In this document: piece after piece, positions 1 through 64,000 of the stretch
Numbering within the stretch: the first letter of the stretch is position 1
Layout of the letters: each line of letters starts with the position of its first letter
Virus record (IMG/VR): IMGVR_UViG_3300031994_002305
Span: 37,073-101,072 of that record
Direction: 5' to 3' (one strand)
Source of the DNA: a virus
Taxonomy: Duplodnaviria > Heunggongvirae > Uroviricota > Caudoviricetes
Length of the DNA: 64,000 nucleotides
Notes under the pieces: generated by a model
What the model was told of the DNA's origin: nothing
What the model saw: only the letters and a program-made list of their open reading frames with translations
The model's database searches: none
Position numbers and translations under genes: made by a program

Positions 1-236
1 GCTAATGAATAAACTGATTTTTTACGTGTTGCCGTAAAAATATTTTGTTCAGTTAAAGCATCTTCAATATAGAACATTATATTTTGCATAATGCCCTTAA
101 TACCATCAAATATTACACCAAATATTTGAGTATGTGTATATTCTAAACCTAAATTATTAAATGTTTTAGCAAGATATCTTCTTACTGTATCATCAAATTT
201 TTCAAAACTTAATTCGGTTTTCTTAAATAAATTCAT
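1..236 (-). CDS. Baseplate wedge subunit (T4 gp6-like), N-terminal part; continues beyond the window edge
   Basis: Not in the ORF track. ATG at 236 reads MNLFKKTELSFEKFDDTVRRYLAK...FYIEDALTEQNIFTATRKKSVYSLA, matching the gp6 N-terminal pattern E.F..TA..R.SV..LA. Lies downstream of a gp25-like gene. Confidence 0.65.
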   Translation of the reverse strand, partial: MNLFKKTELSFEKFDDTVRRYLAKTFNNLGLEYTHTQIFGVIFDGIKGIMQNIMFYIEDALTEQNIFTATRKKSVYSL

Positions 237-238
237 AA

Positions 239-583
239 TTATCTAAATTCATATTGTCTTTGTATATTATTTCCTGAATCATCTGAAACAGAAATATTAA
301 CATCATATATCATTCTGTAATCACCTTTAATTGTATTTACAAATATTGATACATGTAAATTTTTTAAAAAATATGTATCTTTTATTTTATCTTCAATATA
401 CTTTTTTACTGAATTAGGAGAAGGTGATAATTGCCATAAAAATTGTTCAAAATCAGTTCCAAATAATGGATCACCAATTAATTCAGTATTTGTTGTGTTT
501 AATAAAATATCTAATTCTTGTACACCAGCATCTAAATCATTTTTTATGAATACTCTATGATCTAATGATAAATCTAATATCAT
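239..583 (-). CDS. Baseplate gp25-like protein (sheath initiator family)
   Basis: Motif QELDILLNT..TELIGDPLFGTDFEQFLW is typical of gp25/GPW. Likely start is the ATG at 583. Confidence 0.7.
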   Translation of the reverse strand: MILDLSLDHRVFIKNDLDAGVQELDILLNTTNTELIGDPLFGTDFEQFLWQLSPSPNSVKKYIEDKIKDTYFLKNLHVSIFVNTIKGDYRMIYDVNISVSDDSGNNIQRQYEFR

Positions 584-594
584 AATATAAAATA

Positions 595-2715
595 TTAATT
601 TATTGACCAATTACCAGAAGATATATATGTACCTTCTCCATCTGTTATATTATATATTCCTTCAACGTTATCAAGATAATTTGAATTAATTTCAAATATA
701 ACAAAAATATCATTTCGTCCAATTTCAATATATTCATTGTTGTCAATAATTATCTTGAATACATCTACTTTTGACATATATTCTGATAAGTTAATACCTA
801 TTTTTTGATTTAATGCTGGACGTAATGTTATATTTTGTAAATCTTTAACTTTATAAAAAATTGGCTTAAATATAATTTTTTGATTATTGTTTTTATTTAT
901 TATTGGTATTTCATTGCTTTCTTTATGAACAATACATTTTATAGAATTAATAAAATTAATATTTGTATCATTATTTAAATCAATTACTTTCATAATATCT
1001 TTATTATTAGTTTCTTTATTTAATATTGAAAGAGTAGTTAATCTATAGACCTTAGGATCATTAATTAAATATTTAAACCATTCTTTTGTAATAATAACTA
1101 AGTTACTTTTTATTTCTATGCCTAACACATGATCATAAAATGTAGTTCTTATTAACAATTGTTCTGGCTTATGCTCCCATTTTTCAAATATATTATTTAA
1201 TTTGAAAGCAAAGTCGTCAATATCATTAAAATTAACTCTAACATTAGTTTCATAAATAATATGCTTAAAATATTGGTCTGAAGCAATTTCAATCTTAAAG
1301 CCTAAGAATTGTGTTGTGGTACCAAATTCTTCTTCATATTCTTTAACTATTGTTTCTTTCATAATTTGTTTCCAAACATTTAACAATTCAGTTTTATCTT
1401 CATAGTTAACATTGGTAACTTCTTTAACAGTTTGTATAATATCGTCACTAATTGTGTCTACTGCATCAATTTCTTCTATTTCTTTTAAAACATCTTCATT
1501 AATAAATAAGTTATAATACTTATCATCAACATTATTATAATATTTATATGCTTCTTTAATAGGTGATGTTGTTTCATCGTCTTTATATAATGAATAAAAA
1601 TATGATTTATTAGGATAATTAAAAAATGATACTAATGAAATAATGCCTTCAGAAAAACCTAATCTTGACATCAAACTAAATTTAAATTCATTATGTATTG
1701 AAGAATAACCTTGATTTAAATTAGAATCTAAAATGTATAAATTTGTTTGTTCATCAATTTCAGAATAAGGATATAAAACTATATTTAATGTATTTGTCAA
1801 GTAGTTGTCATTAATTGACATATTACTTTTTAAATATAACTTTACAAATATTTTTTCATCATTACTTAAATCATTATCATAATTAAATTTTGAATCAGCT
1901 GCATATTCTTCAATTATTCTATAAGGTTGTATAAATAAATTAAATGGTACAATTTGTGCATCACTATATTCATTATCTTCATAATGCTCAATATCAGAAG
2001 AATTACTCATAATAGAATTAATAAATTTTTCATTACGAGTAGATGCAACAATATTAAAATCTTCTTTATAGAAAATATTATAATTTCCTAATTCATCAAC
2101 TTTAAATAAATCTTGCATATTTGGAAAATAAAATTCTATAAATTCCGAATAGCATTCATTATTAATTTTTATTTCTGTCTCAGAATTTGTTATTAAATTA
2201 TTTATAGGCTTACACAAATAATGAATATGAATATTATTTACATAATTTGATATATCTAAAATTGCAGTTAAATTACGTTTTGTGATTGGGTGATATAAAC
2301 GAATTTTATCACATTTTATTTGTGCAGAAACTAATGTATTATGTTTAATTTGAAATAATTCATAAACATCTTTACCATATTTGCCATCTATAAATAATGA
2401 TTCATTATTTGGCAAATTAAAATTATCATTAAATTTAACATAATTATTACTAAATGAATTAATTTTTGCATCAGTTACTGGAAATGAAATAACATCACTA
2501 AAACTATTTGTTGATTTTAATTCATTTATATATTCATTAAAATATTTTTTCTCTATAAGATATATATCATTATCATGAACTAAATTATTCATTATATTAT
2601 AATTTCTTAACATAACAAATTCAGCCATGTACTGATTGTCAATCAAATCAGTATTTACATCATAATATTCTATTAAATATTTATATTCGTTAATATTTAA
2701 GATACTTCTTTTCAC
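595..2715 (-). CDS. Large hypothetical protein, probably virion/baseplate-associated
   Basis: 706-aa ORF co-oriented with and directly upstream of the baseplate genes; no motif recognised. Confidence 0.5.
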   Translation of the reverse strand: MKRSILNINEYKYLIEYYDVNTDLIDNQYMAEFVMLRNYNIMNNLVHDNDIYLIEKKYFNEYINELKSTNSFSDVISFPVTDAKINSFSNNYVKFNDNFNLPNNESLFIDGKYGKDVYELFQIKHNTLVSAQIKCDKIRLYHPITKRNLTAILDISNYVNNIHIHYLCKPINNLITNSETEIKINNECYSEFIEFYFPNMQDLFKVDELGNYNIFYKEDFNIVASTRNEKFINSIMSNSSDIEHYEDNEYSDAQIVPFNLFIQPYRIIEEYAADSKFNYDNDLSNDEKIFVKLYLKSNMSINDNYLTNTLNIVLYPYSEIDEQTNLYILDSNLNQGYSSIHNEFKFSLMSRLGFSEGIISLVSFFNYPNKSYFYSLYKDDETTSPIKEAYKYYNNVDDKYYNLFINEDVLKEIEEIDAVDTISDDIIQTVKEVTNVNYEDKTELLNVWKQIMKETIVKEYEEEFGTTTQFLGFKIEIASDQYFKHIIYETNVRVNFNDIDDFAFKLNNIFEKWEHKPEQLLIRTTFYDHVLGIEIKSNLVIITKEWFKYLINDPKVYRLTTLSILNKETNNKDIMKVIDLNNDTNINFINSIKCIVHKESNEIPIINKNNNQKIIFKPIFYKVKDLQNITLRPALNQKIGINLSEYMSKVDVFKIIIDNNEYIEIGRNDIFVIFEINSNYLDNVEGIYNITDGEGTYISSGNWSIN

Positions 2716-2767
2716 AAATTAATCAAATAACTATTTATTAAAAATATATATTTAGTTTGATTTTTTA

Positions 2768-2795
2768 TTGAATTTCTAGAAATTTAAACTATATT
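2768..2795 (+). promoter_or_regulatory. Conserved phage promoter TTGAAW-N16-TATATT
   Basis: TTGAAT at 2768 and TATATT at 2790, upstream of a + strand gene run; the motif recurs more than 10 times. Confidence 0.7.
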
Positions 2796-2827
2796 TTAAA
2801 TACAAATAATAAATAAAAAACATAAAT

Positions 2828-3637
2828 ATGAAAACTTGGAAGATAGTTAAAAAGATTTATGATGGAAATACTAAAATCATTAAATACGATAAGAATTGTA
2901 TTTGTGACTTTATAGAAAATGAACCACAACTTAATGAAGTGATATATTTAACATATCGCAGGAAATTTATATTCTTTTGGGAACGTATGGGGCAACTTTC
3001 AGAAGAAGGTTTAATCAATCTTTGTAAACGTGTTTCAGAATCTCCCATACATATGACAATTGAAGATATTTTTATTTTGAAAAACTTTTAATCAGTTAAA
3101 TATGGATAAGAATAGTATTTACGTTAAGAACTCAGTTGAGAATCTTCGTGAGTATGCAAAGCTGCATGGACTGAAACTTGTGTTTCGTAACACTCCTACT
3201 AATGCTGGTGATTTCTGTTTTTTCATTTATAAACCAGTATATATGGGCTATCATACAAAATATTTGATTGGATTTGATGGATCTTGGAATGTCGATTCAA
3301 AAGATAGTATTAGTTTTGATAGATGTTGGGATGCCGCTCATAAGTTTATTTCAAATTATAAAGCCTAATGAGACCACGTATAAGTACATTTGGAAAAATA
3401 ACTCGTAAAGAATTAGAGCAATATCTTAACGAGAATCAAGTATATGGATTTACTGCTAAAGTAAATGAAGATACAATTACATATAGTTATACTATGATGT
3501 TTAGAGATAATAAAAAAGATCCCGAAATACTATATGTTAAAGTATCTAAAGCTTCAAAACTTGTAATTAATGCTTATACAAATAGAGGAAAGAAATTTAA
3601 TAATGTTGATGAATTAAAAAAGTATACGAAAAAATAA
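2828..3637 (+). other. Three small hypothetical CDSs (2828-3091, 3102-3368, 3368-3637)
   Basis: Tightly packed co-oriented ORFs after a promoter. Confidence 0.7.
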
Positions 3638-3949
3638 TTAAATGAATGGGTTATCTTTAAGAGCTTCCAATATTTTTTCACATTGCATACATTCGTTCTT
3701 AAAGTTAATAACTTCTTCAACAGTAAGATCAAACCATTCATTTTTTATATTTGATGGTGCATGTTTAGCATGCATCATCTTTTCAATTTTTAATGGATTA
3801 TCTGTTTCATAAAAACTATGCAACCAAATTTCAAAAGGATTACCAGTTTGGAGTTCTCTTATTCTTTTATGAATATCTTTATTCTTTGTCATTCCTATTT
3901 TAAATTTTTCACCGTCACATAATAAATAAACAAATCCATGATTTAACAT
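3638..3949 (-). CDS. GIY-YIG superfamily protein (T5orf172/MUG113-like)
   Basis: GFVYLL..G..FKIGMT....RIRELQTGNP...IEKMMH......NEWF. Confidence 0.85.
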   Translation of the reverse strand: MLNHGFVYLLCDGEKFKIGMTKNKDIHKRIRELQTGNPFEIWLHSFYETDNPLKIEKMMHAKHAPSNIKNEWFDLTVEEVINFKNECMQCEKILEALKDNPFI

Positions 3950-3977
3950 TTTTAAACAAAAATAAATTTAAATAATA

Positions 3978-4005
3978 TTGAAAATATATTAAAAAGTACT
4001 ATATT
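3978..4005 (+). promoter_or_regulatory. Conserved phage promoter
   Basis: TTGAAA-N16-TATATT. Confidence 0.65.
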
Positions 4006-4041
4006 TTATAAGTAATAATATTTAAATCAAACGAAATATAT

Positions 4042-6521
4042 ATGAACAATGTAATGAAAATTTCTGAGTTAATTGAAAAATTGGAAGAAATTAAAAAAAA
4101 TAAAGGTGATCTACCAATTGGCACAGATGCAAATGTAGATATTGCATATTTGGAATCAGTAAATGTTAACACTCATTATTTTTATGATATTGGAGAACAT
4201 TTTATTCCTAAAGATGAAAAAATTAAAGAACAAGAGTTTGTTATGTTAAAATTTGAATTCTAATTGTATTAAATATGAATAATATTACAAAACTTGCATT
4301 TAAATTCAGAGATTGGTTTAATAGTGATAAATTTCCTGAAGATTTGGAAACTGCAGATGTAGAAGATTGTGTACTAGCATGGGCAGATTATTCTGAGACA
4401 GATCTTGGAGATAATTTTGATGCAGTATGCGAACGTATTGTTGAATTGGGAATATGTTAATATGAAAAAATTTTGCTATTTTTTAATTGGATTTATGTTT
4501 GCTTTGTTTTTCACAACCTTTATGGATTTTGAATTTTCAGAAGCATTACGTAATTATAATTTTGTATATTTAGCAAAATATATTGGTCCTGCTTTATTTG
4601 GCGGATTACTTTACATGATTATTACTATATTTGGCGAACGTTTAGATAAAATTGAAAAAGATATTAATGAATTAAATAAAAAGTAATTATGAAGAATATT
4701 GCTAACGATTACGAAAAGTACGAAACATCAAACAATTATCAGAAGACTAAGAAGCATAATAAGAACAAGTGGAAGTAATTATGAATAAGTCTCTTTATTA
4801 CATTGAATGTACTTGTATTAAGGATTGTTCATATCCTAATATTGATTTTCATATTGGGGATGTTTTCTATTACAATAAGAAAGCAGCTTCAAATGAAATG
4901 TATTTATTTTATTCTTATAAGAATAAAAGATATCCAACAGAACAAGAAAAAGACTATATTGGTGTAACATTTGGTAAATATACTTCTCATATTCCATTTA
5001 CAAGACAAAAAAGATTTGCAAAGAAGTGGGAAATTAAGAGATATCCTGATTGGGAAGCTAGAATAATTAATGAGAAAGGTGAGTTTAATGCTGTTGTAAA
5101 GGAAATTAAAGTAACATACGAAGAGGAGGAAGTATAATGGAAGAATACCCAACGATAATTACTGAATGTTATAAATTACCACCATTTGGTAATTTTACAA
5201 TAGGATCATCATATGTATTACATGAGGAACGTATGAATGATATTGCATGGTTTTGGTGTTATGATGATAAATATGAAAGACACCAATTTCACGAAAAAGG
5301 CTATATTAAATATTTTAAATAATGAAAGAATTAACAGATATTGTAAAAGATTTTGAATTAACCTCAGGAGCGTTTTTAAAACATTATTGTGTTTTAGGTA
5401 TTAAATGTTTCTATGATATTATCGAAGGAACATGGGATAATAAACCTTATAAAGATTTTATCTTATATGTATCTACTCCTAATTCAAAAGATATGTATAA
5501 TGCCAATGTTGCAAGAGAAACAATTATTGATGAATTAACAGATACTAATAATTGTTATATGGGCATATATGCAAACTATGATGCAAACTATGATATGATG
5601 AAGGATCGTACTGTTATTATTCTTCGTAAATATAATGATGATAAAGAATTGTATTAATTATGAAAGATTTTAGTAAAGAACCAATTCGTATTGCCCACGT
5701 CATTCTTTGGCGTAAAGGTTGGTATCAACATAGTGGTAATATATATGATTATGATTCTACTATGAAAGATATTCGTGAAATGCTGAAATATGATGGTTAT
5801 GAACCACAGTTTATGACTAACAAAGATGTAATGCATATTATAATCAGAGCATACGATGAATATTTTCTGTGGGCATTAAACAATAATGTATCTGGTTTTT
5901 ATGATCCTTTAATGAGTGTTATTACTGGAACATATCATAATTGTTATCCAAATAATCCATTTATGTTTAATATGGTACTTGAAATTCTTGCGAAGTTTGC
6001 TTGGGTTGAAACAAAATATTTGAAGTTACCTACGCCACATTATAATAAAAATACATATAAGATAGGTTGTTATAAACCAGGTATGACATATACTTGGATG
6101 AATAAATATGCTAAAGAAACATTTGAACAACATGAAGTGGTATAATGAATCAAATTTTGAATTAAGAACTGGTACTGTATATGTAGTACATTATTCTGAA
6201 AAATCTCGTAAGGATGTTATTACACAAGATAAATTAGATAAAGAAAAACGTGATACTACATTTAAGTATGACCCTACTAAATCATTTGTAAAGGAAGGAC
6301 GATGGTGGAGTCCAAATATGTCTACACCATTTGTGTGGGCGTTTCATTTCAATAGAATTAATTGGAAAAATGCAAAGGCCTGGATTTATGAAGAAGATTT
6401 GTTACAAGAATATTATGCAAATAATGAGAAGCCCGTAGAACCAGCGGATATTGTAGAAAAATTAAATTTATCTGATGAAAACTTAAATTTATCTGAAATT
6501 CAAGTGAATAAATTAAGATAA
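4042..6521 (+). other. Run of about 8 small hypothetical CDSs
   Basis: Abutting or overlapping + strand ORFs (4042, 4275, ~4462, ~4781, 5137, 5322, 5660, ~6132). Confidence 0.7.
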
Positions 6522-6623
6522 TGTAAATATTATTAAAAAACAATAAAATAACAAACGATTGGTAGTATTGGAAAGTTATCTACCCGTACATCAATCAATA
6601 ATAAAATATAAAGTATAATTATT

Positions 6624-7094
6624 ATGATTGGAACAATAAGTTTTAAAAAGTTTTCAGGTGAGAGACTTGAAAGTGTTACAGATTATATCAAGAATTATCT
6701 CAAGGAACATAATGAGCCTATTGACATAATTGTTGGTACAGACTCTCAAAACAAGGCAAGAACAACAACATATTCAACAGTTATTGTTCTTTATACACCA
6801 GGTCATGGTGGCCACTGTATATTTAAGCGTTGGAATACTCCAAAGGAAAAAGTTCGTCAAACACGTCTTCTTAAAGAAGTTGAGGAATCTCTTAACGTTG
6901 CTAAAGAACTAGTAGACAATGGATGCCCAAAGCCAAAGTATATTGATATTGATATTAATCCAAATCCAAAATATAAGTCTAACGAAGTTTTCGCTGCTGC
7001 TAAAGGATGGGTTGAGGGTGAAGGTTATGAAGTACGTTTCAAGACTATTGCACCACTTGCAACATCTGCAGCCGATTGGCTTGTTAAATGCTAA
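6624..7094 (+). CDS. Ribonuclease H-like YkuK family protein
   Basis: IIVGTDSQ N-terminal motif, RLLKEVEESL, DIDIN..P.YKSN, and C-terminal A..AAD. Confidence 0.8.
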   Translation: MIGTISFKKFSGERLESVTDYIKNYLKEHNEPIDIIVGTDSQNKARTTTYSTVIVLYTPGHGGHCIFKRWNTPKEKVRQTRLLKEVEESLNVAKELVDNGCPKPKYIDIDINPNPKYKSNEVFAAAKGWVEGEGYEVRFKTIAPLATSAADWLVKC

Positions 7095-7120
7095 AGAGGG
7101 TTCTTTAAAGAACCCTCTTT
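7093..7120. terminator. Bidirectional intrinsic terminator
   Basis: Perfect 28-bp palindrome AAAGAGGGTTCTTT/AAAGAACCCTCTTT between convergent genes. Confidence 0.8.
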
Positions 7121-7294
7121 CTATATTTTATATCTTTTAAATCTTTTCTTTCTTTTTGATTTTACAAATCCTGTATTAGGAATATCACCAGATCCAGGTT
7201 GTGTTTCTGTTGGAAAATTAATATTTCCCATACCTAATGTTGTTGCTGGTGTTGTAAAAATTTCTTCCTTTATAAATTGTTTTAAATCTTTCAT
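7121..7294 (-). CDS. Small hypothetical protein (57 aa) with a capsid-targeting-like N-terminus and a basic tail
   Basis: Not in the ORF track: MKDLKQFIKEEIFTTPATTLGMGNINFPTETQPGSGDIPNTGFVKSKRKKRFKRYKI, ending at TAG just before the terminator. Confidence 0.65.
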   Translation of the reverse strand: MKDLKQFIKEEIFTTPATTLGMGNINFPTETQPGSGDIPNTGFVKSKRKKRFKRYKI

Positions 7295-7297
7295 AAA

Positions 7298-7651
7298 TTA
7301 TTCATCAATATCATCGCCAAAATATGACATAAATGCAGCAATATATTCTTTACCATCTAATTTAAATGATATCTCCCAATCGTTTGAAGTTTCTTGAGAT
7401 GTTACTTTAATGTTTTTATCCCAATTATCATTTAAGAATTTTGCTATTTCTTTACATGCTTTATCTGGATCTGAATCATTAAAATTATCAAACCATCCAT
7501 TATCTAATAATCCTTGACAATCTTTTGGTTCAACTTTTCCATCTTTTCCATCAGGCATTTCCCCAAGACATGCCCATTTGGCAAAATCACCTACAGTTGC
7601 TTGATCAACATGTTTTTTACCTTCTAATATAAATTCTTTAATATTTTTCAT
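7298..7651 (-). CDS. Hypothetical protein, N-terminus MKNIKEFILE (putative internal head protein)
   Basis: 117-aa ORF whose N-terminus resembles the T4 internal-protein capsid targeting sequence. Confidence 0.6.
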   Translation of the reverse strand: MKNIKEFILEGKKHVDQATVGDFAKWACLGEMPDGKDGKVEPKDCQGLLDNGWFDNFNDSDPDKACKEIAKFLNDNWDKNIKVTSQETSNDWEISFKLDGKEYIAAFMSYFGDDIDE

Positions 7652-7676
7652 TATTTATCTTTAATTATTAATATTT

Positions 7677-9296
7677 TTATTCTTCTTCTTGTTTTTTCTT
7701 TTCAGCTTCTTCTTTGAATGAATAAGCCAAATCATCTTCAAGAATATGTTTTTTAGCAGGATTAATCTGATAAGCTAATTTAGACATAATATCTCTATTA
7801 ATTAATACCTTTTGTTTTTTATCACGATTATCAACTAATGCAAATTCTGCATTAAGAAGCTTACGTGAACCTACTTGTATACAAGGAATTAATACTGTTG
7901 TACGAGGTTCTGTTACTTGTCCAACAATAGCTTTAGATTCACCTTCTTTTTCAAATACATATTTCTTACCTTCTATTGTTGCTTCAATTTTATCTCCGAG
8001 ATCACTAATTGAATCACATCCTATAGTAGAAGCTTTTGCACCATTTCCTGTATCAAATTTAGCTTCAAATTCAATCGAATCCTTTTCATTATCTGTAAAT
8101 GTAAATTTAACATTTTCAAGATATCCTATTGCTTTAGGAGCCAATACTAATTCATTAACATCATTTATTTCATCAAGTAATATTTTCATAAAGTTTGTTT
8201 TTATTACTGAAGAAATACCATCTGTACCTGGAGATGCATTATATTCAAGAACTACATTATCACCAATTTCTGGATTTGATCCTTTTACAAGTGGCATAAT
8301 ATCTACAGCACACCATGGCATACCTGAAATTTTTGCAACCTTAAGTGCTATTTCTTCCTGCTCTGGAGTTAATTCAACTGATTCTGCTGTTGCTCCTAAT
8401 GATACATTTGAACGGAAATCACCTCCAAGTTTTTTACGTTTCATTTGAGCAAGAATCTTTTGTTTAGTTCTCATAGTCAATACATGAACACGAATATCAC
8501 CACCATCAGCTTCTTCTTTCTTTTGTACTAATAATTCACGTTCTTCATCTACAGCAAATACCATCTGAAGCATTGAAAGAATAGTTTTACCTGTTTGCAT
8601 TGTAACACCAGTTCCGCCATGCCCATCAAGAATCTTTACAACATATTCACGTTTTTTATCTTTTTCTTCATCTTCGCCAAGGTCAGGATAAATTTCTTTA
8701 AGTTTCTTTTGCAATGATTCTTCACCCTTTTCAATATCATTTTTAGATATTAATACAAAACGTGGTTGTGGAATTTCATAACGTTCCATTAAAACAGAAG
8801 ATTGGTATTTGTTTGATGCTTTCTTGGCTGATTGAATAGGGTTTAATACAAAGAATCCCCAATCTTGGAGTTCTTTAATTAATTCCATGCATTCCTCAGA
8901 ATCTTGAGCACCAAGACGAGTTATGACAATTGTATCAATATTTGATTGTTCATCAACAGTATATTTGTTTTTATTATCATGCCATTCAATTTTGTCATCA
9001 GTAGCTTTATAATCTACTTCTTCAGCAACGAATGGAAATATTTCTACATCTTTTCCTTCAATAGCTTGTTCAAGATTTTTTAATGTCTTATTTGTCTTTG
9101 AGTCTCTATCATTAGTAAAGAAAAGAATATTCTTAAAAAAGTATTCGTCTTTTTTAGGTTTTTTAGCTACTTCATTTTTTTCAACAATAACTTTTTGTGC
9201 TTCTTGTTCTTTAATGATTTTTTCTTTACGTTTCTTTTCAGCTGCTTCTAAAACTGAAGCAATTACTAAAGGATCATTATAATTAATTTCTTTCAT
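7677..9296 (-). CDS. rimK: RimK-family ATP-grasp ligase fused to a C-terminal retropepsin-like (RimB-type) protease domain
   Basis: ATP-grasp motifs VVKILDGHGGTGV, DIRVHV, DFRSNVSLG, AVDIM, VLEYNASPG; C-terminal AKFDTGNG ... VLINRD. Confidence 0.8.
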   Translation of the reverse strand: MKEINYNDPLVIASVLEAAEKKRKEKIIKEQEAQKVIVEKNEVAKKPKKDEYFFKNILFFTNDRDSKTNKTLKNLEQAIEGKDVEIFPFVAEEVDYKATDDKIEWHDNKNKYTVDEQSNIDTIVITRLGAQDSEECMELIKELQDWGFFVLNPIQSAKKASNKYQSSVLMERYEIPQPRFVLISKNDIEKGEESLQKKLKEIYPDLGEDEEKDKKREYVVKILDGHGGTGVTMQTGKTILSMLQMVFAVDEERELLVQKKEEADGGDIRVHVLTMRTKQKILAQMKRKKLGGDFRSNVSLGATAESVELTPEQEEIALKVAKISGMPWCAVDIMPLVKGSNPEIGDNVVLEYNASPGTDGISSVIKTNFMKILLDEINDVNELVLAPKAIGYLENVKFTFTDNEKDSIEFEAKFDTGNGAKASTIGCDSISDLGDKIEATIEGKKYVFEKEGESKAIVGQVTEPRTTVLIPCIQVGSRKLLNAEFALVDNRDKKQKVLINRDIMSKLAYQINPAKKHILEDDLAYSFKEEAEKKKQEEE

Positions 9297-9407
9297 AATA
9301 ATTTCTATATTTAATATATATTAAAAATAACTAAAATAATGTAAATTTAATAATTGATATTAATGTTCTATTTTTAATTATAAGAGTAAAAATATGTGTA
9401 AATATGA

Positions 9408-9953
9408 ATGAAATTAATAATTATAGAAGGACCAGATAATTGTGGTAAGAATACATTAATAAATAAAATTTCAGAAAATTTTCTAACTGTAACAAATATC
9501 CATTACACTAAGCCTGAAAACAAATACATCCAAAATACTGTATTTAGAGGATATGCTTATGCAATAGTAAATAAAGTTTATGATACTGATGCAGTTATTT
9601 TGAATAGAAGTCATTATGGAGAATTTGTTTATGGATGTCTTTATAGAGGAATTTCTGATAAAGATGCATTAGATATCATAAGCGAAATAGATGATATATA
9701 CATAAAAAACAATATTGATGTTTATTATATTCAATTATTATCAACATCTGATAAATTACTTTTAAAGAATGATGATAATAAATCATTATCAAAAGGAAAT
9801 ATTGAATCAATTGCTGCTGAGCAAAGAAGATTTAGAACTGTATTTGATGAATCAAAATTAAATAGAACATTAATATTAGTTAATGATGGTGAAAAATTTA
9901 AATCACCAGACGATATATATAATGAAGCAATAAATTTTATAAATAAAAAATAA
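9408..9953 (+). CDS. Thymidylate-kinase-like dNMP kinase
   Basis: P-loop IIIEGPDNCGKNT and NRSHYGEFVYG. Confidence 0.8.
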   Translation: MKLIIIEGPDNCGKNTLINKISENFLTVTNIHYTKPENKYIQNTVFRGYAYAIVNKVYDTDAVILNRSHYGEFVYGCLYRGISDKDALDIISEIDDIYIKNNIDVYYIQLLSTSDKLLLKNDDNKSLSKGNIESIAAEQRRFRTVFDESKLNRTLILVNDGEKFKSPDDIYNEAINFINKK

Positions 9954-9954
9954 T

Positions 9955-10668
9955 ATGCAGAATACAAACGATATATTAAATCAATTTAAAGAAAAATACA
10001 AGAATAAAGATTTTCGTATAATTGGTAATGCAGTACAACAATCAAAAACAATTGAATTACAAAATGTTCAATTTGAAGTAGATAAGCCTTGGATTGTTCG
10101 TGAACCTAATTATGAATATTTTGAAAAGGAATTAAAATGGTATGAATCTCAAAGTTTGAATGTTAATGATATTCCTGGTGGTGCTCCAGCAATGTGGAAA
10201 GCTTGTGCAACTCCTGATGGTTATATTAATTCAAATTATGGATGGATGATTTGGTCTATTGATAATAGTGAACAATATAAGCATTGTTTGAATAAGTTAA
10301 TTGAAGATCCACATACACGTGAAGCTTGTATGATTTATAATCGTCCAAGTATGCAAGAAGATTATAAGAAAAATGGAATGCATGATTTTTGCTGTACTTA
10401 TGCAGTTCAATGTTTCTTAAATGAAGATGAAGGTGGAAGATATCATTTGAAATATATTGTATATCAAAGAAGTCAAGACGCAGTATTTGGATTCGATAAT
10501 GATATACTTTGGCATATGTATGTACAAAATCAATTAGCTAATGATTTATTTGGAAAAATTATACCAACTATAGGTATTGCAACTCCAATAATTTGTGATC
10601 CTATTATAAATAACGTTGGTAGTCTTCACGTATATGAGCGCCATTTTAAATATTTAGAAAACAAATAA
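9955..10668 (+). CDS. Thymidylate synthase superfamily, dCMP hydroxymethylase/hydroxylase (T4 gp42-like)
   Basis: INSNYGW, DFCCT (catalytic Cys), QRSQDAVFGFDND with Asp at the dCMP-specificity position, and GSLHVYERHF. Confidence 0.8.
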   Translation: MQNTNDILNQFKEKYKNKDFRIIGNAVQQSKTIELQNVQFEVDKPWIVREPNYEYFEKELKWYESQSLNVNDIPGGAPAMWKACATPDGYINSNYGWMIWSIDNSEQYKHCLNKLIEDPHTREACMIYNRPSMQEDYKKNGMHDFCCTYAVQCFLNEDEGGRYHLKYIVYQRSQDAVFGFDNDILWHMYVQNQLANDLFGKIIPTIGIATPIICDPIINNVGSLHVYERHFKYLENK

Positions 10669-10670
10669 AT

Positions 10671-11444
10671 ATGAATAAAGTACATATTATAATGCCAATG
10701 GCCGGTGAAGGCAGTCGTTTTAAAGAAGAAGGATATGAAGTACCTAAACCATTAATTACATTAGGTGACAAACAATTATATCAGCATGCATTAAGTAGTC
10801 TTTCTGGGTTAAAGAATAAAAATGAAGAATTTGAATTTAAATTTACATTTATTGTAAGAGAAGAATTTAAAGATATCGTTATTCCTGATTTATTAAAGAA
10901 TTATCCTAAAGCAACTATTTTAACTGTTGATCATACAACTAAAGGAGCATTAGAAACAGTAATGCTTGCTGAAGATTATATTTTGGATGATGATTATGTT
11001 ATTACAATTGATTGTGATTTAGAATTTCAATCTGAAGGTTTTATCGAAGATTTAAAAAACGCTATATTGAATAATGATCCACTTTTATTATCATTTTATT
11101 CACGTGATCCAAAATATAGTTATGTGCAATGTGATCAGGATGGACATGGAGTAAATATAAGAGAAAAACAAGTAATATCAACTCATGCTTTGGGCGGATG
11201 TTATTGTTTAGGTTCTGGTGAACTATTTAAAAAATGTGCAAAAATGTACATATATGATTTCTATCACGGAAAAATAAGTTCTCCAGAAATTTATATGTCA
11301 TTAATTTATAACTATATTATAAAAGAATTACGAGATACTATTGAAGTATATGATATGAATTTTCATAAAGATCATTATTGGTCTTATGGAACACCTAATG
11401 ATTTAATTAATTACGAATACGATAGGAATATATGGGACAAATAA
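10671..11444 (+). CDS. Sugar nucleotidyltransferase (NTP_transferase family)
   Basis: IIMPMAGEGSRF..EGYEVPKPLI, DCD, EKQVIS, YGTP. Confidence 0.85.
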   Translation: MNKVHIIMPMAGEGSRFKEEGYEVPKPLITLGDKQLYQHALSSLSGLKNKNEEFEFKFTFIVREEFKDIVIPDLLKNYPKATILTVDHTTKGALETVMLAEDYILDDDYVITIDCDLEFQSEGFIEDLKNAILNNDPLLLSFYSRDPKYSYVQCDQDGHGVNIREKQVISTHALGGCYCLGSGELFKKCAKMYIYDFYHGKISSPEIYMSLIYNYIIKELRDTIEVYDMNFHKDHYWSYGTPNDLINYEYDRNIWDK

Positions 11445-11995
11445 AAGCAATTATTACAGATTTTGATGGCACATTAGTTAATACATTAATGGCTAATTTA
11501 TGCGCATATAAAGAAGCATTTAAATCTGTTGGTATTGAATTAAATAATGAACTTTATAAAGAGTGCTATGGTTTACGTTTTGATGACTTATGTAAACGTG
11601 TAGGCTTAAAAGATAAAGAACTATGTAATAAAGTTAAAGAATTAAAGAAAAAAGTTTATCCTTCATATTTTGAATATTGTGTTCTTAATGATAAACTTTT
11701 AAATTATATAAGATATTGCAAGAGTATTGGATTAAAGACTTGCATAGCATCAACTGCAGCAAAAACAAATCTTTATAATGTACTTAATTATTTTGGAATT
11801 ACTGGAGATTTTGATATAATTATTTCAGGAGAAGATGTATCACACGGTAAACCTAATCCTGAAGTTTATAATAAAGCATTAACATTATTAGATTGTGAAT
11901 CTGATGAAGCATTAGTATTTGAGGATTCTCAAGTTGGATGTGAAGCAGCTGAAGCAGCTAATATTAGTTATATAAAAATTAGAAATTTTGCATAA
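11432..11995 (+). CDS. HAD-family phosphatase (beta-phosphoglucomutase-like)
   Basis: DFDGTL, KPNPEVY, VFEDSQVG. Confidence 0.9.
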   Translation: MGQIKAIITDFDGTLVNTLMANLCAYKEAFKSVGIELNNELYKECYGLRFDDLCKRVGLKDKELCNKVKELKKKVYPSYFEYCVLNDKLLNYIRYCKSIGLKTCIASTAAKTNLYNVLNYFGITGDFDIIISGEDVSHGKPNPEVYNKALTLLDCESDEALVFEDSQVGCEAAEAANISYIKIRNFA

Positions 11996-12231
11996 TGTTT
12001 CCTAATTGTAAAGGTTGTAAATTTTCAATGTGTGGTGATTATGATCCATGTTCTGATTGGTGTGATGAATGTGTATATGAATGGGAATGCGAACATCCAC
12101 AAACACCAAAAGAAAAAGAATATGAATTTAAAGTACCACAAGAAAAACAAAAAACAGAATATATGACAACTGAAAATACAGTTGATTGTCTATTTAAGTT
12201 AATAAATTATAAATATAAAAGTAAAATATGA
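11995..12231 (+). CDS. Small Cys-rich hypothetical protein
   Basis: CKGC..C...C..WCDEC...C. Confidence 0.55.
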   Translation: MFPNCKGCKFSMCGDYDPCSDWCDECVYEWECEHPQTPKEKEYEFKVPQEKQKTEYMTTENTVDCLFKLINYKYKSKI

Positions 12232-13259
12232 ATATATTAATAACTGGAGCAGCTGGATTTATTGGGTCACAGTTAGCATATAAGTTTTTAAAGGAAGGTC
12301 ATCATATTATATTGATTGATAATATGTCTTATGGACATGAAGATAATTTGATATTTGATGATGAAGAAGATGGAGATTTGAATTTATATCTTCATAAAGT
12401 AGATATTCGTGACCGTAATTATTTAGAAGCAATATTCAAAACAGAGAAAATTGATTATGTTTATAATATTGCTGGAATAGCACCATTACCTGATTGTCAA
12501 TCAGATCCTTGTGAAGCAATTGATGTTAATGTTAATGGTTTTGTTAATATTCTTGAGCTTTCTCGCATATATGGTGTAAAATGTGTCATACAAGCATCAA
12601 CAAATGCGATGTATGAAAACGAAACTAAATTCCCAACATCAGAGAATTTTGAAAATCTTCCAACATTAATATATCCAAATACAAAATATTGTGCTGAACG
12701 ATTTGCACAATCATATTGCGATACTTATGGAATGAACGTATGTTGTGTTCGATTCGCAAATGTATATGGACCTCATGTTGATTGTCTTCGTAAACAACCA
12801 CCATTTGTTGGTTATTTAATTCGTGAGCTTTATTATGATAGAGTTCCAGTTTTTCATTCAAATGGTAAGCAAGCTCGAGATTATATCTATATTGATGATT
12901 TAACAGAATTACTCGAAAAGGTACAAAGTTGTAAAGGTTTTGATACTGTAAACTGTTCTTCAAATCAATCATATTCAGTTAGAACTATTTATAAAATTGC
13001 ACGTGGCATAATGAATAAAGATATTGATGCAGAATATGTCGATTCATCAAATTATTGGAAGAAATATCCACAATTATATGAAGGCGCATATTCAATTAAA
13101 CCTGAAGTACTTGACCATGAAGTAAATAAATATTCATTATGTAATAATATACATGCTAAAATTAAATATGAGTGGGAACCTAAAGTTAGTATAGGGGATG
13201 GTATGCGAAATATGATAGAATACACTGTTAAATTATTTGATAAATTAGAAGGGAAGTAA
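12228..13259 (+). CDS. NAD-dependent sugar-nucleotide epimerase/dehydratase (extended SDR)
   Basis: ILITGAAGFIGS, YPNTK (YxxxK), RFANVYGP, GKQARDYIYIDD. Confidence 0.9.
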   Translation: MNILITGAAGFIGSQLAYKFLKEGHHIILIDNMSYGHEDNLIFDDEEDGDLNLYLHKVDIRDRNYLEAIFKTEKIDYVYNIAGIAPLPDCQSDPCEAIDVNVNGFVNILELSRIYGVKCVIQASTNAMYENETKFPTSENFENLPTLIYPNTKYCAERFAQSYCDTYGMNVCCVRFANVYGPHVDCLRKQPPFVGYLIRELYYDRVPVFHSNGKQARDYIYIDDLTELLEKVQSCKGFDTVNCSSNQSYSVRTIYKIARGIMNKDIDAEYVDSSNYWKKYPQLYEGAYSIKPEVLDHEVNKYSLCNNIHAKIKYEWEPKVSIGDGMRNMIEYTVKLFDKLEGK

Positions 13260-13276
13260 AATTCCCTTTTATTTTT
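13249..13276 (+). terminator. Intrinsic terminator
   Basis: AAGGGAA-GTAAAA-TTCCCTT followed by a T-rich tract. Confidence 0.6.
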
Positions 13277-13286
13277 CTTTTTGTTT

Positions 13287-13314
13287 TTGAATAATATTTA
13301 TATTTTACTATATT
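13287..13314 (+). promoter_or_regulatory. Conserved phage promoter
   Basis: TTGAAT-N16-TATATT followed by the leader TCAAACAAATATG. Confidence 0.75.
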
Positions 13315-13338
13315 TTTAATGTAAAAAATCAAACAAAT

Positions 13339-13512
13339 ATGAAAGTATCTGGAAAAAAATTAATTCTTACGAATTGCTGTGTTTGGGAGGATGAGTATTA
13401 TGGTTCACGTAATCGTAATGCTCGTGGAAAACGTTTTCATCATGATGGTGCAGATATTCGTAATGCCAATCGTAAGGTTCGTCGCGATAAAAGTTGGAAA
13501 GAAGAAATATAA
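13339..13512 (+). CDS. Small basic hypothetical protein (57 aa)
   Basis: MKVSGKKLILTNCCVWEDEYYGSRNRNARGKRFHHDGADIRNANRKVRRDKSWKEEI directly follows the promoter leader; replaces track ORF 13379-13579. Confidence 0.7.
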   Translation: MKVSGKKLILTNCCVWEDEYYGSRNRNARGKRFHHDGADIRNANRKVRRDKSWKEEI

Positions 13513-13541
13513 AAATTCTAATGAAATTATTTATATAATAT

Positions 13542-13576
13542 TTGAATTTTTAAATAAAAGAACTATATTATATTTG
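13542..13576 (+). promoter_or_regulatory. Conserved phage promoter with overlapping TAnnTTTG
   Basis: TTGAAT-N16-TATATTATATTTG. Confidence 0.75.
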
Positions 13577-13597
13577 TAATCAAACAAATTATAAAAT

Positions 13598-13885
13598 ATG
13601 ACAGTTTATCAAATTACAATTCAAAGTTTTTTCAATTCGAACAATACCGATTATGCAATGCCAGTCGATAGATATACTGATGTAATTCTGTTTAGAAAAA
13701 GTGCAGATGCTGACGAAAAGTTTAACGAACTAATTGATGAATATGTAAATAGATACTGGGAGAAGAACGGACATCAGTCAAATGAATTCCTTCATTTTGG
13801 TGCCAATAGTTGTACGGTGATTTATCACGATAAATCAAAAACAAATAGAACATATATTTCATTAGATCCTAAAGAACTTAATTAA
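13598..13885 (+). CDS. Hypothetical protein
   Basis: 95-aa ORF after a promoter. Confidence 0.7.
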   Translation: MTVYQITIQSFFNSNNTDYAMPVDRYTDVILFRKSADADEKFNELIDEYVNRYWEKNGHQSNEFLHFGANSCTVIYHDKSKTNRTYISLDPKELN

Positions 13886-13964
13886 AATATGAATAATAAG
13901 AATAAGCCACCACCTGTTTAAATATCATATTTTGAATTTAACATTACATATAAATAAAAAAACC

Positions 13965-14445
13965 AATAGAAGACGTAGTAACATCTCAGCCGCGTGGTTT
14001 TATCCAATAATGGTTTTTGACAAGGCGCAAACAAGTCCACGACTATGGTAAGAGACCGACCGATTTAAGTTAAATAGAAGGGTTAATTAATATAAATGGG
14101 AGAGCGACGCGGAAACTGCTCAGAACGTCCGCACAAAAATATGGGGGATTCTGAATAATGAAGATTAGAGATTCTACCTTTTAATTTTAAATGAAACATA
14201 TATAATTAATGGTTCTAAAAGATAATACCAGACAAATATGTTCTGCTTCATTCCGTTTCGATTAATACTCGAATAAAGAAGATAAATTATATTTGAAACT
14301 CATCTCAGATTTAAACGTATCTGACACGCTGACGGACAGTGGAAGAAACATGAGAAAATATAATTGTGAATATATAATCTGCATGGTGATATGGTAGTCA
14401 AGTTATTTGAAGAACCAATCAAATATTGAGGAACTCAGGTTCCTC
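13965..14445 (+). ncRNA. Candidate large structured non-coding RNA (~480 nt), class unknown
   Basis: ORF-free and locally GC-enriched, with many nested helices, ending in a terminator. Boundaries are approximate. Confidence 0.6.
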
Positions 14446-14452
14446 TTTATTT
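14428..14452 (+). terminator. Intrinsic terminator
   Basis: GAGGAAC-TCAG-GTTCCTC followed by TTTATTT. Confidence 0.75.
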
Positions 14453-14517
14453 GTTTCTAGAAATTTTATAAATAAAACAATAAAATTTCTATATTAATAT
14501 AAATAAAATTCTTATTA

Positions 14518-14661
14518 ATGAAAAAAATAAAATATTTTCTTGGAGAAATAATGTATTGGTTATTTATACCTTTATCTTTGTTTTTTCTTGTTATAATTGA
14601 AATATTTAATATTTTATACAATTTTTTTTATAATTTGATTAAGTTTAGAAAAATATCATAA
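14518..14661 (+). CDS. Small membrane protein (47 aa)
   Basis: MKKIKYFLGEIMYWLFIPLSLFFLVIIEIFNILYNFFYNLIKFRKIS; not in the ORF track. Confidence 0.45.
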   Translation: MKKIKYFLGEIMYWLFIPLSLFFLVIIEIFNILYNFFYNLIKFRKIS

Positions 14662-14669
14662 TATAGTAT

Positions 14670-15530
14670 ATGACTATTGATATAAAAGGACATTCTGGAT
14701 GTAATATTGATATTATTGAAGAAGACGGTCATTTATATGTTAAAAAATCTACTAAAGATCCAAAATATAAAACAAGATTAACTTTACAAGGTAATAAGCA
14801 AAGTAATGATATGTGTTTGTGTGGGTCTATTACAAATCCACATATATATCGTACTGAAGTAAATGATGATGAATGTTTTATTTTGATGGATTATATTTAT
14901 GCCAAGAATTTTATAGATTATTTTGAACATGCTTCTGCTTCTGACATAGATCATTTCATTAATACATTTGTTATATATATAAAAACAGAATTAGGTAAAT
15001 GTACTAAAGAAAAAGTTAAAAAAGAAATTTTTGTTAATAAATTTAATTCTGTTGTTGAAAACTGTAAAAAGAATGAATTGACTAGAGATAACAATAGAGT
15101 TAAAATGATTTTAAATGATTGCAAAAAAGTATTTGATAATATGCCTGAAGAGATAATAATGCCTGTAGGTGTATGTCATGGTGATTTGACATTTTCAAAT
15201 ATTTTATTTACATCAAATAGTTTTTACTTTATAGATTATTTAGATTCATTTATTGAAACACCAATTCAAGATATTGTTAAATTAAGACAAGATACAAAAT
15301 ATTTTTGGTCTACTATGATGTATACTAAAAAATATGATATTGTACGTCTTAATATGATATTTAAATATATTGATAATAGATTAGTTGAAGAGTTTGGAGA
15401 TATAGAAGATTATTTCAATAATTATGATAGACTTCAACTAATGAATATTCTTAGAATTCTTCCTTATGTTAAAGAAGAGAAAGTTCGTGATTTTGTTTTA
15501 AATATATTACAATCATTGCCTAAATATTAA
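14670..15530 (+). CDS. APH/choline-kinase-like phosphotransferase (probable sugar kinase)
   Basis: GHSGC, VKKS, CHGDLTFSNILF, FID. Confidence 0.8.
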   Translation: MTIDIKGHSGCNIDIIEEDGHLYVKKSTKDPKYKTRLTLQGNKQSNDMCLCGSITNPHIYRTEVNDDECFILMDYIYAKNFIDYFEHASASDIDHFINTFVIYIKTELGKCTKEKVKKEIFVNKFNSVVENCKKNELTRDNNRVKMILNDCKKVFDNMPEEIIMPVGVCHGDLTFSNILFTSNSFYFIDYLDSFIETPIQDIVKLRQDTKYFWSTMMYTKKYDIVRLNMIFKYIDNRLVEEFGDIEDYFNNYDRLQLMNILRILPYVKEEKVRDFVLNILQSLPKY

Positions 15531-15564
15531 ATTTCATTAGGAATGTAATTACTAATTATAAATT

Positions 15565-16269
15565 ATGAAAGAGAAATATTCGTTAATAGTTCCAATGATT
15601 AATACATCAAAAAAATATGAAAATTCTGTTCCTATTGAATTTCAATATGATAATATAACAGGATTAATGAATTGTATTAAAAGCATTGAAGGACTTAATG
15701 TTAATTTATTTAAAGATATTTATTTTGCAATATTAAAGAAGCATGAAGATAAATATCATATAATGGATAAAATATCTACTTTAATAGAACATAGCAAATT
15801 AAAAAATATTAAATGCTATTTTAGAATATTTGAATATCCAACCAGCTCACAAGCAGAAACGATATATCAAATGATTACTAATTTTAAAATTGAAGGTCCT
15901 ATATTTATTAAAGATGCAGATAATATGTGTATTTGTAATAATGAAATATTAGGCAACACAGTATTAGTTTATCCATTAGAAAATACACCAATTGTTGATC
16001 CTCAACATAAATCATATGTTGCAGTAGATGATCAAAATTTTGTTACTAACATAATTGAAAAAAAGGTTATTAGTAATTTATTTAACTGCGGAGGATATAG
16101 TTTTAATTTAGCACAAGATTATATTGATGCATATGAAGCTGTACAAGAATTTGAAGATATAGCAAGTCATATGTATATATCACATATTATATATTGGCTT
16201 ATATTAAATAAAAATTTAAAATTTAGACCTATTGAAGCAATAGGATATGAAGATTTTGAAATAAAGTAA
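15565..16269 (+). CDS. Degenerate sugar nucleotidyltransferase-like protein
   Basis: LIVPM, TSSQAETIY, IKDADN, KSYV, IIEKKVIS..FNCGGYSF; lacks the GxGxR loop. Confidence 0.65.
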   Translation: MKEKYSLIVPMINTSKKYENSVPIEFQYDNITGLMNCIKSIEGLNVNLFKDIYFAILKKHEDKYHIMDKISTLIEHSKLKNIKCYFRIFEYPTSSQAETIYQMITNFKIEGPIFIKDADNMCICNNEILGNTVLVYPLENTPIVDPQHKSYVAVDDQNFVTNIIEKKVISNLFNCGGYSFNLAQDYIDAYEAVQEFEDIASHMYISHIIYWLILNKNLKFRPIEAIGYEDFEIK

Positions 16270-16278
16270 AATAATAAA

Positions 16279-17181
16279 ATGTTTAAGAAAACAGCAATTT
16301 ATATACCGACATATAATAATAGATATAGTGAAATGTTAAATTATGCAAATACATTAATTAAGACATGTCCTGTATTTATTATATTTTCCAACAATGATGA
16401 GAAACTAGAATCTTATAACATGTATGAATGGGATCCAAAGATTCAAAAATTGTATTGTGATGCAAAAACTATCGGAGAGAAAAGACAGTTTGTTCTAGAT
16501 TATCTTTATGAAAAAGGATTCAAATATGTAGTTCAAATAGAAGATGATATAAGAACATTTGCTTCCGAAATTAATGATAGTACAAAAAGAACAACTTCCG
16601 ATTCTTACGCAAAAGCAAAGATTAGTATTGAGGAAATGTTAAAAAAGATGTTAAAAGCTGCGCAAGAACACAATGCTGCCTTTGTATCACCATCATTTCC
16701 GTTCAGTTTAGGATTCTCAAAACCTAGAGCTATAGCAATCAATAAGTCATTGAACTTCGGTCAGTTTAATATGGTCGATGTAGAAAAATTGAAGAAGTAT
16801 AATATTAATTATGATGTAAGAGAAAATGTTCATGATGACATTGATTTGGTTTTGCAATTGCTTCAAACTGGTTTAAATTGTGTTACATTAAAAGACACTG
16901 CATTTGAAGTAATTGGTTCCTCATCATTATTAGAAAACTCAACAATTTGTAATGGAAATAAACAAGATTTAATGAGAATTAATCTATATTTAAAATATAG
17001 AGATGGTATTTCGTTACGAATTGGTAAACATGGAGAATTACGAATGACTTGTAAACTTGATAAATATTGGAATACGAAAGAAATTCCAATTAAAGATGAT
17101 AAGTATCATAAAGAATTATTTGAACTTTGTAAGAAATACGATATTGAAGGAATAAAGAATTTAATAGTAAATAAAAAATAG
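16279..17181 (+). CDS. GT-A fold glycosyltransferase (TET/JBP-associated or HMC-glucosyltransferase-like)
   Basis: IYIPTY..R, IGEKRQFVLDY, QIEDDI, HDDIDLVLQLLQTG. Confidence 0.65.
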   Translation: MFKKTAIYIPTYNNRYSEMLNYANTLIKTCPVFIIFSNNDEKLESYNMYEWDPKIQKLYCDAKTIGEKRQFVLDYLYEKGFKYVVQIEDDIRTFASEINDSTKRTTSDSYAKAKISIEEMLKKMLKAAQEHNAAFVSPSFPFSLGFSKPRAIAINKSLNFGQFNMVDVEKLKKYNINYDVRENVHDDIDLVLQLLQTGLNCVTLKDTAFEVIGSSSLLENSTICNGNKQDLMRINLYLKYRDGISLRIGKHGELRMTCKLDKYWNTKEIPIKDDKYHKELFELCKKYDIEGIKNLIVNKK

Positions 17182-17183
17182 TT

Positions 17184-18485
17184 ATGAACGAAAGAAAAAA
17201 CATTTTAATTGGTAAGATTGGTAAATCTGTAAAGATGAAGAATATACATATTGAGACTGGTGGCGGAGCTGACTTGGTATTATATTCAACAATGGCTAGA
17301 ATGTGTCCAGAATATCATTTTTATTTTATTGGACCAAATGAATTACATAAGTGTACTGAAGAGGAATATTTAAAGTTATTCCCAAATAAAAATGTGCATT
17401 CAGCTTGGGATAAAGATAAGGTGAAAGGTTCTAATTATCAAGAAATTGTAAATTATTTCACAAATAATAATGTTAATCCAGATTTTGCATTAGTATTTGT
17501 TGGAATGTGTGGTAATATTAATATTAAAGGATTTTTGAAAAAGAAAGATGGAACTGACTATAGTCCATTAATGTGTTTTCAAAATTATACAGCTCCTATT
17601 ATTTATACATTAAATAAATTGGGTTGTCCTGTTTATACATTAGCTGAAGATGCAAGATATATAACTGTTAATGCAAAAGATTTCTTTAATCGTGAAAGAA
17701 TGATATTTTCACAAATTAATGGGGAATTTGAAGCTTTACCACATATTAAATCTGAAACAGATTTTGATTTAATTAAAACAACTCATACAGCAAAATATTC
17801 GCATCTTGAGAAAATTTTCTTAATGGGTCTTGATGAAAATTGGAAAGAAAATATTAATATTGAAGCTAAATTCAATACTGATGTAGCACCATTTATTGTA
17901 TTATCAAATGGATGTGGAACAGGAAAGATTAATAGTCCTGGCACATATAGTTCACGTCTTCCTGTTTATAAGAAGTACATTATAGATAACTTTAAAGATA
18001 CTCCTTATGCAAATACAAAGATTTATGGATTATGGGATAAGGAGATATATGCGGAATATCCACAAATTGAAGATAAATTAATGTTAGATTTAGGTAAAGA
18101 AGTTTCTGAAGCTAAATATACATTAGTTTATTCTCAGGCTCCTGGATTTGTAACTTGTAAGCCATGGGAAATGATTACAATTGGATTACTTCCATTTATA
18201 CACCCAGATTATGATTGTTATCATTTATTAGGTTTACCTGAATATTTATATCTTAAGGATGAACAAGATCTTTTAAATAAAGTTAATGAATTAGAAGCGA
18301 ATCCACAAAAATATAAAGATTTAATGGAAGAATGTTTTAATATGATTAAACCTGAATATTTAAATGGTTGGCTAATCGTGAATGGTATATTTGGAAATGT
18401 TGCTAAAGACTTAGGATATAAATATGAATTTAAAGATGGAGTTAAATCAATATTTAATAGGTTCAGTAAAGAATTCATTCAATAA
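17184..18485 (+). CDS. Putative GT-B fold DNA glycosyltransferase
   Basis: N-terminal ILIGKIGKS..GGG and C-terminal T.KPWEMI..GLLPFIHPDYD; last gene of the dCMP-modification cluster. Confidence 0.5.
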   Translation: MNERKNILIGKIGKSVKMKNIHIETGGGADLVLYSTMARMCPEYHFYFIGPNELHKCTEEEYLKLFPNKNVHSAWDKDKVKGSNYQEIVNYFTNNNVNPDFALVFVGMCGNINIKGFLKKKDGTDYSPLMCFQNYTAPIIYTLNKLGCPVYTLAEDARYITVNAKDFFNRERMIFSQINGEFEALPHIKSETDFDLIKTTHTAKYSHLEKIFLMGLDENWKENINIEAKFNTDVAPFIVLSNGCGTGKINSPGTYSSRLPVYKKYIIDNFKDTPYANTKIYGLWDKEIYAEYPQIEDKLMLDLGKEVSEAKYTLVYSQAPGFVTCKPWEMITIGLLPFIHPDYDCYHLLGLPEYLYLKDEQDLLNKVNELEANPQKYKDLMEECFNMIKPEYLNGWLIVNGIFGNVAKDLGYKYEFKDGVKSIFNRFSKEFIQ

Positions 18486-18498
18486 ATTATACATAAAT

Positions 18499-18525
18499 AA
18501 AGGTAGTACATGTGTACTACCTTTT
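18499..18525. terminator. Bidirectional intrinsic terminator
   Basis: AAAGGTAGTACA-TG-TGTACTACCTTT between convergent genes. Confidence 0.8.
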
Positions 18526-19047
18526 ATGTTTTTCTTCAAATCTAATCTTATTAAGTAAAAATTGATCTTGAGTTTTATATATATAAATTCTATCTATTTC
18601 TTTATTATCAAATAACTTTTTAATTTTTTTATTGTAATTTTCTGGAAATATTATATAATGAAACATGTCAACAGAATATCTAACTCGTCCAACCCATCTT
18701 TTTGTTTTAAGTAAACTCATTTTTAATCTTGTTAAAAAATTTAAATCAGATCTTTTACTATAATATTCAATAAAATAATCAAAACAATCTTTCCAATATT
18801 TTATATATCCTTTCTTGCAAACTATTACCCAGCCATAAAATTTTTTATCTGCTAATGTACAAGCTTTAGTAAATTCTATTAATTTATATAAAAGAGTTCC
18901 TTCCGTATTTTGATCTTTCTTAAACTTTTCATAATTACCATAAATTTCAACTGTCAAATTATCTTCTAAATTTAAAAGTTTAAATATGTCTTCCGTACTA
19001 AAAGGCATTGAACTTGCTATTTTTTCAAATTGATCAAAACTAATCAT
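18517..19047 (-). CDS. Hypothetical protein
   Basis: 176-aa ORF, last of a - strand operon. Confidence 0.65.
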   Translation of the reverse strand: MISFDQFEKIASSMPFSTEDIFKLLNLEDNLTVEIYGNYEKFKKDQNTEGTLLYKLIEFTKACTLADKKFYGWVIVCKKGYIKYWKDCFDYFIEYYSKRSDLNFLTRLKMSLLKTKRWVGRVRYSVDMFHYIIFPENYNKKIKKLFDNKEIDRIYIYKTQDQFLLNKIRFEEKHKR

Positions 19048-19053
19048 AATTTC

Positions 19054-19419
19054 TTACAATACTTTTTTTAATTTATTTATGATGTTTTGCATTTTTATAA
19101 TGGCATCATTAATAGATTCATTTTTAAATATTACCTCATCTCCTTCATTTTCAAGTTTTACATGTTTAGAAAGGTCTTTCATGGCAATTCTTAAATCACA
19201 ACTCTTAGATTTAACTGATTTGTTATAAAATATAACATTAATAGTTCCAAGTCTACCTCCATCTATTTCCAAATTTGTGTCTTCTTCTGACTTAATTGAT
19301 TTTATAATTTTTTTATAAAGGTTGACCCATTCTAATTTACCATTATCAAATATTGATATATTAAAATTAAAATCATTTTCATATGATTCTGAGATTAAAT
19401 AATCTTTTAATTGTTTCAT
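19054..19419 (-). CDS. Hypothetical protein, N-terminus MKQLKDYLISE (putative internal head protein)
   Basis: Capsid-targeting-like N-terminus. Confidence 0.6.
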   Translation of the reverse strand: MKQLKDYLISESYENDFNFNISIFDNGKLEWVNLYKKIIKSIKSEEDTNLEIDGGRLGTINVIFYNKSVKSKSCDLRIAMKDLSKHVKLENEGDEVIFKNESINDAIIKMQNIINKLKKVL

Positions 19420-19742
19420 ATATTAATATATTTGTTTTTTTCTTTTTTACCTATAACAGTTTCTATAATTTGTTTTAAAGAATAATAATAGTCTTTATTA
19501 TTAACAGGATTAACTTCATTATCAATAAAATTTATAAATTGTTTTAAATGTTTTTCAATTTGTGTTCCTTTTATTATATTCTTTAAATTATCAATATTTA
19601 CCTTTTCTCCTTCTTGTTTACATTTGATGACTATCTCAACGAATTCTTGATATTGTTGTTCATTTCTATCAAACCATTTATCAAGAAGCCACCAAATATT
19701 ATCATCTAATTCTTCAAAAATATAATCTTTTAGAGATCTCAT
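19416..19742 (-). CDS. Hypothetical protein, N-terminus MRSLKDYIFE (putative internal head protein)
   Basis: Capsid-targeting-like N-terminus. Confidence 0.6.
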   Translation of the reverse strand: MRSLKDYIFEELDDNIWWLLDKWFDRNEQQYQEFVEIVIKCKQEGEKVNIDNLKNIIKGTQIEKHLKQFINFIDNEVNPVNNKDYYYSLKQIIETVIGKKEKNKYINI

Positions 19743-19777
19743 TAGTTTTCTTAAATATTGTTTTATTCAATAACATA

Positions 19778-20380
19778 TTATATCTTATATGTTAAAATTT
19801 CTTTATTGTCTTTAAACGAATTAAATCCAAGTTTAATTAACGTAGCTTTCATTTTAGGATGAGTTGGCTTAGCGCTTATTCCCTGATAATTACCTTCTTT
19901 ATTAATAAGTTTAATAAAATCATTTAATATGGCTTTATTTAAAGGTGCAGAATCAGATACAACCAATGATGATTCAATATCAATAAGATGTATAAAATTA
20001 TCAATATATTTTACTTCTTTATCATACATACATATACCTACAAAATATACATTGTCACCTTCCTGATACCAATAAGGATAACATTCTGGTTTTAATTCTT
20101 TATCGTCATCTTTAAGATATTGATTAGGATTTTTTAACATTTGACTAGTAACAACAAATCCCACTTGCTTATCATTAATAATATTTTTAAAAGTTGCATC
20201 TGTTGTTATATCTTCATACAAAAATGATTTTTTTGGTTTATTTAATTGTTTTACATCTATTTGTATAGGCTGTACTTTGTTATCTTTAACTAATATTTGC
20301 TGTGTTCGATAAACTTGTTTAAGCCATTTTTGTACATCTGGTTTTAATGCTTCTGTTATAAATGTTAATATGTCTTTCAT
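19778..20380 (-). CDS. Hypothetical protein, N-terminus MKDILTFITE; possible GNAT-like C-terminal half
   Basis: Capsid-targeting-like N-terminus; FVGICMY ... LIKLGF pattern. Confidence 0.55.
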   Translation of the reverse strand: MKDILTFITEALKPDVQKWLKQVYRTQQILVKDNKVQPIQIDVKQLNKPKKSFLYEDITTDATFKNIINDKQVGFVVTSQMLKNPNQYLKDDDKELKPECYPYWYQEGDNVYFVGICMYDKEVKYIDNFIHLIDIESSLVVSDSAPLNKAILNDFIKLINKEGNYQGISAKPTHPKMKATLIKLGFNSFKDNKEILTYKI

Positions 20381-20442
20381 TATAATATATCATATATATA
20401 AAAATAAACTTTAATATTATAAAAACATTTATTTATTAAAAT

Positions 20443-20470
20443 TTGAATTATATATAAAAAATACTATATT
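20443..20470 (+). promoter_or_regulatory. Conserved phage promoter
   Basis: TTGAAT-N16-TATATT followed by an AAACAAA leader. Confidence 0.75.
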
Positions 20471-20496
20471 ATATATGTAACAAACAAATAATAAAT

Positions 20497-23018
20497 ATGA
20501 CAAGAACGTATTGTACAAACGATTACAACAAACTTTCTGAGAATTTTTTCAATAGCCTTTCTAAAGGTGGTAATTATACAATTGATGAAGCTATTAAGGA
20601 ACTTGGTATTTTTGTTCAAGGTTATAAAAAAGATGAGAAACACCATAACTATTGGGTAAATTTCAAACCGTTTGATAATCCAAAAGATACTCCTCAGCGT
20701 TGGGCAAATTCAATTCATTTTGCTTCAATTGAAAAACCAGAGGAATCTCTTTATGTAAAGGGAATGAAAACTCAGCAAAATCAATTTATTGCGCTTGAGA
20801 ACGCAATTTTACGTTTCATTTCAAATCTTCCTGAAAAAGAGCAGAATAAGATTATTAAGAAAATCAATACTCGTAAAGCTAAAATGGGTTTTTAATATGG
20901 AAAAAATTTATACATATAGTAAAGTTTATGATTGCTATAGTTCAGAAATGGCTGCAGTTCATATTCCATTTGTAATTAAAATATCAAAACATGAATGGGG
21001 AAAGAAAAACATGTCTGAACCAATGTATAAACATATAGAAAATATTATTGAACATACAATTATAAATAATGTATATCAATTTTCATTGGATGAAATTTAT
21101 TATAATAAATTTAGATTACAATATAATATTTATGTAGATATTAATTATGAATTATCAGAACTTGATATGAACCATTATGTAGTAGATATCTACACTAATG
21201 GAGAAATTACTGATGATGCAAATTATTTTAAAAACATCGAATCATATTTTAAAAATAGAATTGATTAAATTTAATATATTTAAGTTATGAAATTTACTAT
21301 TGGAATTAAGCCAACTATTCTTAAGGGTAATGGAACAACAAGAGATGCTAAGGAGAAATTTAGATCTTCTTATAGAGGAATGTGTCTATGTTGTTCAAGT
21401 AGATTTGGAACTGCTTATGTAGACGGCATACGACATGGTGAGGAGAAATATGTATTTGGTTATAATATTGAGGTATTTAAACGTGGTAAACATCGTCACA
21501 ATAAGCATTTTGTGGTTTATCGTTATATGTTTCCAATTGAGATGTTTAATCTTTTAAATGTAGAGATTAAACAGGGTTCAAGAACATTTAAGATCGTACC
21601 TAAAAATAAGTAAATATGTATCATTTCGTTAAATTTAATAAGACTTGGTATCTTAAGCCAGAATCTACTCAGGATATTATTGACCATTTTAAGAAGATTT
21701 GTGGTCGTGAGTTCAAAGAAGGATTTGAAGACTACATTAACAATGTAATTGTAAGGAAAAATCCTATAACTGGCGAACCATATCTTTATAGTATGAATCA
21801 TTCAAGTTCTACATGGCGTAATGCTGTTGAACTTTGTGAAATGAAACTTAAAGGTCAGAATTGGCTTAAAGGTGCAACTTCTCTTGAAGATAAAACTTTT
21901 AAGGATAGACTTGAAATGTTTGCTAAAGGTAAGGCAATCTATTTTACCGATGGTCTTCCTTATTATTGTTGTAACGTGCATCCAACTTATGAGGAAGAAA
22001 AATGGAGTGAAAAACTTGAATATCCTTATGAATTTCAATATGATGAGGTAAGATTTCTTCAGTGGGAAGGTGGCCGACATTGGTATGCTAAAATCGGTAG
22101 TATTGATATTGTAGATAAGTATGGGAGACAGAAATGGAGTGATAAATCTTATGCTCAGATGATTGCTAAAACTTGGTGTAAGTGTGGAGGTGATTGGTCA
22201 AAACATATTGAATAATTATGAAACAAGAAAATAAAGATTTGTGTAAAACTTGTGAGCGTTATTGGACCGACTTCCCATTACCATTAGACCACTATGAACC
22301 TCATTGTGAAATAATCGATAAAAAATATATCAATAGTGTGGAAAAATTTGCTGAATTAGTTCCTTATCCTTGCTTAAAATGTCCTTTTAATAGTTATTTA
22401 CCAAAGAAAAATTAATTTTGAATAATTATGAAACATGGTACAATTTGTAAAATAGGACATACGTTATTTGACTATAGAGGTCGTACAAAACAGAAATACC
22501 CTCGTGGTGGACATTGTGTTACAACAAATGGCTATAGTGGTAAACTTTGTTGGACTTGCTCAAGCCCAGATGGAAATGTAATGTCATATACAACTACAGA
22601 ATTTGAAATTGCTACTCCAGAAGAAATAAAGATTTTTAATGAAGCAATTACTAAAGCATATAATGAAATGGAAAACTATTAAATTATGAGTAATAAAGTA
22701 TTTAAAATTGGAGATTTTGTAAAGTTAAATTGTTTTGATGGAAGTTCCATAATCATTAAAATTACTTCTATTGAAAATGAAATGGTTTATGGAATATCTA
22801 ATGAAGGAACAAACCATTGGGGTAATATTAAGGATATTGAATCAATCTGAATAAATTATGATAGCTAAAATTATATGTTTAATAATATTTATGTTATTAT
22901 CTGTTTGGATATTATCAGTTAATACAAAAACATCACCGACAAAAGCAAATATTCTTTGTGGTTTAGGATTATGGATTCTTGGATTATATATAGGTTTAAT
23001 AATTGCAACATTTTATAA
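20497..23018 (+). other. Run of small hypothetical CDSs (20497, ~20897, 21287, 21616, 22218, 22428, ~22686, ~22858)
   Basis: Dense co-oriented ORFs. Confidence 0.7.
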
Positions 23019-23384
23019 ATGAATTACCGTATTGAAGTTATTCAAACATCTAAATATTGTTATATTAATGCAATATCTGATACAAATGAAAGAATTGGAA
23101 AAGTTTGCATTGATTTAGATAGTGAAGATTCAAATAGATATAAGAATCATAATAATAAAGCTGCAAAAATTATATTAATACAAACAAGTCAAAGTGTATG
23201 TGGTCAGGGTATTGCGACAAATTTATTAAATAAAACAATTGAAGTACTAAATGGTTATAATTTATATTTAAATGTTATTCCATTAAGAAATGATAAGACC
23301 AAAAATGATTTGATTAAATTCTATAGTAAATTTGGTTTTAAGAAATATAATAATGATATTATAACAACAATGATTAGAGTATGA
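23019..23384 (+). CDS. GNAT-family N-acetyltransferase
   Basis: CGQGIATNLL (acetyl-CoA motif A) and LIKFYSKFGF. Confidence 0.8.
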   Translation: MNYRIEVIQTSKYCYINAISDTNERIGKVCIDLDSEDSNRYKNHNNKAAKIILIQTSQSVCGQGIATNLLNKTIEVLNGYNLYLNVIPLRNDKTKNDLIKFYSKFGFKKYNNDIITTMIRV

Positions 23385-24811
23385 ATTTAATTATGAAATT
23401 TGGAGAATTTCTCCATAAACATTTTGAAGATTTTACAAAACCTTTTGTATTAACATTAGCATTTTTTGGAATTACATTTGCAATTATTGGTCATTACGGA
23501 ACAATGGGATTTAATTGGAAATGGTTTTGTTTCTTTGAATTACCTTTATATTTATTTTGTATTTGGGCATTATACAGTGCATATAAATTATATAAAAAAG
23601 CTAAAAAATTTAACAAATGATTAAAATATTGCCAATTAAGAAAGATCATAATTGTTTTCCAAAAGATAAATATTTTCTTGAAGTAACACTTGGATATGGG
23701 GAACATGCTGATGATACATATTCATATTCAACATTAGAGATTAATGATAACCAAGCATTAAATAGGAAGTATGATGATGAGGGATTTCCTATTGATGATG
23801 ATGGATTTGTTGATTGGAGTCACTATATTAGTATTAAAGAAGCAGAAGATCTTGTTAAATTTTTTAATAAGGTTTTTAAGAAAATGAATAAATATGATGA
23901 AGATCATATTACAATTAATGATTGGGATAAAAATTGGTTTACTAATATTTATCATATGACAGATAAAGAAGCAGATAAACTTATTAAAATACTTGAAGAA
24001 TATTCTTGTTATTTATTTAATCCTACTATAGATCATAATTGGTATGCAATTGTTAATGTAAAGATTATTTATTATGATATTGATGGTAATAAACATGATT
24101 GTGAAGTATATTAATTTATGTTAAATATGAAACTTGGAGAATTAAAAACTGGAGATATTTTCTATATTATACATTGGGAAGGTGGTTATATTGGGCATAT
24201 TAATACATGTATTGTAAAAGATTTCCTTCCTATTAAACTTGGTAGAATTATTCATTATACTATTACAGATGAAACAGATGATACAGTTCATGGTGTAACA
24301 CTTGAATTTAATGAATATGAAAATGAAATAGCTCAAGCATATTATGTAACACAAATGTGTTCAAATAAAGAACTATTAATTAATTTACTTAAAAACGATA
24401 AAGAAAAATTTATTGAGCGTCAAAATATAATATTAAGAAAAATAAATGATTAAGCAGGAACGATTACAATTAGAAGATTCAAAACCACATGAATTTCTCA
24501 ATAATGTTATTGAGAAATATGGATTTGTTGGAATTGGCCCTTATGGAGAAAAACGTTCTCGTTCAATATGTAGAGAAATATGCACTGATGATAAATATTT
24601 GCATCCAGTAGATGATTTTATTCATGAAGTTTTGATATTTGATGTTGTGGTTGCATTTTATTATGAACGTCGAACTTCTTGGAATTTTATTGAAGCTACT
24701 TATGGTGTTATTCCTGATGGTTTAAAGCTTGCAAAGAAAAGATTAAGATCAGCACTTAAAGATACAGATCATCCAGTTTATGGATCTAAAAAGAAAAAAA
24801 TAAATTTATAA
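23381..24811 (+). other. Four hypothetical CDSs, the first a small membrane protein
   Basis: Overlapping start/stop ORFs at 23381, 23617, 24118 and 24446. Confidence 0.7.
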
Positions 24812-24829
24812 ATAAGGGAGATTTAAATA

Positions 24830-25180
24830 ATGAATAATGAATGTGTAATACATAAGAATCGTGCAAATTGGGGTACTGTTTGGCATCTTATTACTTCTGA
24901 TGGAATGGGTCATTTAGAAGCATATATTGAAGATGAAGATCCAAATACAATGTTTTTCTGTGGTCTTTCAGTAATGCCAGAAGTTAGAAATAAAGGAATT
25001 GGAAAATCATTACTTCATATTGGAGAATTACTTGGTAAGCAATATAAAGTAGAACGATTAAGATTAAATGTAGAAAAACCTGATAATGGACTTAATTCAT
25101 ATTATGAGAATTTAGGATATGAATATTGGGATGAAGATGAAGAATATATATATTTAGTAAAATATAATAAAAATGAATAA
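24830..25180 (+). CDS. GNAT-family N-acetyltransferase
   Basis: LSVMPEVRNKGIGKSLL and YYENLGY. Confidence 0.85.
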   Translation: MNNECVIHKNRANWGTVWHLITSDGMGHLEAYIEDEDPNTMFFCGLSVMPEVRNKGIGKSLLHIGELLGKQYKVERLRLNVEKPDNGLNSYYENLGYEYWDEDEEYIYLVKYNKNE

Positions 25181-26895
25181 AGAAAAAGAAATCTTAGAGA
25201 ATCTTAGAAAATTAATTTCTAAGAAACGTAATGAATATATTGAAGTAATGCAACAGCATGAAACTGATTCACCTTATTATAATTATTGCAGAGGCAAGAA
25301 AGATATGTTGGAAGATATTTTAGGTTTAGTTAATCAATTCTAATTAATATGGAAGATAATAAGAAAAAGAAAGATAATGAAGGATTTGGATTATATTTGA
25401 ATCATGAAGGACTTAATGTTGGTATTGGGTTAGGTAGCGGTATTTTCTTAGATAGTGATGGTTTACATTATGGTGGATTGAAACTTTAATTATGAAAAAA
25501 GATTTTTTAGTTATTTTAGGAATAATATTTATGCTTTCATTACCATTTATTGGGTGTAAAATGGATGAAAAAACTAAAATAAATGCGTGTCCATGGGAAT
25601 TAACACCACAAGAATATTACGATAATGCAATACAACACAATGTGATTACAGATAGTGCTGGACATACATTAATATTTAATGAATTAGGTATTCGTGGTTC
25701 TAAAAATTATGCGTTTTCAATCGAACATTCACCTGAATGTAAAAAATGTTGTGAAATTTATGATTAAAGAATATATTAATCTTGATAATTGTTCGGAGTT
25801 TGAACAATTTATGCTTTATATTATGTGTTATTTAAAAGAAGATGATCTTCGTAAAGAGATGAACGAAGATAAAATCTCTTTTATGCCACTTGGTGAAATG
25901 GATCATTATTGTAGATTTGGAATTGACTGGAGTAAATCAAAATTCCAAGATCTTATTAATTTAGAAGATAATGATCCACGTTGGAAAATTGAAAACAAAT
26001 TTCAAGAAGTAGCAATTAAAGCAAAGGAATTATATAACGCAATAGAAAAAAATAGATAATGGAAGAAGATTTGCATTCGAAAAGTTACGAAGATCGTATT
26101 AAAGATATTAAAGATAATCTTTATGTTGGCGGTGGTGCAGCTCAAGCATCATTTTTATTAGCAGCATTAATGAGTCCATATAATAAAGAATTTGGACAGT
26201 CTGATATAGATGTTGCAGATGTATTAAATACAATATCACAGCAAATACGGTCATTACGAAGAACTGTAAAAGATGGAGGTATTATACCTATTAAGACATT
26301 CGAAAGCCTTGGTGTTTTTCAACAGCATAATGCATATGCATGTCTTGATAAAGATTTGAAATTCTGTGTTAGACATTATGGAGAAGACGATTGGAAAGAT
26401 ATTCTTTACGTATTTCCATATATGAATTGTACAACAGCATATGATATAACTTTTAAATACGATAATATACATTCAAGCAATATATAATATGAAAGCTAAA
26501 GATTTTAGAAATGTATTATACTTTATGTGCAATAAATGGAGTAAAGGTGAAAGTAATTTGATATTCAATGGCACAGATTTTGATCCTGATAAATGGCAAT
26601 ATTCATTAGGCTGGCATATTTGGAATAAATGGATTGAATATTGTGAAAATCATCATGGCTCACTTGATTGTATTACTGCATTTATTCTTGAAGGATTGGA
26701 TGATGAAAGTTTACAAAATTTAATTGATAGATCACAAGAATATTATAATAAATGATTTATATTAAAGAAACAGACAAGTTAAAATGCTCTAAATGTGGAT
26801 CTGAACATATATATATTAAATCAGGTATGATGTCTGATTTATATATATGTTTAGATTGTGGACATGAATCAAGAGATATAAAAAATTTATATAAT
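25173..26895 (+). other. Run of small hypothetical CDSs, including a possible lipoprotein (25492) and a Zn-ribbon peptide (~26752)
   Basis: Dense + strand ORFs. Confidence 0.6.
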
Positions 26896-26897
26896 AT

Positions 26898-26932
26898 TTG
26901 AAAATTTATAATAATGTTCTATATTATATTTG
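26898..26932 (+). promoter_or_regulatory. Conserved phage promoter with overlapping TAnnTTTG
   Basis: TTGAAA-N16-TATATTATATTTG; the downstream gene really starts at ATG 26949. Confidence 0.75.
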
Positions 26933-26948
26933 TAAAACAAATATTAAT

Positions 26949-27511
26949 ATGAGAAAGAAAGTTGAAAAATGGTATGAGGTTATTTACACCGAAGGTGGCC
27001 ACACATATCAAGTTTTGAGTAGAGGTCGTCGTGAATCAATGAATCTTCATAAGTATCACCCAGGTTCAACTTTTAGAATTATTACAAAATGAAAAAATTA
27101 GTAGTTCAATATAATGCAGTTATGGATGTAGATTTATTCTACACTATTTACGATTGGATGAGATGGCATCAGACCGAATTGGAACATGATTTTAATGTTC
27201 GTACAATGTATGATTTCGATAATTTAACATTAGAAAATTGGGTTAATTTGGCTGATACTGCAATTATGTGGTTAGAACAGAAACAATTGCCTAATGTTAT
27301 TAAAATGGATAATGATTCTCCAACTCCATCTAATGATGAATTTGGTACTCTTTATTATCAGACACTTGCATATATGAATAGCCATCATACATTTGAACTA
27401 ACATATAGAAATCGTACTGAAGATGAGCAAAAGGCATTGTGTAGAGAATGCATTGAAAATTTAAAGAAGCTCCGTAATGAAATTCGCGAACCTAATGATA
27501 ATGATATTTAA
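26949..27511 (+). other. Two hypothetical CDSs (26949-27092, 27089-27511)
   Basis: ORFs following the promoter. Confidence 0.65.
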
Positions 27512-27513
27512 AT

Positions 27514-28047
27514 ATGGATAACGATACATTTAAAAAATTATATCATAATACAATACATCTAATACATATTTGGTTTAAAGATAAAAAAGATAAAGGTGGC
27601 AATGATTATATTGAACACCTTTATGCTGTTGAAAACTCAATATGGGATCTTCTCCATAATATTGAATGTTGTAAAATAGATGATATCGAAGTATATGATA
27701 CGTTGAGAAAGGCTCTTATTGTTGCTCTTTTACATGATATATTGGAAGATACTGAATGTACAGAACTACAATTAAGAGAAGCTGGTTGTGATGATGAAAT
27801 TATTGATGCAATTAAATCAGTAACGCGTCGTAAAGATGAACATAATTATTTTGATTTTATTAAACGTGCAAAACAAAATAAAATTGGTCGTATTGTTAAA
27901 AGATTTGATTTAGAAAACAATATGGATATTAGACGTTTAAATAAATTAGAAGATTATGACTTAAAACGTCTAAAAAAATATTGGTATTCATGGAGATTTA
28001 TCAATGATGAAATTTCTGAAGCAGAACTTAACTCAATTAAACTATGA
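27514..28047 (+). CDS. HD-domain hydrolase, RelA/SpoT-hydrolase (small alarmone hydrolase/Mesh1)-like
   Basis: DKGG..YIEHL..V, ALLHDILEDT, VK..DL..N. Confidence 0.75.
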   Translation: MDNDTFKKLYHNTIHLIHIWFKDKKDKGGNDYIEHLYAVENSIWDLLHNIECCKIDDIEVYDTLRKALIVALLHDILEDTECTELQLREAGCDDEIIDAIKSVTRRKDEHNYFDFIKRAKQNKIGRIVKRFDLENNMDIRRLNKLEDYDLKRLKKYWYSWRFINDEISEAELNSIKL

Positions 28048-29621
28048 AGCAATTTGAACTCAAAGACTTAGAGACAGGCAAGGAATATGTAGTTGCATAT
28101 CGTAATTGTGAAGGATATTTTGTGCCATGTAAAGTAAAAGTTGTAAAAGAATATACTGTTAGGTTTATTAGACCTAATAATGAATCACATTCGCCTATTG
28201 AATTTAATAAAGAGTATTCTATTTCAGATTTTTTTCATGAATATAGAGGTTATGATATATTTGGTCATAAATTTAGAATATTATGGACATTTGATAATGT
28301 AAAAGAAGCATTAAAATGGTGTGTTGATAATCAAAACATATAATTATGGAAAATAAATTTAAGAATTATATTCGAGTTAAAATTTTTAATAGTTATTGGC
28401 ATAGTGAAGAAATCAAGGATTATGAAGTAACATTTGATCAATATAAAAGAATCAGTGTAATGGGGCATGCTTCATATAACCGTTGGTTTGAATATAAAGG
28501 GCGTTCAATTGTTCAACTTAAAAAGGTGCTCGATGATATTACTGTAAAACCAAAAGGAGAATATGTTACATCTCTTGATTGGAATTATAAAGATTGCTTT
28601 ATTGAAGTAATTGAAATAAATATTCCTGATAATCCTAAAGAGAATGAAATTTTTGACCAGTTTCCAAATTTACATCTTGGTTGTTGTGATGAGGCAATTA
28701 TATTCTTACTTCCCAAATTGAAAAAGTTTGTTATTGAAAACATAAAGAAAGAACCTAATGCTGTTATAAATTTTCCTGAAAGAATTAATTTAGAATTTCC
28801 TCGTTGGAGTTTCTTTAATATTAAAGGAGAATATGGGTACAACAAAACTGGAAAACCACGTTGTAAGTTAAATCATTTTAGTTACAATCCAGGTGGAAGA
28901 TTTTGGTTTAACGAAAGACATAATTTTACAAAGATACAAAATCTGATTAAAACATATATTGAAAGTTAGTACATAATTTTCTATATTATAATTAATATAA
29001 ATATTAAATAAAACATAATGGAATTTATAAAGAAACATTGGGTAAAGATTGTCATAGGATTACTTGTTATATTTAGTTTAAATAAATGCACAGTTGCTTG
29101 TAATCGTGATACAACAATTAATAAACAAGCAATTGAGTTAGTTCAAAAGGATTCAATTATTAAAGTTCAATCTGATTCATTAAATATTTTAAAAATTAGA
29201 TGGAATGATGCACAAAATAGTCAAAACACATATCAAGGTATTGCATTAGGTAATCAAAATACTCTTATCAATGAAATTGAATCATTAAACAATATCATAA
29301 AAGAAAGTAAAAAACAAATTGATGCTTTAGTGAAAGAAAATAATAGATTAAAAAACGAAAATAAGCAATTAAAGAAAAATTAAATAATTAAGTATGTTTG
29401 CAGATTTTAAGTCACGATTTCTTTGGTGTATAATATGTACATTTTTAACAGGAGTTATAACAGGCATTAATTTAGCATTTATTGAAAACAGTGAAGCACA
29501 TATTGTATTTATCATAATTAATTTATTAGCAATTATATATTATAATAGGATTTTGAAAAAATATATTTCGAGATTACGTTTACAGGATAAAATTAATTCA
29601 ATTTATACAGACATAGATTAA
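28044..29621 (+). other. Hypothetical CDSs (28044, 28346, 29018 membrane-anchored coiled-coil, 29394 membrane protein)
   Basis: ORF track; 29018 has an N-terminal hydrophobic helix followed by a heptad-like pattern. Confidence 0.65.
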
Positions 29622-29632
29622 ACACATTTATT

Positions 29633-29851
29633 ATGGCAAAACAAGGATCAATAGAACAATATGGTGTTATTATTGAAAATCTTTCCAATTCAATGTTTAG
29701 AGTTGAATTAGATAATGGCATTGAAATTATATGTCATATATCAGGGAAGATTCGTATTAATAATATTAGATTAATGACTGGTGATAAAGTAAAAGTAGAA
29801 ATGAGTCCTTATGACTTAACTAAAGGTAGAATTGTCTTAAGATTAAAATAA
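29633..29851 (+). CDS. infA: Translation initiation factor IF-1
   Basis: 72 aa: [29 protein letters not shown]...HISGKIR...[18 protein letters not shown]. Confidence 0.95.
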
Positions 29852-29946
29852 TATATTTTAAAGAATTAATCAACAAACATAAAAATATATGTATCCTAAC
29901 ATTAGGATAAACACATTAAATAAATTAGGGGATTCAATAGGGCATT

Positions 29947-31739
29947 ATGAAGATTATTATAGATACAAAAGATGACAGTATTAAAGTTGGTGGAAAATTA
30001 TTTGGAGAATTAGATAATTATAAAAAAGATTCTGTTGAAACGTATTTTCGTAATTTTTTAAATGAATATACAAAATTAACAGATTATGAAATTGATTGTA
30101 TGTGGATGTCTTATCGTTATTGTATAGGACGTCATACAATTGCTTCAGGAATGCATGCAGGTCATATTTGGAATAATTGTAAAGGTAGATTATCTGATGA
30201 ACGTGCATTAATTACCGCATTTGATATTAATAGAGAAATTGAAAATAGTTTACATTTTCATAAGCCTTATTTCCATTTTCCTTTGACATCACTTAATAGA
30301 ATTTATACATCTGCAGTTGATATTGTGTGTGAATTTATGGAAGATTACAATATCAAGTCTATTGATGATTTTATTAAATATAGAGATATTCATGTTATTT
30401 TAACAGACAACGAACGTGGATATAAATTTGAAGTTGTAACTTGGGAAGAATATCTACGTCCACATGTATTAAAAATCATGCAAGATTTTTATCATAATGA
30501 TACATTGTCTGAAGATTATGCATGGAATCATTTTCAACAATGGATGAATAATGAAGATGATTTTGGTGCATTAGGAAACAAGCTTGAAGAATTAACAAGA
30601 GATATGCCAAATAAAGCCCATTATTATATGAGTGATTTTGAAGATTTATTTGTTTGGAATGATCTTGTACATTGTTTTGATTTTGAACATCATCATGAAT
30701 CAATTCTTATAGATGGAACACATTGTAAATGGTTTTGGACTTGGACTGAAAATACAGAACCTCATGATGACGGATTTTATTATAAAGCATTTGGTTATCA
30801 TCGTATTCGTGTGCCTCTCGATAAATGGAATGGCTCTATAAGAACATATATACCTGATGATTCAATTCAAGAAGATATTTATTAATCATTTTAACAGTAT
30901 TGATTCATTTTAATAGTCAGTTAAAATGAATTAATTTTTATATAACTATATGAATAACAATTATACTAAAGACGAAATATTGAATGCAAAAGCTTATATG
31001 ATTGAATATAAGTTTATGGTTGAAACACATAGATGTAATGCAGGCATTATAGGTAGATTTTTTGAAAGAATATTTGGTACATCTGCATATGCAGATATTG
31101 AAGTTGAATTGCAAATAAAATACAATTTAACTTATTATAAAGCAATGGAAGTACTATATTATACTAATAATCAAAAATATATTTATAAATTATGAAAGAT
31201 GATTTAATGAGTGGAAGAGGACCAGTTGTAAATCCTCTAAAATATCCTTCAGTAAAATGCGATAATTGTGGATGTGAATTATTTGAAGAAAAAATTATAA
31301 TAAAAAATATACCTGGTATGATAGCAGGAACAGGTACGCAAGATTATCCATATCCAGTTCCAGTTTTGGTATGTTCAAAATGTGGTACAATTGAAAAATC
31401 ATATAGAGAATTATTAGAAAAGGGAGCAAAATATCAAGAAGAACAAAAAGAAACAAAATCTGGAGGTTTAATACTATAATGAATAAAATTAAATTACATA
31501 ATAGATATAACGCAAATATTTGGATAGAACATATTGATAAAGATCTTTGGCAATTAAAATCTGAAAAAACTGAAGATTTAGAATATCTTAGAGTTGGATA
31601 TGAAGACGATAATAAAACAATAAATTTCATTGATCCATCAGGTGGTCCATTTATGAGTGTAGGATATCAATTTAATAAAGAATATAAATTAGCAGAAATA
31701 TTTCCAAATGGATTTATATTTAGGTTGGAAAGTATATAA
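29947..31739 (+). other. Hypothetical CDSs (29947, 30950, 31192 Zn-ribbon CxxC/CxxC, 31479)
   Basis: ORF track. Confidence 0.7.
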
Positions 31740-31775
31740 TATGTTATTTTTATAAATAAATATATTAAATAACAA

Positions 31776-32849
31776 ATGAAGTTTACAAAGAAAAGTATTT
31801 ATATTGTACTTTTCGGTATTCTTTATTTAATCGTTGCATTTAGTTCATTTTTTCATGCATGTGCGTTCTTTGGTTTAGCAAATAATTCTTGGATGTCAAT
31901 AATATTGGCATTTGCATTCGAGGTTGGTCAAGCTGCTGTATTATTCAGTTTGCTTACATCTACTAAAGATAGATCTAGAATAATGCCTTGGGTACTTATG
32001 ACAATGTTTACTTTAGTCCAAGTTATTGGTAATGTTTATAGTTCATATAAATATATTATAACAAATTCTGTAGAGAATTTACGATTCTTTAAAGAACCAA
32101 TATTTATTTGGACTGATTTACCAGATGCTCAAGCTAATGTTATAATTGTATATCTAGTAGGTGCATTGCTTCCTATTGCTGCATTGTTACTTACATCTAT
32201 GATTACAAATTATTTGTCAGATCAATCAGAAGAACAAAAACAGTTAGAAACTAAAATAATAAATGAACCTACCGAAAAGGAAGAAAGAAATAATGAACAA
32301 GAAATTAAAGATTTAAATACATTAGTTAACGATAAAGATAAAGAAATCGAAAATCTTAAGCAAGAATTAGAAAAGAAAGAACAGGAAATTTCAACAAGAG
32401 ATAATGTTATAGAATCAATTAATAAAGAAATTGAAGATAATAATTATTCATTAGAAGAGAAACTTGAAGAAATTGAAAAACTTAAACAGGAAAATGATAT
32501 ATTAAAAAATATTCCTAAAGACGAAAATGGAAAAATAATTGGTACAGATCCTGATGGTGGTGTTATTGGAGAACCTGGTGAAGAAGGAAAAGTATCTGAT
32601 GATTATAAAATAGATTTGAATAATGAAAAGAAAAATAAATCCGATTATTATAACGAAGACAAACAACCAGAAGATCTCAATCACAATACCGAAGAGGAAA
32701 ATGTCAAAGATGCAGATAAATATCCTGATGAATCAGATATACAATCAACTCAACCAATTATTAAAGGACAGGATGATATAGTTGAAAATATACATAAAGA
32801 TAATCCTCATATAGAAAATACAAGACCATCACATTTTATTAATATATAA
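31776..32849 (+). CDS. Membrane protein with about 4 TM helices, a coiled-coil and an acidic tail
   Basis: Hydrophobic N-terminal 145 aa followed by an E/K-rich coiled-coil. Confidence 0.7.
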   Translation: MKFTKKSIYIVLFGILYLIVAFSSFFHACAFFGLANNSWMSIILAFAFEVGQAAVLFSLLTSTKDRSRIMPWVLMTMFTLVQVIGNVYSSYKYIITNSVENLRFFKEPIFIWTDLPDAQANVIIVYLVGALLPIAALLLTSMITNYLSDQSEEQKQLETKIINEPTEKEERNNEQEIKDLNTLVNDKDKEIENLKQELEKKEQEISTRDNVIESINKEIEDNNYSLEEKLEEIEKLKQENDILKNIPKDENGKIIGTDPDGGVIGEPGEEGKVSDDYKIDLNNEKKNKSDYYNEDKQPEDLNHNTEEENVKDADKYPDESDIQSTQPIIKGQDDIVENIHKDNPHIENTRPSHFINI

Positions 32850-32856
32850 ATATTTT

Positions 32857-32888
32857 AAAGACTATTAGAATTTTCTAATGGTCTTTTT
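32857..32888 (+). terminator. Intrinsic terminator
   Basis: AAAGACTATTAGAA-TT-TTCTAATGGTCTTT followed by T. Confidence 0.65.
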
Positions 32889-32931
32889 CTATTTTTAAAT
32901 ATATTTTTATTTAAATTAACATTAACTTAAT

Positions 32932-34035
32932 ATGATAGATTTTACAAATTTAATGAACGCATTAGCAAAACATACTGATGCAAATAAAGATTCAGTTAAA
33001 ACTTATGATTTAACAACAAAAGAAGGTTTAGAAGGTTTTAATAAACAATTAGATGAATTAGATGAAGCAGATTTAAGCTTACTTAATTTATTTGGAATTA
33101 ATTCAAAAGAATGGATTAATGGAATGCGTGAATTAGGTAAGAAGATTTATGATAATGCAAATAAAGAAGCTGAAGAAGTCGAAGAAAAGAAACAACCTAA
33201 ACAAATTGAACGCAAAGAAGTAGATCACACTGAGCATACAGAATTAAAACGTCCTTCTGAATTATTAACAGTTAATCAAAAATTACAAATGCATAAGTAT
33301 GTTCAGGAATATGTTGATACAATGATTAAACCTTTTAATAATGGGGTATTAACAACTGACCAAATAAATGACGCATATGCAGGATTATTTGAATTTGGTT
33401 GTTGGCTTGTAAAAAGATAATAAATTATGAATGTTAGATCCTAACAAGTTAAAATCTGAAATAATAGATGGTATAAAAACAACTATTATTCCTGCAATTG
33501 AAAGATTAGAATTAATGCGTTTGCCATCAACTAGTGAACAAGGTAATCAAATGGCAAAAGATGCAGCGGAAGCTTTTGATGATATTGTTACAGAACCATT
33601 AGCAGAAATTATTGCTAATGCAATTGATTATTATGTTAAAAATGCAAACATAACTGGAACAATTATAACTAATGGGGGACCTACAACTCAAGTAGCAAAA
33701 ATATCCGCTGCTCCTACACCTATAACTGGTGGTAAAATTCCAAATACATTTGGTATATCATAATGACATTTGAAGATAAAGATAAATTATTTGTTGTTGC
33801 ATATGTATGTATTAAAGATTTAAGTCATACACGTGGAATAACATTAATGGAAAGTATTAAAAGATATTTTTCAGAAAACTTAGATAGTTCTGTTAAGTTT
33901 TTTGTTTATCCTGTTTTGATACCTGAAATGCAAAAGGTAGAAATATTAAATCCAAAATTTGTTAATAATGAGATGATTCAAAAAGTAATGGATACTTATG
34001 AAAGTTTTCAGAAAATTATGGAAGAAAATAAATAA
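32932..34035 (+). other. Three hypothetical CDSs (32932, 33431, 33763)
   Basis: ORF track. Confidence 0.7.
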
Positions 34036-34177
34036 ATTTGGTTATTATTATATATAGGTTTGAATAACTAAATTTGAAAGATCTATTTTAACAATAATTA
34101 ACGGAATTTGAAATATATGGTAAGATTTAATTACTTACCAATTTGAAATAAATTTTAAAAATATTTGTAAAGTAATT

Positions 34178-35314
34178 ATGAACGAAAATGAAATTTTAGG
34201 TTTTGATCCAACACAACTTGACGTATTAAATCCAAATGAAGAACCAAAATCTGCAGGTAATCCATTAATTTATAAGACACGCCCTGCAGCTTCTAAATCA
34301 GAAGACGGTCGTTACCGTTGCACAATTAAAGTCGTATATAATCCATTCAATCTTCGTCAATCTGTTCTTGAACAACAATCTTATGGTCTTCAAGATAAGG
34401 AAGGCTGGTTTACAGTTATTAGTTCTTTAACAAATCAAGATACTTCTTGTCCTATTTTCAAGGCTTGGAAAAAGTGTCACTTCGCAGATCCTAAGAAAGA
34501 TGAACAAAGTAAGAAGCTTTGGTTACAGGCAGCAAAGGAAGAAGATGGTGGTTATGAATTGTTTGATAAGAGATATGCAAGATATGTAATTGTACAGGTT
34601 CTTGAAGATAGCAATCAACCTGAGGCTGTAGGTAAGTTCTTATTCTGGAAAATGCCTAAGACTGTTTGGACAATGATTGAATCAAAGATTGCTCCTTCAG
34701 CTGAATCAAAGAAAGCAAAGATTCCTGTAATGGATTTCTTATTTGGCCGTTCAATTGATCTTGAAGTTGTTCCAGGCGCAGGTGAACCAGGAAGTGAAAC
34801 TTATAATCGTGATACAAAGTATATTGCTGAACTTTCAGAAGATGTTGTAAGTTGTACAAATCCTGATGGCTCTCCATTACTTAATGATAATGAACAAGCT
34901 ATTCTTGATAAGTATGTAGCAGGCATTAAGAATGTTTGGAAGGAAAAGGATCCTGATAAGCGTGCACAAATTGAAGCTGAAGTAAATGCAGATCCTAATA
35001 CTGCTGAACTTCGTAAGTTATATGGAAAGGTACTTGAGCAAATCAAGGGATTCTGTCCTAACCTTATTGAAGAACTTGGTTATAAGCCTTGGTCTGAAGC
35101 AGTTACAAAACGTGTAGAAAATTGGATAACTGTTGTTCTTAGTTGTAATGATCCTGCAACTGTAGATGTTAATGATTTGGAAATTATGAAGAATGGTGGT
35201 ACACCAACTCCAAAGACAACTGAAACATCAACTGAAACTACAACAACTGCAACAGCTGCAACAGCTGCACCATTTGCTGCTCCAGCTAATGATACAGATG
35301 ATCTTCCATTCTAA
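34178..35314 (+). CDS. Single-stranded DNA-binding protein (T4 gp32-like)
   Basis: CPI, RY...VQVLED..QPE.VGKFLFWK, low-complexity linker and acidic C-terminal DDLPF. Confidence 0.75.
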   Translation: MNENEILGFDPTQLDVLNPNEEPKSAGNPLIYKTRPAASKSEDGRYRCTIKVVYNPFNLRQSVLEQQSYGLQDKEGWFTVISSLTNQDTSCPIFKAWKKCHFADPKKDEQSKKLWLQAAKEEDGGYELFDKRYARYVIVQVLEDSNQPEAVGKFLFWKMPKTVWTMIESKIAPSAESKKAKIPVMDFLFGRSIDLEVVPGAGEPGSETYNRDTKYIAELSEDVVSCTNPDGSPLLNDNEQAILDKYVAGIKNVWKEKDPDKRAQIEAEVNADPNTAELRKLYGKVLEQIKGFCPNLIEELGYKPWSEAVTKRVENWITVVLSCNDPATVDVNDLEIMKNGGTPTPKTTETSTETTTTATAATAAPFAAPANDTDDLPF

Positions 35315-35349
35315 AGAATAGAATAATAGGTTATAATATAAGTATATTT

Positions 35350-35386
35350 AAAATACAGAACTAAGAAATTGGTTCTGTATTTTTTT
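35350..35386 (+). terminator. Intrinsic terminator
   Basis: AAAATACAGAACTAA-GAAA-TTGGTTCTGTATTTT followed by a T run. Confidence 0.8.
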
Positions 35387-35438
35387 GTTTTATAAATATT
35401 GTTAATTCTATATTTATAATATATATGAATTTAAAAGA

Positions 35439-35846
35439 ATGCAAGAAACGGCAAATTATATTATAACAAGTGAACATATAGCTGATGTATATCAAAATTT
35501 AGTTAAAGAAGCCGAATTAGAATCACAAGAAAAAGCAATAGAAAAATATTTAAAAACACATAAAGAATATATGAATAAAAATATTAATACTGGAATGATC
35601 ATGGATGCTATTAATAATACAGCAGATATGGGAGAAAAAAATGAAGCTATGCAAGCTGCAATAGATAATGATCAAATGAAAAAATTACAAGTATTGGCAC
35701 AACGTTATAAAGATGCCCATACACAAAAAGTAAGAGAATATCCTCGTGTTGGTCGTAATGATCTTTGTCCTTGTGGGAGTGGAAAGAAATATAAAAATTG
35801 TTGTTTAGCTTCAGGTAAATTTGAAAATAAAATTATGAAAAAATAA
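35439..35846 (+). CDS. SEC-C metal-binding motif protein
   Basis: [20 protein letters not shown]. Confidence 0.85.
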
Positions 35847-35848
35847 CT

Positions 35849-36163
35849 ATGAGATATACATTTGAAGTAACAACACATGAAACTGAAAATATAATTAAAT
35901 TAGAAGTTAATACAACGGGTGGTTATAATAGTAATGCATCTCGTACTATTAAACAAGAAGCAGGTGGTGATGATTATAATTGTACATTAGATGAATTACT
36001 TTCTGAAATTATTGATAATATGCGTTTAACTGTTAAAGAACGTGAAGACGCATTATATAATGCAAATGTGTTTAAAGATTATTTAACAAATTATACAATT
36101 AAAAAGTCAGTACCACAAATGATTATTGAAAATGAAGATCCTGCTGTAGTAAATATATTATAG
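35849..36163 (+). CDS. Hypothetical protein
   Basis: 104-aa ORF. Confidence 0.65.
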   Translation: MRYTFEVTTHETENIIKLEVNTTGGYNSNASRTIKQEAGGDDYNCTLDELLSEIIDNMRLTVKEREDALYNANVFKDYLTNYTIKKSVPQMIIENEDPAVVNIL

Positions 36164-36169
36164 TAATTA

Positions 36170-37375
36170 ATGAATAGTAATATTGATTTTTTAATTGTAG
36201 GAGCTGGATTTTATGGAGTTACTATAGCACGATTATTGACTGATGCAGGATATAAATGTTTAATTATTGACAAACGTTCACATATAGGTGGTAATTGTTA
36301 TTCTATACCAGGTGATAAAGGATTATATGATATTCATGTTTATGGCCCTCATATATTTCATACATCTGATTATAAAGTTGCTCAATTTATAACAAATTAT
36401 ACAAAGTTTAATAATTATTGTCAAAATACAATTGCATTAAATAATAATAAAATGTATTCTCTTCCATTTAATATGAATACATTTAATACATTATTTAATA
36501 TAAATAAACCAGAAGAAGCATATCAGCAAATTGAATTTGAACGTAAGGATGCTGAAAATATTTATAAAGATAGAAATGATTTAGAGGCAGTTGCTAATAA
36601 ATTAGTTGGCATAACAATTTATAATGCATTAATTAAAGATTATACAGAAAAACAATGGCATAAAAAATGTTCTGAATTACCTGGTGATATTATTAAAAGA
36701 TTACCATTAAGATTTAGTTTTGATAATAATTATTTTAATGATTATTTCTGGGGAATTCCAAACGAAGGATATGCAAAATTATTTGAAAATATCATAAATG
36801 GTAATTCATATGATCAATCTATTCATTTACCTATAATGTATATATTGAATGTTGATTATTTACAAAATATTGATTTTTGGAATAATGTAGCAAAAAAAGT
36901 TATATATTGCGGTGCTGTTGATGAATTATTAAATTATCAATTAGGAGAATTAGAATGGCGTTCATTAAGATTTGAAAATAAAGAATACGAATATAATGGA
37001 TATAATGGACAAGGTACTTCCGTAATTAATTATACTGGTTCTGATAATAATGCCACACGCTCAATAGAACATATGTATTTTACTAAAGAACGTTGGAAGA
37101 ATAAAACTAATTTTAAATCAATTATAACATACGAATATCCTGATGATTATGTAAAAGGTAAAGAAAGATATTATCCTATTAATAATGAAATTAATAACAA
37201 TCTATATAATAAATATCTAGATTTATTATCGAAAGAAATGCCGAATGTTTTATTAGGAGGACGTTTAGGCAAATATAAATATTTTGATATGGATGATACA
37301 ATAATAGAAGCAATTAATGATGCTGAAAAAATAAAACAAACAATGAAACAATGCGTACTATTGAAGAACAATTAA
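36170..37375 (+). CDS. glf: UDP-galactopyranose mutase family flavoenzyme
   Basis: IVGAGFYG, HIGGNCY, HVYGPHIFHT, YTEKQW, RLPLR, YYP, GRLGKYKYFDMD. Confidence 0.92.
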   Translation: MNSNIDFLIVGAGFYGVTIARLLTDAGYKCLIIDKRSHIGGNCYSIPGDKGLYDIHVYGPHIFHTSDYKVAQFITNYTKFNNYCQNTIALNNNKMYSLPFNMNTFNTLFNINKPEEAYQQIEFERKDAENIYKDRNDLEAVANKLVGITIYNALIKDYTEKQWHKKCSELPGDIIKRLPLRFSFDNNYFNDYFWGIPNEGYAKLFENIINGNSYDQSIHLPIMYILNVDYLQNIDFWNNVAKKVIYCGAVDELLNYQLGELEWRSLRFENKEYEYNGYNGQGTSVINYTGSDNNATRSIEHMYFTKERWKNKTNFKSIITYEYPDDYVKGKERYYPINNEINNNLYNKYLDLLSKEMPNVLLGGRLGKYKYFDMDDTIIEAINDAEKIKQTMKQCVLLKNN

Positions 37376-37608
37376 AAGAATTACCTGAAGAATTTATTGT
37401 TGAAATGGAACAACAAAAAAATGATAGATGGGTAGATGTTTATGATTTTATTAAAAAGTATTTTAATTGTGAAGATATAATTAGAGAAACTGAAGAAGAA
37501 GGTTTCCCATTAGAAGATTTTTTTAAACGTATTCATGATTTTGGTTTTTACGGAGGAGTTAATTTTGCATTAGATCCACAAGAACAATATATAATTAAAT
37601 CGAAATAA
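37351..37608 (+). CDS. Hypothetical protein
   Basis: 85-aa ORF. Confidence 0.6.
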   Translation: MRTIEEQLKELPEEFIVEMEQQKNDRWVDVYDFIKKYFNCEDIIRETEEEGFPLEDFFKRIHDFGFYGGVNFALDPQEQYIIKSK

Positions 37609-37612
37609 TATT

Positions 37613-38668
37613 ATGAAAGAACAAAAAGAATATTTAATAATTTATCATAAAGAAGATAATGATGGTGTTTTTTCTGCAGCTATTTTTTATGATTATATTA
37701 CGAGAGTATTAAGAAACAAACTTGAAGATTTATGTTTTATTGGTGCTGACTATAATGATTTAGCTAAATTTGCTAACGATAATCCAGTTGATAAACTTCA
37801 TAAAGATTTTAAACATATTATTATGACTGATATATCATTTAATGATGTAAAATATATGAAGCAACTTTGGAAAGAATTTGGTCACGATTTTACATGGTGT
37901 GATCATCATGCTCCTATAATTAGGGCTTCATTTGAAAATCATTTTGATGATGTTCCTGGTGTTCGTGATACAGGACGTTCTGCAATACTTTGTGTTTATA
38001 AACATTTATATGATCAATTTGATGAAGCTTATAATGAAAAGAAAGTTCCTGAGTTATTAAGAATATTGTCTGCTTGGGATTCTTGGACATATGAAAAAGA
38101 AGGATATGATTTTGAATATGTAAGAAGAATTAATAAAGCAGTAACATATGAATATAATCTTGAATTAGGTAAAACAAAAAATTTAGTTTCTGATTTAATT
38201 CAGACATATCAAACAGGAAAACCATTTGGACAATTTAGTGGTTTAGTTAAAGATGATGTTTTAATTAAAAATTTTTTAAATATTGGAAATATTATTGCTA
38301 ATGTTGAAGATCAAAATATGGAAAACATTGTAAAGAATGATGGTGATTGTTCTTGGAATATTGTTTTACATGATGAAGATAAAAGACGTCCTTTATTTAG
38401 AGAAACATGTGCTATATTTATGCAAGGTGCAACAAGTTCAACAATGTTTAAGTCTTTAAAGAAAACTATAGTAAAAAATGGATTAGTATTTAAACATAAA
38501 GCAGATGGAAATTGGACATTATCTTTATATAATGTTAATGATGATGATTGGTTTAACTGCGGAGATTTTCTTAAAGAAAGATATAAAGGTGGTGGTCATA
38601 AAGGTGCAGCTGGATGTACTTTAACACAAGAACAATTCATAAAAATATTGAAAACAAAACAACTATAA
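37613..38668 (+). CDS. DHH/DHHA1 phosphoesterase
   Basis: YH..DNDG, TDIS, CDHH, GGGHKGAAG. Confidence 0.9.
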   Translation: MKEQKEYLIIYHKEDNDGVFSAAIFYDYITRVLRNKLEDLCFIGADYNDLAKFANDNPVDKLHKDFKHIIMTDISFNDVKYMKQLWKEFGHDFTWCDHHAPIIRASFENHFDDVPGVRDTGRSAILCVYKHLYDQFDEAYNEKKVPELLRILSAWDSWTYEKEGYDFEYVRRINKAVTYEYNLELGKTKNLVSDLIQTYQTGKPFGQFSGLVKDDVLIKNFLNIGNIIANVEDQNMENIVKNDGDCSWNIVLHDEDKRRPLFRETCAIFMQGATSSTMFKSLKKTIVKNGLVFKHKADGNWTLSLYNVNDDDWFNCGDFLKERYKGGGHKGAAGCTLTQEQFIKILKTKQL

Positions 38669-38808
38669 AATTAAAAAAATTGTGTTGTTTTATATATAAT
38701 ATTTGTATAATAATGAACTTGATATTGGTATCTAAGTTATTATTAAATATATCATTTAATATTTAATTTGGCTGCCTAAGGCAAATTATTAGAGGCGAAT
38801 ATAATGAG

Positions 38809-38846
38809 ACTTGGGTATGATTTTCATATTATACTCAAGTATTTTT
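38809..38846 (+). terminator. Intrinsic terminator-like hairpin upstream of nrdD
   Basis: ACTTGGGTATGAT/ATTATACTCAAGT 13-bp stem followed by ATTTTT. Confidence 0.6.
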
Positions 38847-38938
38847 GTCTTATTTTAAATGTAAATTATTGTTAAATTTGTCTATATTTTATTAATTAGA
38901 CAAAAGGTTGGTTTAAAAATATATTTGTATGAATTTAA

Positions 38939-41509
38939 ATGACAATTATCAAAAGAGATGGAACTCCTCAAGATTATAACTTTATAAAAATTGCTGATGC
39001 GGTAAGTAAAGCATTTAATTCAGTAAATCAAAGTGTACCTGAGAAGTTTTTAGAACAAGTTAAAGAATCAGTAGAAAAATTGATTATTAAGAATAATGGT
39101 AATGGTACTCCAATTGAAGAGATTCAAGACTGCATACAAAATGAGTTAATTAAACGTAATAAGTATGAGGTTGTTGAGTCTTTTATTAACTATCGTAGAG
39201 AACGTGACAGAATAAGAGAAGAAAATTCAGATCTTATTAAACAGATACAAGATAAATTATTTGCAAAAAATGTACAGAATCAAAATGCAAATTTAGATGA
39301 AGAATCTTATGGTGGAAAAGTTGGTGAAGCGGCTAGTGTCGTATGTAAGGACCAAGCATTAAAAATGATGAATAAAACATCACGTCGTAATCATGAGAAA
39401 AACATGAACTATATTCATGACTTAGATGCATGGGCTGATGGCCGTCATAATTGTCTAACATATCCATTTGATAAATCAGCTAAAGAAGGAGTTAAAACGC
39501 GTCAAACAGATATTCGTCCTGCAGGTTCATCTAACACGGCAATGCAATTACTTGCTGTATTTTTCCAATTACAATCATTACAGCAATTTGGAGGTGTATC
39601 TGCATCACATCTCGATTGGTCAATGGTTCCTTATGTACGTAAATCGTATAGAAAACATTATATTAGTGATTGGATTAAAAAACAACAAGAGTTTAAAGAT
39701 TTAGATATTCTTGGAATAGATTATGAATCATTTAAACATTGGGTTGAAAATATGGTTACTAATTTCTGTTTAAAAACTAAATTAGAAAAAGATGATTTTA
39801 AATTTGCTAATAAAAATTTAAACCCAGAACTTAGACAAGAAGCTTTATATGATACAAAAAATGAAGTATATCAAGCTGTAGAAGGTATGTATCATAATCT
39901 AAATACACTTCAATCAAGAAGTGGTAATCAATTACCATTTAGTTCAATTAATTATGGAACATGTACAGAATTAGAAGGTCGTATGGTTACTAAAGCTTTA
40001 TTGGAAGTATCTATGGAAGGTCTTGGTAGTAAAGGTGTTACATCAATATTCCCATGTGGAATATTCCAATATAAGAAAGGCATTAATGATAAGCCAGGTA
40101 CTCCTAATTATGATTTAAAACGTCTTGCTTTAAAATCTACATCAATGCGTATATATCCTAATTATGCAAACTGTGATTGGACAAATCAAGTTAATTGGTT
40201 TAAGGCAGATCGTAAAATGAAACAAGAATATATTGATTCACTCCACCCATATAATTATAATAAACTTATGGAACAGTTGGAACGTAATTATGACATATTA
40301 AATGATAAACTTGGATTAGAATTATATGATAATTATATTAAAGTAAGTGATATCGAAAGACCTATTGAATATTTTTCAACAATGGGATGTCGTACAGTTA
40401 ATGGTCTTGATATTAATGCCATAGATAATTTTAAAGCTAATATACAATATGCTATCAATGGTGAATTTGAAAAAATTGATGATGTATTTTCCGGTGTAAT
40501 CAAAGATGGTCGCGGTAATATTTGTCCTACAACAGTTATTATGCCAACATTAGCTTTACTTGCTAAACAAAAGGTTGAAAAGAAAGCAAATAAAGAAAAT
40601 CGTAAATATGACACAATTGAAGTTTGGAATGAATTTATTAAATTATTAGATAAGAAAATTGATGAAGCTAAAGATACATTATTAGAAAGATTTAATCATA
40701 TTTGTTCGCAATCTCCTAATGCCGGTAAATTTATGTATGAAAATCATACAATGGCAGGTTATCATGAAGAAGAAGGAATTATATCTGCATTAAAACATGG
40801 TACATTAGTAATAGGTCAATTAGGTCTTGCTGAAACATTACAAATTATATTCCATTTTGATCATACTTCTAAAGAAGGAATGAATTATGCAAAACAGATT
40901 GAACAATTATATTTAGATAAGACTACACAATTTAAGAAAGATTATCATTTAAATTTTGGTGTCTACTATACTCCTGCAGAGAATCTTTGCTATACTGCTA
41001 TGAAGAATTTCAAGCGTCTTAACCCAGGATTTGAACAAGAGAATGTAACATATATAATTGATAAGAACGGTAATAAAAAGGAAAAACTTTATTTTACAAA
41101 TTCAATGCACGTTCCTGTTTGGTATGATTGCGACGTATTTGAAAAAATTGATATTGAAAGTGAATTAACAGGATATTCAAATGCAGGATGTATTACATAT
41201 GTTGAATTACCAAGTAAATGTGTAGATAATATTGATGCAATTGAAAAAATAGTTGACTATGCAATGGATCATGATATCCCTTATTTTGCTATTAATATTC
41301 CTTTGAATAGATGCGCGAAATGTGGTGAGGCAATTCATGATGAAACATTAACAGAGTGTCCAAAATGTGGTCATGATAAGATAATTAAATTAGGTCGTAT
41401 TACTGGTTATCTTTCAACAACTATTGAACATTTTAATAAAGGAAAACAGGATGAATTTGGAGATAGAATAGATCATATTGGTCAATCATTATATAAATCA
41501 GATTGTTAA
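38939..41509 (+). CDS. nrdD: Anaerobic (class III) ribonucleoside-triphosphate reductase with ATP cone
   Basis: IIKRDG ATP cone, IHDLD, QFGGVS, MGCRT, TPAENLC, C-terminal CxxC/CxxC and RITGYL glycyl-radical motif. Confidence 0.96.
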   Translation: MTIIKRDGTPQDYNFIKIADAVSKAFNSVNQSVPEKFLEQVKESVEKLIIKNNGNGTPIEEIQDCIQNELIKRNKYEVVESFINYRRERDRIREENSDLIKQIQDKLFAKNVQNQNANLDEESYGGKVGEAASVVCKDQALKMMNKTSRRNHEKNMNYIHDLDAWADGRHNCLTYPFDKSAKEGVKTRQTDIRPAGSSNTAMQLLAVFFQLQSLQQFGGVSASHLDWSMVPYVRKSYRKHYISDWIKKQQEFKDLDILGIDYESFKHWVENMVTNFCLKTKLEKDDFKFANKNLNPELRQEALYDTKNEVYQAVEGMYHNLNTLQSRSGNQLPFSSINYGTCTELEGRMVTKALLEVSMEGLGSKGVTSIFPCGIFQYKKGINDKPGTPNYDLKRLALKSTSMRIYPNYANCDWTNQVNWFKADRKMKQEYIDSLHPYNYNKLMEQLERNYDILNDKLGLELYDNYIKVSDIERPIEYFSTMGCRTVNGLDINAIDNFKANIQYAINGEFEKIDDVFSGVIKDGRGNICPTTVIMPTLALLAKQKVEKKANKENRKYDTIEVWNEFIKLLDKKIDEAKDTLLERFNHICSQSPNAGKFMYENHTMAGYHEEEGIISALKHGTLVIGQLGLAETLQIIFHFDHTSKEGMNYAKQIEQLYLDKTTQFKKDYHLNFGVYYTPAENLCYTAMKNFKRLNPGFEQENVTYIIDKNGNKKEKLYFTNSMHVPVWYDCDVFEKIDIESELTGYSNAGCITYVELPSKCVDNIDAIEKIVDYAMDHDIPYFAINIPLNRCAKCGEAIHDETLTECPKCGHDKIIKLGRITGYLSTTIEHFNKGKQDEFGDRIDHIGQSLYKSDC

Positions 41510-41526
41510 ATAAATTGAAAATAAAT

Positions 41527-42015
41527 ATGTTAAGAATTTTAGATATAACTGCTCCAGATATTAATAATGGAAATGGCATAAGAGTTACTTTATGGGTTTC
41601 TGGATGTAAACATTATTGCAAAGGATGTCATAACCAATGGACATGGAATTTTAATCAAGGAAAAAAGTTTATAGAAGAACAAGATGAAATATTGAATACT
41701 TTATCAAATTGGCTACAAAGAGATTATGTGGAAGGATTAACATTATCTGGTGGCGATCCATTATGTCAAGATAAAGAAGGATTATTAGAATTAAAACAAT
41801 TAATTAAATGGGTACGACTTAATTATCCAACAAAAAATATTTGGATGTATACTGGATATGTTTATGAAGAATTAAATGATTTACAAAAAGAAATTGCTGA
41901 TTCTATAGATACATTAGTAGATGGTCCATTTAAAGAAGAATTAAAAGATTTTAGTTGTCCGTTTAGAGGTAGTTCAAATCAACGAATTATAAATATCAAA
42001 AAAGGTACTTCTTAA
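41527..42015 (+). CDS. nrdG: Class III RNR activase (radical SAM)
   Basis: NGNGIRVTLWVSGCKHYCKGCHN, GLTLSGGDPL, FRGSSNQR; start ATG at 41527. Confidence 0.95.
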   Translation: MLRILDITAPDINNGNGIRVTLWVSGCKHYCKGCHNQWTWNFNQGKKFIEEQDEILNTLSNWLQRDYVEGLTLSGGDPLCQDKEGLLELKQLIKWVRLNYPTKNIWMYTGYVYEELNDLQKEIADSIDTLVDGPFKEELKDFSCPFRGSSNQRIINIKKGTS

Positions 42016-42030
42016 TTGAAGTACCTTTTA
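42000..42030. terminator. Bidirectional intrinsic terminator
   Basis: AAAAGGTACTTC-TTAATT-GAAGTACCTTTT between convergent genes. Confidence 0.8.
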
Positions 42031-42055
42031 TTTTTTAATTTTAATATTCTCAAAA

Positions 42056-43582
42056 TTAAACAACTATCCATTTTAATTGGTTAAGAGCATTTGTTGCATC
42101 TGTTTGGGCATTACCTGCAGCAGTAGCAGCAGCATTAGCATCAGTTATACCTTTTGCTGCTTTAGCATTAATATCATTTAATGCTGTTTGAACAGTTGAA
42201 CCTTGTGTTGTAGTTGCACCATTAGTAATAGAAGTTAAACTAGCTGTTAATGTTGCAGCAGAAGTTGCAGCTACAGTTACATTACCAACACCATTATTAG
42301 AAGCAGTAATACCATTACCCGCAGTAATTTTTGTTACACCCGCATTTTCACCTGCAGTTTTTGCTGCGGTTATTTCTTTTTCTAAATTAGTAATAATTTG
42401 GCCTAAGTTAGCAGCATATTCATTAGCACCACCTGCTCCTGATTTTGTAGCATATTTACCTTTATTGTCTCCTGATGCTACAGCACCACCAGTTATTGTT
42501 TTAACTGTATCAAGGAATGTTACTAATGAACCGTTAGCTGGATCATTAAGTTCTGCTTTAATCTTATTAATAGCATCTGTTATGCTTGCAAAATCAGCAT
42601 CTGATAAAGTTCCAACGGTAGTACTTAAAGTAGTTAAATCAGTTCTTAAAGTTGAAATTAAATTTCTTAATGTTGTAAGAGTTTTTAATTCACCATTTTG
42701 CCAATTTGTTTGAGCTTGGTTAGATGAATCTTTTAATATACGTTCATATGCAGTTTCAATTGCAGTTGCAATAGCTGCAGCTGTTGTTAAATCAGATCCT
42801 TTTGCTCCAGAAAGAGTTTTTGCTGTTGTATCGTCTGCAGATTTAGCAATCTTACCTTCAGCTTCAGATTGGGCATTGGCTGCAGCAGCATGAGCAGCTT
42901 CAATTGCATCACCAATTACTTTTGTATTAGTATAATCAGTTGCTTTCTTTCCTGTATGAGCTCCTACAGTTGTATTAGTACTAATAGCAACTTTATTACC
43001 TAATTCAACATCAATTTTTGTAGAATTTGATGAAGATACTGCGATATCTGCTCCAGTTAAATTTACATTACCAGTTTTTCCATTTACTTGAGAAACACCA
43101 GCTACCATTGCCGTTAAACGAGTAAATAACTCATTAACTGCTTCAGTAACATTAGTTACAGCAACTTGTTTACCTTCAACAGTTTTAGTAACAGATATTG
43201 ATGTACCTGCAGTTCCTTCGCCTGTATAAGATCCGCCGTCTAATTTAGATTTTAAGTCGTTTGCAATCGCTAATAAAGTTTGACTTAATTTAGCTTCTGT
43301 ACCAACCTTTTCTTCAAGATTAGTAACTTTAGCTTTTAAACCTGTATCGGCAGTTTCAATATCAGACCAAAGAGTTGATAAGTCCTCTGCTTGTTTTGGT
43401 GTTACGCCAAAATATGCACCACCAGCAAAAATTTGATTAGTGGCTTCAATAAATATAATATCACCAGACGCTAATTCCTCTGCTGTTAAAGCTGCTGGAG
43501 TTTCACCCGAAGCTCTACCATTCCAACTAGCAGTGGTAATAAATTTAAAGCCTAATTGTGTTGTTCCATCGACTAATGCCAT
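42056..43582 (-). CDS. Ala/Thr-rich fibrous structural protein (tail or head fibre-like)
   Basis: VSQVNGKTGNVNL and GVTKITAGNGIT fibre motifs, coiled-coil segments. Confidence 0.65.
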   Translation of the reverse strand: MALVDGTTQLGFKFITTASWNGRASGETPAALTAEELASGDIIFIEATNQIFAGGAYFGVTPKQAEDLSTLWSDIETADTGLKAKVTNLEEKVGTEAKLSQTLLAIANDLKSKLDGGSYTGEGTAGTSISVTKTVEGKQVAVTNVTEAVNELFTRLTAMVAGVSQVNGKTGNVNLTGADIAVSSSNSTKIDVELGNKVAISTNTTVGAHTGKKATDYTNTKVIGDAIEAAHAAAANAQSEAEGKIAKSADDTTAKTLSGAKGSDLTTAAAIATAIETAYERILKDSSNQAQTNWQNGELKTLTTLRNLISTLRTDLTTLSTTVGTLSDADFASITDAINKIKAELNDPANGSLVTFLDTVKTITGGAVASGDNKGKYATKSGAGGANEYAANLGQIITNLEKEITAAKTAGENAGVTKITAGNGITASNNGVGNVTVAATSAATLTASLTSITNGATTTQGSTVQTALNDINAKAAKGITDANAAATAAGNAQTDATNALNQLKWIVV

Positions 43583-43610
43583 AATTTATAAATACATGTA
43601 TTTTTAATTT

Positions 43611-45026
43611 TTAATTAACTTTCCAAGAAAGTTTATCATCCGTATATTTTTTTGATTGATATACTGTTTTATTAATAATATCATTTTTTAAATTACTTAG
43701 TAAATCTTGGTTAATACCTAATAAAACAGTTTTTGAATTTTCTGGTTTTTCGACATTTATAAAATGATCTAAAGTATTTTCACCATTAATATTAAATGTT
43801 TGATCTTTATGTGTAATATATTCAATTAAGTTTTCTTGAGCACCATCCTGTACATCTTTTGCAATAGAAACAGTATTTAAAAGATTATTAATTTTTTCAT
43901 TAACCTCTTCCAAAGATATTGCATATCTTTCACCAGATTTATCATACGTCTTATAATCTTCAATATAAATAATATTACCATTGCCATCATCAATAGGTTT
44001 TTCTTCTTTAAGTTCTCCTTTTAAATTTGTAACTTCAGTATTTAGTTGTGCAATACTATTAAATATATTTGTGGGTGTTTCTGGTAAATTATTAATCCAA
44101 TCTTCAAATTCTTTTAACGTATCAAATGCTTCAGATGCACCACCTATTATTGTATTGATTCTTTCATCAATTTGATCAACAAATTCAGTTGTAGCTAATG
44201 TATCTACTTTAGTTTTTAAATTATCTAATTCAGTTTTTGACGCAATATCTTTAAGTGTAATTTGATATTGATATGGTTGATTAAATACAGTTTCTAATTC
44301 ACCATTATCATTTTGTATAATAGATGGTGTTTGAATTAATTTTACTTCTAAATGATCATTATTTTCTTCTTTAACTGTTGTTACATTATTATGAATTAAA
44401 TTTTGTAACTGTGTATTTAATTTAGATAATTCTTCATTAGTATATTCTTTAGTATTATTACCAGAAATAATGTCTAAAATCCATTCGTTTTGATTTTGAT
44501 AAGGAAATTCTAAATTATTATTTTGATAATATTCTTTTGCAATATCATATGCAGATTTACCATCTTGTCCATTTGCACCAGGGAAACCTCTTAATCCTTG
44601 GTCACCTTTTAATGATGCTACCCATGAATCAACTGTTTGGTAAGGAAATGGTGTATTATTTAACTTTTCATATGTTTCTTTTGCTAATTCGTACGCAGAT
44701 TTACCAGTTAATTCAGGTTTTAATGCTTCAACATCCTGTTGTGTCAACAAATTATTTGATCCCGAGAGATCATAAATGTTTGAAGGAATTGAATTTTTAA
44801 TTGACTTAATTAAATTTATTAAATCTTCTGTTTTTGATATTGGTTCAATACCTTCAGCTTTTGCATTATTCCAATCAATATCAATAGCGTTAATTAACGG
44901 AACATTTTGAACAATGTTTCCGTTTTCATCAACATTATATTTATCAATACCTATTTTTCCACCTACTAATAAAATAGGCTGTTTTATACCTGTAAAATCA
45001 ATATTTTTATTACTATAATTAGCCAT
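43611..45026 (-). CDS. Collagen-like fibre protein
   Basis: GXY run GDQGLRGFPGANGQDG flanked by two GKSAY..A...FPY...W repeats; GASEAFDTLKE fibre motif. Confidence 0.7.
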   Translation of the reverse strand: MANYSNKNIDFTGIKQPILLVGGKIGIDKYNVDENGNIVQNVPLINAIDIDWNNAKAEGIEPISKTEDLINLIKSIKNSIPSNIYDLSGSNNLLTQQDVEALKPELTGKSAYELAKETYEKLNNTPFPYQTVDSWVASLKGDQGLRGFPGANGQDGKSAYDIAKEYYQNNNLEFPYQNQNEWILDIISGNNTKEYTNEELSKLNTQLQNLIHNNVTTVKEENNDHLEVKLIQTPSIIQNDNGELETVFNQPYQYQITLKDIASKTELDNLKTKVDTLATTEFVDQIDERINTIIGGASEAFDTLKEFEDWINNLPETPTNIFNSIAQLNTEVTNLKGELKEEKPIDDGNGNIIYIEDYKTYDKSGERYAISLEEVNEKINNLLNTVSIAKDVQDGAQENLIEYITHKDQTFNINGENTLDHFINVEKPENSKTVLLGINQDLLSNLKNDIINKTVYQSKKYTDDKLSWKVN

Positions 45027-45034
45027 ATTAATAT

Positions 45035-46819
45035 TTATGAAATTATATAATTACTTCCTGGTTTAATACCATTTCCTAAATCTATGCAATAATAAGGAAT
45101 TGCATCTATATAAATTTGCTTATATGTATCGAAAGTAAATGGAGCTGAAGAAGTTGCATTTTTAAATGTACCTGTAGTTCCATTATCATCATTAAATGTA
45201 GATGTAGACATTGTAACATATTTTGTTGGTATAATCATAACTGATTCATCACCCCAGATAACATTATCTGATATTCTGAATGCAGTTCCGATAGTAAATG
45301 GACATGTCGTACTTGAAGTCATCCAAGATTTATCTTTAATATTAACTGAAGATATACCATCTATTACTGTTGCATCATTTGGTTCTGTTGAAAAAACAAC
45401 TTCAATTTTATCACTATTATTTCCATTAGGTGATATAATACCAAAATAATATGTATACATCAATACACCAGAAGCATTTATTACAATATTTCCATCACCA
45501 TTACATTTAATGACTAATGTTCCATTAGTCTTATCATAACTTATGATATTAGCACCAGTAACTGGTATTGATTCAGGTAATACATAATTATTTGCTGCAG
45601 TTAATCGTATTGTTATATTTTCATCTTCTACATTATAAGATGGTTTTTCGCCTGAAATTATTTGTGCTGTAATATTTGATAAATTAAATGATAAAGAATA
45701 TTGTGCTATATCAGCAGCAATACTAACTAATACATTACCAGTTGCATTCGATAACATAACTGAATTTGATGCTTGTGAATATGTATAATTAGCACCTATT
45801 ACATTTGTTATATTTGCAGGCATCTTATAACCAGTATTAGGAGTAAATCTAAGCGTAGCAGATCCTCCATGATTAATTGTTGTTGGATTTGATAATTGAC
45901 TTACTATATGAGATAATGAATAACTAATTGGATAACTTCTAATTACACCATTAATTGTAATAGTAATATCTCCAGTTCCATCACATTTAATACGTAATTT
46001 ACCTGTTGATGGATTATATTCTAATAACTGTGCTCCAGAAATAGAATTAATATTATTAGGTAAATTATAATCAGAATTAGGTGTTAATATAATATTTATA
46101 ATATCATTAATATGATAATTTGATTGATAACCACCTTCAATAATACTTGATACATGATCTGTATTAATAAGTAATGAATAATCTTTCAATTCACCAACAA
46201 TTTTTATTGAAATATTATTGCTGTCACTTGTTACATTATTTAATTGAATTTCTTTAGTAACTGAATTATAACTATATGAACTAATATTAACTTCAACTGT
46301 ATTTGGCATTTTATAACCTGCATTAGGAATAAATTTTAATGTGGCTGAACTACCATATATAATACTTGAAGGGTTATTTGTGTCATAACTTATATGAGAT
46401 AAATCATATGCAATATTATAAATTTTATGATAATTATCAATTAAACGTTGCAAATTATTTATTTGTTCTCGTATTTCATTTAAATCAATATCAGATCCAT
46501 CACCATTAGCACCTTGTGGACCTTGCGGACCAGTTTCACCTTTTTCACCTCTAGGTAATTCTATTTCCCCACTATTAATCAATTCTAATAATTTTGTTTT
46601 TAACGTATTTTCATTAATAGATGATTGACTAATAGTGTTAAAAAATGTACGTAAACTTATTTTATAGTTTTCTCTTGCACCATCTTTAACATAAGCTAGA
46701 ACAACATAAGCGTCATCTGCATTTTCTTGAATAGTATAACGATCGTCAAAATTATCTAACTCTGATATTTTTTTGGCTTTTATCTTTAGTTCAGTTTGTT
46801 CCATATAATTATTAATCAT
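45035..46819 (-). CDS. Collagen-like protein with tandem beta-rich (InlB B-repeat-like) domains; probable virion adhesin/decoration
   Basis: GEKGETGPQGPQGANG followed by four ~75-aa repeats in ABAB order (PN.GYKMP / N.Y.LP..I). Confidence 0.65.
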   Translation of the reverse strand: MINNYMEQTELKIKAKKISELDNFDDRYTIQENADDAYVVLAYVKDGARENYKISLRTFFNTISQSSINENTLKTKLLELINSGEIELPRGEKGETGPQGPQGANGDGSDIDLNEIREQINNLQRLIDNYHKIYNIAYDLSHISYDTNNPSSIIYGSSATLKFIPNAGYKMPNTVEVNISSYSYNSVTKEIQLNNVTSDSNNISIKIVGELKDYSLLINTDHVSSIIEGGYQSNYHINDIINIILTPNSDYNLPNNINSISGAQLLEYNPSTGKLRIKCDGTGDITITINGVIRSYPISYSLSHIVSQLSNPTTINHGGSATLRFTPNTGYKMPANITNVIGANYTYSQASNSVMLSNATGNVLVSIAADIAQYSLSFNLSNITAQIISGEKPSYNVEDENITIRLTAANNYVLPESIPVTGANIISYDKTNGTLVIKCNGDGNIVINASGVLMYTYYFGIISPNGNNSDKIEVVFSTEPNDATVIDGISSVNIKDKSWMTSSTTCPFTIGTAFRISDNVIWGDESVMIIPTKYVTMSTSTFNDDNGTTGTFKNATSSAPFTFDTYKQIYIDAIPYYCIDLGNGIKPGSNYIIS

Positions 46820-46894
46820 CTTGTATTATATATAAAAATAAATAAAATATGATTATTTTGAAATAACATAATTTGTGATAACTATTTTAATTTT

Positions 46895-47749
46895 ATGAAT
46901 AATATGCACACTTTAGTAATACCAGACATACACGGTAGAACATTTTGGAAGGAAGCAATTGAGATGTTTCCTATTGATAAATATCCTAATTTAGTAATTA
47001 TATTTTTAGGAGATTATGTTGATCCTTATGATTTTGAAGGAATAACGCGTGAACAGGCTATCGATAATTTTAAAGAAATTATTGAAGTTGCAAAAAATGA
47101 TAATAGAATTCATTTATTAATTGGTAATCATGATATGCATTATTGGTATGATGCAAGATATAAATCTCGCGTAGATCATAAAAATTATCAATTAATTAAA
47201 GATATGTTTCTTCAAAATTTTACTTTATTTAATGTAGCTTATGAAGAGATAATTAATAATGAAAAGTATCTTTATACACATGCTGGTGTATCTGCATTTT
47301 GGTTAAGACATTTACAATTTATTGGCAAATTAAGTGTAAAAAATAATAGTGAATATAGAATAGACCAATTTGGTAAGAAAGTCAAGAAATTATCTGATAA
47401 ACAATTACCATTCGCCCAAATGTTAGCTGAGATGACACCAGATGCAGATAAGTTAAATAAAATGAAGTCAAACTTTCAAGGACAAGCTAATCTTTGGATG
47501 GCTTCATGGGCACGTGGTGGAGATTATCAAAATGGAAGTTGTATCTGGGAAGATTGGTCTGAATGGCAATATAAAGGAATGGAAATACCAGGTATGTGGC
47601 AAATATTTGGACATTCGCGTTGGAGTAAGAAAGATCCAGATGATGCAGCTATTGATTATGAACGTAAGTTAGCATGTGTAGATACTGCTTCAGCATGGAT
47701 AATAACAAATGATGGAAAACTAGAAAAGTTAAATACTGTTAAAGAATAA
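46895..47749 (+). CDS. Calcineurin-like metallophosphoesterase
   Basis: DIHG, GDYVD, GNHD, HAG, GHS. Confidence 0.92.
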   Translation: MNNMHTLVIPDIHGRTFWKEAIEMFPIDKYPNLVIIFLGDYVDPYDFEGITREQAIDNFKEIIEVAKNDNRIHLLIGNHDMHYWYDARYKSRVDHKNYQLIKDMFLQNFTLFNVAYEEIINNEKYLYTHAGVSAFWLRHLQFIGKLSVKNNSEYRIDQFGKKVKKLSDKQLPFAQMLAEMTPDADKLNKMKSNFQGQANLWMASWARGGDYQNGSCIWEDWSEWQYKGMEIPGMWQIFGHSRWSKKDPDDAAIDYERKLACVDTASAWIITNDGKLEKLNTVKE

Positions 47750-47769
47750 TAATCATTCATAGAACTATC

Positions 47770-47835
47770 TAGAATGACTTAGAATGACTTAGTAACTAAA
47801 TTATTAAATAACTATAATAATGTTACTAAGTCATT
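47770..47835. repeat. Tandem 10-mer plus 14-bp perfect inverted repeat
   Basis: (AGAATGACTT)x2; AATGACTTAGTAAC 47783-47796 / GTTACTAAGTCATT 47822-47835. Confidence 0.7.
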
Positions 47836-47885
47836 TAATTGTGTTTTAGGGACGATTATTTTTAACAATTTTTTAATATTAAAAT

Positions 47886-47913
47886 TTGAATAATATTTAG
47901 ATTTTACTATATT
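47886..47913 (+). promoter_or_regulatory. Conserved phage promoter
   Basis: TTGAAT-N16-TATATT followed by TCAAACAAA. Confidence 0.75.
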
Positions 47914-47938
47914 ATATTCGTAATCAAACAAAAATAAT

Positions 47939-50834
47939 ATGAACAAGATTTGGATTTCATTTAACTTTTACCTTTTGGTTGTAATGAATATTATAGCAAT
48001 TCAGAATCCTATTTCAAAATGGATGCTGATTACAGTGGTTCTTGATTTTGTTTTCTTCCCAATTATTAAAAATCTTCCAAAAGAACAGTTGTACGAAATT
48101 ACAGGTGTTACTTGGCTTCAGAAAAAGTTCAAGAACAATAAAGTTATTATGGATATGACTAATGAATAATTATTTACAACTATGAAATATAATCCTAATA
48201 AAGTTTACATTGTGTTTGATGGTACTTCTCATTATGGAGTATGGGGTTGTGATGTTGAAATGGAAATTATGTCCAATGATGTAGAAGTCGTAAAAGGTCC
48301 TTATAATGATTGGGATGATAATGTAGAAGATGAGATTACAAAACTCAATGATGAAGCTTACGGAACTCACATGTATCGTTAAAACAAATTAATTATGTGG
48401 TTGGAGAAATATTTTGTTCGTAAAGGAGAAACTGCACATGATTTTGTATCATGCACAATGTATAATCGTTCACCAGAATCTCGTTGGAATAAAGATCATA
48501 CTAAAGAACAAATGGATTGGCTTTGGAAACATAAAATGATTAAATGGTCTGCTCCATATTATCAACTGGGTGAGGGTGATTGGGAAAAATATATTGCTTA
48601 TACTAAACTTGGTAGATTTATTAGAGCTTGGTATGAGACTTCATATTGGCAATTTACTAAATATTATGTATTGCAATATACATTTTGGTTGTATAAAGTT
48701 TATTATCCAATTATGATTCATGTGTTTTGTAAGCATTATGATTGGCAGGACTATAAAGAATATGAATATGAATAAAACAATATTTTTAAAAGTAAAAAAT
48801 CCTACATTAAGGGAGTATGATGAAATTTGTGTAGAAGATGTTAAAAATATTATTCCTGTATGTGATAAATCAGGAAATCCACATTTGCTTATAAATTTTT
48901 ATGATCATGAATATTGCATGAATACTTCTACATTTTGTGATGAGATAGAACAAATAATTATTGATAAAAACTGATTCATTTTAATAGACTATTAAAACGA
49001 TACAAAATTATTAAAACGATATAAGACTATGATAATTTCAGCATCAGAACTACAAATTTCATATCAGAATTTAGAAGATATGTTTAATAGAGCTCTCCAA
49101 AAAGAAATCCTTGAATGGCGAAAAGAAAAGGATGAATTTTTTGAAGATCCTTTTAATGATGATGGACGAGTAACTGGTAAGTATATACCATCAACTACAT
49201 TTCAAATTTGGCTTAAACTTCCTAAGAATTTGGTAAGCTATGAGAATCTTAATAAATTACTTCATGATTGCTATGAATCTGGATGGGAAGTTGAAAGTAA
49301 ATGGCAGGAAAATGAACGTACTGGAGAAGATCAAATTTATTTTCTAATTAAAAAGATCTAATAATTTATATTGGAAAGATTATGATGGATAAATATATGA
49401 CAAAGCAAGAATTGATTGATCGATTCTATGAAGATGGTTTAAATTCATATGATTGGGAGCGATATGATCGTACTGATGATTATTGCTGGGAATGTGGATG
49501 TGAATATGAAACAGAAGATGGATATACATATTCTGCGGATGCTACTGAATGCTGTGGTGATTATGAAATTTTCAACCTTACTGTAAAAACTCCATCAGGA
49601 GAAGAAATTACATTGATTTAATTATGAATAACGTAGTTAAAATTTTAATGGAACGTGATGGTATATCATATCAAGATGCATATGATATGGTTAAAGAAAC
49701 TAAGGATATGCTACTTGAATTAGATATGGATGATCTATTTGAATATGACGATATTATCGCAGATAATCTTGAACTTGAACCTGACTATTTAGAAGATATT
49801 TTAAGCCTTAAATAATATGAATAAAATTAAGAAATTTATTTTTCATCATCTGTTAAACAAACAGGAACGCGAACGTCTTTGTGATACATATGCCTATATT
49901 CAACAATATGAAAATGAATGTAAAAATCCAAGTCATTCATGTAATCAGTTTTGTATGGATATGACTAACTGCCGTAAACTATTAGTAGATATATGTGGCT
50001 TTAGTAAAGGATATGATGGTTTTGATAAAGAAACATATTTAAAAATTGAACATGACATTAAGGAACATGCTTATCATCACAGATATTCAAGTACTTATGC
50101 TCCATTTATTCATGAAAATTGTAATGGATGGGATATAGATATATGTGGAATTATGCAAGTTAGATTTGAATAAATTAAATTAATTAAATATGAAAGAAAA
50201 TAATAATATTGGTTCAGCACATTTTATCGAAATGTGGCGTTGGTTTACAGAAAAATTAACTAATTTCTCTAAAAATCACGATAAAGTTTGGATTGATTCG
50301 CTTAAAGAATCTTATGTATATGTACAAGAATTTGATGAATTTGATAAACCTACGGGAAATTGGTATGGGATTACTGGATTAAGTGATCATGGACCAAATG
50401 TTACTTTGAAGGTACGTAAAATACATGGTAAAATTAATGTTTAATATATGAATAATAAAAATTATATACATCCATATCCGCATCTTAAGTATAATAGAGA
50501 TGAAGTTGAAAAAACTTATTTAGATGGATTAAATCAATTTAATTCGTGGGGTAAGGATGAACGTATAAGACGTGGATTTGGTGAAAATGGACATGCTCAT
50601 CCAAGGCGTTTCTATATTTTTCTACAAAAATATTTTGTAGAGATTAAATATTTTATGGATGAAAAGGAACGTACACAATATGTTTTTCCTTGGGTTGTTG
50701 CTACACGTTCAGAACGTATTAATGCATTAAAGAAACATAAAGTATATTTTGATATTAAACAAACAACTTTAAGATTGGCAAAAAATAGATATACGATATA
50801 TAAGCAAGAACAGGAATTGAAAAAACTTAAATAA
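47939..50834 (+). other. Run of about 10 small hypothetical CDSs
   Basis: Dense + strand ORFs. Confidence 0.7.
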
Positions 50835-50909
50835 ATTATTTTGAATATTATTCAAATTTAAACTATTTATAAATAACTAATACATAAATTTATTAAATAA
50901 AAAAGATAT

Positions 50910-51575
50910 ATGATTTTTACAGGTCCTAATAAAAAGAATTTAGAGAAGTACGGAAAGAATTTTCCATATAAGGCATGGCTGCCACAAAATGTAACTGATG
51001 TTAATAATTCAACTGAAGTATATACATGTACAGGTAAACCAAAGACAGTTTTTAGTGGTCGTTTTGTTGCTGTTTCGGGATTTATTTATGCAATTGTAAA
51101 TGGTAGGTATTCTGTACTTGCTAATTTGAGAGGACCAGGTACACCCGATTATCAAAATCATTGGAATGCAGTTTGTGGATTCCTAGAAAGATATGAGAAT
51201 TCTAAAGAAGGTATTGCTCGTGAGATTCTTGAAGAATGCGGATTCCAAATTGATTTAGATGATTTAAAGATAGTTCATGTTGAGACTGAACCTGAAGAGT
51301 GTAATAATGGAAATGTAACAATTCGTCATCGTGCTTTCCTTGGTAAGATTATTCCACATCACATAGGATTAGAAGGTGGTGAAGAGAATGAGGTAAATGG
51401 TATTACTTGGATTCCTATTGATGATATTGATAATTATAAGTGGGCATTTAATCATCGTAAGACCATAGAACTTTATGCTCCTAAGAAATGGAAACGCCGT
51501 ATTATTGAATGGTTTTATAATACATTTAAAGAGTATAATATGACTTATACAAAAGAAGAAGATTTAACACTTTAA
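50910..51575 (+). CDS. Nudix hydrolase
   Basis: Nudix box GFLERYENSKEGIAREILEECG and WAFNH. Confidence 0.88.
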   Translation: MIFTGPNKKNLEKYGKNFPYKAWLPQNVTDVNNSTEVYTCTGKPKTVFSGRFVAVSGFIYAIVNGRYSVLANLRGPGTPDYQNHWNAVCGFLERYENSKEGIAREILEECGFQIDLDDLKIVHVETEPEECNNGNVTIRHRAFLGKIIPHHIGLEGGEENEVNGITWIPIDDIDNYKWAFNHRKTIELYAPKKWKRRIIEWFYNTFKEYNMTYTKEEDLTL

Positions 51576-51576
51576 T

Positions 51577-51954
51577 ATGAGTAGAACATATAATACTAAA
51601 AAAGATTTTTTTGATAAATTTTCCAATTATGAATTTCCCCAAGGTTATGTAACAAGTATTGGAAAAGAAATTAAGCCTGGAGAAGTTATTGATTATGACC
51701 CAAGTTTTACCACTTGCGAGGATAATAATGCGCACAATAATACTGTAAGACACCCAAATAAACGAAAGAAAAGAGGATCATTGGGAAGAGAATTTACAAA
51801 AGTTGGAATGACAGGTACACGTTATTGGAGAAATCGTTTTGGTGAAGAAGATTGTAAATCATCTCGTTGTAGATTAGTTAAACATCAAATGACTCATACT
51901 AGACGTCATAGAATAAAAAATGAAACACAAAAAATTATTAAAGAAGAACTATGA
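51577..51954 (+). CDS. Basic hypothetical protein
   Basis: 125 aa with an Arg/Lys-rich C-terminus. Confidence 0.65.
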   Translation: MSRTYNTKKDFFDKFSNYEFPQGYVTSIGKEIKPGEVIDYDPSFTTCEDNNAHNNTVRHPNKRKKRGSLGREFTKVGMTGTRYWRNRFGEEDCKSSRCRLVKHQMTHTRRHRIKNETQKIIKEEL

Positions 51955-52111
51955 AATCTAAAATAGGAAATTCATTAGCTAGATTAGGTGGATATATTAT
52001 AGGTTTTAATATAATTAGTTTAGCGATACCTAACGTGGGATTAAAAGAATGGTGTTATGTAACACTTGGTGGTTGCATAATCATTATATCAACTTTATTA
52101 TTTGAAAATTA

Positions 52112-52750
52112 ATGAGTAAAGCAATATTTCTTGGTTCATTTGATCCTCCACATATTGGACACACTTCGGTTATTAAAAGTGTAATTGATTCTGGAATTAT
52201 GGAGGAGTTAGGAATAGATAAGATTCATATTATTCCAACTTCTCAAAATCCTAATAAAAAACAATCAACTTCTTTTAATGATCGTTATAAAATGTGCATA
52301 AAAGAATTTGGTGACTTTATATATGATGGAAAAGTATTAATTGATGATATAGAGAATACATTTGATCATCAATATACTTATGAACTAATTGAACGTCTTC
52401 ATAGTGGTACTGATGAATATATAAAAGGAGAATTTTGGTGGATCATTACATTTGAAACATATAATGAATTATTAAACAATGAATGGAAAGAATCTAAATA
52501 TTTATTAGATAATAATCCTTTTATTATTGTTTTAGATAAAGATAAAGCAAATAAGCAAAAGGAACATATTTTAGAACATCGTTGTATAGGATTAAAATTT
52601 ATCATTAATAATGATTATATAAAAATTCACTCTAAAGATATTCGTAATTCTATTAAAACAGGAGATGATAGTAAACTTTTGGAAAATTTTATGAATCATC
52701 AAAGTACAATTGATTTTATTAGAGAACGTAAACTTTATATTTATGATTAA
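52112..52750 (+). CDS. nadD: NadD-like nicotinate/nicotinamide-nucleotide adenylyltransferase
   Basis: FLGSFDPPHIGH, QNPNK, YTYE, IHSKDIRN. Confidence 0.75.
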   Translation: MSKAIFLGSFDPPHIGHTSVIKSVIDSGIMEELGIDKIHIIPTSQNPNKKQSTSFNDRYKMCIKEFGDFIYDGKVLIDDIENTFDHQYTYELIERLHSGTDEYIKGEFWWIITFETYNELLNNEWKESKYLLDNNPFIIVLDKDKANKQKEHILEHRCIGLKFIINNDYIKIHSKDIRNSIKTGDDSKLLENFMNHQSTIDFIRERKLYIYD

Positions 52751-53258
52751 TATTTTATTATGGTTTGTTAGTATTGCTGTTGGTTTGACAATTATTTCAA
52801 TTGTTCAACGATATACAATTATGCCAATTATCTATTGGACTGGTGCAATATTGGATGAATTTAATTGTTCAGTAATGGATGGTGATTCATGGTGGTTTTC
52901 TAGTCGTAATAAAACAATTAAAGATTTTATTTATAAAAGAAAAAATCATACAGATGGATATGAATACTATGAAACTATTAGATGGATTCCTGTTATAGGC
53001 ATATTGGGTCAATTCGCATGGTTTATTATGATTTTATTAGGTACAATTGGAACTTGGATAATATTATTTATTAAATATTGTATTATATATCCTATTATAT
53101 ATTTACAAGATGTAACAAAACCTACATTGCGAAATGTAAAAAATCATTTAGTAAAATATTGTAATATTTTTAAATTAAATAAATTATCTAATATCTTAAG
53201 TAATTGGAATAAAGAAGTTACGCAAAGATTTTTAAATATAAAATTACATAAAAGATGA
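52743..53258 (+). CDS. Hypothetical membrane protein
   Basis: Two hydrophobic stretches; likely start ATG ~52743. Confidence 0.6.
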   Translation: MINILLWFVSIAVGLTIISIVQRYTIMPIIYWTGAILDEFNCSVMDGDSWWFSSRNKTIKDFIYKRKNHTDGYEYYETIRWIPVIGILGQFAWFIMILLGTIGTWIILFIKYCIIYPIIYLQDVTKPTLRNVKNHLVKYCNIFKLNKLSNILSNWNKEVTQRFLNIKLHKR

Positions 53259-53567
53259 CAGAAGAAGAACACTTAAATTTAACAAATTTTAGAAGAGAAA
53301 TAGAAATTAGGAAATTATTATATGAAGCAGATCATGCTAAATATACTGAAGAATTTCCACGTAATGAATTAACTGCATTATCAATTGAAGGATTAGAACA
53401 AGAAATTGATAAAATTCTTTTGAAAAACTAATTTTAAAAAACTAATTTATTATTAAATAAAGAAATAAAATTATGAAGCAAATAATTTCACATATTAACA
53501 GACGAAGAATTCAGATAATTATATCTGGGTATACTGAGATATGATGTTATGATTTGATATAATATCT

Positions 53568-53606
53568 TGACAGGTTCCCAGAAAGAATCTGTCATTGTTG
53601 TTTTTT
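53568..53606 (+). terminator. Intrinsic terminator
   Basis: TGACAGGTTC-CCAGAAA-GAATCTGTCA followed by TTGTTGTTTTTT. Confidence 0.7.
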
Positions 53607-53636
53607 AATGCGGTCTTTGAAAAATTTTAATAAAAA

Positions 53637-53671
53637 TTGAATTTTTAAAAAATAGTTCTATATTATATTTG
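53637..53671 (+). promoter_or_regulatory. Conserved phage promoter with overlapping TAnnTTTG
   Basis: TTGAAT-N16-TATATTATATTTG. Confidence 0.75.
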
Positions 53672-53688
53672 TAAAACAAATAATATAT

Positions 53689-55004
53689 ATGAAACTACCA
53701 AAGAATTATTATTCTAAAATGCTTAAACAGGAGTTTTTGAAATATGAAGAAGCTCGTAAATCTGGTAAGTATAATATGATAATGGATATGAATGCTGTTA
53801 TTGGAGAATATGGTATTGGATTTAAAAACTATATTTATATAGTTAACAATTATTCAGAATTGGCTAAGAAATATTTGTAATATGAAAAAGGTTTTTGAAA
53901 CAAATCCAGAGTTGGCAAAATTTTCAACTGAAGATTTACTTAAGGAATTATTATACAGAGATAATGCTGGTGATAATAAATTTCATTTAGTCAGTGAATC
54001 TGTTACATCATATACATTTAAATTTTGGAAATTCGTATGATTAGAAAAGATACACCACGAGCAATTAGATTTTATAAAAATCGTCCTATTGTAGAAATTT
54101 ACAAAGGATATGAGATTCGCAAATATGAGGATATGTTTGAAGTGATTGCGAGTGTTGGCATTTATGGATTTGATTCAAATCATATTGAAGGTTGTAAGGA
54201 ATTTATTGATAAATTAGTTAAACTTGGAATTAAACAAGATGATGACGAAGAAATATCAAAATTTATTTTCCATATAAAACCTTATGATAAAGTTAATTGG
54301 AAAGAATTATGAGTAAGAAAAAATTCTATTTAGCAAATTCTGTAACATTGGAAATTTCTGAAGAATATATAGATGATAATTCAAAATATTTTGAATATAG
54401 TACACCTTGGAGATTTTCCAACGAAAATGAAGCAAAAGAATATCTTAAAGAAAATTTAAAACGAAAGATTAAAGCAATAGATAATCAAATTGAAGATCTC
54501 CAAATGAAACGAGATGATTTAGTTAATAAATTATTTAATATATGAGACGTGTTAATAGAAAAATAAAAAGAGGTACTTTGAATCATAGAAATGATCCAAC
54601 GGTACAACAATATGAAAACATATATCATATTGGACATGGACTTATATTTAGAGCTTTAACTTTATTTGGTGATTCTAAATATACTCGTAATTTATGCGAA
54701 TATATTAAAAATCGTAAGAATAATGAACCAAATTTATCAAAATATACTTTTGATGAATTAATGCAAGATTTTGAAAATGGTAATCATGATTTATTAATTG
54801 AAATAGTTAACGATTATGAGTGAATTTTGTGTAATATTATACTTATGTATAGGAGTTTTTGTTATAGTTTATGATTGGAAGAAAAATTACGAAGTAAATT
54901 ATAATATAGCAAAACAATATGGGGAAACTGAGGATGCAATGGTTTGTTTATATTTCTTATTTGGAATAATACTTTGGCCATTAATTTTAATGAAACAAAA
55001 ATAA
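53689..55004 (+). other. Run of about 6 small hypothetical CDSs
   Basis: Dense + strand ORFs. Confidence 0.7.
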
Positions 55005-55049
55005 TGTTTTACTATATTTAATATAATTTACCATGAATTGGTAAATGAT

Positions 55050-55122
55050 GCCCCGGTAGTTCAACGGATTAGAATACATCACTACGGATGATATGATGAG
55101 GGTTCGATTCCTTCTCGGGGTA
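55050..55122 (+). tRNA. tRNA-Arg(ACG)
   Basis: Cloverleaf: acceptor GCCCCGG/TCGGGGT, anticodon arm CATCA-CTACGGA-TGATA, T-loop TTCGATT; no encoded CCA. Confidence 0.88.
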
Positions 55123-55123
55123 C

Positions 55124-55239
55124 AATTGAGGATGCTGAAAAAGACTACGATAGTTTAAGGGTAAAATACCTCCTGTTAGAGGGGATGCTGGTTCGAATCC
55201 ACTGAATGCTTGATTAGGTTACTTGCAAGGTTCTCAATT
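55124..55239 (+). ncRNA. tRNA-derived structured RNA (D, anticodon-like GTT and T arms) inside a non-tRNA closing stem
   Basis: Stem AATTGAGGAT/GTTCTCAATT encloses TAGTTTAAGGGTAAAAT, CCTC-CTGTTA-GAGG and TGG-TTCGAAT-CCA. Confidence 0.5.
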
Positions 55240-55244
55240 AAAGC

Positions 55245-55343
55245 TTTATTTGTATATTGTAGTGTACAATGCAATTGCAGATGCCAAAGGATAAAGGTTG
55301 AGGAGATAGGTTACGGCTCCTTATAAAAACAAATTGCGTAGCC
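55245..55343 (+). ncRNA. Candidate structured RNA ending in an H-type pseudoknot
   Basis: TGAGGAG/CTCCTTA plus GGTTACG/CGTAGCC with an A-rich linker; upstream CTTTATT/GATAAAG domain. Confidence 0.45.
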
Positions 55344-55349
55344 ACATTT

Positions 55350-55425
55350 GGCCCTGTAGTTCAACGGAATTTAGAACAGTTGGCTTCTACCCTTCAGGTT
55401 GGGGGTTCGAATCCCTCCAGGGTCA
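55350..55425 (+). tRNA. tRNA-Arg(TCT) with two U-U mismatches in the anticodon stem
   Basis: GGCCCTG/CAGGGTC, GTTGG-CTTCTAC-CCTTC, GGGGG-TTCGAAT-CCCTC. Confidence 0.75.
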
Positions 55426-55501
55426 CAAATTATTAGCTTAATGGATTATAACTATTAATTAGTTAAATATTATTTTTAATTAAATATATATATATATATA
55501 T

Positions 55502-55590
55502 ACACGGGTAAAGCGTAATTGGATGACCGCCCTGGTCTACGAAACCAGTTTATAGAAATATAATTGTGGGTTCGACTCCCACCTCGTGTA
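55502..55590 (+). tRNA. tRNA with Arg(ACG) anticodon and a long variable arm
   Basis: ACACGGG/CTCGTGT, CTGGT-CTACGAA-ACCAG, variable arm TTATA-GAAA-TATAA, GTGGG-TTCGACT-CCCAC. Confidence 0.8.
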
Positions 55591-55603
55591 CTAATTATAT
55601 AAT

Positions 55604-56386
55604 ATGGATAACATATGTAAATGTAAATATTGTGGAAAAGAATTTGATAATAAACAAAAACTTGGTGGACATATAATACATTGTGAAAAAAATCCTAATT
55701 TTGAAAATAGTAAAAAACAATTAGAATTAGCACGAAAAAATATTAAATTTATAAATAAACATCTACATTGTCAATATTGTGGAAAAGAAATTGCTAATAA
55801 TGGATGTTTAGTAATTCATGAAAAATCATGTATAAATAATCCTAATAGAGAAAAATGTCCAAATAGAAAAGGTAATGGTGGTAAAACAAAAGGTCATAAA
55901 TGTAAATGGAAAGGAAAAAATAAATTTAATGATCCAATATTAGCAAAAATATATAAAACATGGAAACAAAAATTTGATAATGGTGAATATGAATATATAC
56001 GTAATGGTCATAAACATAATGAAGAAACAAAACAACGTTTAAGAGAAATATTTGAAGAAAAAATAAAAAATCAAATTGGAAGTTTTAAATGTTTTTATGC
56101 AAAAAGAGCATGTGAATATATTGATAAATTAAATAAAGAAAAAAATTGGAAATTACAACATGCAGAAAATGGTGGAGAAATTAATTGTTTAGGATATTGG
56201 TTAGATGGATATGATAAAGAATTAAATATTGTATTTGAATATGATGAGCCTAAACATTATAAAGATGTATTAAACAATATATTAACAGATAAAGATATAC
56301 AAAGACAAAATAATATAATTAATAAACTTAAATGCGAGTTTTGGAGATATAATGAATATATAAATTTATTATATAAAGTGAATTAA
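55604..56386 (+). CDS. Putative free-standing homing endonuclease (two C2HC Zn fingers, NUMOD3-like motif, PD-(D/E)XK/Vsr-like domain)
   Basis: CKYCGK..H..HC twice, GHKHNEETKQRL, YWLDGYD....VFEYDEPKH...D..RQ. Confidence 0.7.
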   Translation: MDNICKCKYCGKEFDNKQKLGGHIIHCEKNPNFENSKKQLELARKNIKFINKHLHCQYCGKEIANNGCLVIHEKSCINNPNREKCPNRKGNGGKTKGHKCKWKGKNKFNDPILAKIYKTWKQKFDNGEYEYIRNGHKHNEETKQRLREIFEEKIKNQIGSFKCFYAKRACEYIDKLNKEKNWKLQHAENGGEINCLGYWLDGYDKELNIVFEYDEPKHYKDVLNNILTDKDIQRQNNIINKLKCEFWRYNEYINLLYKVN

Positions 56387-56564
56387 ATACTTGGGATGTA
56401 GGCTTGGAAGCGGCCATCATCTAAGGAACTAAAAGATATGATTAAAGTAAATGGTTTAATAAACTCCGATGGCATGAATTTGGAAACGCGTCCCCTTAAT
56501 TGGAAGCTGTCGGAAACGATTTTATCAAAGAAATAACATTTGCGTAACAGCGCACCAAGTATTT
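56385..56564 (+). ncRNA. Stand-alone RNA mimicking the 23S rRNA uL11-binding domain (H43-H44, GTPase-associated centre) with a 112-nt insertion
   Basis: GGATGTAGGCTTGGAAGCGGCCATCATCTAAGGAA ... TGCGTAACAGCGCAC matches 23S nt 1055-1104 (E. coli numbering, recalled sequence), closed by the perfect stem AAATACTTGG/CCAAGTATTT. Confidence 0.8.
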
Positions 56565-56571
56565 TATTTAT

Positions 56572-56643
56572 GCCCCGGTAATTCAAAGCACAGAATCTCG
56601 GTCTTCTAAACCGATTATGAGGGTTGGATTCCCTCCTGGGGTA
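56572..56643 (+). tRNA. tRNA-Arg(TCT) with a C19-G56 elbow
   Basis: GCCCCGG/CTGGGGT, TCGGT-CTTCTAA-ACCGA, GAGGG-TTGGATT-CCCTC. Confidence 0.85.
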
Positions 56644-56647
56644 CACT

Positions 56648-56823
56648 TAAGTCATTCGGTGTTATATGTAGGTTCAAGCCCTGCCGCAATGGAGATGACG
56701 ACGAACGGGAATGTATCTCATTAGTGTTAAATCCCGTCCAAGCCTTAATAGGGAGTTGCTAATGAGTAAGGTCGGACACTGTTAAATCTGTAAGTAGTAC
56801 GTAATGCTTATATGAATGATTTA
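56648..56823 (+). ncRNA. Candidate structured RNA with a T-arm-like hairpin and a pseudoknot
   Basis: Closing stem TAAGTCATTC/GAATGATTTA; GTAGG-TTCAAGC-CCTGC; CTCATTAGTG/TGCTAATGAG; ACGGGA/TCCCGT. Confidence 0.6.
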
Positions 56824-56830
56824 TTTAAAT

Positions 56831-57012
56831 AGGGATGTAGCTCAGAACTTGGACAGAGCGCGATAAAACGAAGATCGTGGTGGAAAATGTCTTGAAGGAG
56901 AAATCCAGGAGTTAAGTTTGCGGAAGCACTGAAAAGAGGTGAAACTCAAGTAAGGAAGCGCGTTTTATGTACCACCTTAAACATAGCGTGGGTTCGAATC
57001 CCATCATCCCTA
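56831..57012 (+). ncRNA. tRNA-like RNA (182 nt) with intact acceptor, D and T arms; anticodon/variable region replaced by a ~125-nt structured domain
   Basis: AGGGATG/CATCCCT-A, GCTC..GG..GAGC, GTGGG-TTCGAAT-CCCAT; inner ATAAAACG/CGTTTTAT. Confidence 0.75.
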
Positions 57013-57016
57013 CAAT

Positions 57017-57078
57017 GTGCTCGGATGGCCGTAGTTCCAACCAGACGTGGTAGGTGGTATTAAATACCTTTGGAGCAC
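57017..57078 (+). ncRNA. Candidate small four-way-junction RNA
   Basis: GTGCTC/GAGCAC encloses three short hairpins (GG-ATGG-CC, ACCA-GACG-TGGT, GGTAT-TAA-ATACC). Confidence 0.4.
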
Positions 57079-57148
57079 TATAAAAGTAATATGGGCCTCA
57101 GAAGCGTGGTAGAACTCTCATAGCTTCATTTTAATTAAACAAATAAAT

Positions 57149-57709
57149 ATGAGTAGAGGTTATAAAGTAAACAATTTAGTTTTGGATCATAACAAGAAAT
57201 ATTCCAAGATTACATCAGTGGATCTTGAAGAGAGATATGATAGAGTGTTTGGCTTTATGGTACGAACCTCACATCAATATGCTGCTGCACGAAAAGTTCG
57301 GTGGTATGAAGAATTTATTAAACATGATTCTCCTTATGTAAAAGAAAATAAAAAAAGATTTATGGAAGATATTGAAAGATATAAGGATAATTTAGATGAA
57401 GCCATTGAAAGGAGAATTTATTTGACTCATAAAGTTTTAAAGGAAATGAGTGAAGGTGTTATCAATACAATAACACAAGGTATTTGGCTTTCATATCCAC
57501 ATACAACAGAGGTTGTTAAAATTGATGAGCATAAAGATAAATATATTATATTGACTCTTTGTACTGGAGAGAAATTTTATGCATATAAGAAATGGATTGA
57601 ATATGATACTCCACGTGGAAGATATGATTACGTTAAGCAAAGATGGATAACAAAAAAGCCAATACATAAGCAATTTTATAGCAAACTTAAAATTTTGAAA
57701 AAGTTATGA
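57149..57709 (+). CDS. Hypothetical protein within the tRNA cluster
   Basis: 186-aa ORF whose TGA stop overlaps the first bases of tRNA-Arg(CCT). Confidence 0.7.
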   Translation: MSRGYKVNNLVLDHNKKYSKITSVDLEERYDRVFGFMVRTSHQYAAARKVRWYEEFIKHDSPYVKENKKRFMEDIERYKDNLDEAIERRIYLTHKVLKEMSEGVINTITQGIWLSYPHTTEVVKIDEHKDKYIILTLCTGEKFYAYKKWIEYDTPRGRYDYVKQRWITKKPIHKQFYSKLKILKKL

Positions 57710-57780
57710 TCCTATAATTCAACTGAATAGAATAATTTCCTCCTAAGAAATAAATATGAGTTTGAGTCTCATTGGGATCA
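57708..57780 (+). tRNA. tRNA-Arg(CCT) with an A19-U56 elbow
   Basis: GATCCTA/TGGGATC, ATTTC-CTCCTAA-GAAAT, ATGAG-TTTGAGT-CTCAT. Confidence 0.8.
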
Positions 57781-57788
57781 CTTAATAT

Positions 57789-57860
57789 GCTCCTATAGTT
57801 TAGTGGCTAGAACTATTATCTCGTAAGTAATCAGCATGAGTTCGATTCTCATTGGGAGCT
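57789..57860 (+). tRNA. tRNA-Thr(CGT)
   Basis: GCTCCTA/TGGGAGC, ATTAT-CTCGTAA-GTAAT, ATGAG-TTCGATT-CTCAT. Confidence 0.85.
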
Positions 57861-57877
57861 CATTTTTTATATAATAT

Positions 57878-57912
57878 TTGAATTTTTTATATTTTATTCT
57901 ATATTATATTTG
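57878..57912 (+). promoter_or_regulatory. Conserved phage promoter with overlapping TAnnTTTG
   Basis: TTGAAT-N16-TATATTATATTTG. Confidence 0.75.
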
Positions 57913-57931
57913 TAAATTTTAAAATATAAAA

Positions 57932-58429
57932 ATGGATAAGCTTAATAAGTATTTACATTCTATTATCGCTAAGCATAATGGTGCTGTGATTTATTCTAAA
58001 AGATCAACTTATTATCATTTATGTGGCAGAATAATTCGTGTATCTGATCATATAGGAAAAACAAGTGATGGCTCAATATCAATTATTTATGATGGTGCAT
58101 GTTCAGATAATTTTATAGTTCATGCACATGCAAGTGGAATGGTAAGTATTGTTAATTATGAAAATTTAAAAAATATAATTAAATCATTTGCAATTTTACC
58201 TGCACTTATTGGAATTACTTCTCAGGCATCAAATATTAATAAACAAGTAATAAATCAAAACAAAACTAAAGAAGAAACTAAAGAAGAAACTAAAACTGTT
58301 GAGATAAATAAAAATACAATTTTTGGAATTGAAAAATCAAAATTTACAGGCAAACAAATTACTAGTTTAAATAATATGATGCAACAATTCTTAAAGGTAA
58401 ATAGAGAAAATAAAGAAAATGAAAAATAA
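57932..58429 (+). CDS. Hypothetical protein (IRVSDH motif)
   Basis: 165 aa; STYY...IIRVSDH. Confidence 0.65.
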   Translation: MDKLNKYLHSIIAKHNGAVIYSKRSTYYHLCGRIIRVSDHIGKTSDGSISIIYDGACSDNFIVHAHASGMVSIVNYENLKNIIKSFAILPALIGITSQASNINKQVINQNKTKEETKEETKTVEINKNTIFGIEKSKFTGKQITSLNNMMQQFLKVNRENKENEK

Positions 58430-58465
58430 TAATAAAGTATTTTGTAGAAAAATTTTAAATAATAT

Positions 58466-58493
58466 TTGAATTTATTAAACTAAGTACTATATT
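58466..58493 (+). promoter_or_regulatory. Conserved phage promoter
   Basis: TTGAAT-N16-TATATT. Confidence 0.7.
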
Positions 58494-58787
58494 ATTATTG
58501 TAATTATTGAAATTAAATTTTCAAATTTATAATAAAATAAAAAAATATGAAAAGGAAAAAGAAGTCATTAAATTATAAAGTTCATCCCGATTCATATATG
58601 TATTTTGGAGAGGCAATTAAAGATCGAGTTATTGGTGACGAATATTTTTCTGTAGATATTTAATATAAAAGTTATGGGACCAGATAAGTATCGTAAGTAA
58701 AAAAGTTTCCTGAAACTATAAATCAGGTGGCGGCCTCTTGGAAAAATTCCAAGTTGTAATTCAAACAAAAATATAAAATAAAGAATT

Positions 58788-59072
58788 ATGACAAAGAAAT
58801 TTTGGGCCGATTGGCAAAAACGTATTGGAGAAACAAAGAACATTTGGTTGTTTTCTGCATTTCATGGAAATGCATTTTATGGACATTATGTATTGGATTC
58901 TAATGACCGTTTGCTTAAAGCATCATTTCATGGAGATGCTGTTGATTTAATTATTGAACGACACAATGAAGTTATTGATTGGAATACACGTTCATTAAAA
59001 CAACATGTTGAAAATGAATACAAAACATTGCATCGTAACGAAATTGCATCAATTAAATTTATTAAGTATTAA
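58788..59072 (+). CDS. Hypothetical protein
   Basis: 94-aa ORF followed by a terminator. Confidence 0.7.
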   Translation: MTKKFWADWQKRIGETKNIWLFSAFHGNAFYGHYVLDSNDRLLKASFHGDAVDLIIERHNEVIDWNTRSLKQHVENEYKTLHRNEIASIKFIKY

Positions 59073-59081
59073 GATTATAAT

Positions 59082-59111
59082 GGAGATGAATACTAGTATT
59101 CATCTCTTTTT
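59082..59111 (+). terminator. Intrinsic terminator
   Basis: GGAGATGAATAC-TA-GTATTCATCTCT followed by TTTT. Confidence 0.75.
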
Positions 59112-59125
59112 AATTTTAATTATAT

Positions 59126-59160
59126 TTGAATTTTTTAAAATAGATACTATATTATATTTG
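59126..59160 (+). promoter_or_regulatory. Conserved phage promoter with overlapping TAnnTTTG
   Basis: TTGAAT-N16-TATATTATATTTG with leader TCAAACAAATATG. Confidence 0.75.
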
Positions 59161-59178
59161 TAATAAAATCAAACAAAT

Positions 59179-59762
59179 ATGGAAATAAAAATACTAACAA
59201 CCCGCGAAGTTAACTGTTCTGAACTGACTGCTGAAATGTTTGCATCAATGATGATTGATGACATGAAGAAAGCTAAAGAAGTTTATGATAGTATTTGGTA
59301 TCCTATTGAATTAGATGCTTATAATAAACGAATTGAATCCATTAAGGTTGCTAATGAGAATCATGCTCGTGTTTACGCTGAAAAAAATGGAAAACCGAAA
59401 AGAAGCGTAACGAATATGTTGAGAAGGTAGTTTCTAGTTATGTACCTTATGAATTTAAGTATTGGACAATTACATTTTTTGATTTTGATGTAGAACCATG
59501 GAGTAATGGAATTTCTAGTAATTGTATTCTTTCATATGATAAAATGACTGAGGATACAATGATTAAATGTTTTAATACTATTAAAGATAATAAATATTTT
59601 AAGGTTGCCAAAGGTTGGATTCTTGAAGATCATCATCATAGTCGTCCACAGATTAAACTTATTCTTGATGAATCTATGGAAGCAGAATTCAAAAATGATG
59701 AAGAAAATCTTGGAAATGCAATTGCGGAATTTTATAAGGGAACAAATTATTGGGGAGATTAA
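59179..59762 (+). pseudogene. Single gene split by a 1-nt frameshift in an A7 run (59381-59387)
   Basis: Adding one A joins ...HARVYAEK to the open frame KWKTEKKRNEYVEKVVSSY...YDKMTEDT..., which continues into ORF 59544-59762. Confidence 0.65.
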
Positions 59763-59764
59763 TT

Positions 59765-60930
59765 ATGAAAGCAAAATGGCTATATAGACTTGAATCAACA
59801 GATCCAAATAATGGACTGTGGTATGATTCTAAAGGTAAATATTGTTTTGGTATAGGAGATATTGAACAATGTAAAACAAAGGATCTTCCAATGGGATATG
59901 ATGAAAGATATCATGTTAACGGACTTAATTGGTTTTCTTCATGTTCAAATAAAGAAGATCTAATGCATTGGTATAGTTTAGAAGATGCATTGGAACTAAT
60001 TTCAAAAGGATTTGTTTTTACAAGATATCTTGCTAAAGATTATATTGAATATGAATTGGAAACTGTATTTTTGAAAGAAACTGCATTAAAGAGAGAAATA
60101 ATTGATATTAAAACTTTATTTAAATAATATGAAAAATTTTTTATTTATACTTTTAATTTGTATTTGTTTTGTTTCATGTACAGAACAGGAACGTGCTAGA
60201 GCATTTGGTGGAACTACAAAGATTGAACTTGAAGCTGGTGAGAAACTTGTTGAGTGTACATGGAAGGATTCACAAATTTGGTATCTTGTTGAACCAATGG
60301 ATTCCGATTATGTTCCAAAGACAAAAATATTTAAAGAAAGTGATCCATGGGGATTAGCTGAAGGTAAAGTAATTTTTATTGAAAAGAAATAATTATGGAA
60401 AAAGAGTTTTATCGTTCAAATCCATTCATTAAGGGTTATATTTCTGATGAGGATCGTAAGAAGCAGTTAAAGTATACTTCTGGAAATTATGAATTTTATT
60501 CAGAAACTATTGATTTGTATAATGGTCTTGTTGTAACATTTAAAAAGGATGATTTTCACACTGACCCATGTATTTCTGATTATTCTCATGCATTAGCAGA
60601 TTTTATGATGTGGTGGGAACGCGATATTCGTCAGTATCTTAATGGATTCTGTGGATTTGACTGCATTAATTTTAAATTTTTGGGGTTTGGATGTATTAAA
60701 CTTGATTAAGTCATAAAGTCATATTTATTGAAAGAGATAATATGAAACGTATAACAGAATATGATAATTTATACATCATTAAGAATAAAACAACAAATAA
60801 AATTGTTTTGATGTATTGGGCATCCTCTCAAAAACATAAAGCATTATTTTCAAGTTTTGATAAAGCTTCAGATGCTTTAAAGAATATTAAAGATGATTCA
60901 AATGACGAATATGAAATTATAATGATTTAA
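59765..60930 (+). other. Hypothetical CDSs, including a probable lipoprotein (start ~60129, LICICFVSC)
   Basis: ORF track; lipobox-like VSC. Confidence 0.6.
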
Positions 60931-60964
60931 TTTTTAAAGATATTTAAATTAAAAGACGATATAT

Positions 60965-61402
60965 ATGAATATTAGAAAGGCATTTGATACGGCATTTGAT
61001 AGAATGACTGCTAAAAATTGGGATCATATTTATATCTTGGTAGATGCGCATGGTACAATATTTAAGCCATCATATCATAATAAGGAAAATTTTGAATTTT
61101 ATCATTGTGCCAAGGAAGCTCTTGAAATGATGAGTAATTTTCCTGATATTAAACTTATTCTTTGGACTAGTTCAACTCCAGAAATGATAGAAAAGTTTCA
61201 GGATATTTTTAGAAAAAATAATATTATATTTGATTTTGTAAATTGTAATGATGATGTAAAAGCATTACCTACAGATCCAAAATCTTCAGATTTTTCAAAT
61301 AAATATTATTTCAATATTGGATTGGATGATAAGTTTGGTTTTGAACCCGAAACAGACTGGGAAGATATAATTGAATATTTTTATTTTAAGTTTAGACCAT
61401 GA
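60965..61402 (+). CDS. HAD-superfamily hydrolase-like protein (variant DxH motif I)
   Basis: ILVDAHGTIF, LILWTSS, FDFVN, IGLDDKFGF. Confidence 0.65.
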   Translation: MNIRKAFDTAFDRMTAKNWDHIYILVDAHGTIFKPSYHNKENFEFYHCAKEALEMMSNFPDIKLILWTSSTPEMIEKFQDIFRKNNIIFDFVNCNDDVKALPTDPKSSDFSNKYYFNIGLDDKFGFEPETDWEDIIEYFYFKFRP

Positions 61403-63894
61403 TAGATAGAAAATTTCCAATGCAACAATGTCAAGATGAGAAGCTTACTAAATCTTTTCGTAAGCTTCATCATGATGTTGTTAATATGATTATAAAATGG
61501 TGTAAGGATAATAATGTAGTTATTGATGAATTCCATCTTAACGCAGATGGAGTTGAGTGTTCAATTCCTTACGGAGAATGGGAATCTTGCACAGATTCAT
61601 CACTTATCTTCGATAAGTTTACAGATGAATATAAAGATGCAGTTTCTTTAAGAAAACGCGTAGATGACAAAGAATGGAAACGAATTAAATCAGAACAAGA
61701 ACATTATTTATTTAGTATATGAATTTTGATAAAGAAACAATTAGTAAATTATTGGATAATTTAGATGAAGATACATTAAAATTATTTAAAGAAGAAATAG
61801 ATAATCGTTTATCTGATGACAATAAAGAAAAGCGATTTATTGAACTATATTATATTACACGAGATAAACTTGATAAATTAATAGCAGAACAATATAATTG
61901 TCCCTATGATATATGGGAGTTTTTCTGGAATAGATTATTTGAAAAAAATGGAATTATTGATAAAGCATATAAGTTAGTTCCATTTGATACAGATATTATA
62001 GATAGCTCATATGAAGATGAAGTATTTTGGATTATGAGCAATTGGGGTGATAAAGTTAAAAGTATTGAAGAAATAAGAAAACAAGAACAATATTTTAATG
62101 AATTATGATTTTATTTATAATTTGGTTAATAGGATTTTTTGTGTCATTATATGTTTCTTTTAAATATGCTGATGTAAAAGAAACATATAAGCATATAATA
62201 TCATCTAATGATAAACATATACATATAATATCTGATTTATTGTTTTTATCAGTTATTGTTTTAGTATATGCTATGTTATCATGGATAGGAGCTGTTGCTA
62301 CTTATATAATTTTTAACTATAAATATGATATATAATAAATTTTTAGTTATAGGATGGGATGAAGAATTACAAGAATATCGTTATCCAGATATAATATATT
62401 CTTCAATTGACCAAAAAGACGAATATTATAAAGTAAATGGTGGTGATAGCGGATTAAATGATAGTAAAAAAATAGCTATAAGAGCTTATAATCATCATTA
62501 TAGAGATAACCATGTAACAGGAATAGTCATAGGAAAATTTAAACATGATTATAAAACAGGATTTACAACAGATATTGAAGAAACATATAATGGATTTTCA
62601 TTAGAACAAGTAAAGGAATGGTATGGTAAATGCTGGGATGCGGGTATTGGTGGACAAATTGGTAATCTTGATACAAACTGGGAATTATCTGATTTATCTG
62701 TTGATGATAGTTTTATTTCAGTAGAAGATTATATGCCTGAAGATTTGTGTTTATGTCTTTTTGGTGGTCCTGGTAAGTCATTTACAAAAGATTGTATTTG
62801 TAAGTTTGATGACGGTACATTAAAATTTTCTCATCGAACAATTATTGATCCTAATGATGAAGATGAGAAAATTAAATGGATTGAAGAATGGTCTAAACGT
62901 CAATTAAAAAATGCAACATCAATATATAAAGGATATGGGTGTGTTGGTCCAGCATATCATTGGGTGATGCCTAAAGAATGGGCAGATAGAGTAGTTGCGT
63001 GGCGTTGGTTTAAAGAAGGAGAAAAAAAATATCAATATATGTAATATGAATATTTTTAATAGTTCATTTTCAAGGGAAGAATATAGAGAATATCAATATT
63101 TACAGTCAAAATATATATTTGACAAAAATCTTGATAAAAAAGAACAGAAACGATATAATGAACTTCAAGAAAAATATATAAAATACAGGGAACATAAATA
63201 TCGTTTAAGACTTTGGCAAGAAGAAAAAGAACATCAACAAAAAATAATTGATCAAATAAAGCCTTATTGTGAATTTAAAGCAACTTTTGTTAAAGGTGGT
63301 ATTTCAAGACAAACTGGTGAATATGATGCTTTTTATGACATTGAAATTAAATCATATCCATTAATGAAAATTTTGGATTCAAAAACAAGAGATGAAATAA
63401 ATAAATATAATAAATTGCGATGTAGAAGTAAAAATCTTTCAAATTATGCATGTTATAAACAAGAACTAGCAGAATATCATTATTTTATTAATTTTTTTGA
63501 ACCAGCTTTAAAGCAAGCTTATGAAGATTATCTTAGAGAAAATTTTTATGGGAAACCTGGTGAACATAATTATATGCCATGTAAGAAATTTCAAATAGAT
63601 TGGTTTGATGAAGTATTTATTACTGATGAAGAAAAAATACCAACAACATTTCAAAAGTGGATAGAAGACATTAGAGAAAAAGAATCAAAAAGATGGGGTA
63701 TTTATGAATATAAATTACCTGAACCACAAAGTTGGGAAAAGGCTTGGATAGATTCAATTGAATATGGTTCAAAACATGAATTCTATAATTTTTGTTGTGA
63801 TTTAAGAAAAAATCCTGAAGATTATCCAGATATTTCAAATCCTATTGAATATTTAAAGGAAGCAAGTAAAATAATTGGAAAGAAATTTATATAA
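61399..63894 (+). other. Five hypothetical CDSs (61399, 61719, 62105, 62325, ~63046)
   Basis: Overlapping start/stop ORFs. Confidence 0.7.
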
Positions 63895-64000
63895 CTATGT
63901 GTAATACAATAGCATTAATCATATTAGCAATAGGATTTGTATTAGCTATTGTTATGAGTATATGTATAGGTACATCCCCTACATATAGAAATAATCCTGA

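Follow-up and report, generated by a model that had tools for sequence, protein, structure and literature searches.

A predicted modular RNA with conserved mini-ORFs in the DNA-modification cluster of rumen and gut jumbo phages

Long leaders with mini-ORFs that contain proline codons are known from the Salmonella mgtA and mgtCBR genes, and phage lambda carries the bar minigenes, which are two to three codons long and have neither a conserved peptide nor an attached structured RNA. Several short nascent-chain motifs are also relevant to the locus described here. Consecutive prolines (PPP) are an established EF-P-dependent stall motif (PMC5021804), and +X(+) and XP(X) are erythromycin-dependent arrest motifs (PMC6238534). 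In the RAPP-like and SecM-type arrest peptides, such as ApdA, ApdP, ApcA and SecM (PMC12992588, PMC10951233), an arginine three residues before a proline forms an irreplaceable core (PMC12992588). The experimentally defined RAPP-like set comprises RxPP, RAGP and RAPG, and its third position tolerates little change (PMC12992588).

The locus lies in a 64,000-nt stretch of DNA (the window) taken from a 376-kb IMG/VR virus record of 26.9% G+C. An initial annotation, made from the letters of the window, had proposed that a large ornate phage RNA, of the ROOL/GOLLD size class or of a new class, occupies a gap between genes that contains no ORF of 60 aa or more. The ORF scan agrees: no ORF of at least 60 aa is present on either strand of positions 13886-14517 in code 11, and no longer frame is opened there by reading TGA as tryptophan (code 4) or TAG as glutamine. 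The G+C content of the gap is 0.35-0.42, against 0.10-0.25 in the flanks. The region is predicted to encode a conserved, structured and covarying phage RNA that contains a pseudoknot and ends in a terminator, and the most conserved segments of this RNA appear to be ORFs of 7-10 codons under peptide-level selection. Judging from comparison of the sequences, it is very probable that the structured RNA is real and that its mini-ORFs are translated.

In its general plan the unit resembles the leaders of mgtA (mgtL) and mgtCBR (mgtM, mgtP), since a structured RNA of several hundred nucleotides carries more than one very short ORF and ends in an intrinsic terminator; moreover, one ORF contains consecutive Pro codons, the translation speed of which would depend on EF-P and charged tRNA. 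It differs from these leaders in having its own promoter, followed by another promoter-like motif, in showing no alternative terminator/antiterminator pairing, in conserving the peptide sequence and not codon content alone, and in its location in a phage DNA-modification cluster, and it has no sequence or Rfam relation to them. Like ROOL and GOLLD, the unit falls in the class of about 500 nt, is located in phages of rumen or gut origin and has an ornate multi-domain fold with a pseudoknot; unlike them, it gives no cmscan match, has no adjoining tRNA genes, contains mini-ORFs and is modular, with a variable domain content. The initial proposal therefore stands in so far as the RNA is large, structured, conserved and outside any Rfam family; it is not ROOL or GOLLD, and it does not appear to be simply non-coding.

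With the gathering scores of Rfam 15, cmscan of the whole window returned only five tRNAs and no match to ROOL, GOLLD, OLE or RNase P, the families that the initial annotation had recommended for comparison, nor to HEARO or other large RNAs, while positions 13800-14700 gave only chance-level matches to unrelated families at E values up to 10. An Rfam search of four homologous loci gave no matches, and ARAGORN found no tmRNA or tRNA at the unit. ROOL, GOLLD, RNase P, tmRNA and introns are thus excluded as far as these tools see, in agreement with the earlier remark that hallmarks of RNase P, tmRNA and introns are absent. Some local resemblances were considered and rejected. A GATTCGAC-like string and a pseudoknot before an A-rich tract pointed to tmRNA; a tRNA-like domain is lacking, ARAGORN found no match, and the real tmRNA is encoded elsewhere in the genome. 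The strands AAAGTCC...GGGCTT pointed to RNase P; no model matched, and the strands are only about 100 nt apart. The similarity of the AAAGTCC box to the 5' strand of RNase P helix P4 is presumably superficial. The apical extension of the L047 homologue contains CTGACGAG...GAAAC, which recalls a hammerhead; Rfam gave no match for it, and its core is not kept in the window.

Homologues were located by means of flanking kinase genes and DNA motifs. A relative of the kinase-like gene downstream of the unit (14670-15530) led to a 254-kb contig, the ORF-free gap of which matches the window in four collinear blocks, and a 435-kb contig was added by exact-motif scans. A search with the kinase protein gave about 1,500-1,600 homologues; the contigs of 12 of them were fetched and yielded eight further distinct RNA homologues, from cattle-rumen and pig-gut assemblies with contigs of up to 468 kb. 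The search for homologues in related phages that the initial annotation had suggested was thus successful, giving ten other contigs and, with the window, 11 homologues (below, counts of homologues include the window), all from rumen or pig-gut jumbo phages. In IMG/VR the exact-motif scans brought up just two relatives, and in the JGI metagenomes they added no contig, the remaining matches being chance matches in coding DNA; ACAA..AAGTCC matched two genome sites, both in ordinary coding DNA. No similar DNA was found in the phage collection by blastn or megablast, and a pattern scan found no relatives of the protein upstream of the unit.

All 11 units occupy the same site in the DNA-modification cluster, with sugar-nucleotide genes (nucleotidyltransferase, HAD phosphatase, epimerase) on one side and kinase and glycosyltransferase genes on the other. 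The unit is missing from three related gene arrangements (L041-43, L049-51 and L055). The small protein ORFs flanking the unit have no homology between phages, so that the RNA is the conserved element of the site. In the genome of the window the structured RNA is single-copy, according to a search with the covariance model R1.

The candidate transcription unit is delimited in the window by the following features.

13541-13570, + strand: promoter-like motif, TTTGAATTT-N13-CTATATTA, the probable start of the transcript carrying the unit
13598-13885, + strand: 95-aa ORF, lying after the promoter and ahead of mini-ORF A, unconserved in relatives
14428-14453, + strand: intrinsic terminator, GAGGAAC TCAG GTTCCTC (7-bp hairpin), then a T run
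14455-14497, + strand: second promoter-like motif, TTCTAGAA...CTATATTAA, downstream of the terminator and ahead of a small membrane ORF and the kinase gene

The motif TTTGAAWTT-N-CTATATTA has four matches in the 64-kb window against 0.01 expected, one of them at 13541, and the same promoter motif is found upstream of the unit in 11/11 homologues. At the position of the 95-aa ORF, relatives have either mini-ORF A directly after the promoter or a different small ORF. The clean terminator reported at 14428 was found as described, with a hairpin at 14428-14445 followed by the T run. The terminator hairpins of the homologues differ in sequence (GGTACC.., GGCAGCC.., AGAGGTAC..; four sequences overall), each being followed by a T run.

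The predicted structural elements of the RNA are listed below.

13971-13986, + strand: hairpin P1, AGACG / CATCT with loop TAGTAA; covaries (AGATG/CGTCT, AGGT/ACCT, GAGG/CCTT)
13989-14026, + strand: helix P2, GCC (13989-13991) / GGC (14024-14026), with two conserved GGTTTT tracts inside; CTGAA/TTCAG and GTGGA/TCCAC occur as covarying versions
14033-14039, + strand: conserved box AAGTCCA, 5-6 nt upstream of the mini-ORF B ATG, in all 11 homologues and all 13 mini-ORF B copies
14146-14150, + strand: 3' strand of helix H1, in which AGTCC of the box (14033-14039) pairs with GGATT, 8 nt before mini-ORF C; 100% paired in the six sequences having the central domain
14102-14132, + strand: H-type pseudoknot, S1 GAGC (14102-14105) / GCTC (14118-14121), interlaced with S2 GCGGA (14109-14113) / TCCGC (14128-14132)
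14210-14417, + strand: 3' domain, a long irregular hairpin with helices X (14210-14216/14411-14417), Z (14221-14226/14402-14407) and Y (14227-14230/14392-14395), in all 11 homologues
14231-14391, + strand: apical extension of Y, with helices E1 (14285-14293/14357-14365) and E2 (14299-14303/14350-14354), only in the window, L047, L054 and L056
within 14231-14391, + strand: further helices of the apical extension, E3 (14305-14310/14319-14324) and E4 (14327-14331/14337-14341)

Covariation was scored for these domains against shuffled alignments and against slid partners, the latter giving values close to zero. For P1 and P2 together, 79% of the cells are paired and nine pairs are changed on both sides, a covariation score reached by 0/500 shuffles. 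For H1 and the pseudoknot stems S1 and S2, 97.6% of the cells are paired and four pairs are changed on both sides (1/500 shuffles), all four pseudoknot pairs distinguishing the window from five near-identical copies, that is, from one lineage, in which the stems read GGGT/ACCC and GGCGA/TCGCC. In the six short forms of the 3' domain, X, Z and Y have 96% of the cells paired and six pairs changed on both sides (0/500 shuffles; 0-1 with slid partners), and L053 keeps the architecture of this domain with different stem sequences. The apical extension has 98.9% of the cells paired and six pairs changed on both sides (0/500 shuffles). The model R1, built on short 3' domains, did not span the 140-nt insertion, so the long forms were aligned in their 3' halves only and alignment A6 was left unused; MAFFT set helix E3 and a 55-nt pseudoknot-like module out of register, and those stems were checked by hand.

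The unit is modular and does not have one fixed fold. Mini-ORF B with its AAGTCCA box, the 3' domain and the terminator are common to 11/11 homologues; P1/P2 is present in 8/11, the central pseudoknot domain in 6/11 and the 140-nt apical extension in 4/11, so that the latter two are each missing from several homologues. The 55-nt pseudoknot-like module occurs in one or two copies in six relatives and is not found in the window. The AAGTCCA box precedes every copy of mini-ORF B, even where its pairing partner is missing.

Several of the helices named in the initial annotation reappear in the conserved fold. Its possible GCGG/CCGC pseudoknot corresponds to S2, and its apical helices CTCAT/ATGAG, TCAGAT/ATCTGA and CGCTG/CAGTG covary in homologues; the apical helix AATTATATT/AATATAATT is also upheld, its sequence being invariant in the homologues that have it. 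Other proposed pairings were not retained. The CGTGG/CCACG helix is not conserved in homologues, the long-range GACTA/TAGTC pairing is complete only in the window and in one of ten homologues tested, and TAGAA..TTAATTA/TAATTAA..TTCTA lies in an unconserved A+T-rich spacer and, judged by eye, competes with the covarying helix X.

Folding energy was compared with shuffled controls, a possible refutation that the initial annotation had named: for the single sequence on the + strand, z was -1.9 when the whole region was folded and -2.0 when either half was, and on the wrong strand it was -4.2, a stronger value. The + strand energy being only marginal, the case for structure rests on covariation and not on energy. 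Several of the pairs are G-U, which is compatible with the + strand only.

These data also bear on the idea that the region arose by decay of a protein gene, or is an origin of replication or an intron, the first two possibilities having been named as refutations of a structured RNA. The A+T-rich flanks, and the presence of other small genes at the position of the gap in related phages, would suit such an origin. The covariation and the conserved terminators, however, indicate selection on RNA, no longer frame appears under alternative codes, there are no intron or ribozyme matches, no pair of split exons was found to flank the gap, and the unit is single-copy in the genome. We regard this explanation as hardly credible.

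The RNA modules alternate with three very short conserved frames that the initial annotation had overlooked; B and C fall within its stretch 13965-14445, and A lies shortly ahead of it.

13889-13921, + strand: mini-ORF A, MNNKNKPPPV, with the polyproline core N-K-P-P-P, the core being found in 9/11 homologues
14045-14068, + strand: mini-ORF B, MVRDRPI, with the core R-D-R-P encoded as AGA GAC CGA CCG; 13 copies in 11 homologues
14158-14184, + strand: mini-ORF C, MKIRDSTF; six copies, the stretch AATGAAGATTAGAGATTC being identical in the window, L002 and L003

The xNKPPPx core of mini-ORF A is missing in L002 and degenerate in L003; when its nine copies are aligned, five columns vary, all of them third codon positions. 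Mini-ORF B has the form M-[A/V/P]-R-D-R-P-x, with variation between AGA and CGA, GAC and GAT, CGA and CGT, CCG and CCC, and TAA and TGA, and two phages carry a variant, M-x-R-A-S-P-K, with three synonymous differences between them. R-x-x-P is kept in 13/13 copies and in the upstream paralogues, the one exception being an R-to-Q change at the third position, and RDRP is followed by 0-4 further residues of freely varying identity. Mini-ORF C has four variant codons, all synonymous (ATT/ATC, AGA/CGA, TCT/TCG/TCA), while each of the other frames would have 0 synonymous and four non-synonymous. A hand count over the cores of the mini-ORFs gives about 20 synonymous variant codons, including AGA/CGA at codon position 1, against one non-synonymous. 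Every copy retains its start and its stop codon, TAA exchanging with TGA. The mini-ORFs therefore vary as protein-coding frames do, with synonymous changes far outnumbering non-synonymous ones in frame and not out of frame.

Further copies of the mini-ORFs are found outside the folded part. B-type frames MIKSRDRPx and MIRDRPxx lie upstream of it in five phages and keep their reading frame, and paralogous copies occur in L045, L053, L054, L058 and L059, some of them tandemly duplicated together with mini-ORF A. Elsewhere in the genome of the window, none of 11,385 other mini-ORFs (at most 16 codons) contains RDRP, RD[RS][PT] or PPP. A four-codon frame inside helix Y behaves differently: its fourth codon changes with the opposite strand of the helix, and no peptide is conserved. 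Since this frame follows the pairing and not the peptide, RNA-level and peptide-level constraint can be told apart in this RNA. A Shine-Dalgarno-like core precedes only 1.3% of 232 long genes of the phage, and start regions are A/U-rich, so the absence of such sites before the mini-ORFs is normal; mini-ORF B differs from the usual start regions of the phage in being immediately preceded by a C-rich sequence (AAGTCCACGACT).

The codons of the mini-ORFs are the rarest of the phage. The Pro of mini-ORF B is encoded by CCG or CCC in 13/13 copies, against 3% of Pro codons genome-wide, and the Thr of mini-ORF C by ACC in 6/6 copies, against 2% genome-wide. The second Arg of mini-ORF B is always CGN and never AGA, and no CGA-CCG was found among the 78,152 codon pairs counted in long ORFs. 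The phage genome encodes 64 tRNAs, including tRNA-Arg(ACG), which would read CGA, and two tRNA-Pro(TGG), as well as a tmRNA. A tRNA with a CTA anticodon is also encoded in the phage genome.

The choice of rare G+C-rich codons could instead reflect constraint at the RNA level, as would be expected for a structured RNA in a genome of 27% G+C. This is one of the points in favour of an ornate RNA of a new class that acts in trans and has no coding function at all, its ORF-like blocks being RNA motifs that are open by chance; the strong covariation in four domains, the lack of an ORF of at least 60 aa and the frame inside helix Y, varying with the helix and not with a peptide, point the same way. 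Such an RNA would not explain why blocks A, B and C vary at synonymous sites, including AGA/CGA and TAA/TGA, in the absence of compensatory partners, why the same short frames recur free-standing upstream of the folded part, or why mini-ORFs with RDRP, RD[RS][PT] or PPP are found nowhere else among those of the genome, and we consider it very unlikely.

The peptide-level conservation with synonymous drift might also mean that the peptides themselves are the product. In that case the unit would be a micro-operon of 7-10-residue peptides of the NKPPP, RDRP and IRDST types acting on a host or phage target, with the RNA structure doing no more than stabilising the message or tuning its translation. 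The tandem paralogous copies in five homologues and the unit's own promoter and terminator are in line with this. However, the free variation of the residues that follow the core of four to five residues is that of a nascent-chain motif and unlike that of a folded or binding peptide, the consistent use of the rarest codons is difficult to reconcile with peptide yield, and the RNA modules are conserved as much as the peptides and covary. Peptides as the product of the unit thus seem unlikely.

Another possibility is a minigene trap, in which heavy translation of short ORFs with rare codons would sequester host tRNAs or ribosomes and so aid the phage takeover of translation, in the manner of the peptidyl-tRNA drop-off at lambda bar. 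The bar minigenes and the unit have in common tiny phage ORFs with rare codons, the translation of which, and not the product, would matter. The very short frames, their rarest codons and the phage's own tRNA-Arg(ACG), two tRNA-Pro(TGG) and tmRNA would fit a trap. Conservation of the peptides would not be needed for trapping tRNAs, however, and the bar minigenes are shorter than the present frames, being of only two to three codons; the explanation is highly improbable.

The peptide cores may rather be related to ribosome pausing. Mini-ORF A has three consecutive Pro codons in frame in 9/11 homologues, from which EF-P-dependent stalling is predicted. Mini-ORFs resemble ErmDL MRLR-type leaders, being very short, and the cores K-N-K, R-D-R and K-I-R fit +X(+), with R-P-x fitting XP(X) (PMC6238534). 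This match could be partly due to chance, given the Lys/Arg-rich, A+T-rich coding style, and, unlike in ErmDL-type leaders, no resistance gene follows. Mini-ORF B is like the RAPP and SecM peptides in that, near the C-terminus of a small ORF, it has a conserved Pro, the predicted A-site residue, and three positions earlier an Arg that is conserved too. Its second core residue is Ala or Asp, which is at least partly tolerated in RAPP peptides, and the residues past the core are free. Its third residue, by contrast, is Arg or Ser and not Pro or Gly, which places it outside the defined motif; none of its cores (R-D-R-P, R-A-S-P) is of the form R-[A/G/S/D/P]-P-P, RAGP or RAPG. With 6-10 residues, moreover, the peptides of the unit are too short to fill the exit tunnel, whereas known RAPP and SecM members need an N-terminal adjacent region, and there is no protein-localisation gene downstream.

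If ribosomes do pause on the mini-ORFs, the unit might be a classical leader-peptide attenuator of the DNA-modification operon, in which stalling would decide whether transcription stops at the 14428 terminator or continues through the membrane ORF to the genes for the kinase and glycosyltransferase. It does bring together an intrinsic terminator, structured RNA and short ORFs whose codons look regulatory, as in the proline-codon mini-ORF leaders of Salmonella mgtA and mgtCBR. Seven of the 11 phages have the kinase operon directly downstream in the same orientation, no more than about 250 nt from the unit, and in L041-43, which have no unit, the epimerase and kinase genes adjoin as if in one operon. 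Against attenuation, no conserved antiterminator was found on inspection of the 11 homologues, no conserved segment being complementary to the 5' strand of the terminator. The sole alternative seen is a local one, H1 against a small hairpin that holds the mini-ORF C start codon and overlaps the 3' strand of H1 in 5/6 copies. The last mini-ORF with a conserved peptide ends about 245 nt before the terminator, the second promoter-like motif is present after the terminator in five of the seven phages with the kinase operon, and in 4/11 phages the next gene is instead a convergent one with a Cthe_2159 domain. Attenuation of the operon is distinctly unlikely on these grounds. Rather, the lack of a conserved antiterminator, together with the promoter-like motif after the terminator, makes the unit look like a self-contained transcription unit with its own promoter motif and terminator.

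The explanation that we tentatively prefer, giving it a little less than an even chance, is that the unit is a translated regulatory RNA that pauses or senses ribosomes and belongs to an undescribed family of jumbo phages from the rumen and gut. Its independent transcription would begin at the promoter near 13541 and end with the terminator at 14453, giving a chain in which the structured modules (P1/P2, the H-type pseudoknot, the X/Z/Y hairpin and the optional 140-nt tip) alternate with mini-ORFs A, B and C. Ribosomes would load on the mini-ORFs and then pause, the likely sites being the run of prolines in A, Arg-x-x-Pro in B, and codons that are very rare in the phage (CGA-CCG, ACC, TCG). 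The duration of the pause might be set by translation capacity, that is, by EF-P and the supply of rare tRNAs, including the phage tRNA-Arg(ACG). Ribosome occupancy would remodel nearby helices, for example H1, which joins the box before B to the sequence before C and, in 5/6 copies, overlaps the start-codon hairpin of C with its 3' strand. The RNA could thereby report the state of translation, either in trans via the conserved 3' hairpin domain or by read-through into the kinase and glycosyltransferase genes; any particular output, taken by itself, is unlikely at best.

A bolder form of this regulatory reading, which we hold to be doubtful, is that the unit represents a new class of stand-alone phage RNA, in which modules of pseudoknots and mini-ORFs park ribosomes on arrest-type micro-frames with rare codons. 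Its purpose, on which we would place the same doubtful weight, might be to gauge or manipulate the translation capacity of the host (EF-P, rare tRNAs, rescue systems). Parked ribosomes would fit a giant phage with 64 tRNAs and a tmRNA.

For the discovery of non-coding RNAs, the locus carries a caution: G+C-rich, covarying regions of A+T-rich phages that are free of ORFs can hide translated micro-genes. It also provides concrete peptide motifs (NKPPP, RDRP/RASP, IRDST) and the codon pair CGA-CCG for studies of pausing in Bacteroidota-type translation, which proceeds without Shine-Dalgarno sites. If the proposed reading is true, giant gut and rumen phages would possess a modular RNA device that couples stalling-type mini-frames to pseudoknots and hairpins, and this would be a mode of reading or steering translation that is undescribed for phages.

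The promoter-like motif TTTGAAWTT-N(8-16)-CTATATTA, the CTATATTA element of which is mostly extended as TATTTG, occurs four times in the window against 0.01 copies expected, and three of these copies are located in the tRNA region. It is similar to the Bacteroidota promoter type (-33 TTTG / -7 TAnnTTTG).

Window 13541-13570, promoter-like motif
Window 57877-57906, promoter-like motif
Window 58465-58494, promoter-like motif
Window 59125-59154, promoter-like motif

The phage genome (G000) encodes a tmRNA and about 64 tRNAs. Among the tRNAs are one of the amber suppressor type, its anticodon being CTA, and two odd calls with anticodons of four and two bases.

G000:C1:103338-103744, tmRNA with the tag ANDELVDDAWLNSWEYRMAA, about 2.3 kb past the window end
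G000:C1:328000-347200, tRNA genes

Across the whole genome, a Shine-Dalgarno-like core precedes only 3 of the 232 long ORFs (1.3%), and start regions are A/U-rich, with T favoured at position -1. Codon use is extreme: CCG, CCC, ACC, TCG and CGG make up 1.7, 1.3, 2.1, 2.3 and 0.2% of their respective codon families.

In pig-gut relatives, the mini-ORFs MMNTNKPPPNFQ and MIKSRD(R/Q)PI form a pair that occurs as an array of three or more tandem repeats (L045:7000-7660; also L044 and L046). The array is interrupted by an N run (assembly gap), and its copy number is probably either variable or collapsed by assembly.

Relatives also carry a 55-nt module resembling an H-type pseudoknot (AUCC..GGUGG..GGAU..AAAGUUCG..CGUUACAA..CCACC), duplicated in some of them, which matched nothing in Rfam.

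L058:4437-4494 and 4570-4627, pseudoknot-like module
L059:4434-4489 and 4568-4623, pseudoknot-like module
L047:9381-9496, pseudoknot-like module
L003:2898-2957, pseudoknot-like module
L060:2281-2340, pseudoknot-like module
L053:5507-5568, pseudoknot-like module

In L058, L059 and L053 this module replaces the 5' hairpin pair P1/P2 immediately 5' of mini-ORF B; in L053 both stems differ (ACCU/AGGU and GAGAG/CUCUC) with the design retained.

Between the RNA unit and the kinase-like gene, the window contains a hydrophobic ORF that probably encodes a small, conserved membrane protein. In L047 and L053 the equivalent position is occupied by small ORFs that resemble it and carry the motif NILYNFFYN, and L058 and L059 also have ORFs at this place. 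In four other relatives the unit and the kinase gene are separated by a convergent gene that is absent from the window; its product, about 637 aa long, has a Cthe_2159 carbohydrate-binding domain.

Window 14518-14661, 47-aa hydrophobic ORF (containing EIFNILYNFFYNLIKFRK)
L002:1970-3883, minus strand, Cthe_2159-domain gene
L003:3799-5709, minus strand, Cthe_2159-domain gene
L044:7962-9881, minus strand, Cthe_2159-domain gene
L060:2456-4375, minus strand, Cthe_2159-domain gene

A very short frame lies in the region of the 3' strand of helix Y, which is part of the 3' hairpin domain.

Window 14383-14397, four-codon frame ATG GTG ATA TGG TAG

A frame of the same length, AUG/UUG-N-AUA-N-stop, is found in 10 of the 11 homologues, but the fourth codon of this frame covaries with the helix. 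In size, this frame is like the bar minigenes of lambda.

Follow-up and report, generated by a model that had tools for sequence, protein, structure and literature searches.

An Arg-tRNA cluster interspersed with putative RNA genes

The window, the whole 64,000-nucleotide stretch of viral DNA analysed here, carries at 55026-57130 a same-strand Arg-tRNA gene cluster of a ~376-kb Lak-like rumen megaphage, whose host is probably a member of the Bacteroidota. ARAGORN and Rfam, which were used for tRNA calling inside this interval, find only three tRNAs there, and the six further units among them are thus not standard tRNAs. These units are GC-enriched (0.38-0.50, as against 0.18-0.28 in the flanks and 0.269 in the genome), in agreement with the preliminary description, which had recognized at least six GC-enriched non-tRNA units from the sequence. 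Its expectation that most units are closed by a terminal stem of their own and separated by short AT-rich spacers is also borne out: five of the six are stem-closed, with 55245-55343 (U2) the sole exception, and the AT-rich spacers measure 3-7 nt. All units have the orientation of the tRNAs, whose ends are 3-7 nt away. The cluster comprises the following features.

55050-55123, + strand: tRNA-Arg(ACG), first of the cluster (ARAGORN; Rfam tRNA 51.7 bits)
55124-55239, + strand: U1, putative stem-closed RNA with tRNA-like D and T arms, a variable hairpin and the invariant 3' tail UAGGUUACUUGCAAGGUU
55245-55343, + strand: U2, candidate RNA with an AU-rich hairpin and a GGUUACG/CGUAGCC stem (weakly supported)
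55350-55426, + strand: tRNA-Arg(UCU) (ARAGORN, Rfam)
55502-55591, + strand: low-scoring tRNA-Arg(ACG) with a long class-II-like variable arm (ARAGORN at lowered threshold only)
55604-56386, + strand: homing-endonuclease-like ORF of 260 aa, an insertion in the cluster, with a C2H2 zinc finger at its N terminus
56385-56564, + strand: putative GAC-mimic RNA, made up of a closing stem (top of H42), H43, a ~105-nt insert and H44
56572-56644, + strand: tRNA-Arg(UCU) (ARAGORN, Rfam)
56648-56823, + strand: U3, putative 176-nt RNA of 7 helices with a palindromic 3' hairpin loop (12 homologues)
56831-57013, + strand: UT, putative RNA with acceptor, D and T arms and a ~95-nt domain at the variable-arm position
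57017-57078, + strand: U5, candidate 62-nt stem-closed hairpin RNA (weakly supported)

Relatives of the cluster were found through homologous proteins and the contigs encoding them; the neighbouring protein P0001 yielded none in the search of viral contigs. Single units are cleanly present or missing in these relatives, which carry different subsets of them, and the joints of RNA-library contigs show the like. The low-scoring tRNA-Arg(ACG) at 55502-55591, which directly precedes the endonuclease-like ORF, differs from its counterpart in L012 (308-405) by compensatory changes in the acceptor, anticodon and variable-arm stems, as read by eye, and its CUACGAA loop is kept there. The 3' third of the ORF is 79% identical to DNA of the phage Lak-A1; the ORF is missing in L022, and another ORF with a weak Pfam RAP match takes its place in L012. 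On these comparisons and those given below, the view that the inter-tRNA spacers of the cluster are themselves discrete, conserved and structured RNA genes is supported. The main tRNA array of the same genome contains 43 further gaps of at least 90 nt, many of them GC-enriched.

A predicted copy of the ribosomal GTPase-associated centre

By sequence and predicted fold, the unit at 56385-56564 is a copy of the 23S rRNA GTPase-associated centre (GAC) with ~105 nt placed between H43 and H44. Of the 27 nucleotides at 56394-56420, 24 agree with E. coli 23S 1055-1081, and the 3' end of the unit repeats H44. A 147-position covariance model (R1), built from five family members outside the clade of the window, matches 56386-56563 along model positions 1-147 with 50.1 bits (E 1.7e-12), the single match in both the window and the whole genome. 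Applied to E. coli K-12, R1 matches the seven rrl genes and nothing else, at 23S ~1047-1112, and it has one match each in the phages GAP32 and XacN1. The 24/27 identity and the covariance score confirm the H43-44 domain that the preliminary description had assigned to this unit.

Family membership was defined by an own closing stem, the H43 core, the 1082-1086 pair, and H44 followed by (A/G)CAC; the window unit has a closing stem of at least 10 bp (partly by eye), the 24/27 H43, C1082-G1086 and GCGUAACAGCGCAC. A further criterion, an inserted helix after AAAGAGU and before CUUUGG, is not found in the window, L022 or L030. These three read CUAAGGAAC...AUUUGCG, whereas 23 of 25 members pair in the canonical register, and the CUAAGGAAC junction is specific to this clade. 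The window clade deviates from the consensus of the family in having G1067, G1073 and this junction and in lacking a canonical base of the inserted helix, and so could have a different partner.

The GAC unit is judged from its sequence not to have been copied from host rDNA. The exact H43 27-mer of the window is absent from 185,579 species genomes, and 28 of 29 viral matches lie outside rRNA genes, only L041 being true rDNA. The Rfam model LSU_rRNA_bacteria has no match in the window at E up to 10, and the flanks of the unit consist of tRNAs and an ORF. As to the inserts of UT and the GAC unit, the group I intron model (Intron_gpI) finds nothing in 54800-58200 at E up to 10, and it matches L031 elsewhere. 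The phage genome contains no uL11 gene.

A family of GAC mimics in phages

The GAC mimic belongs to a family of at least 128 distinct members found in phages and prophage-like contigs, including the cultured jumbo phages GAP32 and XacN1 as well as the cultured phages pf16 and Aeromonas 4_4572. This family is not in Rfam 15, and no described GAC mimic was found in the searchable literature. In Lak-A1, a pattern search allowing up to 2 mismatches finds no GAC core, and the covariance model finds an 81-nt match of 22.7 bits beside its Arg tRNAs, too weak to count as a member.

Several lines of comparative evidence bear on the fold. Pair 1058-1080 occurs among the 128 units as U-A (53), G-C (31), A-U (24) and C-G (6), and pair 1082-1086 as U-A (62), C-G (38) and A-U (12). 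The closing stem has a mean of 5.6 bp, as against 1.4 when strands are paired with mismatched partners (128 units); its 5-nt strands comprise 92 distinct sequences that nonetheless keep their complementarity, and 9 of 10 of its pairs covary in a 13-member alignment. The base of the inserted helix covaries as well (permutation test, 0/5000). The GAC core, on the other hand, is unchanged across phages of Bacteroidota, Firmicutes and Proteobacteria. Judged by these patterns of substitution, the family is a genuine one whose structure is maintained by selection.

Compared with the rRNA domain itself (H42-H44, E. coli 1051-1108, the 58-nt domain that binds uL11 and thiostrepton and at which factors dock), the phage RNAs have the same predicted secondary structure and are found by one covariance model together with the seven E. 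coli rrl genes. They keep almost all conserved nucleotides, namely U1060, U1066, G1071, C1072, G1074, A1077, the 1082-1086 pair and the G-U-A of the H44 loop, with U1060, U1066, C1072, G1074 and A1077 invariant in all 128 units. In contrast to the rRNA domain, they are free-standing and phage-encoded, often among tRNA genes, range from 95 to 420 nt, and have a variable closing stem of their own, a helix or domain inserted at position 1089 (A1089 in rRNA) and an A at 1101 (GCACAC). Position 1067 is relaxed, with G in place of A in 13 of the 128 units (~10%), the window included. We infer that a relaxed position 1067 in the context of an invariant structural core fits selection for the fold and for uL11 binding better than selection for contact with translation factors.

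Insert length varies from well below 100 nt to more than 300 nt, with conservation inside subfamilies; for example, GGGGAAGGACAAG and CCCUUAGAG are common to GAP32, XacN1 and L016. Three members of ~362 nt display a copy of the sarcin-ricin loop (SRL) in a covarying hairpin. tRNAs are located within 1.5 kb of 77 of the 128 units, on the same strand in all 77 cases, and 50 units lie within 40 nt of a tRNA. The mimics of GAP32 and XacN1, however, each occupy an intergenic gap by themselves, at a distance from tRNAs, that of XacN1 with its own terminator, and release by tRNA processing is therefore not a general rule of the family.

Leader RNAs of ribosomal protein operons (the L10 leader, RF00557; the L1 site in the L11 operon) resemble these mimics in being extra-ribosomal copies of an rRNA protein site. 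They differ in that they are loose mimics acting in cis upstream of ribosomal protein genes, whereas the phage RNA is near-exact and lies not beside such a gene but among tRNAs or alone with a terminator. Rfam leader models have no match to the GAC mimic.

tRNA-shaped units and a palindromic hairpin RNA

Taking as tRNAs those sequences that score at least 29 bits with Rfam RF00005 and have a 7-nt anticodon loop with U33, both UT and U1 fall outside the class, and on their predicted structures they keep the tRNA elbow and cannot decode. UT has a 7-bp acceptor-like terminal stem and a loop of 7-9 nt at the anticodon position that contains an invariant AAAACGA, reads AAAACGA(A/G) and lacks U33; it is called by ARAGORN only when introns are allowed and has no Rfam tRNA match (RF00005). 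Five aligned sequences share 48 pairs, 9 of them compensatory, with the acceptor, D and T stems included, and further homologues exist. One match to the UT motif, in L050, sits in unrelated sequence and was discarded.

The closing stem of U1 is 10 bp long, G-U pairs included, and its Rfam tRNA score of 17.6 bits is under the 29-bit cut-off. Homologues of U1 occur in L030 and L051, in which the T stem covaries (UGG/CCA versus GAG/CUC) whereas the arm that takes the anticodon position lacks conservation. A 16-mer of its tail has 27 matches, of which those in L030 and L051 are related on alignment and the others may be due to chance. U1 is precisely absent from related strains, as in L022 and at an RNA-library joint that connects 55125 to 55258. 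A tRNA elbow, which had been suspected among the units, is thus present in UT, where the D and T arms covary, and in U1.

U3 is closed by a 10-bp stem and contains a T-arm-like hairpin. In the comparison of its 12 homologues 97.7% of cells are paired, and 17 compensatory pairs contrast with 8.0 +/- 1.8 in shuffles (0/500 reach 17). Its hairpin loop consists of G, one of UACGUA, UGCGCA, UGGCCA or UUGCAA, and A, so that a 6-nt palindrome is always kept. Since the loop is always self-complementary, U3 is a probable kissing-loop dimer. Kissing-loop dimerization elements exist elsewhere, as in the DIS hairpin of HIV-1. The U3 loop resembles the DIS in having 8 nt, namely a purine followed by a 6-nt palindrome and then an A, with a palindrome that varies and stays self-complementary, although U3 is a 176-nt phage RNA and its predicted dimer is drawn from the four palindrome variants only. 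One RNA-library contig matches exactly 56648-56822 and has unlike flanks; among 26 metagenome matches to the U3 motif, 13 are not U3. The hairpin UAGUACGUAAUG was considered as a sarcin-ricin copy and rejected, as only UAGUACG is shared and the loop follows a palindromic pattern.

The comparative record of the two remaining units is thin. U2 is 89-93% identical in L022 and L051, with 3 compensatory pairs among 3 sequences and a folding z-score of -0.77. U5 has a 6-bp closing stem and a folding z-score of -2.26; it is near-identical in L012 and consequently offers no covariation, L022 has a different tRNA-like gene at its position, and a scan with its core pattern gave 0 matches. Structural conservation across relatives, whose absence would have told against the preliminary description, accordingly holds for the GAC mimic, U3, UT and U1, all of which covary, and hardly for U2 and U5. 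Its claim that four units reuse parts of the translation apparatus stands for at least three (the GAC copy and the tRNA elbows), and that of T-arms in part, through the T-arm-like hairpin of U3.

Transcription of the cluster

All units are covered by RNA-library contigs from three studies, from which strand, ends and genuine transcription cannot be read and in which DNA carry-over is possible; differences in depth between the units and the ORFs beside them, and uncovered bins, are unusable in these libraries for expression level or absence. A promoter-like CTATATT near 55012, from which a polycistronic transcript had been supposed to start, is unsupported: sigma-70-type sites number 24, as against 20 +/- 4.9 expected by chance, in a scan that does not extend to the promoter type of the probable Bacteroidota host. 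Counts in the terminator scan are at chance level too.

Proposed functions and alternative explanations

The reading that we favour, with somewhat better than even confidence, is that the cluster would yield stable look-alikes, processed along with its tRNAs, that bind host proteins recognizing rRNA or tRNA. Its units would be transcribed together with the tRNAs and freed by tRNA-end processing through RNase P, RNase Z or RNase E, as suggested by their position on the tRNA strand at only 3-7 nt from the neighbouring tRNA ends, and would then persist. The most likely partner of the GAC mimic would be free ribosomal protein uL11, although translational GTPases, RelA or GAC-aimed toxins might bind it too, and the outcome would be titration or shielding of that site. 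The 58-nt rRNA fragment on its own binds both L11 and thiostrepton. As a precedent for GAC-aimed toxins, Tre23 ADP-ribosylates H44 at 1095-1098 (PMC8661411). The tRNA-shaped units may engage ArgRS, TadA, anticodon nucleases or the phage's own Ro60-like protein, and U3 would probably act as a kissing-loop homodimer. All these functions are plausible on the grounds of mimicry, and the term decoy system, used in the preliminary description, is one plausible reading among several.

The Ro60-like protein itself points to another reading, which we consider unlikely, namely that the tRNA-shaped or stem-closed units are Y-RNA-like partners of the phage Ro60/TROVE protein and form with RtcB a particle for RNA surveillance or repair rather than decoys. 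The phage genome does encode a TROVE-domain protein (483-aa ORF; 42.5 bits versus a 23-bit cut-off at G000:130004-130333) and an RtcB ligase (191.8 bits), and a relative (G001) has both TROVE and a GAC mimic. Bacterial and phage YrlA Y RNAs are, like the window units, stem-closed tRNA mimics with D and T arms (RF02553; PMC4201824), and a phage Ro60 binds Y-like RNAs, such as Yrl1/2 of phiLo, and host PNPase (PMC12135203). However, ~36 kb separate the TROVE gene from the array; YrlA genes are usually located no more than 4 kb from their TROVE gene, on the same strand (PMC4201824). The best YrlA scores are 25.5 bits in the genome and 20.9 in the array, versus 69; these are tRNA-like matches, and sub-threshold ones occur also in 13 of 14 control genomes. 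The arrays share no handle motif, ACAGCAA is not enriched, and the Y-RNA motif GNCGAAN(0-1)G is present in the U3 of the window but only partly conserved, its last G varying among homologues, so that the units lack a conserved Ro-binding motif. The GAC family, moreover, occurs without TROVE, as in GAP32, which has no TROVE match.

We regard it as rather improbable that the GAC module serves only as a protein-recruiting or stabilizing handle, for example a uL11-bound cap, on a variable insert that is the functional part as scaffold, sensor or ribozyme. The conservation of inserts within subfamilies and their range of sizes, the SRL copy in a covarying hairpin of the three ~362-nt members, and the covarying base of the inserted helix all fit this arrangement, but the inserts have no family-wide motif and the shortest members (unit length 95 nt) are almost insert-free, which leaves the GAC module as the only constant; Rfam ribozyme and intron models find no match. 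Highly improbable is a descent of the units from decaying tRNA pseudogenes and captured host rDNA, or a role as structural punctuation for tRNA-operon processing. It would account for the tRNA parts in several units, for U2 and U5, which are without comparative support, and for the fast turnover of phage tRNA clusters, here with a homing endonuclease, yet the helices of the GAC mimic, U3, UT and U1 are maintained by compensatory changes, the GAC core does not vary between phages of three bacterial phyla, the exact H43 of the window occurs in none of 185,579 species genomes, and a stand-alone copy with its own terminator exists. We give least credence to small mobile cassettes, MITE-like or homing-associated, whose terminal inverted repeats would act in DNA instead of as RNA stems. 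Such repeats of 9-10 bp, the precise presence or absence of units between strains and the adjoining endonuclease genes are in line with cassettes, which are contradicted by one copy per genome, by terminal stems that vary between members with complementarity kept (92 distinct 5-nt strands), by covarying internal helices and by a strand that is that of the neighbouring tRNAs in 77 of 77 cases.

The favoured reading, that of processed look-alikes, can be carried further, in a proposal that we advance tentatively and with considerable doubt. Large phages may encode a free-standing imitation of the ribosomal factor-docking site (the GAC, in some cases with the SRL) that catches uL11 and translational GTPases or soaks up defence toxins directed at the GAC. 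In the phage studied here it would be joined by a dimerizing RNA and non-decoding tRNA-Arg look-alikes, all from a tRNA operon, in a coordinated decoy toolkit against host translation control or against immunity that targets tRNA or rRNA.

Implications

Stable non-tRNA RNAs from phage tRNA clusters have a precedent in phage T4, whose tRNA cluster encodes species 1 and 2. These resemble the window units as small stable RNAs between phage tRNA genes and are presumably products of tRNA processing; to our knowledge, rRNA mimicry has not been reported for them. As a near-exact copy of a functional centre of the ribosome, encoded in trans and conserved in hundreds of phages whose hosts span several bacterial phyla, such an RNA would represent a new class of non-coding viral RNA, and, if the proposed function is true, it would amount to a new form of viral interference with translation, the stringent response or ribosome-aimed defences. 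The idea is directly testable because the cultured phages pf16, GAP32, XacN1 and Aeromonas 4_4572 carry the RNA. The window adds that such a mimic can form part of a closely packed array that encodes further conserved RNAs, so far undescribed; phage tRNA-cluster spacers may therefore be a rich source of functional RNAs that annotation has missed.

The arginine tRNA cluster and its setting

The 376,291-bp virus record, whose bases 37073-101072 form the window, carries 65 tRNA genes, together with a tmRNA and a tRNA with a CUA anticodon. The latter (G000:347128-347199 of the full record, outside the window) suggests that part of the megaphage may read through or recode TAG; with table 11, ORFs of the window stay open. 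The main tRNA array occupies 328-347 kb; the units described here lie elsewhere, in a small Arg-tRNA cluster with tRNAs in the order Arg-ACG, Arg-UCU and Arg-UCU, and Arg-CCU and Thr-CGU farther along. The main array (G000:328000-347500, outside the window) contains 43 inter-tRNA gaps of at least 90 nt, many with a GC content of 0.35-0.44 against 0.269 genome-wide, so that further non-tRNA RNA genes are likely there. Sheep and bovine gut samples yielded near-identical DNA and RNA-library contigs. Among cultured or published phages, DNA similarity to the cluster region is limited to 270 nt of the endonuclease-like ORF, common to Prevotella Lak megaphages. The features of the cluster (window coordinates) are:

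55124-55239, U1, stem-closed unit with tRNA-like D and T arms
55245-55343, U2
55502-55591, tRNA-Arg(ACG) with a long class-II-like variable arm, covarying with L012, a locus of a related contig
55604-56386, zinc-finger endonuclease-like ORF, directly after tRNA-Arg(ACG)
56385-56564, mimic of the 23S rRNA GTPase-associated centre (GAC)
56648-56823, U3
56831-57013, UT, tRNA-shaped unit
57017-57078, U5

Discrete non-tRNA units between the tRNAs

GC-rich non-tRNA units among the tRNAs, as noted in the preliminary description, are borne out: their GC content (0.38-0.50) exceeds that of the flanks (0.18-0.28), five of the six are closed by a 6-10-bp terminal stem, only 3-7 nt separate a unit from its neighbour, and tRNA was the only Rfam 15 family matched over 54800-58200 at E values up to 10. 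Subsets and order of the units vary among relatives, and RNA-library contigs of related strains omit single units precisely (joints 55125>55258 and 56386>56568). U2 and U5 are kept in close relatives with little or no covariation; in a 435-kb relative, U5 is replaced by an odd tRNA-like gene (L022:1962-2045) that ARAGORN recognizes only if a 4-nt 'intron' is allowed.

UT is accepted by ARAGORN solely as an intron-containing tRNA. Its acceptor, D and T stems show compensatory changes against four related loci (L012, L022, L030 and L051), the arm that takes the anticodon position ends in a loop of 7-9 nt with an invariant AAAACGA, placing ACG where an Arg anticodon would be, without U33, and a conserved structure of approximately 95 nt, part of which covaries, occupies the variable-arm position. 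By these sequence features, UT is a tRNA-shaped RNA unable to decode. U1 likewise has a D arm and a T arm, the latter covarying, and its 3′ tail is invariant; all lie within the closing stem. Its arm in the place of the anticodon arm shows no conservation. The endonuclease-like ORF and the long-arm tRNA-Arg(ACG) form an insertion in the cluster. At the place of the ORF, L012 carries a different ORF with a weak Pfam RAP match and L022 carries neither, which suggests that mobile endonuclease cassettes remodel the Arg-tRNA cluster.

U3 appears to be an undescribed RNA class. Twelve aligned sequences, taken from contigs of relatives and from a scan of metagenomes, support a seven-helix structure with 97.7% of cells paired and 17 compensatory pairs, compared with 8.0 +/- 1.8 in shuffles (0/500 reach 17) and no more than 6 in slid controls. 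Its 3′ hairpin has an 8-nt loop (56806-56813) that always consists of G, a 6-nt palindrome (UACGUA, UGCGCA, UGGCCA or UUGCAA) and A. The inner palindrome positions are unable to pair inside one hairpin, which points to loop-loop contact between two molecules, and we infer from these sequences that U3 may form an intermolecular kissing homodimer. Eight metagenome or viral homologues start a few nucleotides past an apparent tRNA 3′ end, as does the window copy (3-nt gap); in the related locus L052, U3 stands at the head of a Leu-tRNA cluster, and one RNA-library contig matches 56648-56822 exactly with unrelated flanks.

RNA-library contigs from three studies cover every unit, which weakly supports expression, as strand, ends and level are unreadable from contigs and DNA carry-over is possible. 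The promoter (CTATATT near 55012) proposed for the array was not upheld, since sigma-70-type matches, this site included, are no commoner than chance.

A family of GAC mimics in phages

Compared with a real E. coli rrl gene, window 56394-56420 shares 24 of its 27 nucleotides with 23S rRNA positions 1055-1081 (H43). The 3′ end of the unit (GCGUAACAGCGCACCAAG) corresponds to H44 plus the 3′ H42 strand, the two parts being separated by an insert of approximately 105 nt. The preliminary description had thus recognized the H43-44 domain correctly, and its structural calls, including the tRNA arms that covary in UT and U1, were largely right. A search of 185,579 species genomes for the exact 27-mer of the window H43 found no occurrence, indicating no recent copying from a host. 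In the window clade (window, L022 and L030), position 1067 is G and the junction differs; only the window itself has G at 1073. An RNA-library contig (run X4) with a loose end at window 56392 carries the 3′ end of a second mimic (UUUGGCGUAACAGCACACC) shortly before the start of H43; some related phages may have tandem mimics.

A degenerate H43 pattern matched 29 viral contigs, one of them true rDNA. The others share a closing stem that varies between them, then H43, either UUAAAGAGU or CUAAGGAGU, 90-320 nt of inserted sequence, CUUUGGCGUAAYAGCACAC and the 3′ closing-stem strand. Among 13 members, nine of ten closing-stem pairs covary, and 92% of cells are paired over the whole structure against 25-53% with partners slid. 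The mimic-specific 3′ motif was found in at least 120 viral contigs and 57 stretches in prokaryotic assemblies, and 200 loci yielded at least 128 distinct full units of 95-419 nt. Across 128 units, H43 pair 1058-1080 takes all four Watson-Crick types (53, 31, 24 and 6), pair 1082-1086 takes three, and U1060, U1066, C1072, G1074 and A1077 are invariant. The base of the inserted helix also covaries (permutation test, 0/5000). Three members of approximately 362 nt (L037:2367-2749, L173 and L189) contain a copy of the sarcin-ricin loop (AGUACGAGAGGA, at most one mismatch) in a hairpin; its stem varies from member to member and covaries.

A covariance model from relatives, one of the checks proposed with the preliminary description, was built on five members, none from the window's clade. 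It finds the window mimic at full length, as the one match in the window and in the genome (50.1 bits, E ~1e-12), and gives one match each in GAP32 and XacN1. In E. coli K-12 it returns exactly seven matches, each at the GAC of an rrl gene; this directly tests that the fold modelled by the family is that of the GAC. The mimic is missing from Rfam 15, seven member loci giving a single sub-threshold LSU_rRNA match, and we found such an RNA described nowhere in the literature searched; the family appears to be an undescribed RNA class.

With a 36-nt core query, unannotated mimics were found in the cultured phages Cronobacter GAP32, Pectobacterium CBB, Serratia BF, Yersinia fHe-Yen9-04, several Erwinia phages, Aeromonas 4_4572, Paenibacillus Pd_22F, Xanthomonas XacN1, XaC1 and XbC2, and Pseudomonas pf16, Milchi, Astolliot and UNO-G1W1. 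tRNA genes lie within 1.5 kb of 77 of the 128 units, on the same strand every time, and within 40 nt of 50. In GAP32 and XacN1 the mimic is alone in an intergenic gap, that of XacN1 (L044:2478-2840) ending in its own strong intrinsic terminator. The XacN1 copy comes after a gene annotated as 2′-5′ RNA ligase, and its H43 has the compensatory change U1058-A1080 to G-C. In Prevotella phage Lak-A1, an 81-nt GAC-like element with a weak 22.7-bit match (L286:1501-1581; MK250015.1:109894-109974) lies approximately 110 nt downstream of tRNA-Arg(ACG) and tRNA-Arg(CCU), and is perhaps a degenerated form of the mimic that shares its Arg-tRNA setting.

Possible functions

The tRNA-shaped units could have a Y-RNA-like role, a live rival given that the megaphage encodes both a TROVE/Ro60-like protein (42.5 bits; 483-aa ORF, G000:130004-130333) and an RtcB RNA ligase (191.8 bits; G000:6722-7942), both outside the window; TROVE is also present in the relative G001. 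Four results speak against this rival: the YrlA (bacterial Y RNA) model fails on the array, the TROVE gene is 36 kb distant, the arrays yielded no shared handle motif, and GAP32 has the GAC mimic but gave no TROVE match. Lak-A1 gave no TROVE match either.

For the GAC mimic, we show that the mimicry is under selection. On its own, the 58-nt domain of rRNA can bind both uL11 and thiostrepton, from which we infer by analogy that the phage RNA would bind free uL11, a reading that fits the relaxed A1067 and the invariant structural core; no uL11 gene was found in the megaphage genome. The mimic might titrate uL11, capture GTPases or RelA, or serve as a handle for the inserted domain. It might also shield against GAC-directed toxins such as Tre23 (PMC8661411). 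Judged on sequence, a decoy function of the array is plausible.

Follow-up and report, generated by a model that had tools for sequence, protein, structure and literature searches.

The segment at positions 56385 to 56564 of the window, which denotes here the whole stretch of 64,000 nucleotides of phage DNA that was analysed, is supported by sequence comparison as a free-standing copy of the 23S rRNA domain that binds uL11, with its structure preserved; the copy consists of the end of H42, H43 and H44. The same kind of comparison places the element as a divergent member of a very large family of phage RNAs, which includes those of cultured phages. The element, which was first described in an earlier note on this DNA, is no oddity confined to this megaphage, as at least 96 distinct stand-alone copies were found in phage contigs. 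The segment is proposed to be the gene for a stable noncoding RNA that mimics the GTPase-associated centre (GAC) and most likely binds the uL11 protein of the host, and we put the chance of this proposal at about even.

Correspondence to the 23S rRNA Domain

The real rrlH gene of E. coli K-12 was used as the reference for the 23S comparison, with 941 added to each locus position to give the 23S position. In an ungapped alignment, window positions 56390-56428 correspond to 23S positions 1051-1089, and 56541-56559 correspond to 1090-1108. The identities claimed in the earlier note were reproduced on rrlH for both parts: 30/35 positions agree between 56394-56428 and 1055-1089, where the five mismatches are U1061A, A1067G, A1073G, U1082C and A1086G, and 12/14 positions agree between 56542-56555 and 1091-1104, where the two mismatches are U1097C and U1101G. 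The total identity with the GAC of E. coli is 42 of the 49 compared positions. Of the mismatches, A1067G had been left out of the earlier note; G is the usual base there in Bacteroidales 23S.

The factual statements of the note proved correct throughout, and the substitutions that it had described were also recovered against rrlH. All four outer pairs in the closing helix show a compensatory exchange (CTTG/CAAG instead of GCCA/UGGU), the pair 1082-1086 is C-G, the pair 1090-1101 is U.G, and position 1061 is occupied by A. As judged from the sequence and the family alignment, the pairs of H42, H43 and H44 and the 1082-1086 pair are kept, and the nucleotides of the tertiary core are all present, namely U1060-A1088, G1071/C1072 with 1091-1100/1092-1099, A1085 and A1095. 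The element mimics the GAC at the level of the predicted fold. The closing stem is a perfect one of 10 bp, in which 56385-56394 pairs with 56555-56564, and the 112-nt insertion between 1089 and 1090 lies at 56429-56540 and forms a helix in the MFE fold; both had been described in this way before. The parts of the element and its nearest neighbours are as follows.

55604..56386, + strand: upstream ORF of 260 aa with no assigned function, outside the RNA (ORF list)
56385..56394, + strand: 5' strand of the closing stem, H42-like, with G1055-C1104 as the last pair (sequence, MFE fold, covariation in 57 aligned members)
56395..56428, + strand: core with H43 (1057-1081, including the 1067 loop), the 1082-1086 loop and G1087-A1089 (23S identity, covariation)
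56429..56540, + strand: variable insertion domain of 112 nt between 1089 and 1090 (MFE fold, family comparison)
56541..56555, + strand: H44 hairpin (1090-1104) with a GUAACA loop containing A1095, closed by U1090.G1101 (12/14 identity with E. coli 1091-1104)
56555..56564, + strand: 3' strand of the closing stem (complementary to 56385-56394)
56572..56644, + strand: tRNA-Arg(TCT) (ARAGORN; Rfam tRNA, 54.7 bits)

An Rfam search at E ≤ 10 over 54500-58500 returned tRNAs and noise only, with no match to the LSU family RF02541, and the Rfam scan of the whole window at the gathering thresholds also returned tRNAs and noise only.

Size and Carriers of the Phage RNA Family

The family was first searched for with a degenerate pattern of the H43 region against IMG/VR, which gave 29 places. 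One of these is a true rRNA, and the other 28 are stand-alone elements, each closed by a private stem and interrupted by an insert at the 1089/1090 junction. With two more patterns, the total on IMG/VR reached at least 114 elements, at least 96 of them distinct. The insert, which is 28-368 nt long, is located at the 1089/1090 junction in 96/96 distinct listed elements. The consensus order of the family is a stem of 6-10 bp, GGAUGUnGGCUUAGAAGCAGCCAUCAUUUAAAGAGU, the insert of 28-368 nt, UUUGGCGUAAUAGCACAC and the other strand of the stem, where the first base of the insert pairs with the base preceding UUU. The 112-nt insertion of the window element is thus the variable domain that defines the family.

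Copies in the cultured phages Cronobacter GAP32, Pseudomonas pf16, Xanthomonas XacN1 and Aeromonas 4_4572 are confirmed by the family model. Pectobacterium CBB carries a copy by pattern match (L054) and blastn, and several jumbo phages of Erwinia, Serratia and Yersinia have blastn matches only. The copies in published phage genomes carry no annotation. Exactly one copy is present per whole record in the genome of the window, GAP32, pf16 and the L018 contig, and the carriers span phages of the rumen, aquifers, soil and clinical hosts. The blastn search of the window element against GenBank phages gave no match, and the family model gave no copy in Lak-A1, which among named phages is the closest in a neighbouring ORF.

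A family-specific pattern was also searched over 185,579 species genomes and gave 25 places, comprising 20 stand-alone copies and 5 real rRNAs. The stand-alone copies are mostly on MAG contigs, in addition to an Acidithiobacillus chromosome and the isolate assembly of Flintibacter muris, and those in MAGs and bacterial genomes probably lie in phage or prophage DNA.

Several observations were made on individual records. In XacN1 (L192), the element starts about 10 nt after the gene at 831-1733 annotated as a 2'-5' RNA ligase, a neighbour that could have a bearing on the chemistry or repair of RNA ends. Three elements (L099, L102 and L133) diverge after about nt 1078 (GCCAUGG...) and seem to have a second insertion within H43. 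Four others (L164, L167, L168 and L180) form a distinct subfamily with a GCGUCACAGCACAU-type H44 and a shared GC-rich insert, and their contigs are binned with Nitrospira genomes (Nitrospira and related MAGs). A match in Paenibacillus phage Pd_22F was rejected as a member; about 2.7 kb near the end of its GenBank record (L191), at 82.5-85.5 kb, belong to a genuine 23S gene and are either host DNA or a misassembly.

Covariation and Conservation

The covariation was determined for an alignment of 57 members with short inserts, in which the GAC pairs, the insert-base helix and the tertiary pair U1060-A1088 were scored. Standard pairs are formed in 87% of the cells, and double changes occur at 17 of the 27 pairs. 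The covariation among the homologues, to which the earlier note had pointed as a check, is strong: the score is 0.529 compared to 0.137 for the shuffled alignments, of which 0/500 reach the observed value, and the slid controls give values of 0.19 or less. The pair 1058-1080 is seen as UA, AU, GC and CG among the aligned members (the pf16 element has G1058-C1080, where E. coli-type 23S has U-A), the pair 1057-1081 as AU and CG, and the pair 1082-1086 as UA, CG and AU. The pairs 1062-1076 and 1064-1074 covary as well, and the positions of the closing stem, in which all pair types are used, also covary.

The positions that remain unchanged in the 96 listed elements are G1059, U1060, G1063, U1066, A1069, C1072, C1075, A1077 and A1085 on the H43 side, and C1092, G1093, U1094, A1095, A1098, G1099, C1102 and A1103 on the H44 side, while G1071, G1091 and C1100 are nearly invariant. 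Both U1060 and A1088 are invariant in 57/57 aligned members. The invariant positions include the tertiary core and two loops which we take, on the basis of the 1999 L11-RNA crystal structures of Wimberly and Conn, to face the N-terminal domain of uL11, thiostrepton and EF-G. The GAC fold of the family is under purifying selection.

A covariance model was built from 54 members, where the window element and its relatives L010 and L018 were left out. The window element matches this model over its full length (1-179) with 79.7 bits and an E value of 5e-26, which is the sole match in the genome, so that a chance origin of the element is far too unlikely. Real 23S sequences reach 52-58 bits with the same model, and E. 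coli 23S reaches 57.5 bits. Two signatures of the family are absent from rRNA, namely G1090.A1101 (90-93 of the 96 listed members) and a UU linker. These signatures point to a single origin with later spread among phages, and repeated capture from the hosts would be disfavoured; the G1058-C1080 pair of pf16, in contrast to the U-A of E. coli-type 23S, is an example.

The homology with rRNA could also be explained by non-functional debris, i.e., a captured rRNA fragment, two rRNA exons that flank a degenerate intron or intervening sequence, or a chimeric assembly, and group I introns are indeed known near LSU position 1090. However, no LSU rRNA match is present anywhere else in the 376-kb phage record (CheckV 98% complete), which agrees with the earlier statement that the element has no flanking rRNA and is not a captured rRNA fragment. 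Debris is further at odds with the private, covarying closing stem, with the at least 96 independent copies under purifying selection and with the two signatures absent from rRNA. A chimeric assembly, which the earlier note had raised against its own reading, conflicts with the presence of the same locus in independent runs, both DNA and RNA, of 17 studies. A group I intron or intervening sequence was rejected, given that no intron family or other Rfam family is matched, that the inserts are as short as 28 nt and that rRNA flanks are missing. We therefore regard debris as extremely improbable.

The Variable Insertion Domain and the Megaphage Subfamily

The window element, L010 (435-kb contig) and L018 (158-kb contig) constitute a divergent subfamily. 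These three have GGAAC before the insert and U1090.G1101, where the norm of the family is GAGU and G1090.A1101, and they share a common insert of 111-112 nt. L018 shows compensatory changes: a C-G pair of the closing stem is G-C there, and a C-G pair of the insert helix is U-A. In the window, the MFE fold recovers a 9-bp helix within the insertion domain, at 56466-56474/56507-56515.

The module AGUR-N4-G[GU]CACCCC-(short GNRA-type hairpin)-GGUAAGG is present in the inserts of 21/96 listed members, always 13-15 nt ahead of the UUU linker, and its carriers include L026, L043, L057, L003 and L193. The insertion domain of the window contains a sequence resembling it in degenerate form, CCCC..GG(U)AAG, at about 56494-56511. 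The comparison of the module with E. coli 16S, 23S and 5S rRNA gave loose matches only, with 2-3 mismatches, which were judged to be chance.

A contig of a diverged relative joins 56387 to 56566, where the element is absent exactly at the boundaries of the closing stem. RNA-library contigs of other relatives replace 56441-56536 (joint 56441 to 56537), which means that the insert is swapped, and in a further contig the different insert of another family member continues from 56427. The element and its insert therefore behave as exchangeable modules.

The variability of the insert and the module in 21/96 listed members suggest that the mimic may be only a scaffold. The GAC fold would then be a very stable, nuclease-resistant platform, possibly clamped by uL11, and the work would be done by the insert, for example as an aptamer, docking element or guide. 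Such a role is consistent with a core that is fixed while the insert varies over 28-368 nt and turns over in sequence, with the swap at 56441 to 56537 and with the fixed distance of the CACCCC-hairpin-GGUAAGG module from the junction. However, the loops that face factors and uL11 (the 1067 loop; G1093, U1094, A1095 and A1098) are as conserved as the structural core, which a scaffold would not need, the insert of the shortest listed members has just 28 nt, and the inserts are not homologous across the family. We consider it unlikely that the GAC fold serves only as a scaffold.

Genomic Context and RNA-Library Evidence

The element is located in a tRNA array. The tRNA which had been reported 7 nt downstream of the element was found by ARAGORN as the tRNA-Arg(TCT) starting at 56572, and five tRNAs lie within 3 kb of the window element. 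In L010 and L018, tRNAs are present on both sides of the element, at distances of 3 nt and 6-10 nt. Across the 96 listed members, a same-strand tRNA is found within 30 nt in 40 and a tRNA within 3 kb in 65. At this position in a tRNA array, the RNA could be released by tRNA processing.

The ORF of 260 aa upstream of the element stands where L010 and L018 have their upstream tRNA, and its stop codon overlaps the first bases of the closing stem. Over 273 nt, the DNA of this ORF is about 79% identical to Lak phages; the Pfam search on it gave a sub-threshold C2H2 finger only, and that on the neighbouring ORFs gave no informative domain. Between the tRNAs, GC-richer stretches that are not tRNAs are found at 56648-57078 and 55124-55343 of the window. 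RNA-library contigs cover both at depths similar to or above that of the element, and a tRNA-like start at 56831 is not called a tRNA by ARAGORN or Rfam. Elsewhere in the window, the phage encodes IF-1 at 29633-29851 (PF01176, E 4.6e-26), and a SEC-C motif protein was confirmed at 35439-35846. The ORF at 27514-28047 near IF-1, which had been proposed to be a SpoT-like HD protein, has no Pfam match.

The stretch was found in 20 public runs from 17 studies, and seven of the runs are RNA libraries. The element is contained in contigs of seven metatranscriptome runs of sheep and cattle gut, which are contigs only, from libraries in which DNA is possibly present, and they give a hint of its expression. 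In the contigs of the phage itself, the depth is 36 over the element and 25 over the upstream ORF, i.e., there is no strong enrichment. One RNA-library contig (X4) joins 56566 back to 56368 (199 back) at a depth of about 90, compared to about 12 for the other contigs of the phage. This back-join could arise from tandem copies in a relative, from a loop in the assembly or from a circular RNA.

Comparison with the Probable Host

The public runs with the stretch sample the gut of sheep and cattle, and among named phages the closest relatives of the window phage are the Prevotella Lak phages; the probable host order is Bacteroidales. The GAC sequences of Bacteroidales 23S rRNA were retrieved with the family model for comparison. 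Both G1067 and C1097 are present in 38/38 sampled Bacteroidales genomes that include the region, where the one exception is an odd contig. The window element has the Bacteroidales-like G1067 and C1097, which occur in 13/96 and 36/96 listed members of the family, respectively. This agreement with the host, in the loop that would face translation factors and the N-domain of uL11, is what is expected of a mimic of the host site, and we treat it as a lead rather than a result.

In each of the 38 sampled Bacteroidales genomes that include the region, the 23S rRNA contains one additional U following 1077. The window element lacks this U and also differs at 1061 and 1082/1086, and it is therefore not a recent copy from the host. 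The host matching is inconsistent in the family, because two elements binned in Bacteroidales MAGs carry A1067. Position 1067, which is A in E. coli and G in Bacteroidales, is the site of thiostrepton and Tsr. The G1067 of the window element argues against a role of this member as a thiopeptide sponge.

Proposed Role of the RNA

We infer that the RNA is expressed as a discrete molecule, binds uL11 and has a physiological consequence. In the proposed mechanism, the RNA would be co-transcribed with the tRNA array and trimmed to the closing stem by the nucleases of tRNA processing, where the 5' processing of the tRNA-Arg would set its 3' end. The 5' and 3' parts would fold into a compact 23S GAC of the end of H42, H43 and H44, i.e., the 58-nt domain that binds uL11 and thiopeptides, with the variable domain projecting from the 1089/1090 junction. 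A free copy of the host uL11 site would thus be presented in the infected cell, and host uL11 would be bound. In vitro, the isolated RNA of 1051-1108 binds both L11 and thiostrepton, and it folds on its own.

Binding of host uL11 is the most likely function because the nucleotides of the tertiary core and the loops are all kept and no uL11 gene was found in the 376-kb phage record; for the latter reason, any uL11 partner would have to come from the host. Two consequences can be considered. In the first, uL11 would be titrated off the ribosomes, which would weaken the uL11-dependent activation of RelA and the cycling of factors; L11-deficient (relC) ribosomes do not activate RelA. In the second, uL11 would be recruited as a protein partner for the variable domain. 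It counts against titration that uL11 is an abundant ribosomal protein, for which very high RNA levels would be needed, and it may count against uL11 binding that the 112-nt insertion sits within the domain itself, where it may affect the uL11 surface. The molecular dynamics study PMC1919483 gave no usable information on uL11 contacts near 1089/1090.

In a broader form of the proposal, many phage lineages, among them jumbo and T4-like phages that can be cultivated, would carry such a decoy of a ribosome part, tuned to the 1067 loop of the host, which would sequester uL11 or a GAC-directed factor or toxin during infection and thereby disable the stringent response or a translation-targeting defence. 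We hold this broader form tentatively, at somewhat less than an even chance. If true, the decoy would represent a new class of viral counter-measure, namely the copying of a folded rRNA domain.

The ligand of the RNA could be something other than uL11. The RNA could soak up a toxin or antibiotic, from the host or a competitor, that modifies or binds H43/H44; Tre23-type ADP-ribosyltransferases and thiopeptides are examples. The ribosomes needed for phage translation would be protected in this way. There is a precedent for such an attack on H44, as Tre23 ADP-ribosylates the 23S rRNA at about 1095-1098 and blocks the GTPase of EF-G (PMC8661411). The invariance of G1093, U1094, A1095 and A1098 in the H44 loop of the 96 listed members fits this target. 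The location in tRNA arrays fits it too, and phage tRNA arrays are widely read as counter-measures to translation-targeting defences. However, we know of no anti-phage defence aimed at the GAC, and G1067, present in the window element and in 13/96 listed members, should weaken the binding of thiopeptides. A stoichiometric decoy would, moreover, be poor against an enzyme, and we judge protection from an attack on the GAC to be decidedly unlikely.

The free domain, with or without uL11, could instead bind translational GTPases, RelA or complexes of deacylated tRNA, and modulate translation or the stringent response directly. The conserved loops, which we take to be the contacts for EF-G and the elbow of the A/R-tRNA, would be in keeping with this, as would the states of 1067 and 1097, which are equal to those of the host order, and the IF-1 that the phage also encodes. 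On the ribosome, however, the factors need the sarcin-ricin loop and the stalk together, and the isolated GAC has weak affinity for translation factors, which makes the direct capture of factors highly unlikely in our estimate.

The domain that is copied is the site for uL11, thiopeptide antibiotics and translational GTPases and is also needed for the activation of RelA. The RNA therefore points to a previously unseen route by which phages may manipulate translation or the stringent response. The proposal is directly testable, because copies are carried by the cultured phages GAP32, CBB, pf16, XacN1 and Aeromonas 4_4572. New RNA modules, built on a well-understood scaffold, might also be discovered in the variable insert.

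Comparison with Known Systems

The earlier note knew of no described phage RNA of this kind, and this still holds: Rfam 15 has no such family, and no virus-encoded copy of a folded rRNA domain was described in the full-text literature searched, while the family is found in at least about a hundred phage genomes. The search of Rfam for an existing family, a full-length hit to which would have removed the novelty, gave no match, and Rfam 15 on twelve loci of family members returned tRNA only. The name 'L11a' in the GOLLD/ROOL preprint was rejected as a prior description; it is the name of a loop.

The element resembles the species 1/2 RNAs of T4, GOLLD and ROOL in that it is phage-encoded and adjacent to tRNAs and is presumably released by tRNA processing. 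However, in Rfam the window element matches neither GOLLD nor ROOL nor another family, and to our knowledge none of these RNAs reproduces an rRNA domain.

Compared to the bacterial 23S GAC (1051-1108), the sequence is homologous, the secondary structure is the same, and the contact and loop nucleotides are kept. However, the 23S GAC is a part of rRNA and has no 112-nt domain at 1089/1090, whereas the phage element has this domain and stands alone with a private stem inside a tRNA array. The phage family also uses G1090.A1101 (U.G in the window) in place of the rRNA pair.

The leaders of ribosomal-protein genes offer a further comparison, as the L10 leader or the L1 site on the L11-operon mRNA likewise reproduces the rRNA binding site of a ribosomal protein outside the ribosome. 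An assignment of the window element as such a leader was rejected, since it is followed by tRNA-Arg and no ribosomal-protein ORF is nearby. The leaders are cis-regulatory mRNA segments upstream of ribosomal-protein genes and are usually partial mimics, whereas the window element copies an entire folded domain almost identically and precedes a tRNA.

What the first reader, a model, noticed from the sequence alone, without database searches (positions are those of the whole stretch)
56831..57012. tRNA scaffold whose anticodon arm is replaced by a ~125-nt folded domain
Seen: a perfect 7-bp acceptor stem, U8-A9, a 4-bp D stem with GG in the loop and a canonical T arm. Between them lie an 8-bp helix (ATAAAACG 56863-70 / CGTTTTAT 56961-68), GNRA-capped hairpins (GGA-GAAA-TCC, TGC-GGAA-GCA) and a possible pseudoknot (GTGGTG 56877-82 / TACCAC 56970-75). 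No anticodon loop is identifiable. It is not tmRNA (full D stem, no G3-U70, too short) and is too short for a typical group I intron. Inference: the tRNA shell gives processing and stability to a cargo RNA, acts as an uncharged-tRNA or elbow decoy, or holds a novel intron.
Basis: partly seen in the sequence, partly recalled or inferred. Interest (0 to 1): 0.75.

Follow-up and report, generated by a model that had tools for sequence, protein, structure and literature searches.

The report
Arginine tRNA look-alike with giant arm
A 376-kb rumen phage and its relatives carry a strongly conserved 182-base gene shaped like an arginine tRNA, with a complete anticodon arm that breaks the near-universal U33 rule and a roughly 100-base folded domain in place of the small variable loop, so it is probably a specialised tRNA look-alike and not a routine decoder or an intron-bearing tRNA.

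Summary
The tRNA scaffold is real: a 7-bp acceptor stem, U8, a 4-bp D stem, GG in the D loop, and a T arm with the UUCGAAU loop. The claim that no anticodon loop can be identified is wrong.

**Anticodon arm.** Right after G26 lies a contiguous 17-nt anticodon arm (56861-56877) with ACG at positions 34-36. The loop reads AAACGAA, so position 33 is A.

**Insert.** The large insert (56879-56976 plus a tail to 56987) sits at the variable-arm position.

**Homologues.** Fourteen distinct copies from rumen phage contigs all lie inside a tRNA-Arg cluster.
- They support this fold with an A-U to U-A swap in the anticodon stem and covariation in the acceptor stem, T stem and two arm helices. One arm pair, 56930-56953, switches 7:7 between U-A and C-G.
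- They argue against ARAGORN's "Ser tRNA plus 89-nt intron" model.
It shows no covariation and two disruptions, so it may be an alternative "locked" state.

**Conservation.** The element is more conserved (94%) than the neighbouring tRNA-Arg(CCU) (75%).

**Function.** Function is inferred only. My best guess is an ArgRS-recognisable tRNA-Arg mimic whose arm binds a partner.

This scan has noted similar giant-arm, A33 phage tRNA-like genes on other DNA.

The parts
56831..56837 (+). Acceptor stem, 5' strand (AGGGAUG)
   Evidence: Pairs with 57005-57011. Four of the 7 pairs show double compensatory changes among 14 homologues, for example ACUGGUG/CACCAGU in L009.
56838..56860 (+). U8 A9, the D arm (stem 56840-43/56856-59, loop AGAACUUGGACA with G18 G19 A20) and G26 (56860)
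   Evidence: Read directly. The D stem is 98% paired. G26 becomes A in L011, which keeps the pair with U44.
56861..56877 (+). Anticodon arm: stem CGAUA/GAUCG, 7-nt loop AAACGAA (A32 A33, anticodon A34 C35 G36 = 56868-70, then A37 A38)
   Evidence: - The 29-41 pair swaps A-U to U-A in L010, and also in the partial copy L020.
- RNAalifold predicts the arm independently.
- Positions 31-36 (56865-70) are invariant, while positions 37-41 (56871-75) are the most variable run in the molecule.
- 64 of the 65 other tRNAs in this genome have U33.
56878..56976 (+). U44 plus the giant variable arm. Helices: Pa GGUGG 56879-83 / CCACC 56972-76; Pb AAAAUGU 56884-90 / GCGUUUU 56960-66; Pc CUU 56891-93 / AAG 56956-58; hairpin 1 56897-906 (GAAA loop); hairpin 2 56919-28 (GGAA loop); Pd 56929-30 / 56953-54; hairpin 3 56936-47
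   Evidence: - This is the MFE fold and the RNAalifold consensus.
- Pair 56930-56953 is U-A in 7 copies and C-G in 7.
- Hairpin 3 switches between GAG/CUC and GAUA/UAUC.
- In Pb, two G.U pairs become A-U (L021, L010).
- Pa, Pc and hairpin 1 never vary, so they are not tested by covariation.
56977..56987 (+). Invariant 3' tail UUAAACAUAGC joining the arm to the T stem; C48 is 56987
   Evidence: It is invariant in all copies. ACAU 56981-84 is complementary to the internal loop AUGU 56967-70, so a knot is possible. This is an inference from the sequence and has no covariation to test it.
56988..57004 (+). T arm: GUGGG / CCCAU with loop UUCGAAU
   Evidence: One pair has a double change (U-A to C-G in L011 and L021), and the arm is 100% paired.
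57005..57012 (+). Acceptor stem 3' strand plus the discriminator (A here; G or U in some relatives); no encoded CCA
56961..56968 (+). CGUUUUAU, the strand that can pair either with AAAAUG(U) in the arm (open state) or with AUAAAACG 56863-70, which includes the anticodon (locked state)
   Evidence: - An 8-nt complement that covers the anticodon arises in only 4 of 2000 shuffles of the insert.
- The helix shows no covariation and has two disruptions.
- The energies of the two states are comparable.

Best explanation
**What it is (shown).** The element is a gene for a tRNA-Arg(ACG)-derived RNA with a full cloverleaf.
- It has an acceptor stem, a D arm, a contiguous anticodon arm and a T arm.
- Its variable loop has grown into a conserved domain of about 100 nt, made of three stacked helices topped by three hairpins.
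- It sits in the phage's tRNA-Arg cluster, a few bases from neighbouring tRNA genes in several relatives.

**How it is made (inferred).** It is probably transcribed and trimmed like a tRNA.

**How it works (inferred).**
1. It keeps the nucleotides that arginyl-tRNA synthetase is known to read (A20, C35, G36) and the tRNA core nucleotides. It is therefore probably recognised, and possibly charged, as tRNA-Arg.
2. It has A33 instead of the universal U33. The 3' half of its anticodon loop is relaxed. Its arm carries a strand that can base-pair with its own anticodon. The phage already has ordinary tRNA-Arg(ACG) genes. For these reasons it is probably not a routine decoder.
3. It most likely acts as a tRNA-Arg look-alike. 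The tRNA body gives processing, stability and recognition by tRNA-Arg-binding factors. The invariant arm binds a phage or host partner. Examples would be diverting or blocking a host enzyme that attacks or modifies tRNA-Arg, or forming an RNP.
For: **Structure.**
- The RNAalifold consensus equals the MFE fold.
- 98.2% of cells are paired, and 8 pairs have double changes against 2.9 in shuffles.
- There is an A-U to U-A swap in the anticodon stem (L010, L020).
- There is a 7:7 U-A/C-G switch at 56930-56953.

**Arg origin.**
- The anticodon ACG is invariant.
- The loop ACGAA is identical to that of neighbouring phage tRNA-Arg(ACG) genes, which read CUACGAA or AUACGAA.
- The element always lies between Arg(UCU/ACG) and Arg(CCU) genes in 16 loci.
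- A20, C35 and G36 are invariant. Their role as ArgRS identity elements is textbook knowledge that I did not test.

**Not a standard decoder.**
- A33 is invariant here, while 64 of the genome's 65 other tRNAs have U33.
- Every locus that spans the upstream part of the Arg cluster holds 1-2 canonical Arg(ACG) tRNAs.

**Selection.**
- Mean pairwise identity is 93.8%, against 74.6% for the adjacent tRNA-Arg(CCU) in the same 13 loci.
- The 27-nt 3' segment of the arm never varies.

**Precedent for phage tRNAs used against tRNA-targeting defences.** PMC11464382, PMC11555353 and PMC10264068. I read only their abstracts.
Against: - There is no RNA evidence at all. Expression, the ends of the molecule, charging and the retention of the insert are all unshown.
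- The homologue set is narrow: one clade, 14 distinct copies. It was collected with an exact 23-position pattern (22 specified bases) inside the insert. This inflates apparent conservation and leaves many helices invariant and untested.
- A33 lowers decoding but is not known to abolish it (my own knowledge).
- Engineered tRNAs with aptamer hairpins in the variable arm still translate (PMC7590224, abstract only). A decoder role therefore cannot be excluded.
- No target nuclease or partner protein has been identified.
- Comparable 'look-alike, not decoder' claims made by this scan on other DNA were marked down on later checks.
Confidence: 0.42

Rival explanations
1. It is a working arginine tRNA. 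It would be an extreme member of this phage's habit of giving class-I tRNAs long GNRA-capped variable arms. It decodes CGU/CGN, and the giant arm and A33 make it resistant to a host anticodon nuclease or mark it for phage-specific handling.
For: - The cloverleaf is complete and all core tertiary nucleotides are present.
- The ArgRS identity nucleotides and the ACG anticodon are invariant.
- The same genome has His, Asn, Thr, Asp and Ile(UAU) tRNAs of 84-91 nt with long variable arms. The Asn arm carries the same GGAGAAAUCC hairpin as this element.
- Aptamer-tagged tRNAs can translate (PMC7590224 abstract).
Against: - A33 is unique among the genome's tRNAs.
- Position 38 varies between A and G here, but is always A in the distinct canonical phage Arg(ACG) genes read.
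- Normal Arg(ACG) tRNAs are already present.
- A roughly 100-nt arm is about four times longer than any known decoding tRNA arm.
- An arm strand is complementary to the anticodon.
Confidence: 0.25
2. The 8-bp helix 56863-70 / 56961-68 buries the anticodon, and GGUGG/CCACC forms a pseudoknot. The RNA would then be a self-locked tRNA shell that toggles between a presented and a hidden anticodon, for example to control access by ArgRS or a nuclease.
For: - The complement covers exactly positions 29-36, including A32 and A33. That happens in 4 of 2000 insert shuffles.
- There is a sharp boundary between the invariant run 56864-70 and the hypervariable run 56871-75. This matches the footprint of the helix better than a normal anticodon loop would.
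- Only the 5' strand of the anticodon stem is frozen.
- The energies are comparable once Pa is counted.
- The arm holds a near-copy of the anticodon strand (AAAAUG against AAAACG). This could hold the U-rich strand in the open state.
Against: - The helix has no covariation.
- The three changes seen all weaken it or favour the open fold:
  - L010: A56863U is compensated in the anticodon stem instead.
  - L021: G56962A breaks C35-G and turns a G.U pair of Pb into A-U.
  - L010: G56960A strengthens Pb.
- The shuffle test was designed after the helix had been seen.
- The open cloverleaf is the MFE in all 14 copies.
Confidence: 0.15
3. It is the RNA partner, a Y-RNA analogue, of the phage's Ro60-like TROVE-vWA protein. 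The tRNA body would protect it or target it, and the arm would bind the protein.
For: - The genome encodes a TROVE protein (42.5 bits).
- In three other contigs (L005, L012, L010) a Ro60-like TROVE-vWA gene heads the same-strand tRNA array 1.5-4 kb upstream of the element.
- No canonical YrlA is found there.
- Bacterial and phage Y RNAs mimic tRNAs (PMC4201824).
Against: - In the window's own genome and in G001 the TROVE gene is 30-36 kb away.
- There is no YrlA match on the element.
- The ends of Y RNAs lie in the Ro-binding stem, whereas here they lie in the acceptor stem.
- Several other unexplained structured RNAs in the same cluster are equally good candidates.
Confidence: 0.08
4. The insert is an intron that proteins cut out and rejoin. 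The phage has RtcB. The product would be a short tRNA.
For: - ARAGORN in intron mode calls tRNA-Ser with an 89-90-nt intron.
- RtcB is present in the genome.
- Lak megaphages are reported to have tRNAs with 'enigmatic introns' (PMC6784885).
Against: - ARAGORN's anticodon stem sacrifices the perfect D stem. Three of its 5 pairs are each broken once with no compensation.
- The real anticodon arm is contiguous.
- There is no group I hit at E <= 10.
- There is no EndA-type endonuclease.
- The junctions do not form a bulge-helix-bulge (direct reading).
- Removing the arm would still leave A32 and A33.
- No insert-free allele was found.
- The insert is conserved about as strongly as the tRNA body, with the ascertainment caveat already stated.
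Confidence: 0.07
5. It is a decaying tRNA pseudogene with a random insertion.
For: Default ARAGORN and the Rfam tRNA model both miss it.
Against: It is 94% conserved while the neighbouring tRNAs have diverged to 75%. There are compensatory changes in five helices. Its position is kept in 16 contigs.
Confidence: 0.01

Closest known systems
Bacterial and phage tRNA-Arg(ACG), the tRNA-Arg2 type
   Same: - 7/4/5/5 cloverleaf.
- D loop with GG followed by A20.
- Anticodon ACG followed by AA.
- T loop UUCGAAU.
- Location inside a tRNA-Arg gene cluster.
   Different: - A32 and A33 instead of C/A32 and U33.
- A variable region of about 110 nt instead of 4-5 nt.
- Total length of 182 nt.
- Much higher conservation than the canonical neighbours.
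Class II tRNAs (Leu, Ser, bacterial Tyr, Sec) and allo-tRNAs (Mukai et al. 2017, PMC5389517; cited from earlier scan notes and not read here)
   Same: The extra helix emerges between the anticodon stem and the T stem.
   Different: - Known arms are about 10-25 nt single hairpins. Here there is a branched, roughly 100-nt domain with three hairpins.
- The body is of Arg (class I) identity.
- The acceptor/T geometry is 7/5, not the 8/4 or 9/3 of allo-tRNAs.
Lak megaphage tRNAs with 'enigmatic introns' (Devoto et al. 2019, PMC6784885)
   Same: Both are oversized tRNA genes in huge, AT-rich gut phages. In both, the inserts are highly conserved and match no Rfam family.
   Different: Those inserts were placed in the anticodon loop by eukaryote-mode tRNAscan. 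Here the anticodon arm is intact and the insert is at the variable position. Splicing has not been shown in either case.
YrlA and other bacterial or phage Y RNAs (Chen et al. 2014, PMC4201824; Rfam RF02553)
   Same: Both are tRNA-mimicking non-coding RNAs. These phages encode Ro60-like proteins, and in some relatives that gene heads the same tRNA array.
   Different: There is no RF02553 match. The termini lie in a true 7-bp acceptor stem instead of a Ro-binding stem. A complete anticodon arm is present.
Phage tRNAs that neutralise tRNA-targeting defences: T5 tRNAs against PARIS (PMC11464382), against the retron effector PtuAB (PMC11555353), and the anticodon-loop mutation model (PMC10264068)
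   Same: A phage-encoded variant of a host-type tRNA with a deviant anticodon loop, present alongside multiple isoacceptor copies.
   Different: Those are normal-sized decoding tRNAs with experimental support. Here there is a giant arm and A33, no known cognate nuclease, and no experiment.
Giant-arm, A33 phage tRNA-like genes noted earlier in this scan (e1-3451191, e1-2903477, e1-5406935, e1-2167918)
   Same: The same design: a canonical body, A33, a large conserved insert at the variable position, and an arm complementary to the anticodon loop.
   Different: Those have a different anticodon (Lys UUU and others) and shorter arms of 68-120 nt. No sequence similarity was found. They are unpublished AI notes, and parts of them were marked down on later checks.

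Membership tests
Canonical tRNA (Rfam RF00005) | Cloverleaf with a 7-bp acceptor stem, D arm, 5-bp/7-nt anticodon arm and 5-bp T arm | tested here: met
   All four arms are present and supported by covariation, except the D stem, which is invariant.
Canonical tRNA (Rfam RF00005) | Scores above the family's gathering threshold, or is called by default ARAGORN | tested here: not met
   There is no RF00005 hit on 56831-57012 at gathering or at E <= 10. Default ARAGORN misses it. The 110-nt variable region explains this.
Canonical tRNA (Rfam RF00005) | U33 before the anticodon | tested here: not met
   A33 (56867) is present in all 14 copies. 64 of the 65 other tRNAs in the genome have U33.
Canonical tRNA (Rfam RF00005) | Aminoacylation and use on the ribosome | not testable with these tools
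   Needs charging and translation assays.
tRNA-Arg identity set (E. coli rules; own knowledge) | A20, C35 and G36/U36 present | tested here: met
   GGA in the D loop (56851-53) and C35 G36 (56869-70) are invariant. Recognition by ArgRS itself was not tested.
Class II tRNA | A long variable arm between positions 44 and 48, of 10-25 nt, in a Leu, Ser or Tyr body | tested here: not met
   The position is right, but the arm is about 100 nt and branched, and the body is of Arg type.
Group I intron in a tRNA | Match to the group I core (P3-P9, G-binding site), with the insertion in the anticodon loop | tested here: not met
   There is no RF00028 hit at E <= 10. The anticodon arm is contiguous. The insert is too short.
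Protein-spliced (archaeal or eukaryal type) tRNA intron | Bulge-helix-bulge at the junctions, an EndA-type endonuclease, and a ligase | tested here: not met
   - The junctions around Pa show no 3-nt/4-bp/3-nt motif (direct reading).
- PF01974 is absent from the genome.
- RtcB is present.
- Splicing itself is not testable here.
tmRNA | A tRNA-Ala-like domain without a D stem, G3-U70, and a tag ORF with pseudoknots | tested here: not met
   - A full D stem is present.
- The RF00023 hit is only 14.7 bits against a threshold of 47, and covers the T arm and acceptor end only.
- The true tmRNA lies elsewhere.
YrlA / Y RNA | RF02553 match, termini in a Ro60-binding stem, and the gene next to Ro60 | tested here: not met
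   - No hit on the element.
- The termini form an acceptor stem.
- The Ro60-like gene is 1.5-4 kb upstream in 3 contigs but 30-36 kb away in two genomes. The adjacency criterion alone is inconclusive.
allo-tRNA | 8/4 or 9/3 acceptor/T-stem geometry | tested here: not met
   The geometry is 7/5.
Anti-defence phage tRNA or decoy | Shown to resist or neutralise a tRNA-targeting nuclease | not testable with these tools
   Only the deviant anticodon loop and the redundancy with canonical Arg(ACG) genes were observed.

The most novel reading that the evidence does not exclude
The element is a bistable, self-locking arginine-tRNA mimic. Its giant arm carries an internal CGU-UUU strand that can pair either with a decoy copy of the anticodon strand inside the arm (open, tRNA-like, chargeable) or with the RNA's own anticodon loop (locked). 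A33 would have been selected to complete that helix. The switch would control whether ArgRS, a tRNA-Arg-specific host nuclease or the phage Ro60-like protein sees a tRNA-Arg. That would make it a natural RNA device built on a tRNA chassis, and one member of a wider, undescribed class of giant-arm, A33 phage tRNA mimics.
Probability: 0.15. Interest if true: 0.85.

Novelty: new variant of a known kind. Interest (0 to 1): 0.6.

Why it matters
**Why the architecture is unusual.** tRNA architecture is among the most constrained in biology. A class-I tRNA body carrying a conserved, branched arm of about 100 nt and lacking U33 lies outside the described range of tRNA genes. It is missed by standard annotation, including default ARAGORN and the Rfam tRNA model.

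**What it would show if it is a mimic and not a decoder.**
- It would add an RNA-based layer to the phage-host conflict over tRNAs. So far that conflict is known only from normal-sized phage tRNAs.
- It would show that nature uses the tRNA scaffold to display a functional RNA domain, as engineers do.

**Practical point.** It shows that ARAGORN's intron mode can mis-assign such genes as intron-bearing Ser tRNAs.

**Testability.** Together with similar genes seen elsewhere in this scan, it points to a recurrent design in large gut and rumen phages. That design can be tested directly with tRNA-seq, charging assays and structure probing.

Tried and rejected
1. **Rfam.** Searches at gathering and at E <= 10 gave no family for the element or its insert.
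2. **ARAGORN intron mode.** It gave tRNA-Ser(AGA/GGA) with an 89-90-nt intron. I rejected this on the pair counts and because it sacrifices the perfect D stem.
3. **Annotated phage collection.** BLAST found no match for the element or for 14 kb around it.
5. **Wider homologue hunts.**
   - Three different exact or degenerate patterns from the body, the junction and the 3' arm returned only the same four IMG/VR contigs plus one chance hit.
   - There was no hit in 185,579 species genomes.
   - The neighbour ORF 57149-57709 has no relatives in IMG/VR.
   - A phrog_9677 protein gave only distant phages.
   - As a result I found no insert-free allele and no copy with a different arm or anticodon.
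6. **Paralogues in the own genome.** Only a T-arm fragment matched.
7. **Enzymes that might use a special Arg-tRNA.** There is no phage ArgRS and no ATE/Bpt-type arginyl transferase.
8. **EndA splicing endonuclease.** Absent.
9. **YrlA.** There were only sub-threshold hits elsewhere in the genome, and none on the element.
10. **K-turn or second anticodon-like loop inside the arm.** None was found by inspection.
11. **Stop-codon recoding.** Reading TAG as sense hardly changes ORF coverage (65.6% to 66.5%). Code 11 appears adequate despite the tRNA(CUA).
BLAST against E. coli genomes was uninformative and I did not pursue it.
Full report
**Context**

The window is G000:37073-101072 of a 376,291-bp IMG/VR virus record that CheckV rates 98% complete. 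Its GC content is 26.9%. ARAGORN finds 65 tRNA genes, a tmRNA and a tRNA(CUA) in the genome.

The genome also encodes RtcB and a TROVE/Ro60-like protein. The finding lies in a small tRNA-Arg cluster: ACG at 55050, UCU at 55350, UCU at 56572, then the element, then CCU at 57708 and Thr at 57789.

**Check of the observation**

The scaffold is exactly as described:
- Acceptor stem 56831-37 / 57005-11.
- U8 A9.
- D stem GCUC/GAGC with GG in the loop.
- T arm GUGGG-UUCGAAU-CCCAU.

The 8-bp complementarity 56863-70 / 56961-68 and the two tetraloop hairpins are also there.

Default ARAGORN and Rfam do not call the element. Its single-sequence folding energy is not unusual (z = -0.43), so the case rests on comparative data.

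**Homologues**

Exact-pattern scans found four IMG/VR contigs and fourteen JGI/ENA rumen-type metagenome contigs. These gave 14 distinct full-length copies and 2 partial ones, aligned as A2.

In every locus the element lies on the tRNA strand inside the Arg cluster. It is preceded by Arg(UCU) or Arg(ACG) and followed by Arg(CCU), and in some loci the spacers are only 4-8 nt.

**Which fold?**

I compared three models on A2.

(a) ARAGORN's intron-mode call. This is tRNA-Ser with anticodon stem GCGCG 56858-62 / CGCGU 56959-63 and an 89-nt intron.
- It needs to break the perfect D stem.
- Three of its five stem pairs are each disrupted in one homologue with no compensation.

It has no covariation and two disruptions.

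(c) A plain cloverleaf with a contiguous anticodon arm and a nested giant arm.
- Anticodon arm: CGAUA 56861-65 / GAUCG 56873-77, with loop AAACGAA.
- Nested giant arm: Pa 56879-83 / 56972-76, Pb 56884-90 / 56960-66, Pc 56891-93 / 56956-58 and three hairpins.
- It is both the MFE fold and the independent RNAalifold consensus.
- 98.2% of cells are paired.
- Eight pairs change on both sides, against 2.9 +/- 1.2 in shuffles and 0-2 in slid controls.

The informative events are:
- The 29-41 pair of the anticodon stem swaps A-U to U-A in L010, and in partial L020.
- G26 becomes A in L011, keeping the 26-44 pair.
- Two G.U pairs of Pb become A-U (L021 G56962A; L010 G56960A). The same changes would break models (a) and (b).
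- Pair 56930-56953 is U-A in seven copies and C-G in seven, in different hairpin-3 backgrounds.
- Hairpin 3 alternates between GAG/CUC and GAUA/UAUC.
- The acceptor stem (4 pairs) and the T stem (1 pair) covary.

Pa, Pc, hairpin 1 and the 3' tail never vary, so they are untested.

**Identity of the body**

The anticodon ACG sits at the canonical 34-36. The loop's ACGAA equals that of the neighbouring canonical phage tRNA-Arg(ACG) genes, which read CUACGAA, CUACGGA or AUACGAA.

GG is followed by A20, and C35 and G36 are invariant. By established knowledge these are the main ArgRS identity elements. I did not test recognition.

U8, A14, G15/C48, G18 G19 and the T loop are all canonical. The element is therefore a derivative of tRNA-Arg(ACG), not a shell lacking an anticodon arm.

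**What is abnormal**

1. A32 and A33 are invariant, whereas 64 of the genome's 65 other tRNAs have U33.
2. The variable region is about 110 nt (56878-56987).
3. Conservation within the anticodon arm is lopsided. The 5' strand and the loop up to G36 (positions 27-36) are frozen except for the compensated A29U in L010. Positions 37-41 (56871-75) form the most variable run in the molecule.
4. The frozen stretch 29-36 is exactly complementary to CGUUUUAU in the arm. An 8-nt complement covering the anticodon arises in 4 of 2000 shuffles of the insert. An 8-bp helix anywhere arises in 13% of shuffles. This test was designed after the helix had been seen.
5. The arm also contains AAAAUGU, a near-copy of the anticodon strand, which pairs with the same U-rich strand in the cloverleaf fold.

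Constrained folding puts the open cloverleaf 2.7-7.9 kcal/mol below the nested part of the locked fold in all 14 copies. Adding Pa as a pseudoknot (-6.8 kcal/mol before penalties) would make the two states roughly equal. A two-state RNA is therefore possible, but the few substitutions seen favour the open state.

**Selection**

In the 13 loci that hold both genes:
- The element has 93.8% mean pairwise identity (minimum 87.9%).
- The adjacent tRNA-Arg(CCU) has 74.6% (minimum 62.2%).
- The canonical Arg(ACG) and Arg(UCU) genes are also highly diverse.

A caveat applies. The loci were collected with a 23-position pattern (22 specified bases) inside the insert, which biases the insert's identity upwards. 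The body (93.2%) is outside the pattern. The 27 nt GUUUUAUGUACCACCUUAAACAUAGCG never vary.

This rules out a pseudogene and argues against a passive intron.

**Intron question**

- There is no group I signal.
- The junctions do not form a bulge-helix-bulge (direct reading).
- There is no EndA-type endonuclease in the genome.
- No insert-free allele was found.
- Excision would still leave A32 and A33.

RtcB is present, and Lak megaphages are reported to have tRNAs with 'enigmatic introns' (PMC6784885). Removal of the insert therefore cannot be excluded without RNA data.

**Function (inference)**

The phage has no ArgRS and no arginyl transferase. Every locus that spans the upstream part of the cluster carries canonical Arg(ACG) tRNAs, so this gene is redundant for ordinary decoding.

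The most economical reading has three parts:
- The tRNA body provides processing, CCA addition, stability and recognition by tRNA-Arg-binding factors.
- The deviant anticodon loop keeps the RNA out of routine translation.
- The invariant arm is a binding surface for a partner.

Phage tRNAs that neutralise tRNA-cleaving defences give a precedent for the arena (PMC11464382, PMC11555353, PMC10264068; abstracts only). No nuclease specific for tRNA-Arg was identified here.

A Ro60 link is a weaker lead:
- A Ro60-like TROVE-vWA gene heads the same tRNA array 1.5-4 kb upstream in L005, L012 and L010.
- No canonical YrlA is present there.
- Bacterial and phage Y RNAs mimic tRNAs (PMC4201824).
- In G000 and G001, however, the TROVE gene is 30-36 kb away.
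- The element fails the Y-RNA membership features.

A decoder role remains a serious rival. The same genome gives several class-I tRNAs long GNRA-capped variable arms, and one of them carries the identical GGAGAAAUCC hairpin.

**Relation to known things and to this scan**

In print, the nearest are class II tRNAs and allo-tRNAs, the Lak 'intron' tRNAs, YrlA, and anti-defence phage tRNAs. The element fails at least one defining feature of each.

Earlier notes of this scan describe the same design on unrelated DNA, namely giant-arm, A33 phage tRNA look-alikes. Some of those have an arm complementary to the anticodon loop, and some lie near Ro60.
- These notes are unchecked AI notes.
- Their 'not a decoder' readings were marked down on later checks, so I keep the functional claim modest.
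- No sequence similarity to them was found.

**Verdict**

The element is a real, selected, tRNA-Arg-derived RNA gene with an intact but abnormal anticodon arm and a variable arm of unprecedented size. It is a new variant of the tRNA / tRNA-mimic kind. Its function is unknown, and the leading model is an arginine-tRNA look-alike carrying a partner-binding domain.

Noticed in passing
window 56648-56827: - This is a structured RNA of about 180 nt between tRNA-Arg(UCU) and the element.
- It is closed by GUCAUUC / GAAUGA and has a T-arm-like hairpin, GUAGG-UUCAAGC-CCUGC.
- Against L006:1458-1640 it shows compensatory changes: GUAGG/CCUGC becomes GUGGG/CCCGC, and CUCAUUAG/CUAAUGAG becomes CUCAUCAG/CUGAUGAG.
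- It contains GACGAACG, which fits the GNCGAAN0-1G motif reported for YrlA (PMC4201824).
- It has no Rfam hit.
- It is a candidate partner RNA for the phage Ro60-like protein.
   Followed up: partly
window 55504-55590: A sub-threshold tRNA (28.8 bits against a cut-off of 29) of Arg(ACG) type. It has loop CUACGAA, an 18-nt variable region and a mismatched acceptor stem. It is either a second non-standard ACG-type gene or a decaying copy.
   Followed up: no
window 57017-57078: A 62-nt stem-closed RNA (GUGCUC...GAGCAC) starts 5 nt after the element. Its MFE is -22.4 kcal/mol (z = -1.7), and it is conserved in L005. In L004 and L006 a different odd tRNA-like gene, with anticodon-position loop AGAACAC, occupies this place.
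   Followed up: partly
L006:1640-1768: A further tRNA-shaped unit: acceptor GAGUAUG/CAUACUC, T arm AUUGG-UUCGAAU-CCAUU, and anticodon stem CUAGG/CUUAG enclosing about 55 nt. It lies just upstream of the element in the 435-kb relative and is absent from the window.
   Followed up: no
G000:328000-347200 (outside the window): The main tRNA array.
- It holds class-I-identity tRNAs with long GNRA-capped variable arms: His 86 nt, Asn 88 nt (with GGAGAAAUCC), Thr 84, Asp 91 and Ile(UAU) 86.
- A 137-nt Lys(UUU) gene lies at 344565-344701. It has an insert of about 56-61 nt, a second CUUUUAA hairpin and an encoded CCA.
- A 127-nt 'Leu' gene lies at 344434-344560.
- A tRNA(CUA) lies at 347128.
   Followed up: partly
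window 55604-56386: A 260-aa ORF inside the tRNA cluster with a weak endonuclease match (phrog_15137, E = 3e-5). It is absent from the compact clusters of the relatives, so it is probably a homing-type insertion.
   Followed up: no
G000:129410-130858 (L007:907-2355); L005:60-1778; L012; L010: The phage clade has two types of Ro60-like TROVE-vWA protein, of 482 aa and 572 aa, that are 27% identical. The 572-aa type sits directly upstream of the tRNA array in three contigs.
   Followed up: partly
window 55050-57861 and loci L003-L022: The canonical tRNA-Arg genes of these related phages are very diverse in sequence and vary in copy number (1-2 ACG, 1-2 UCU). This contrasts with the near-invariant giant-arm gene.
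   Followed up: partly
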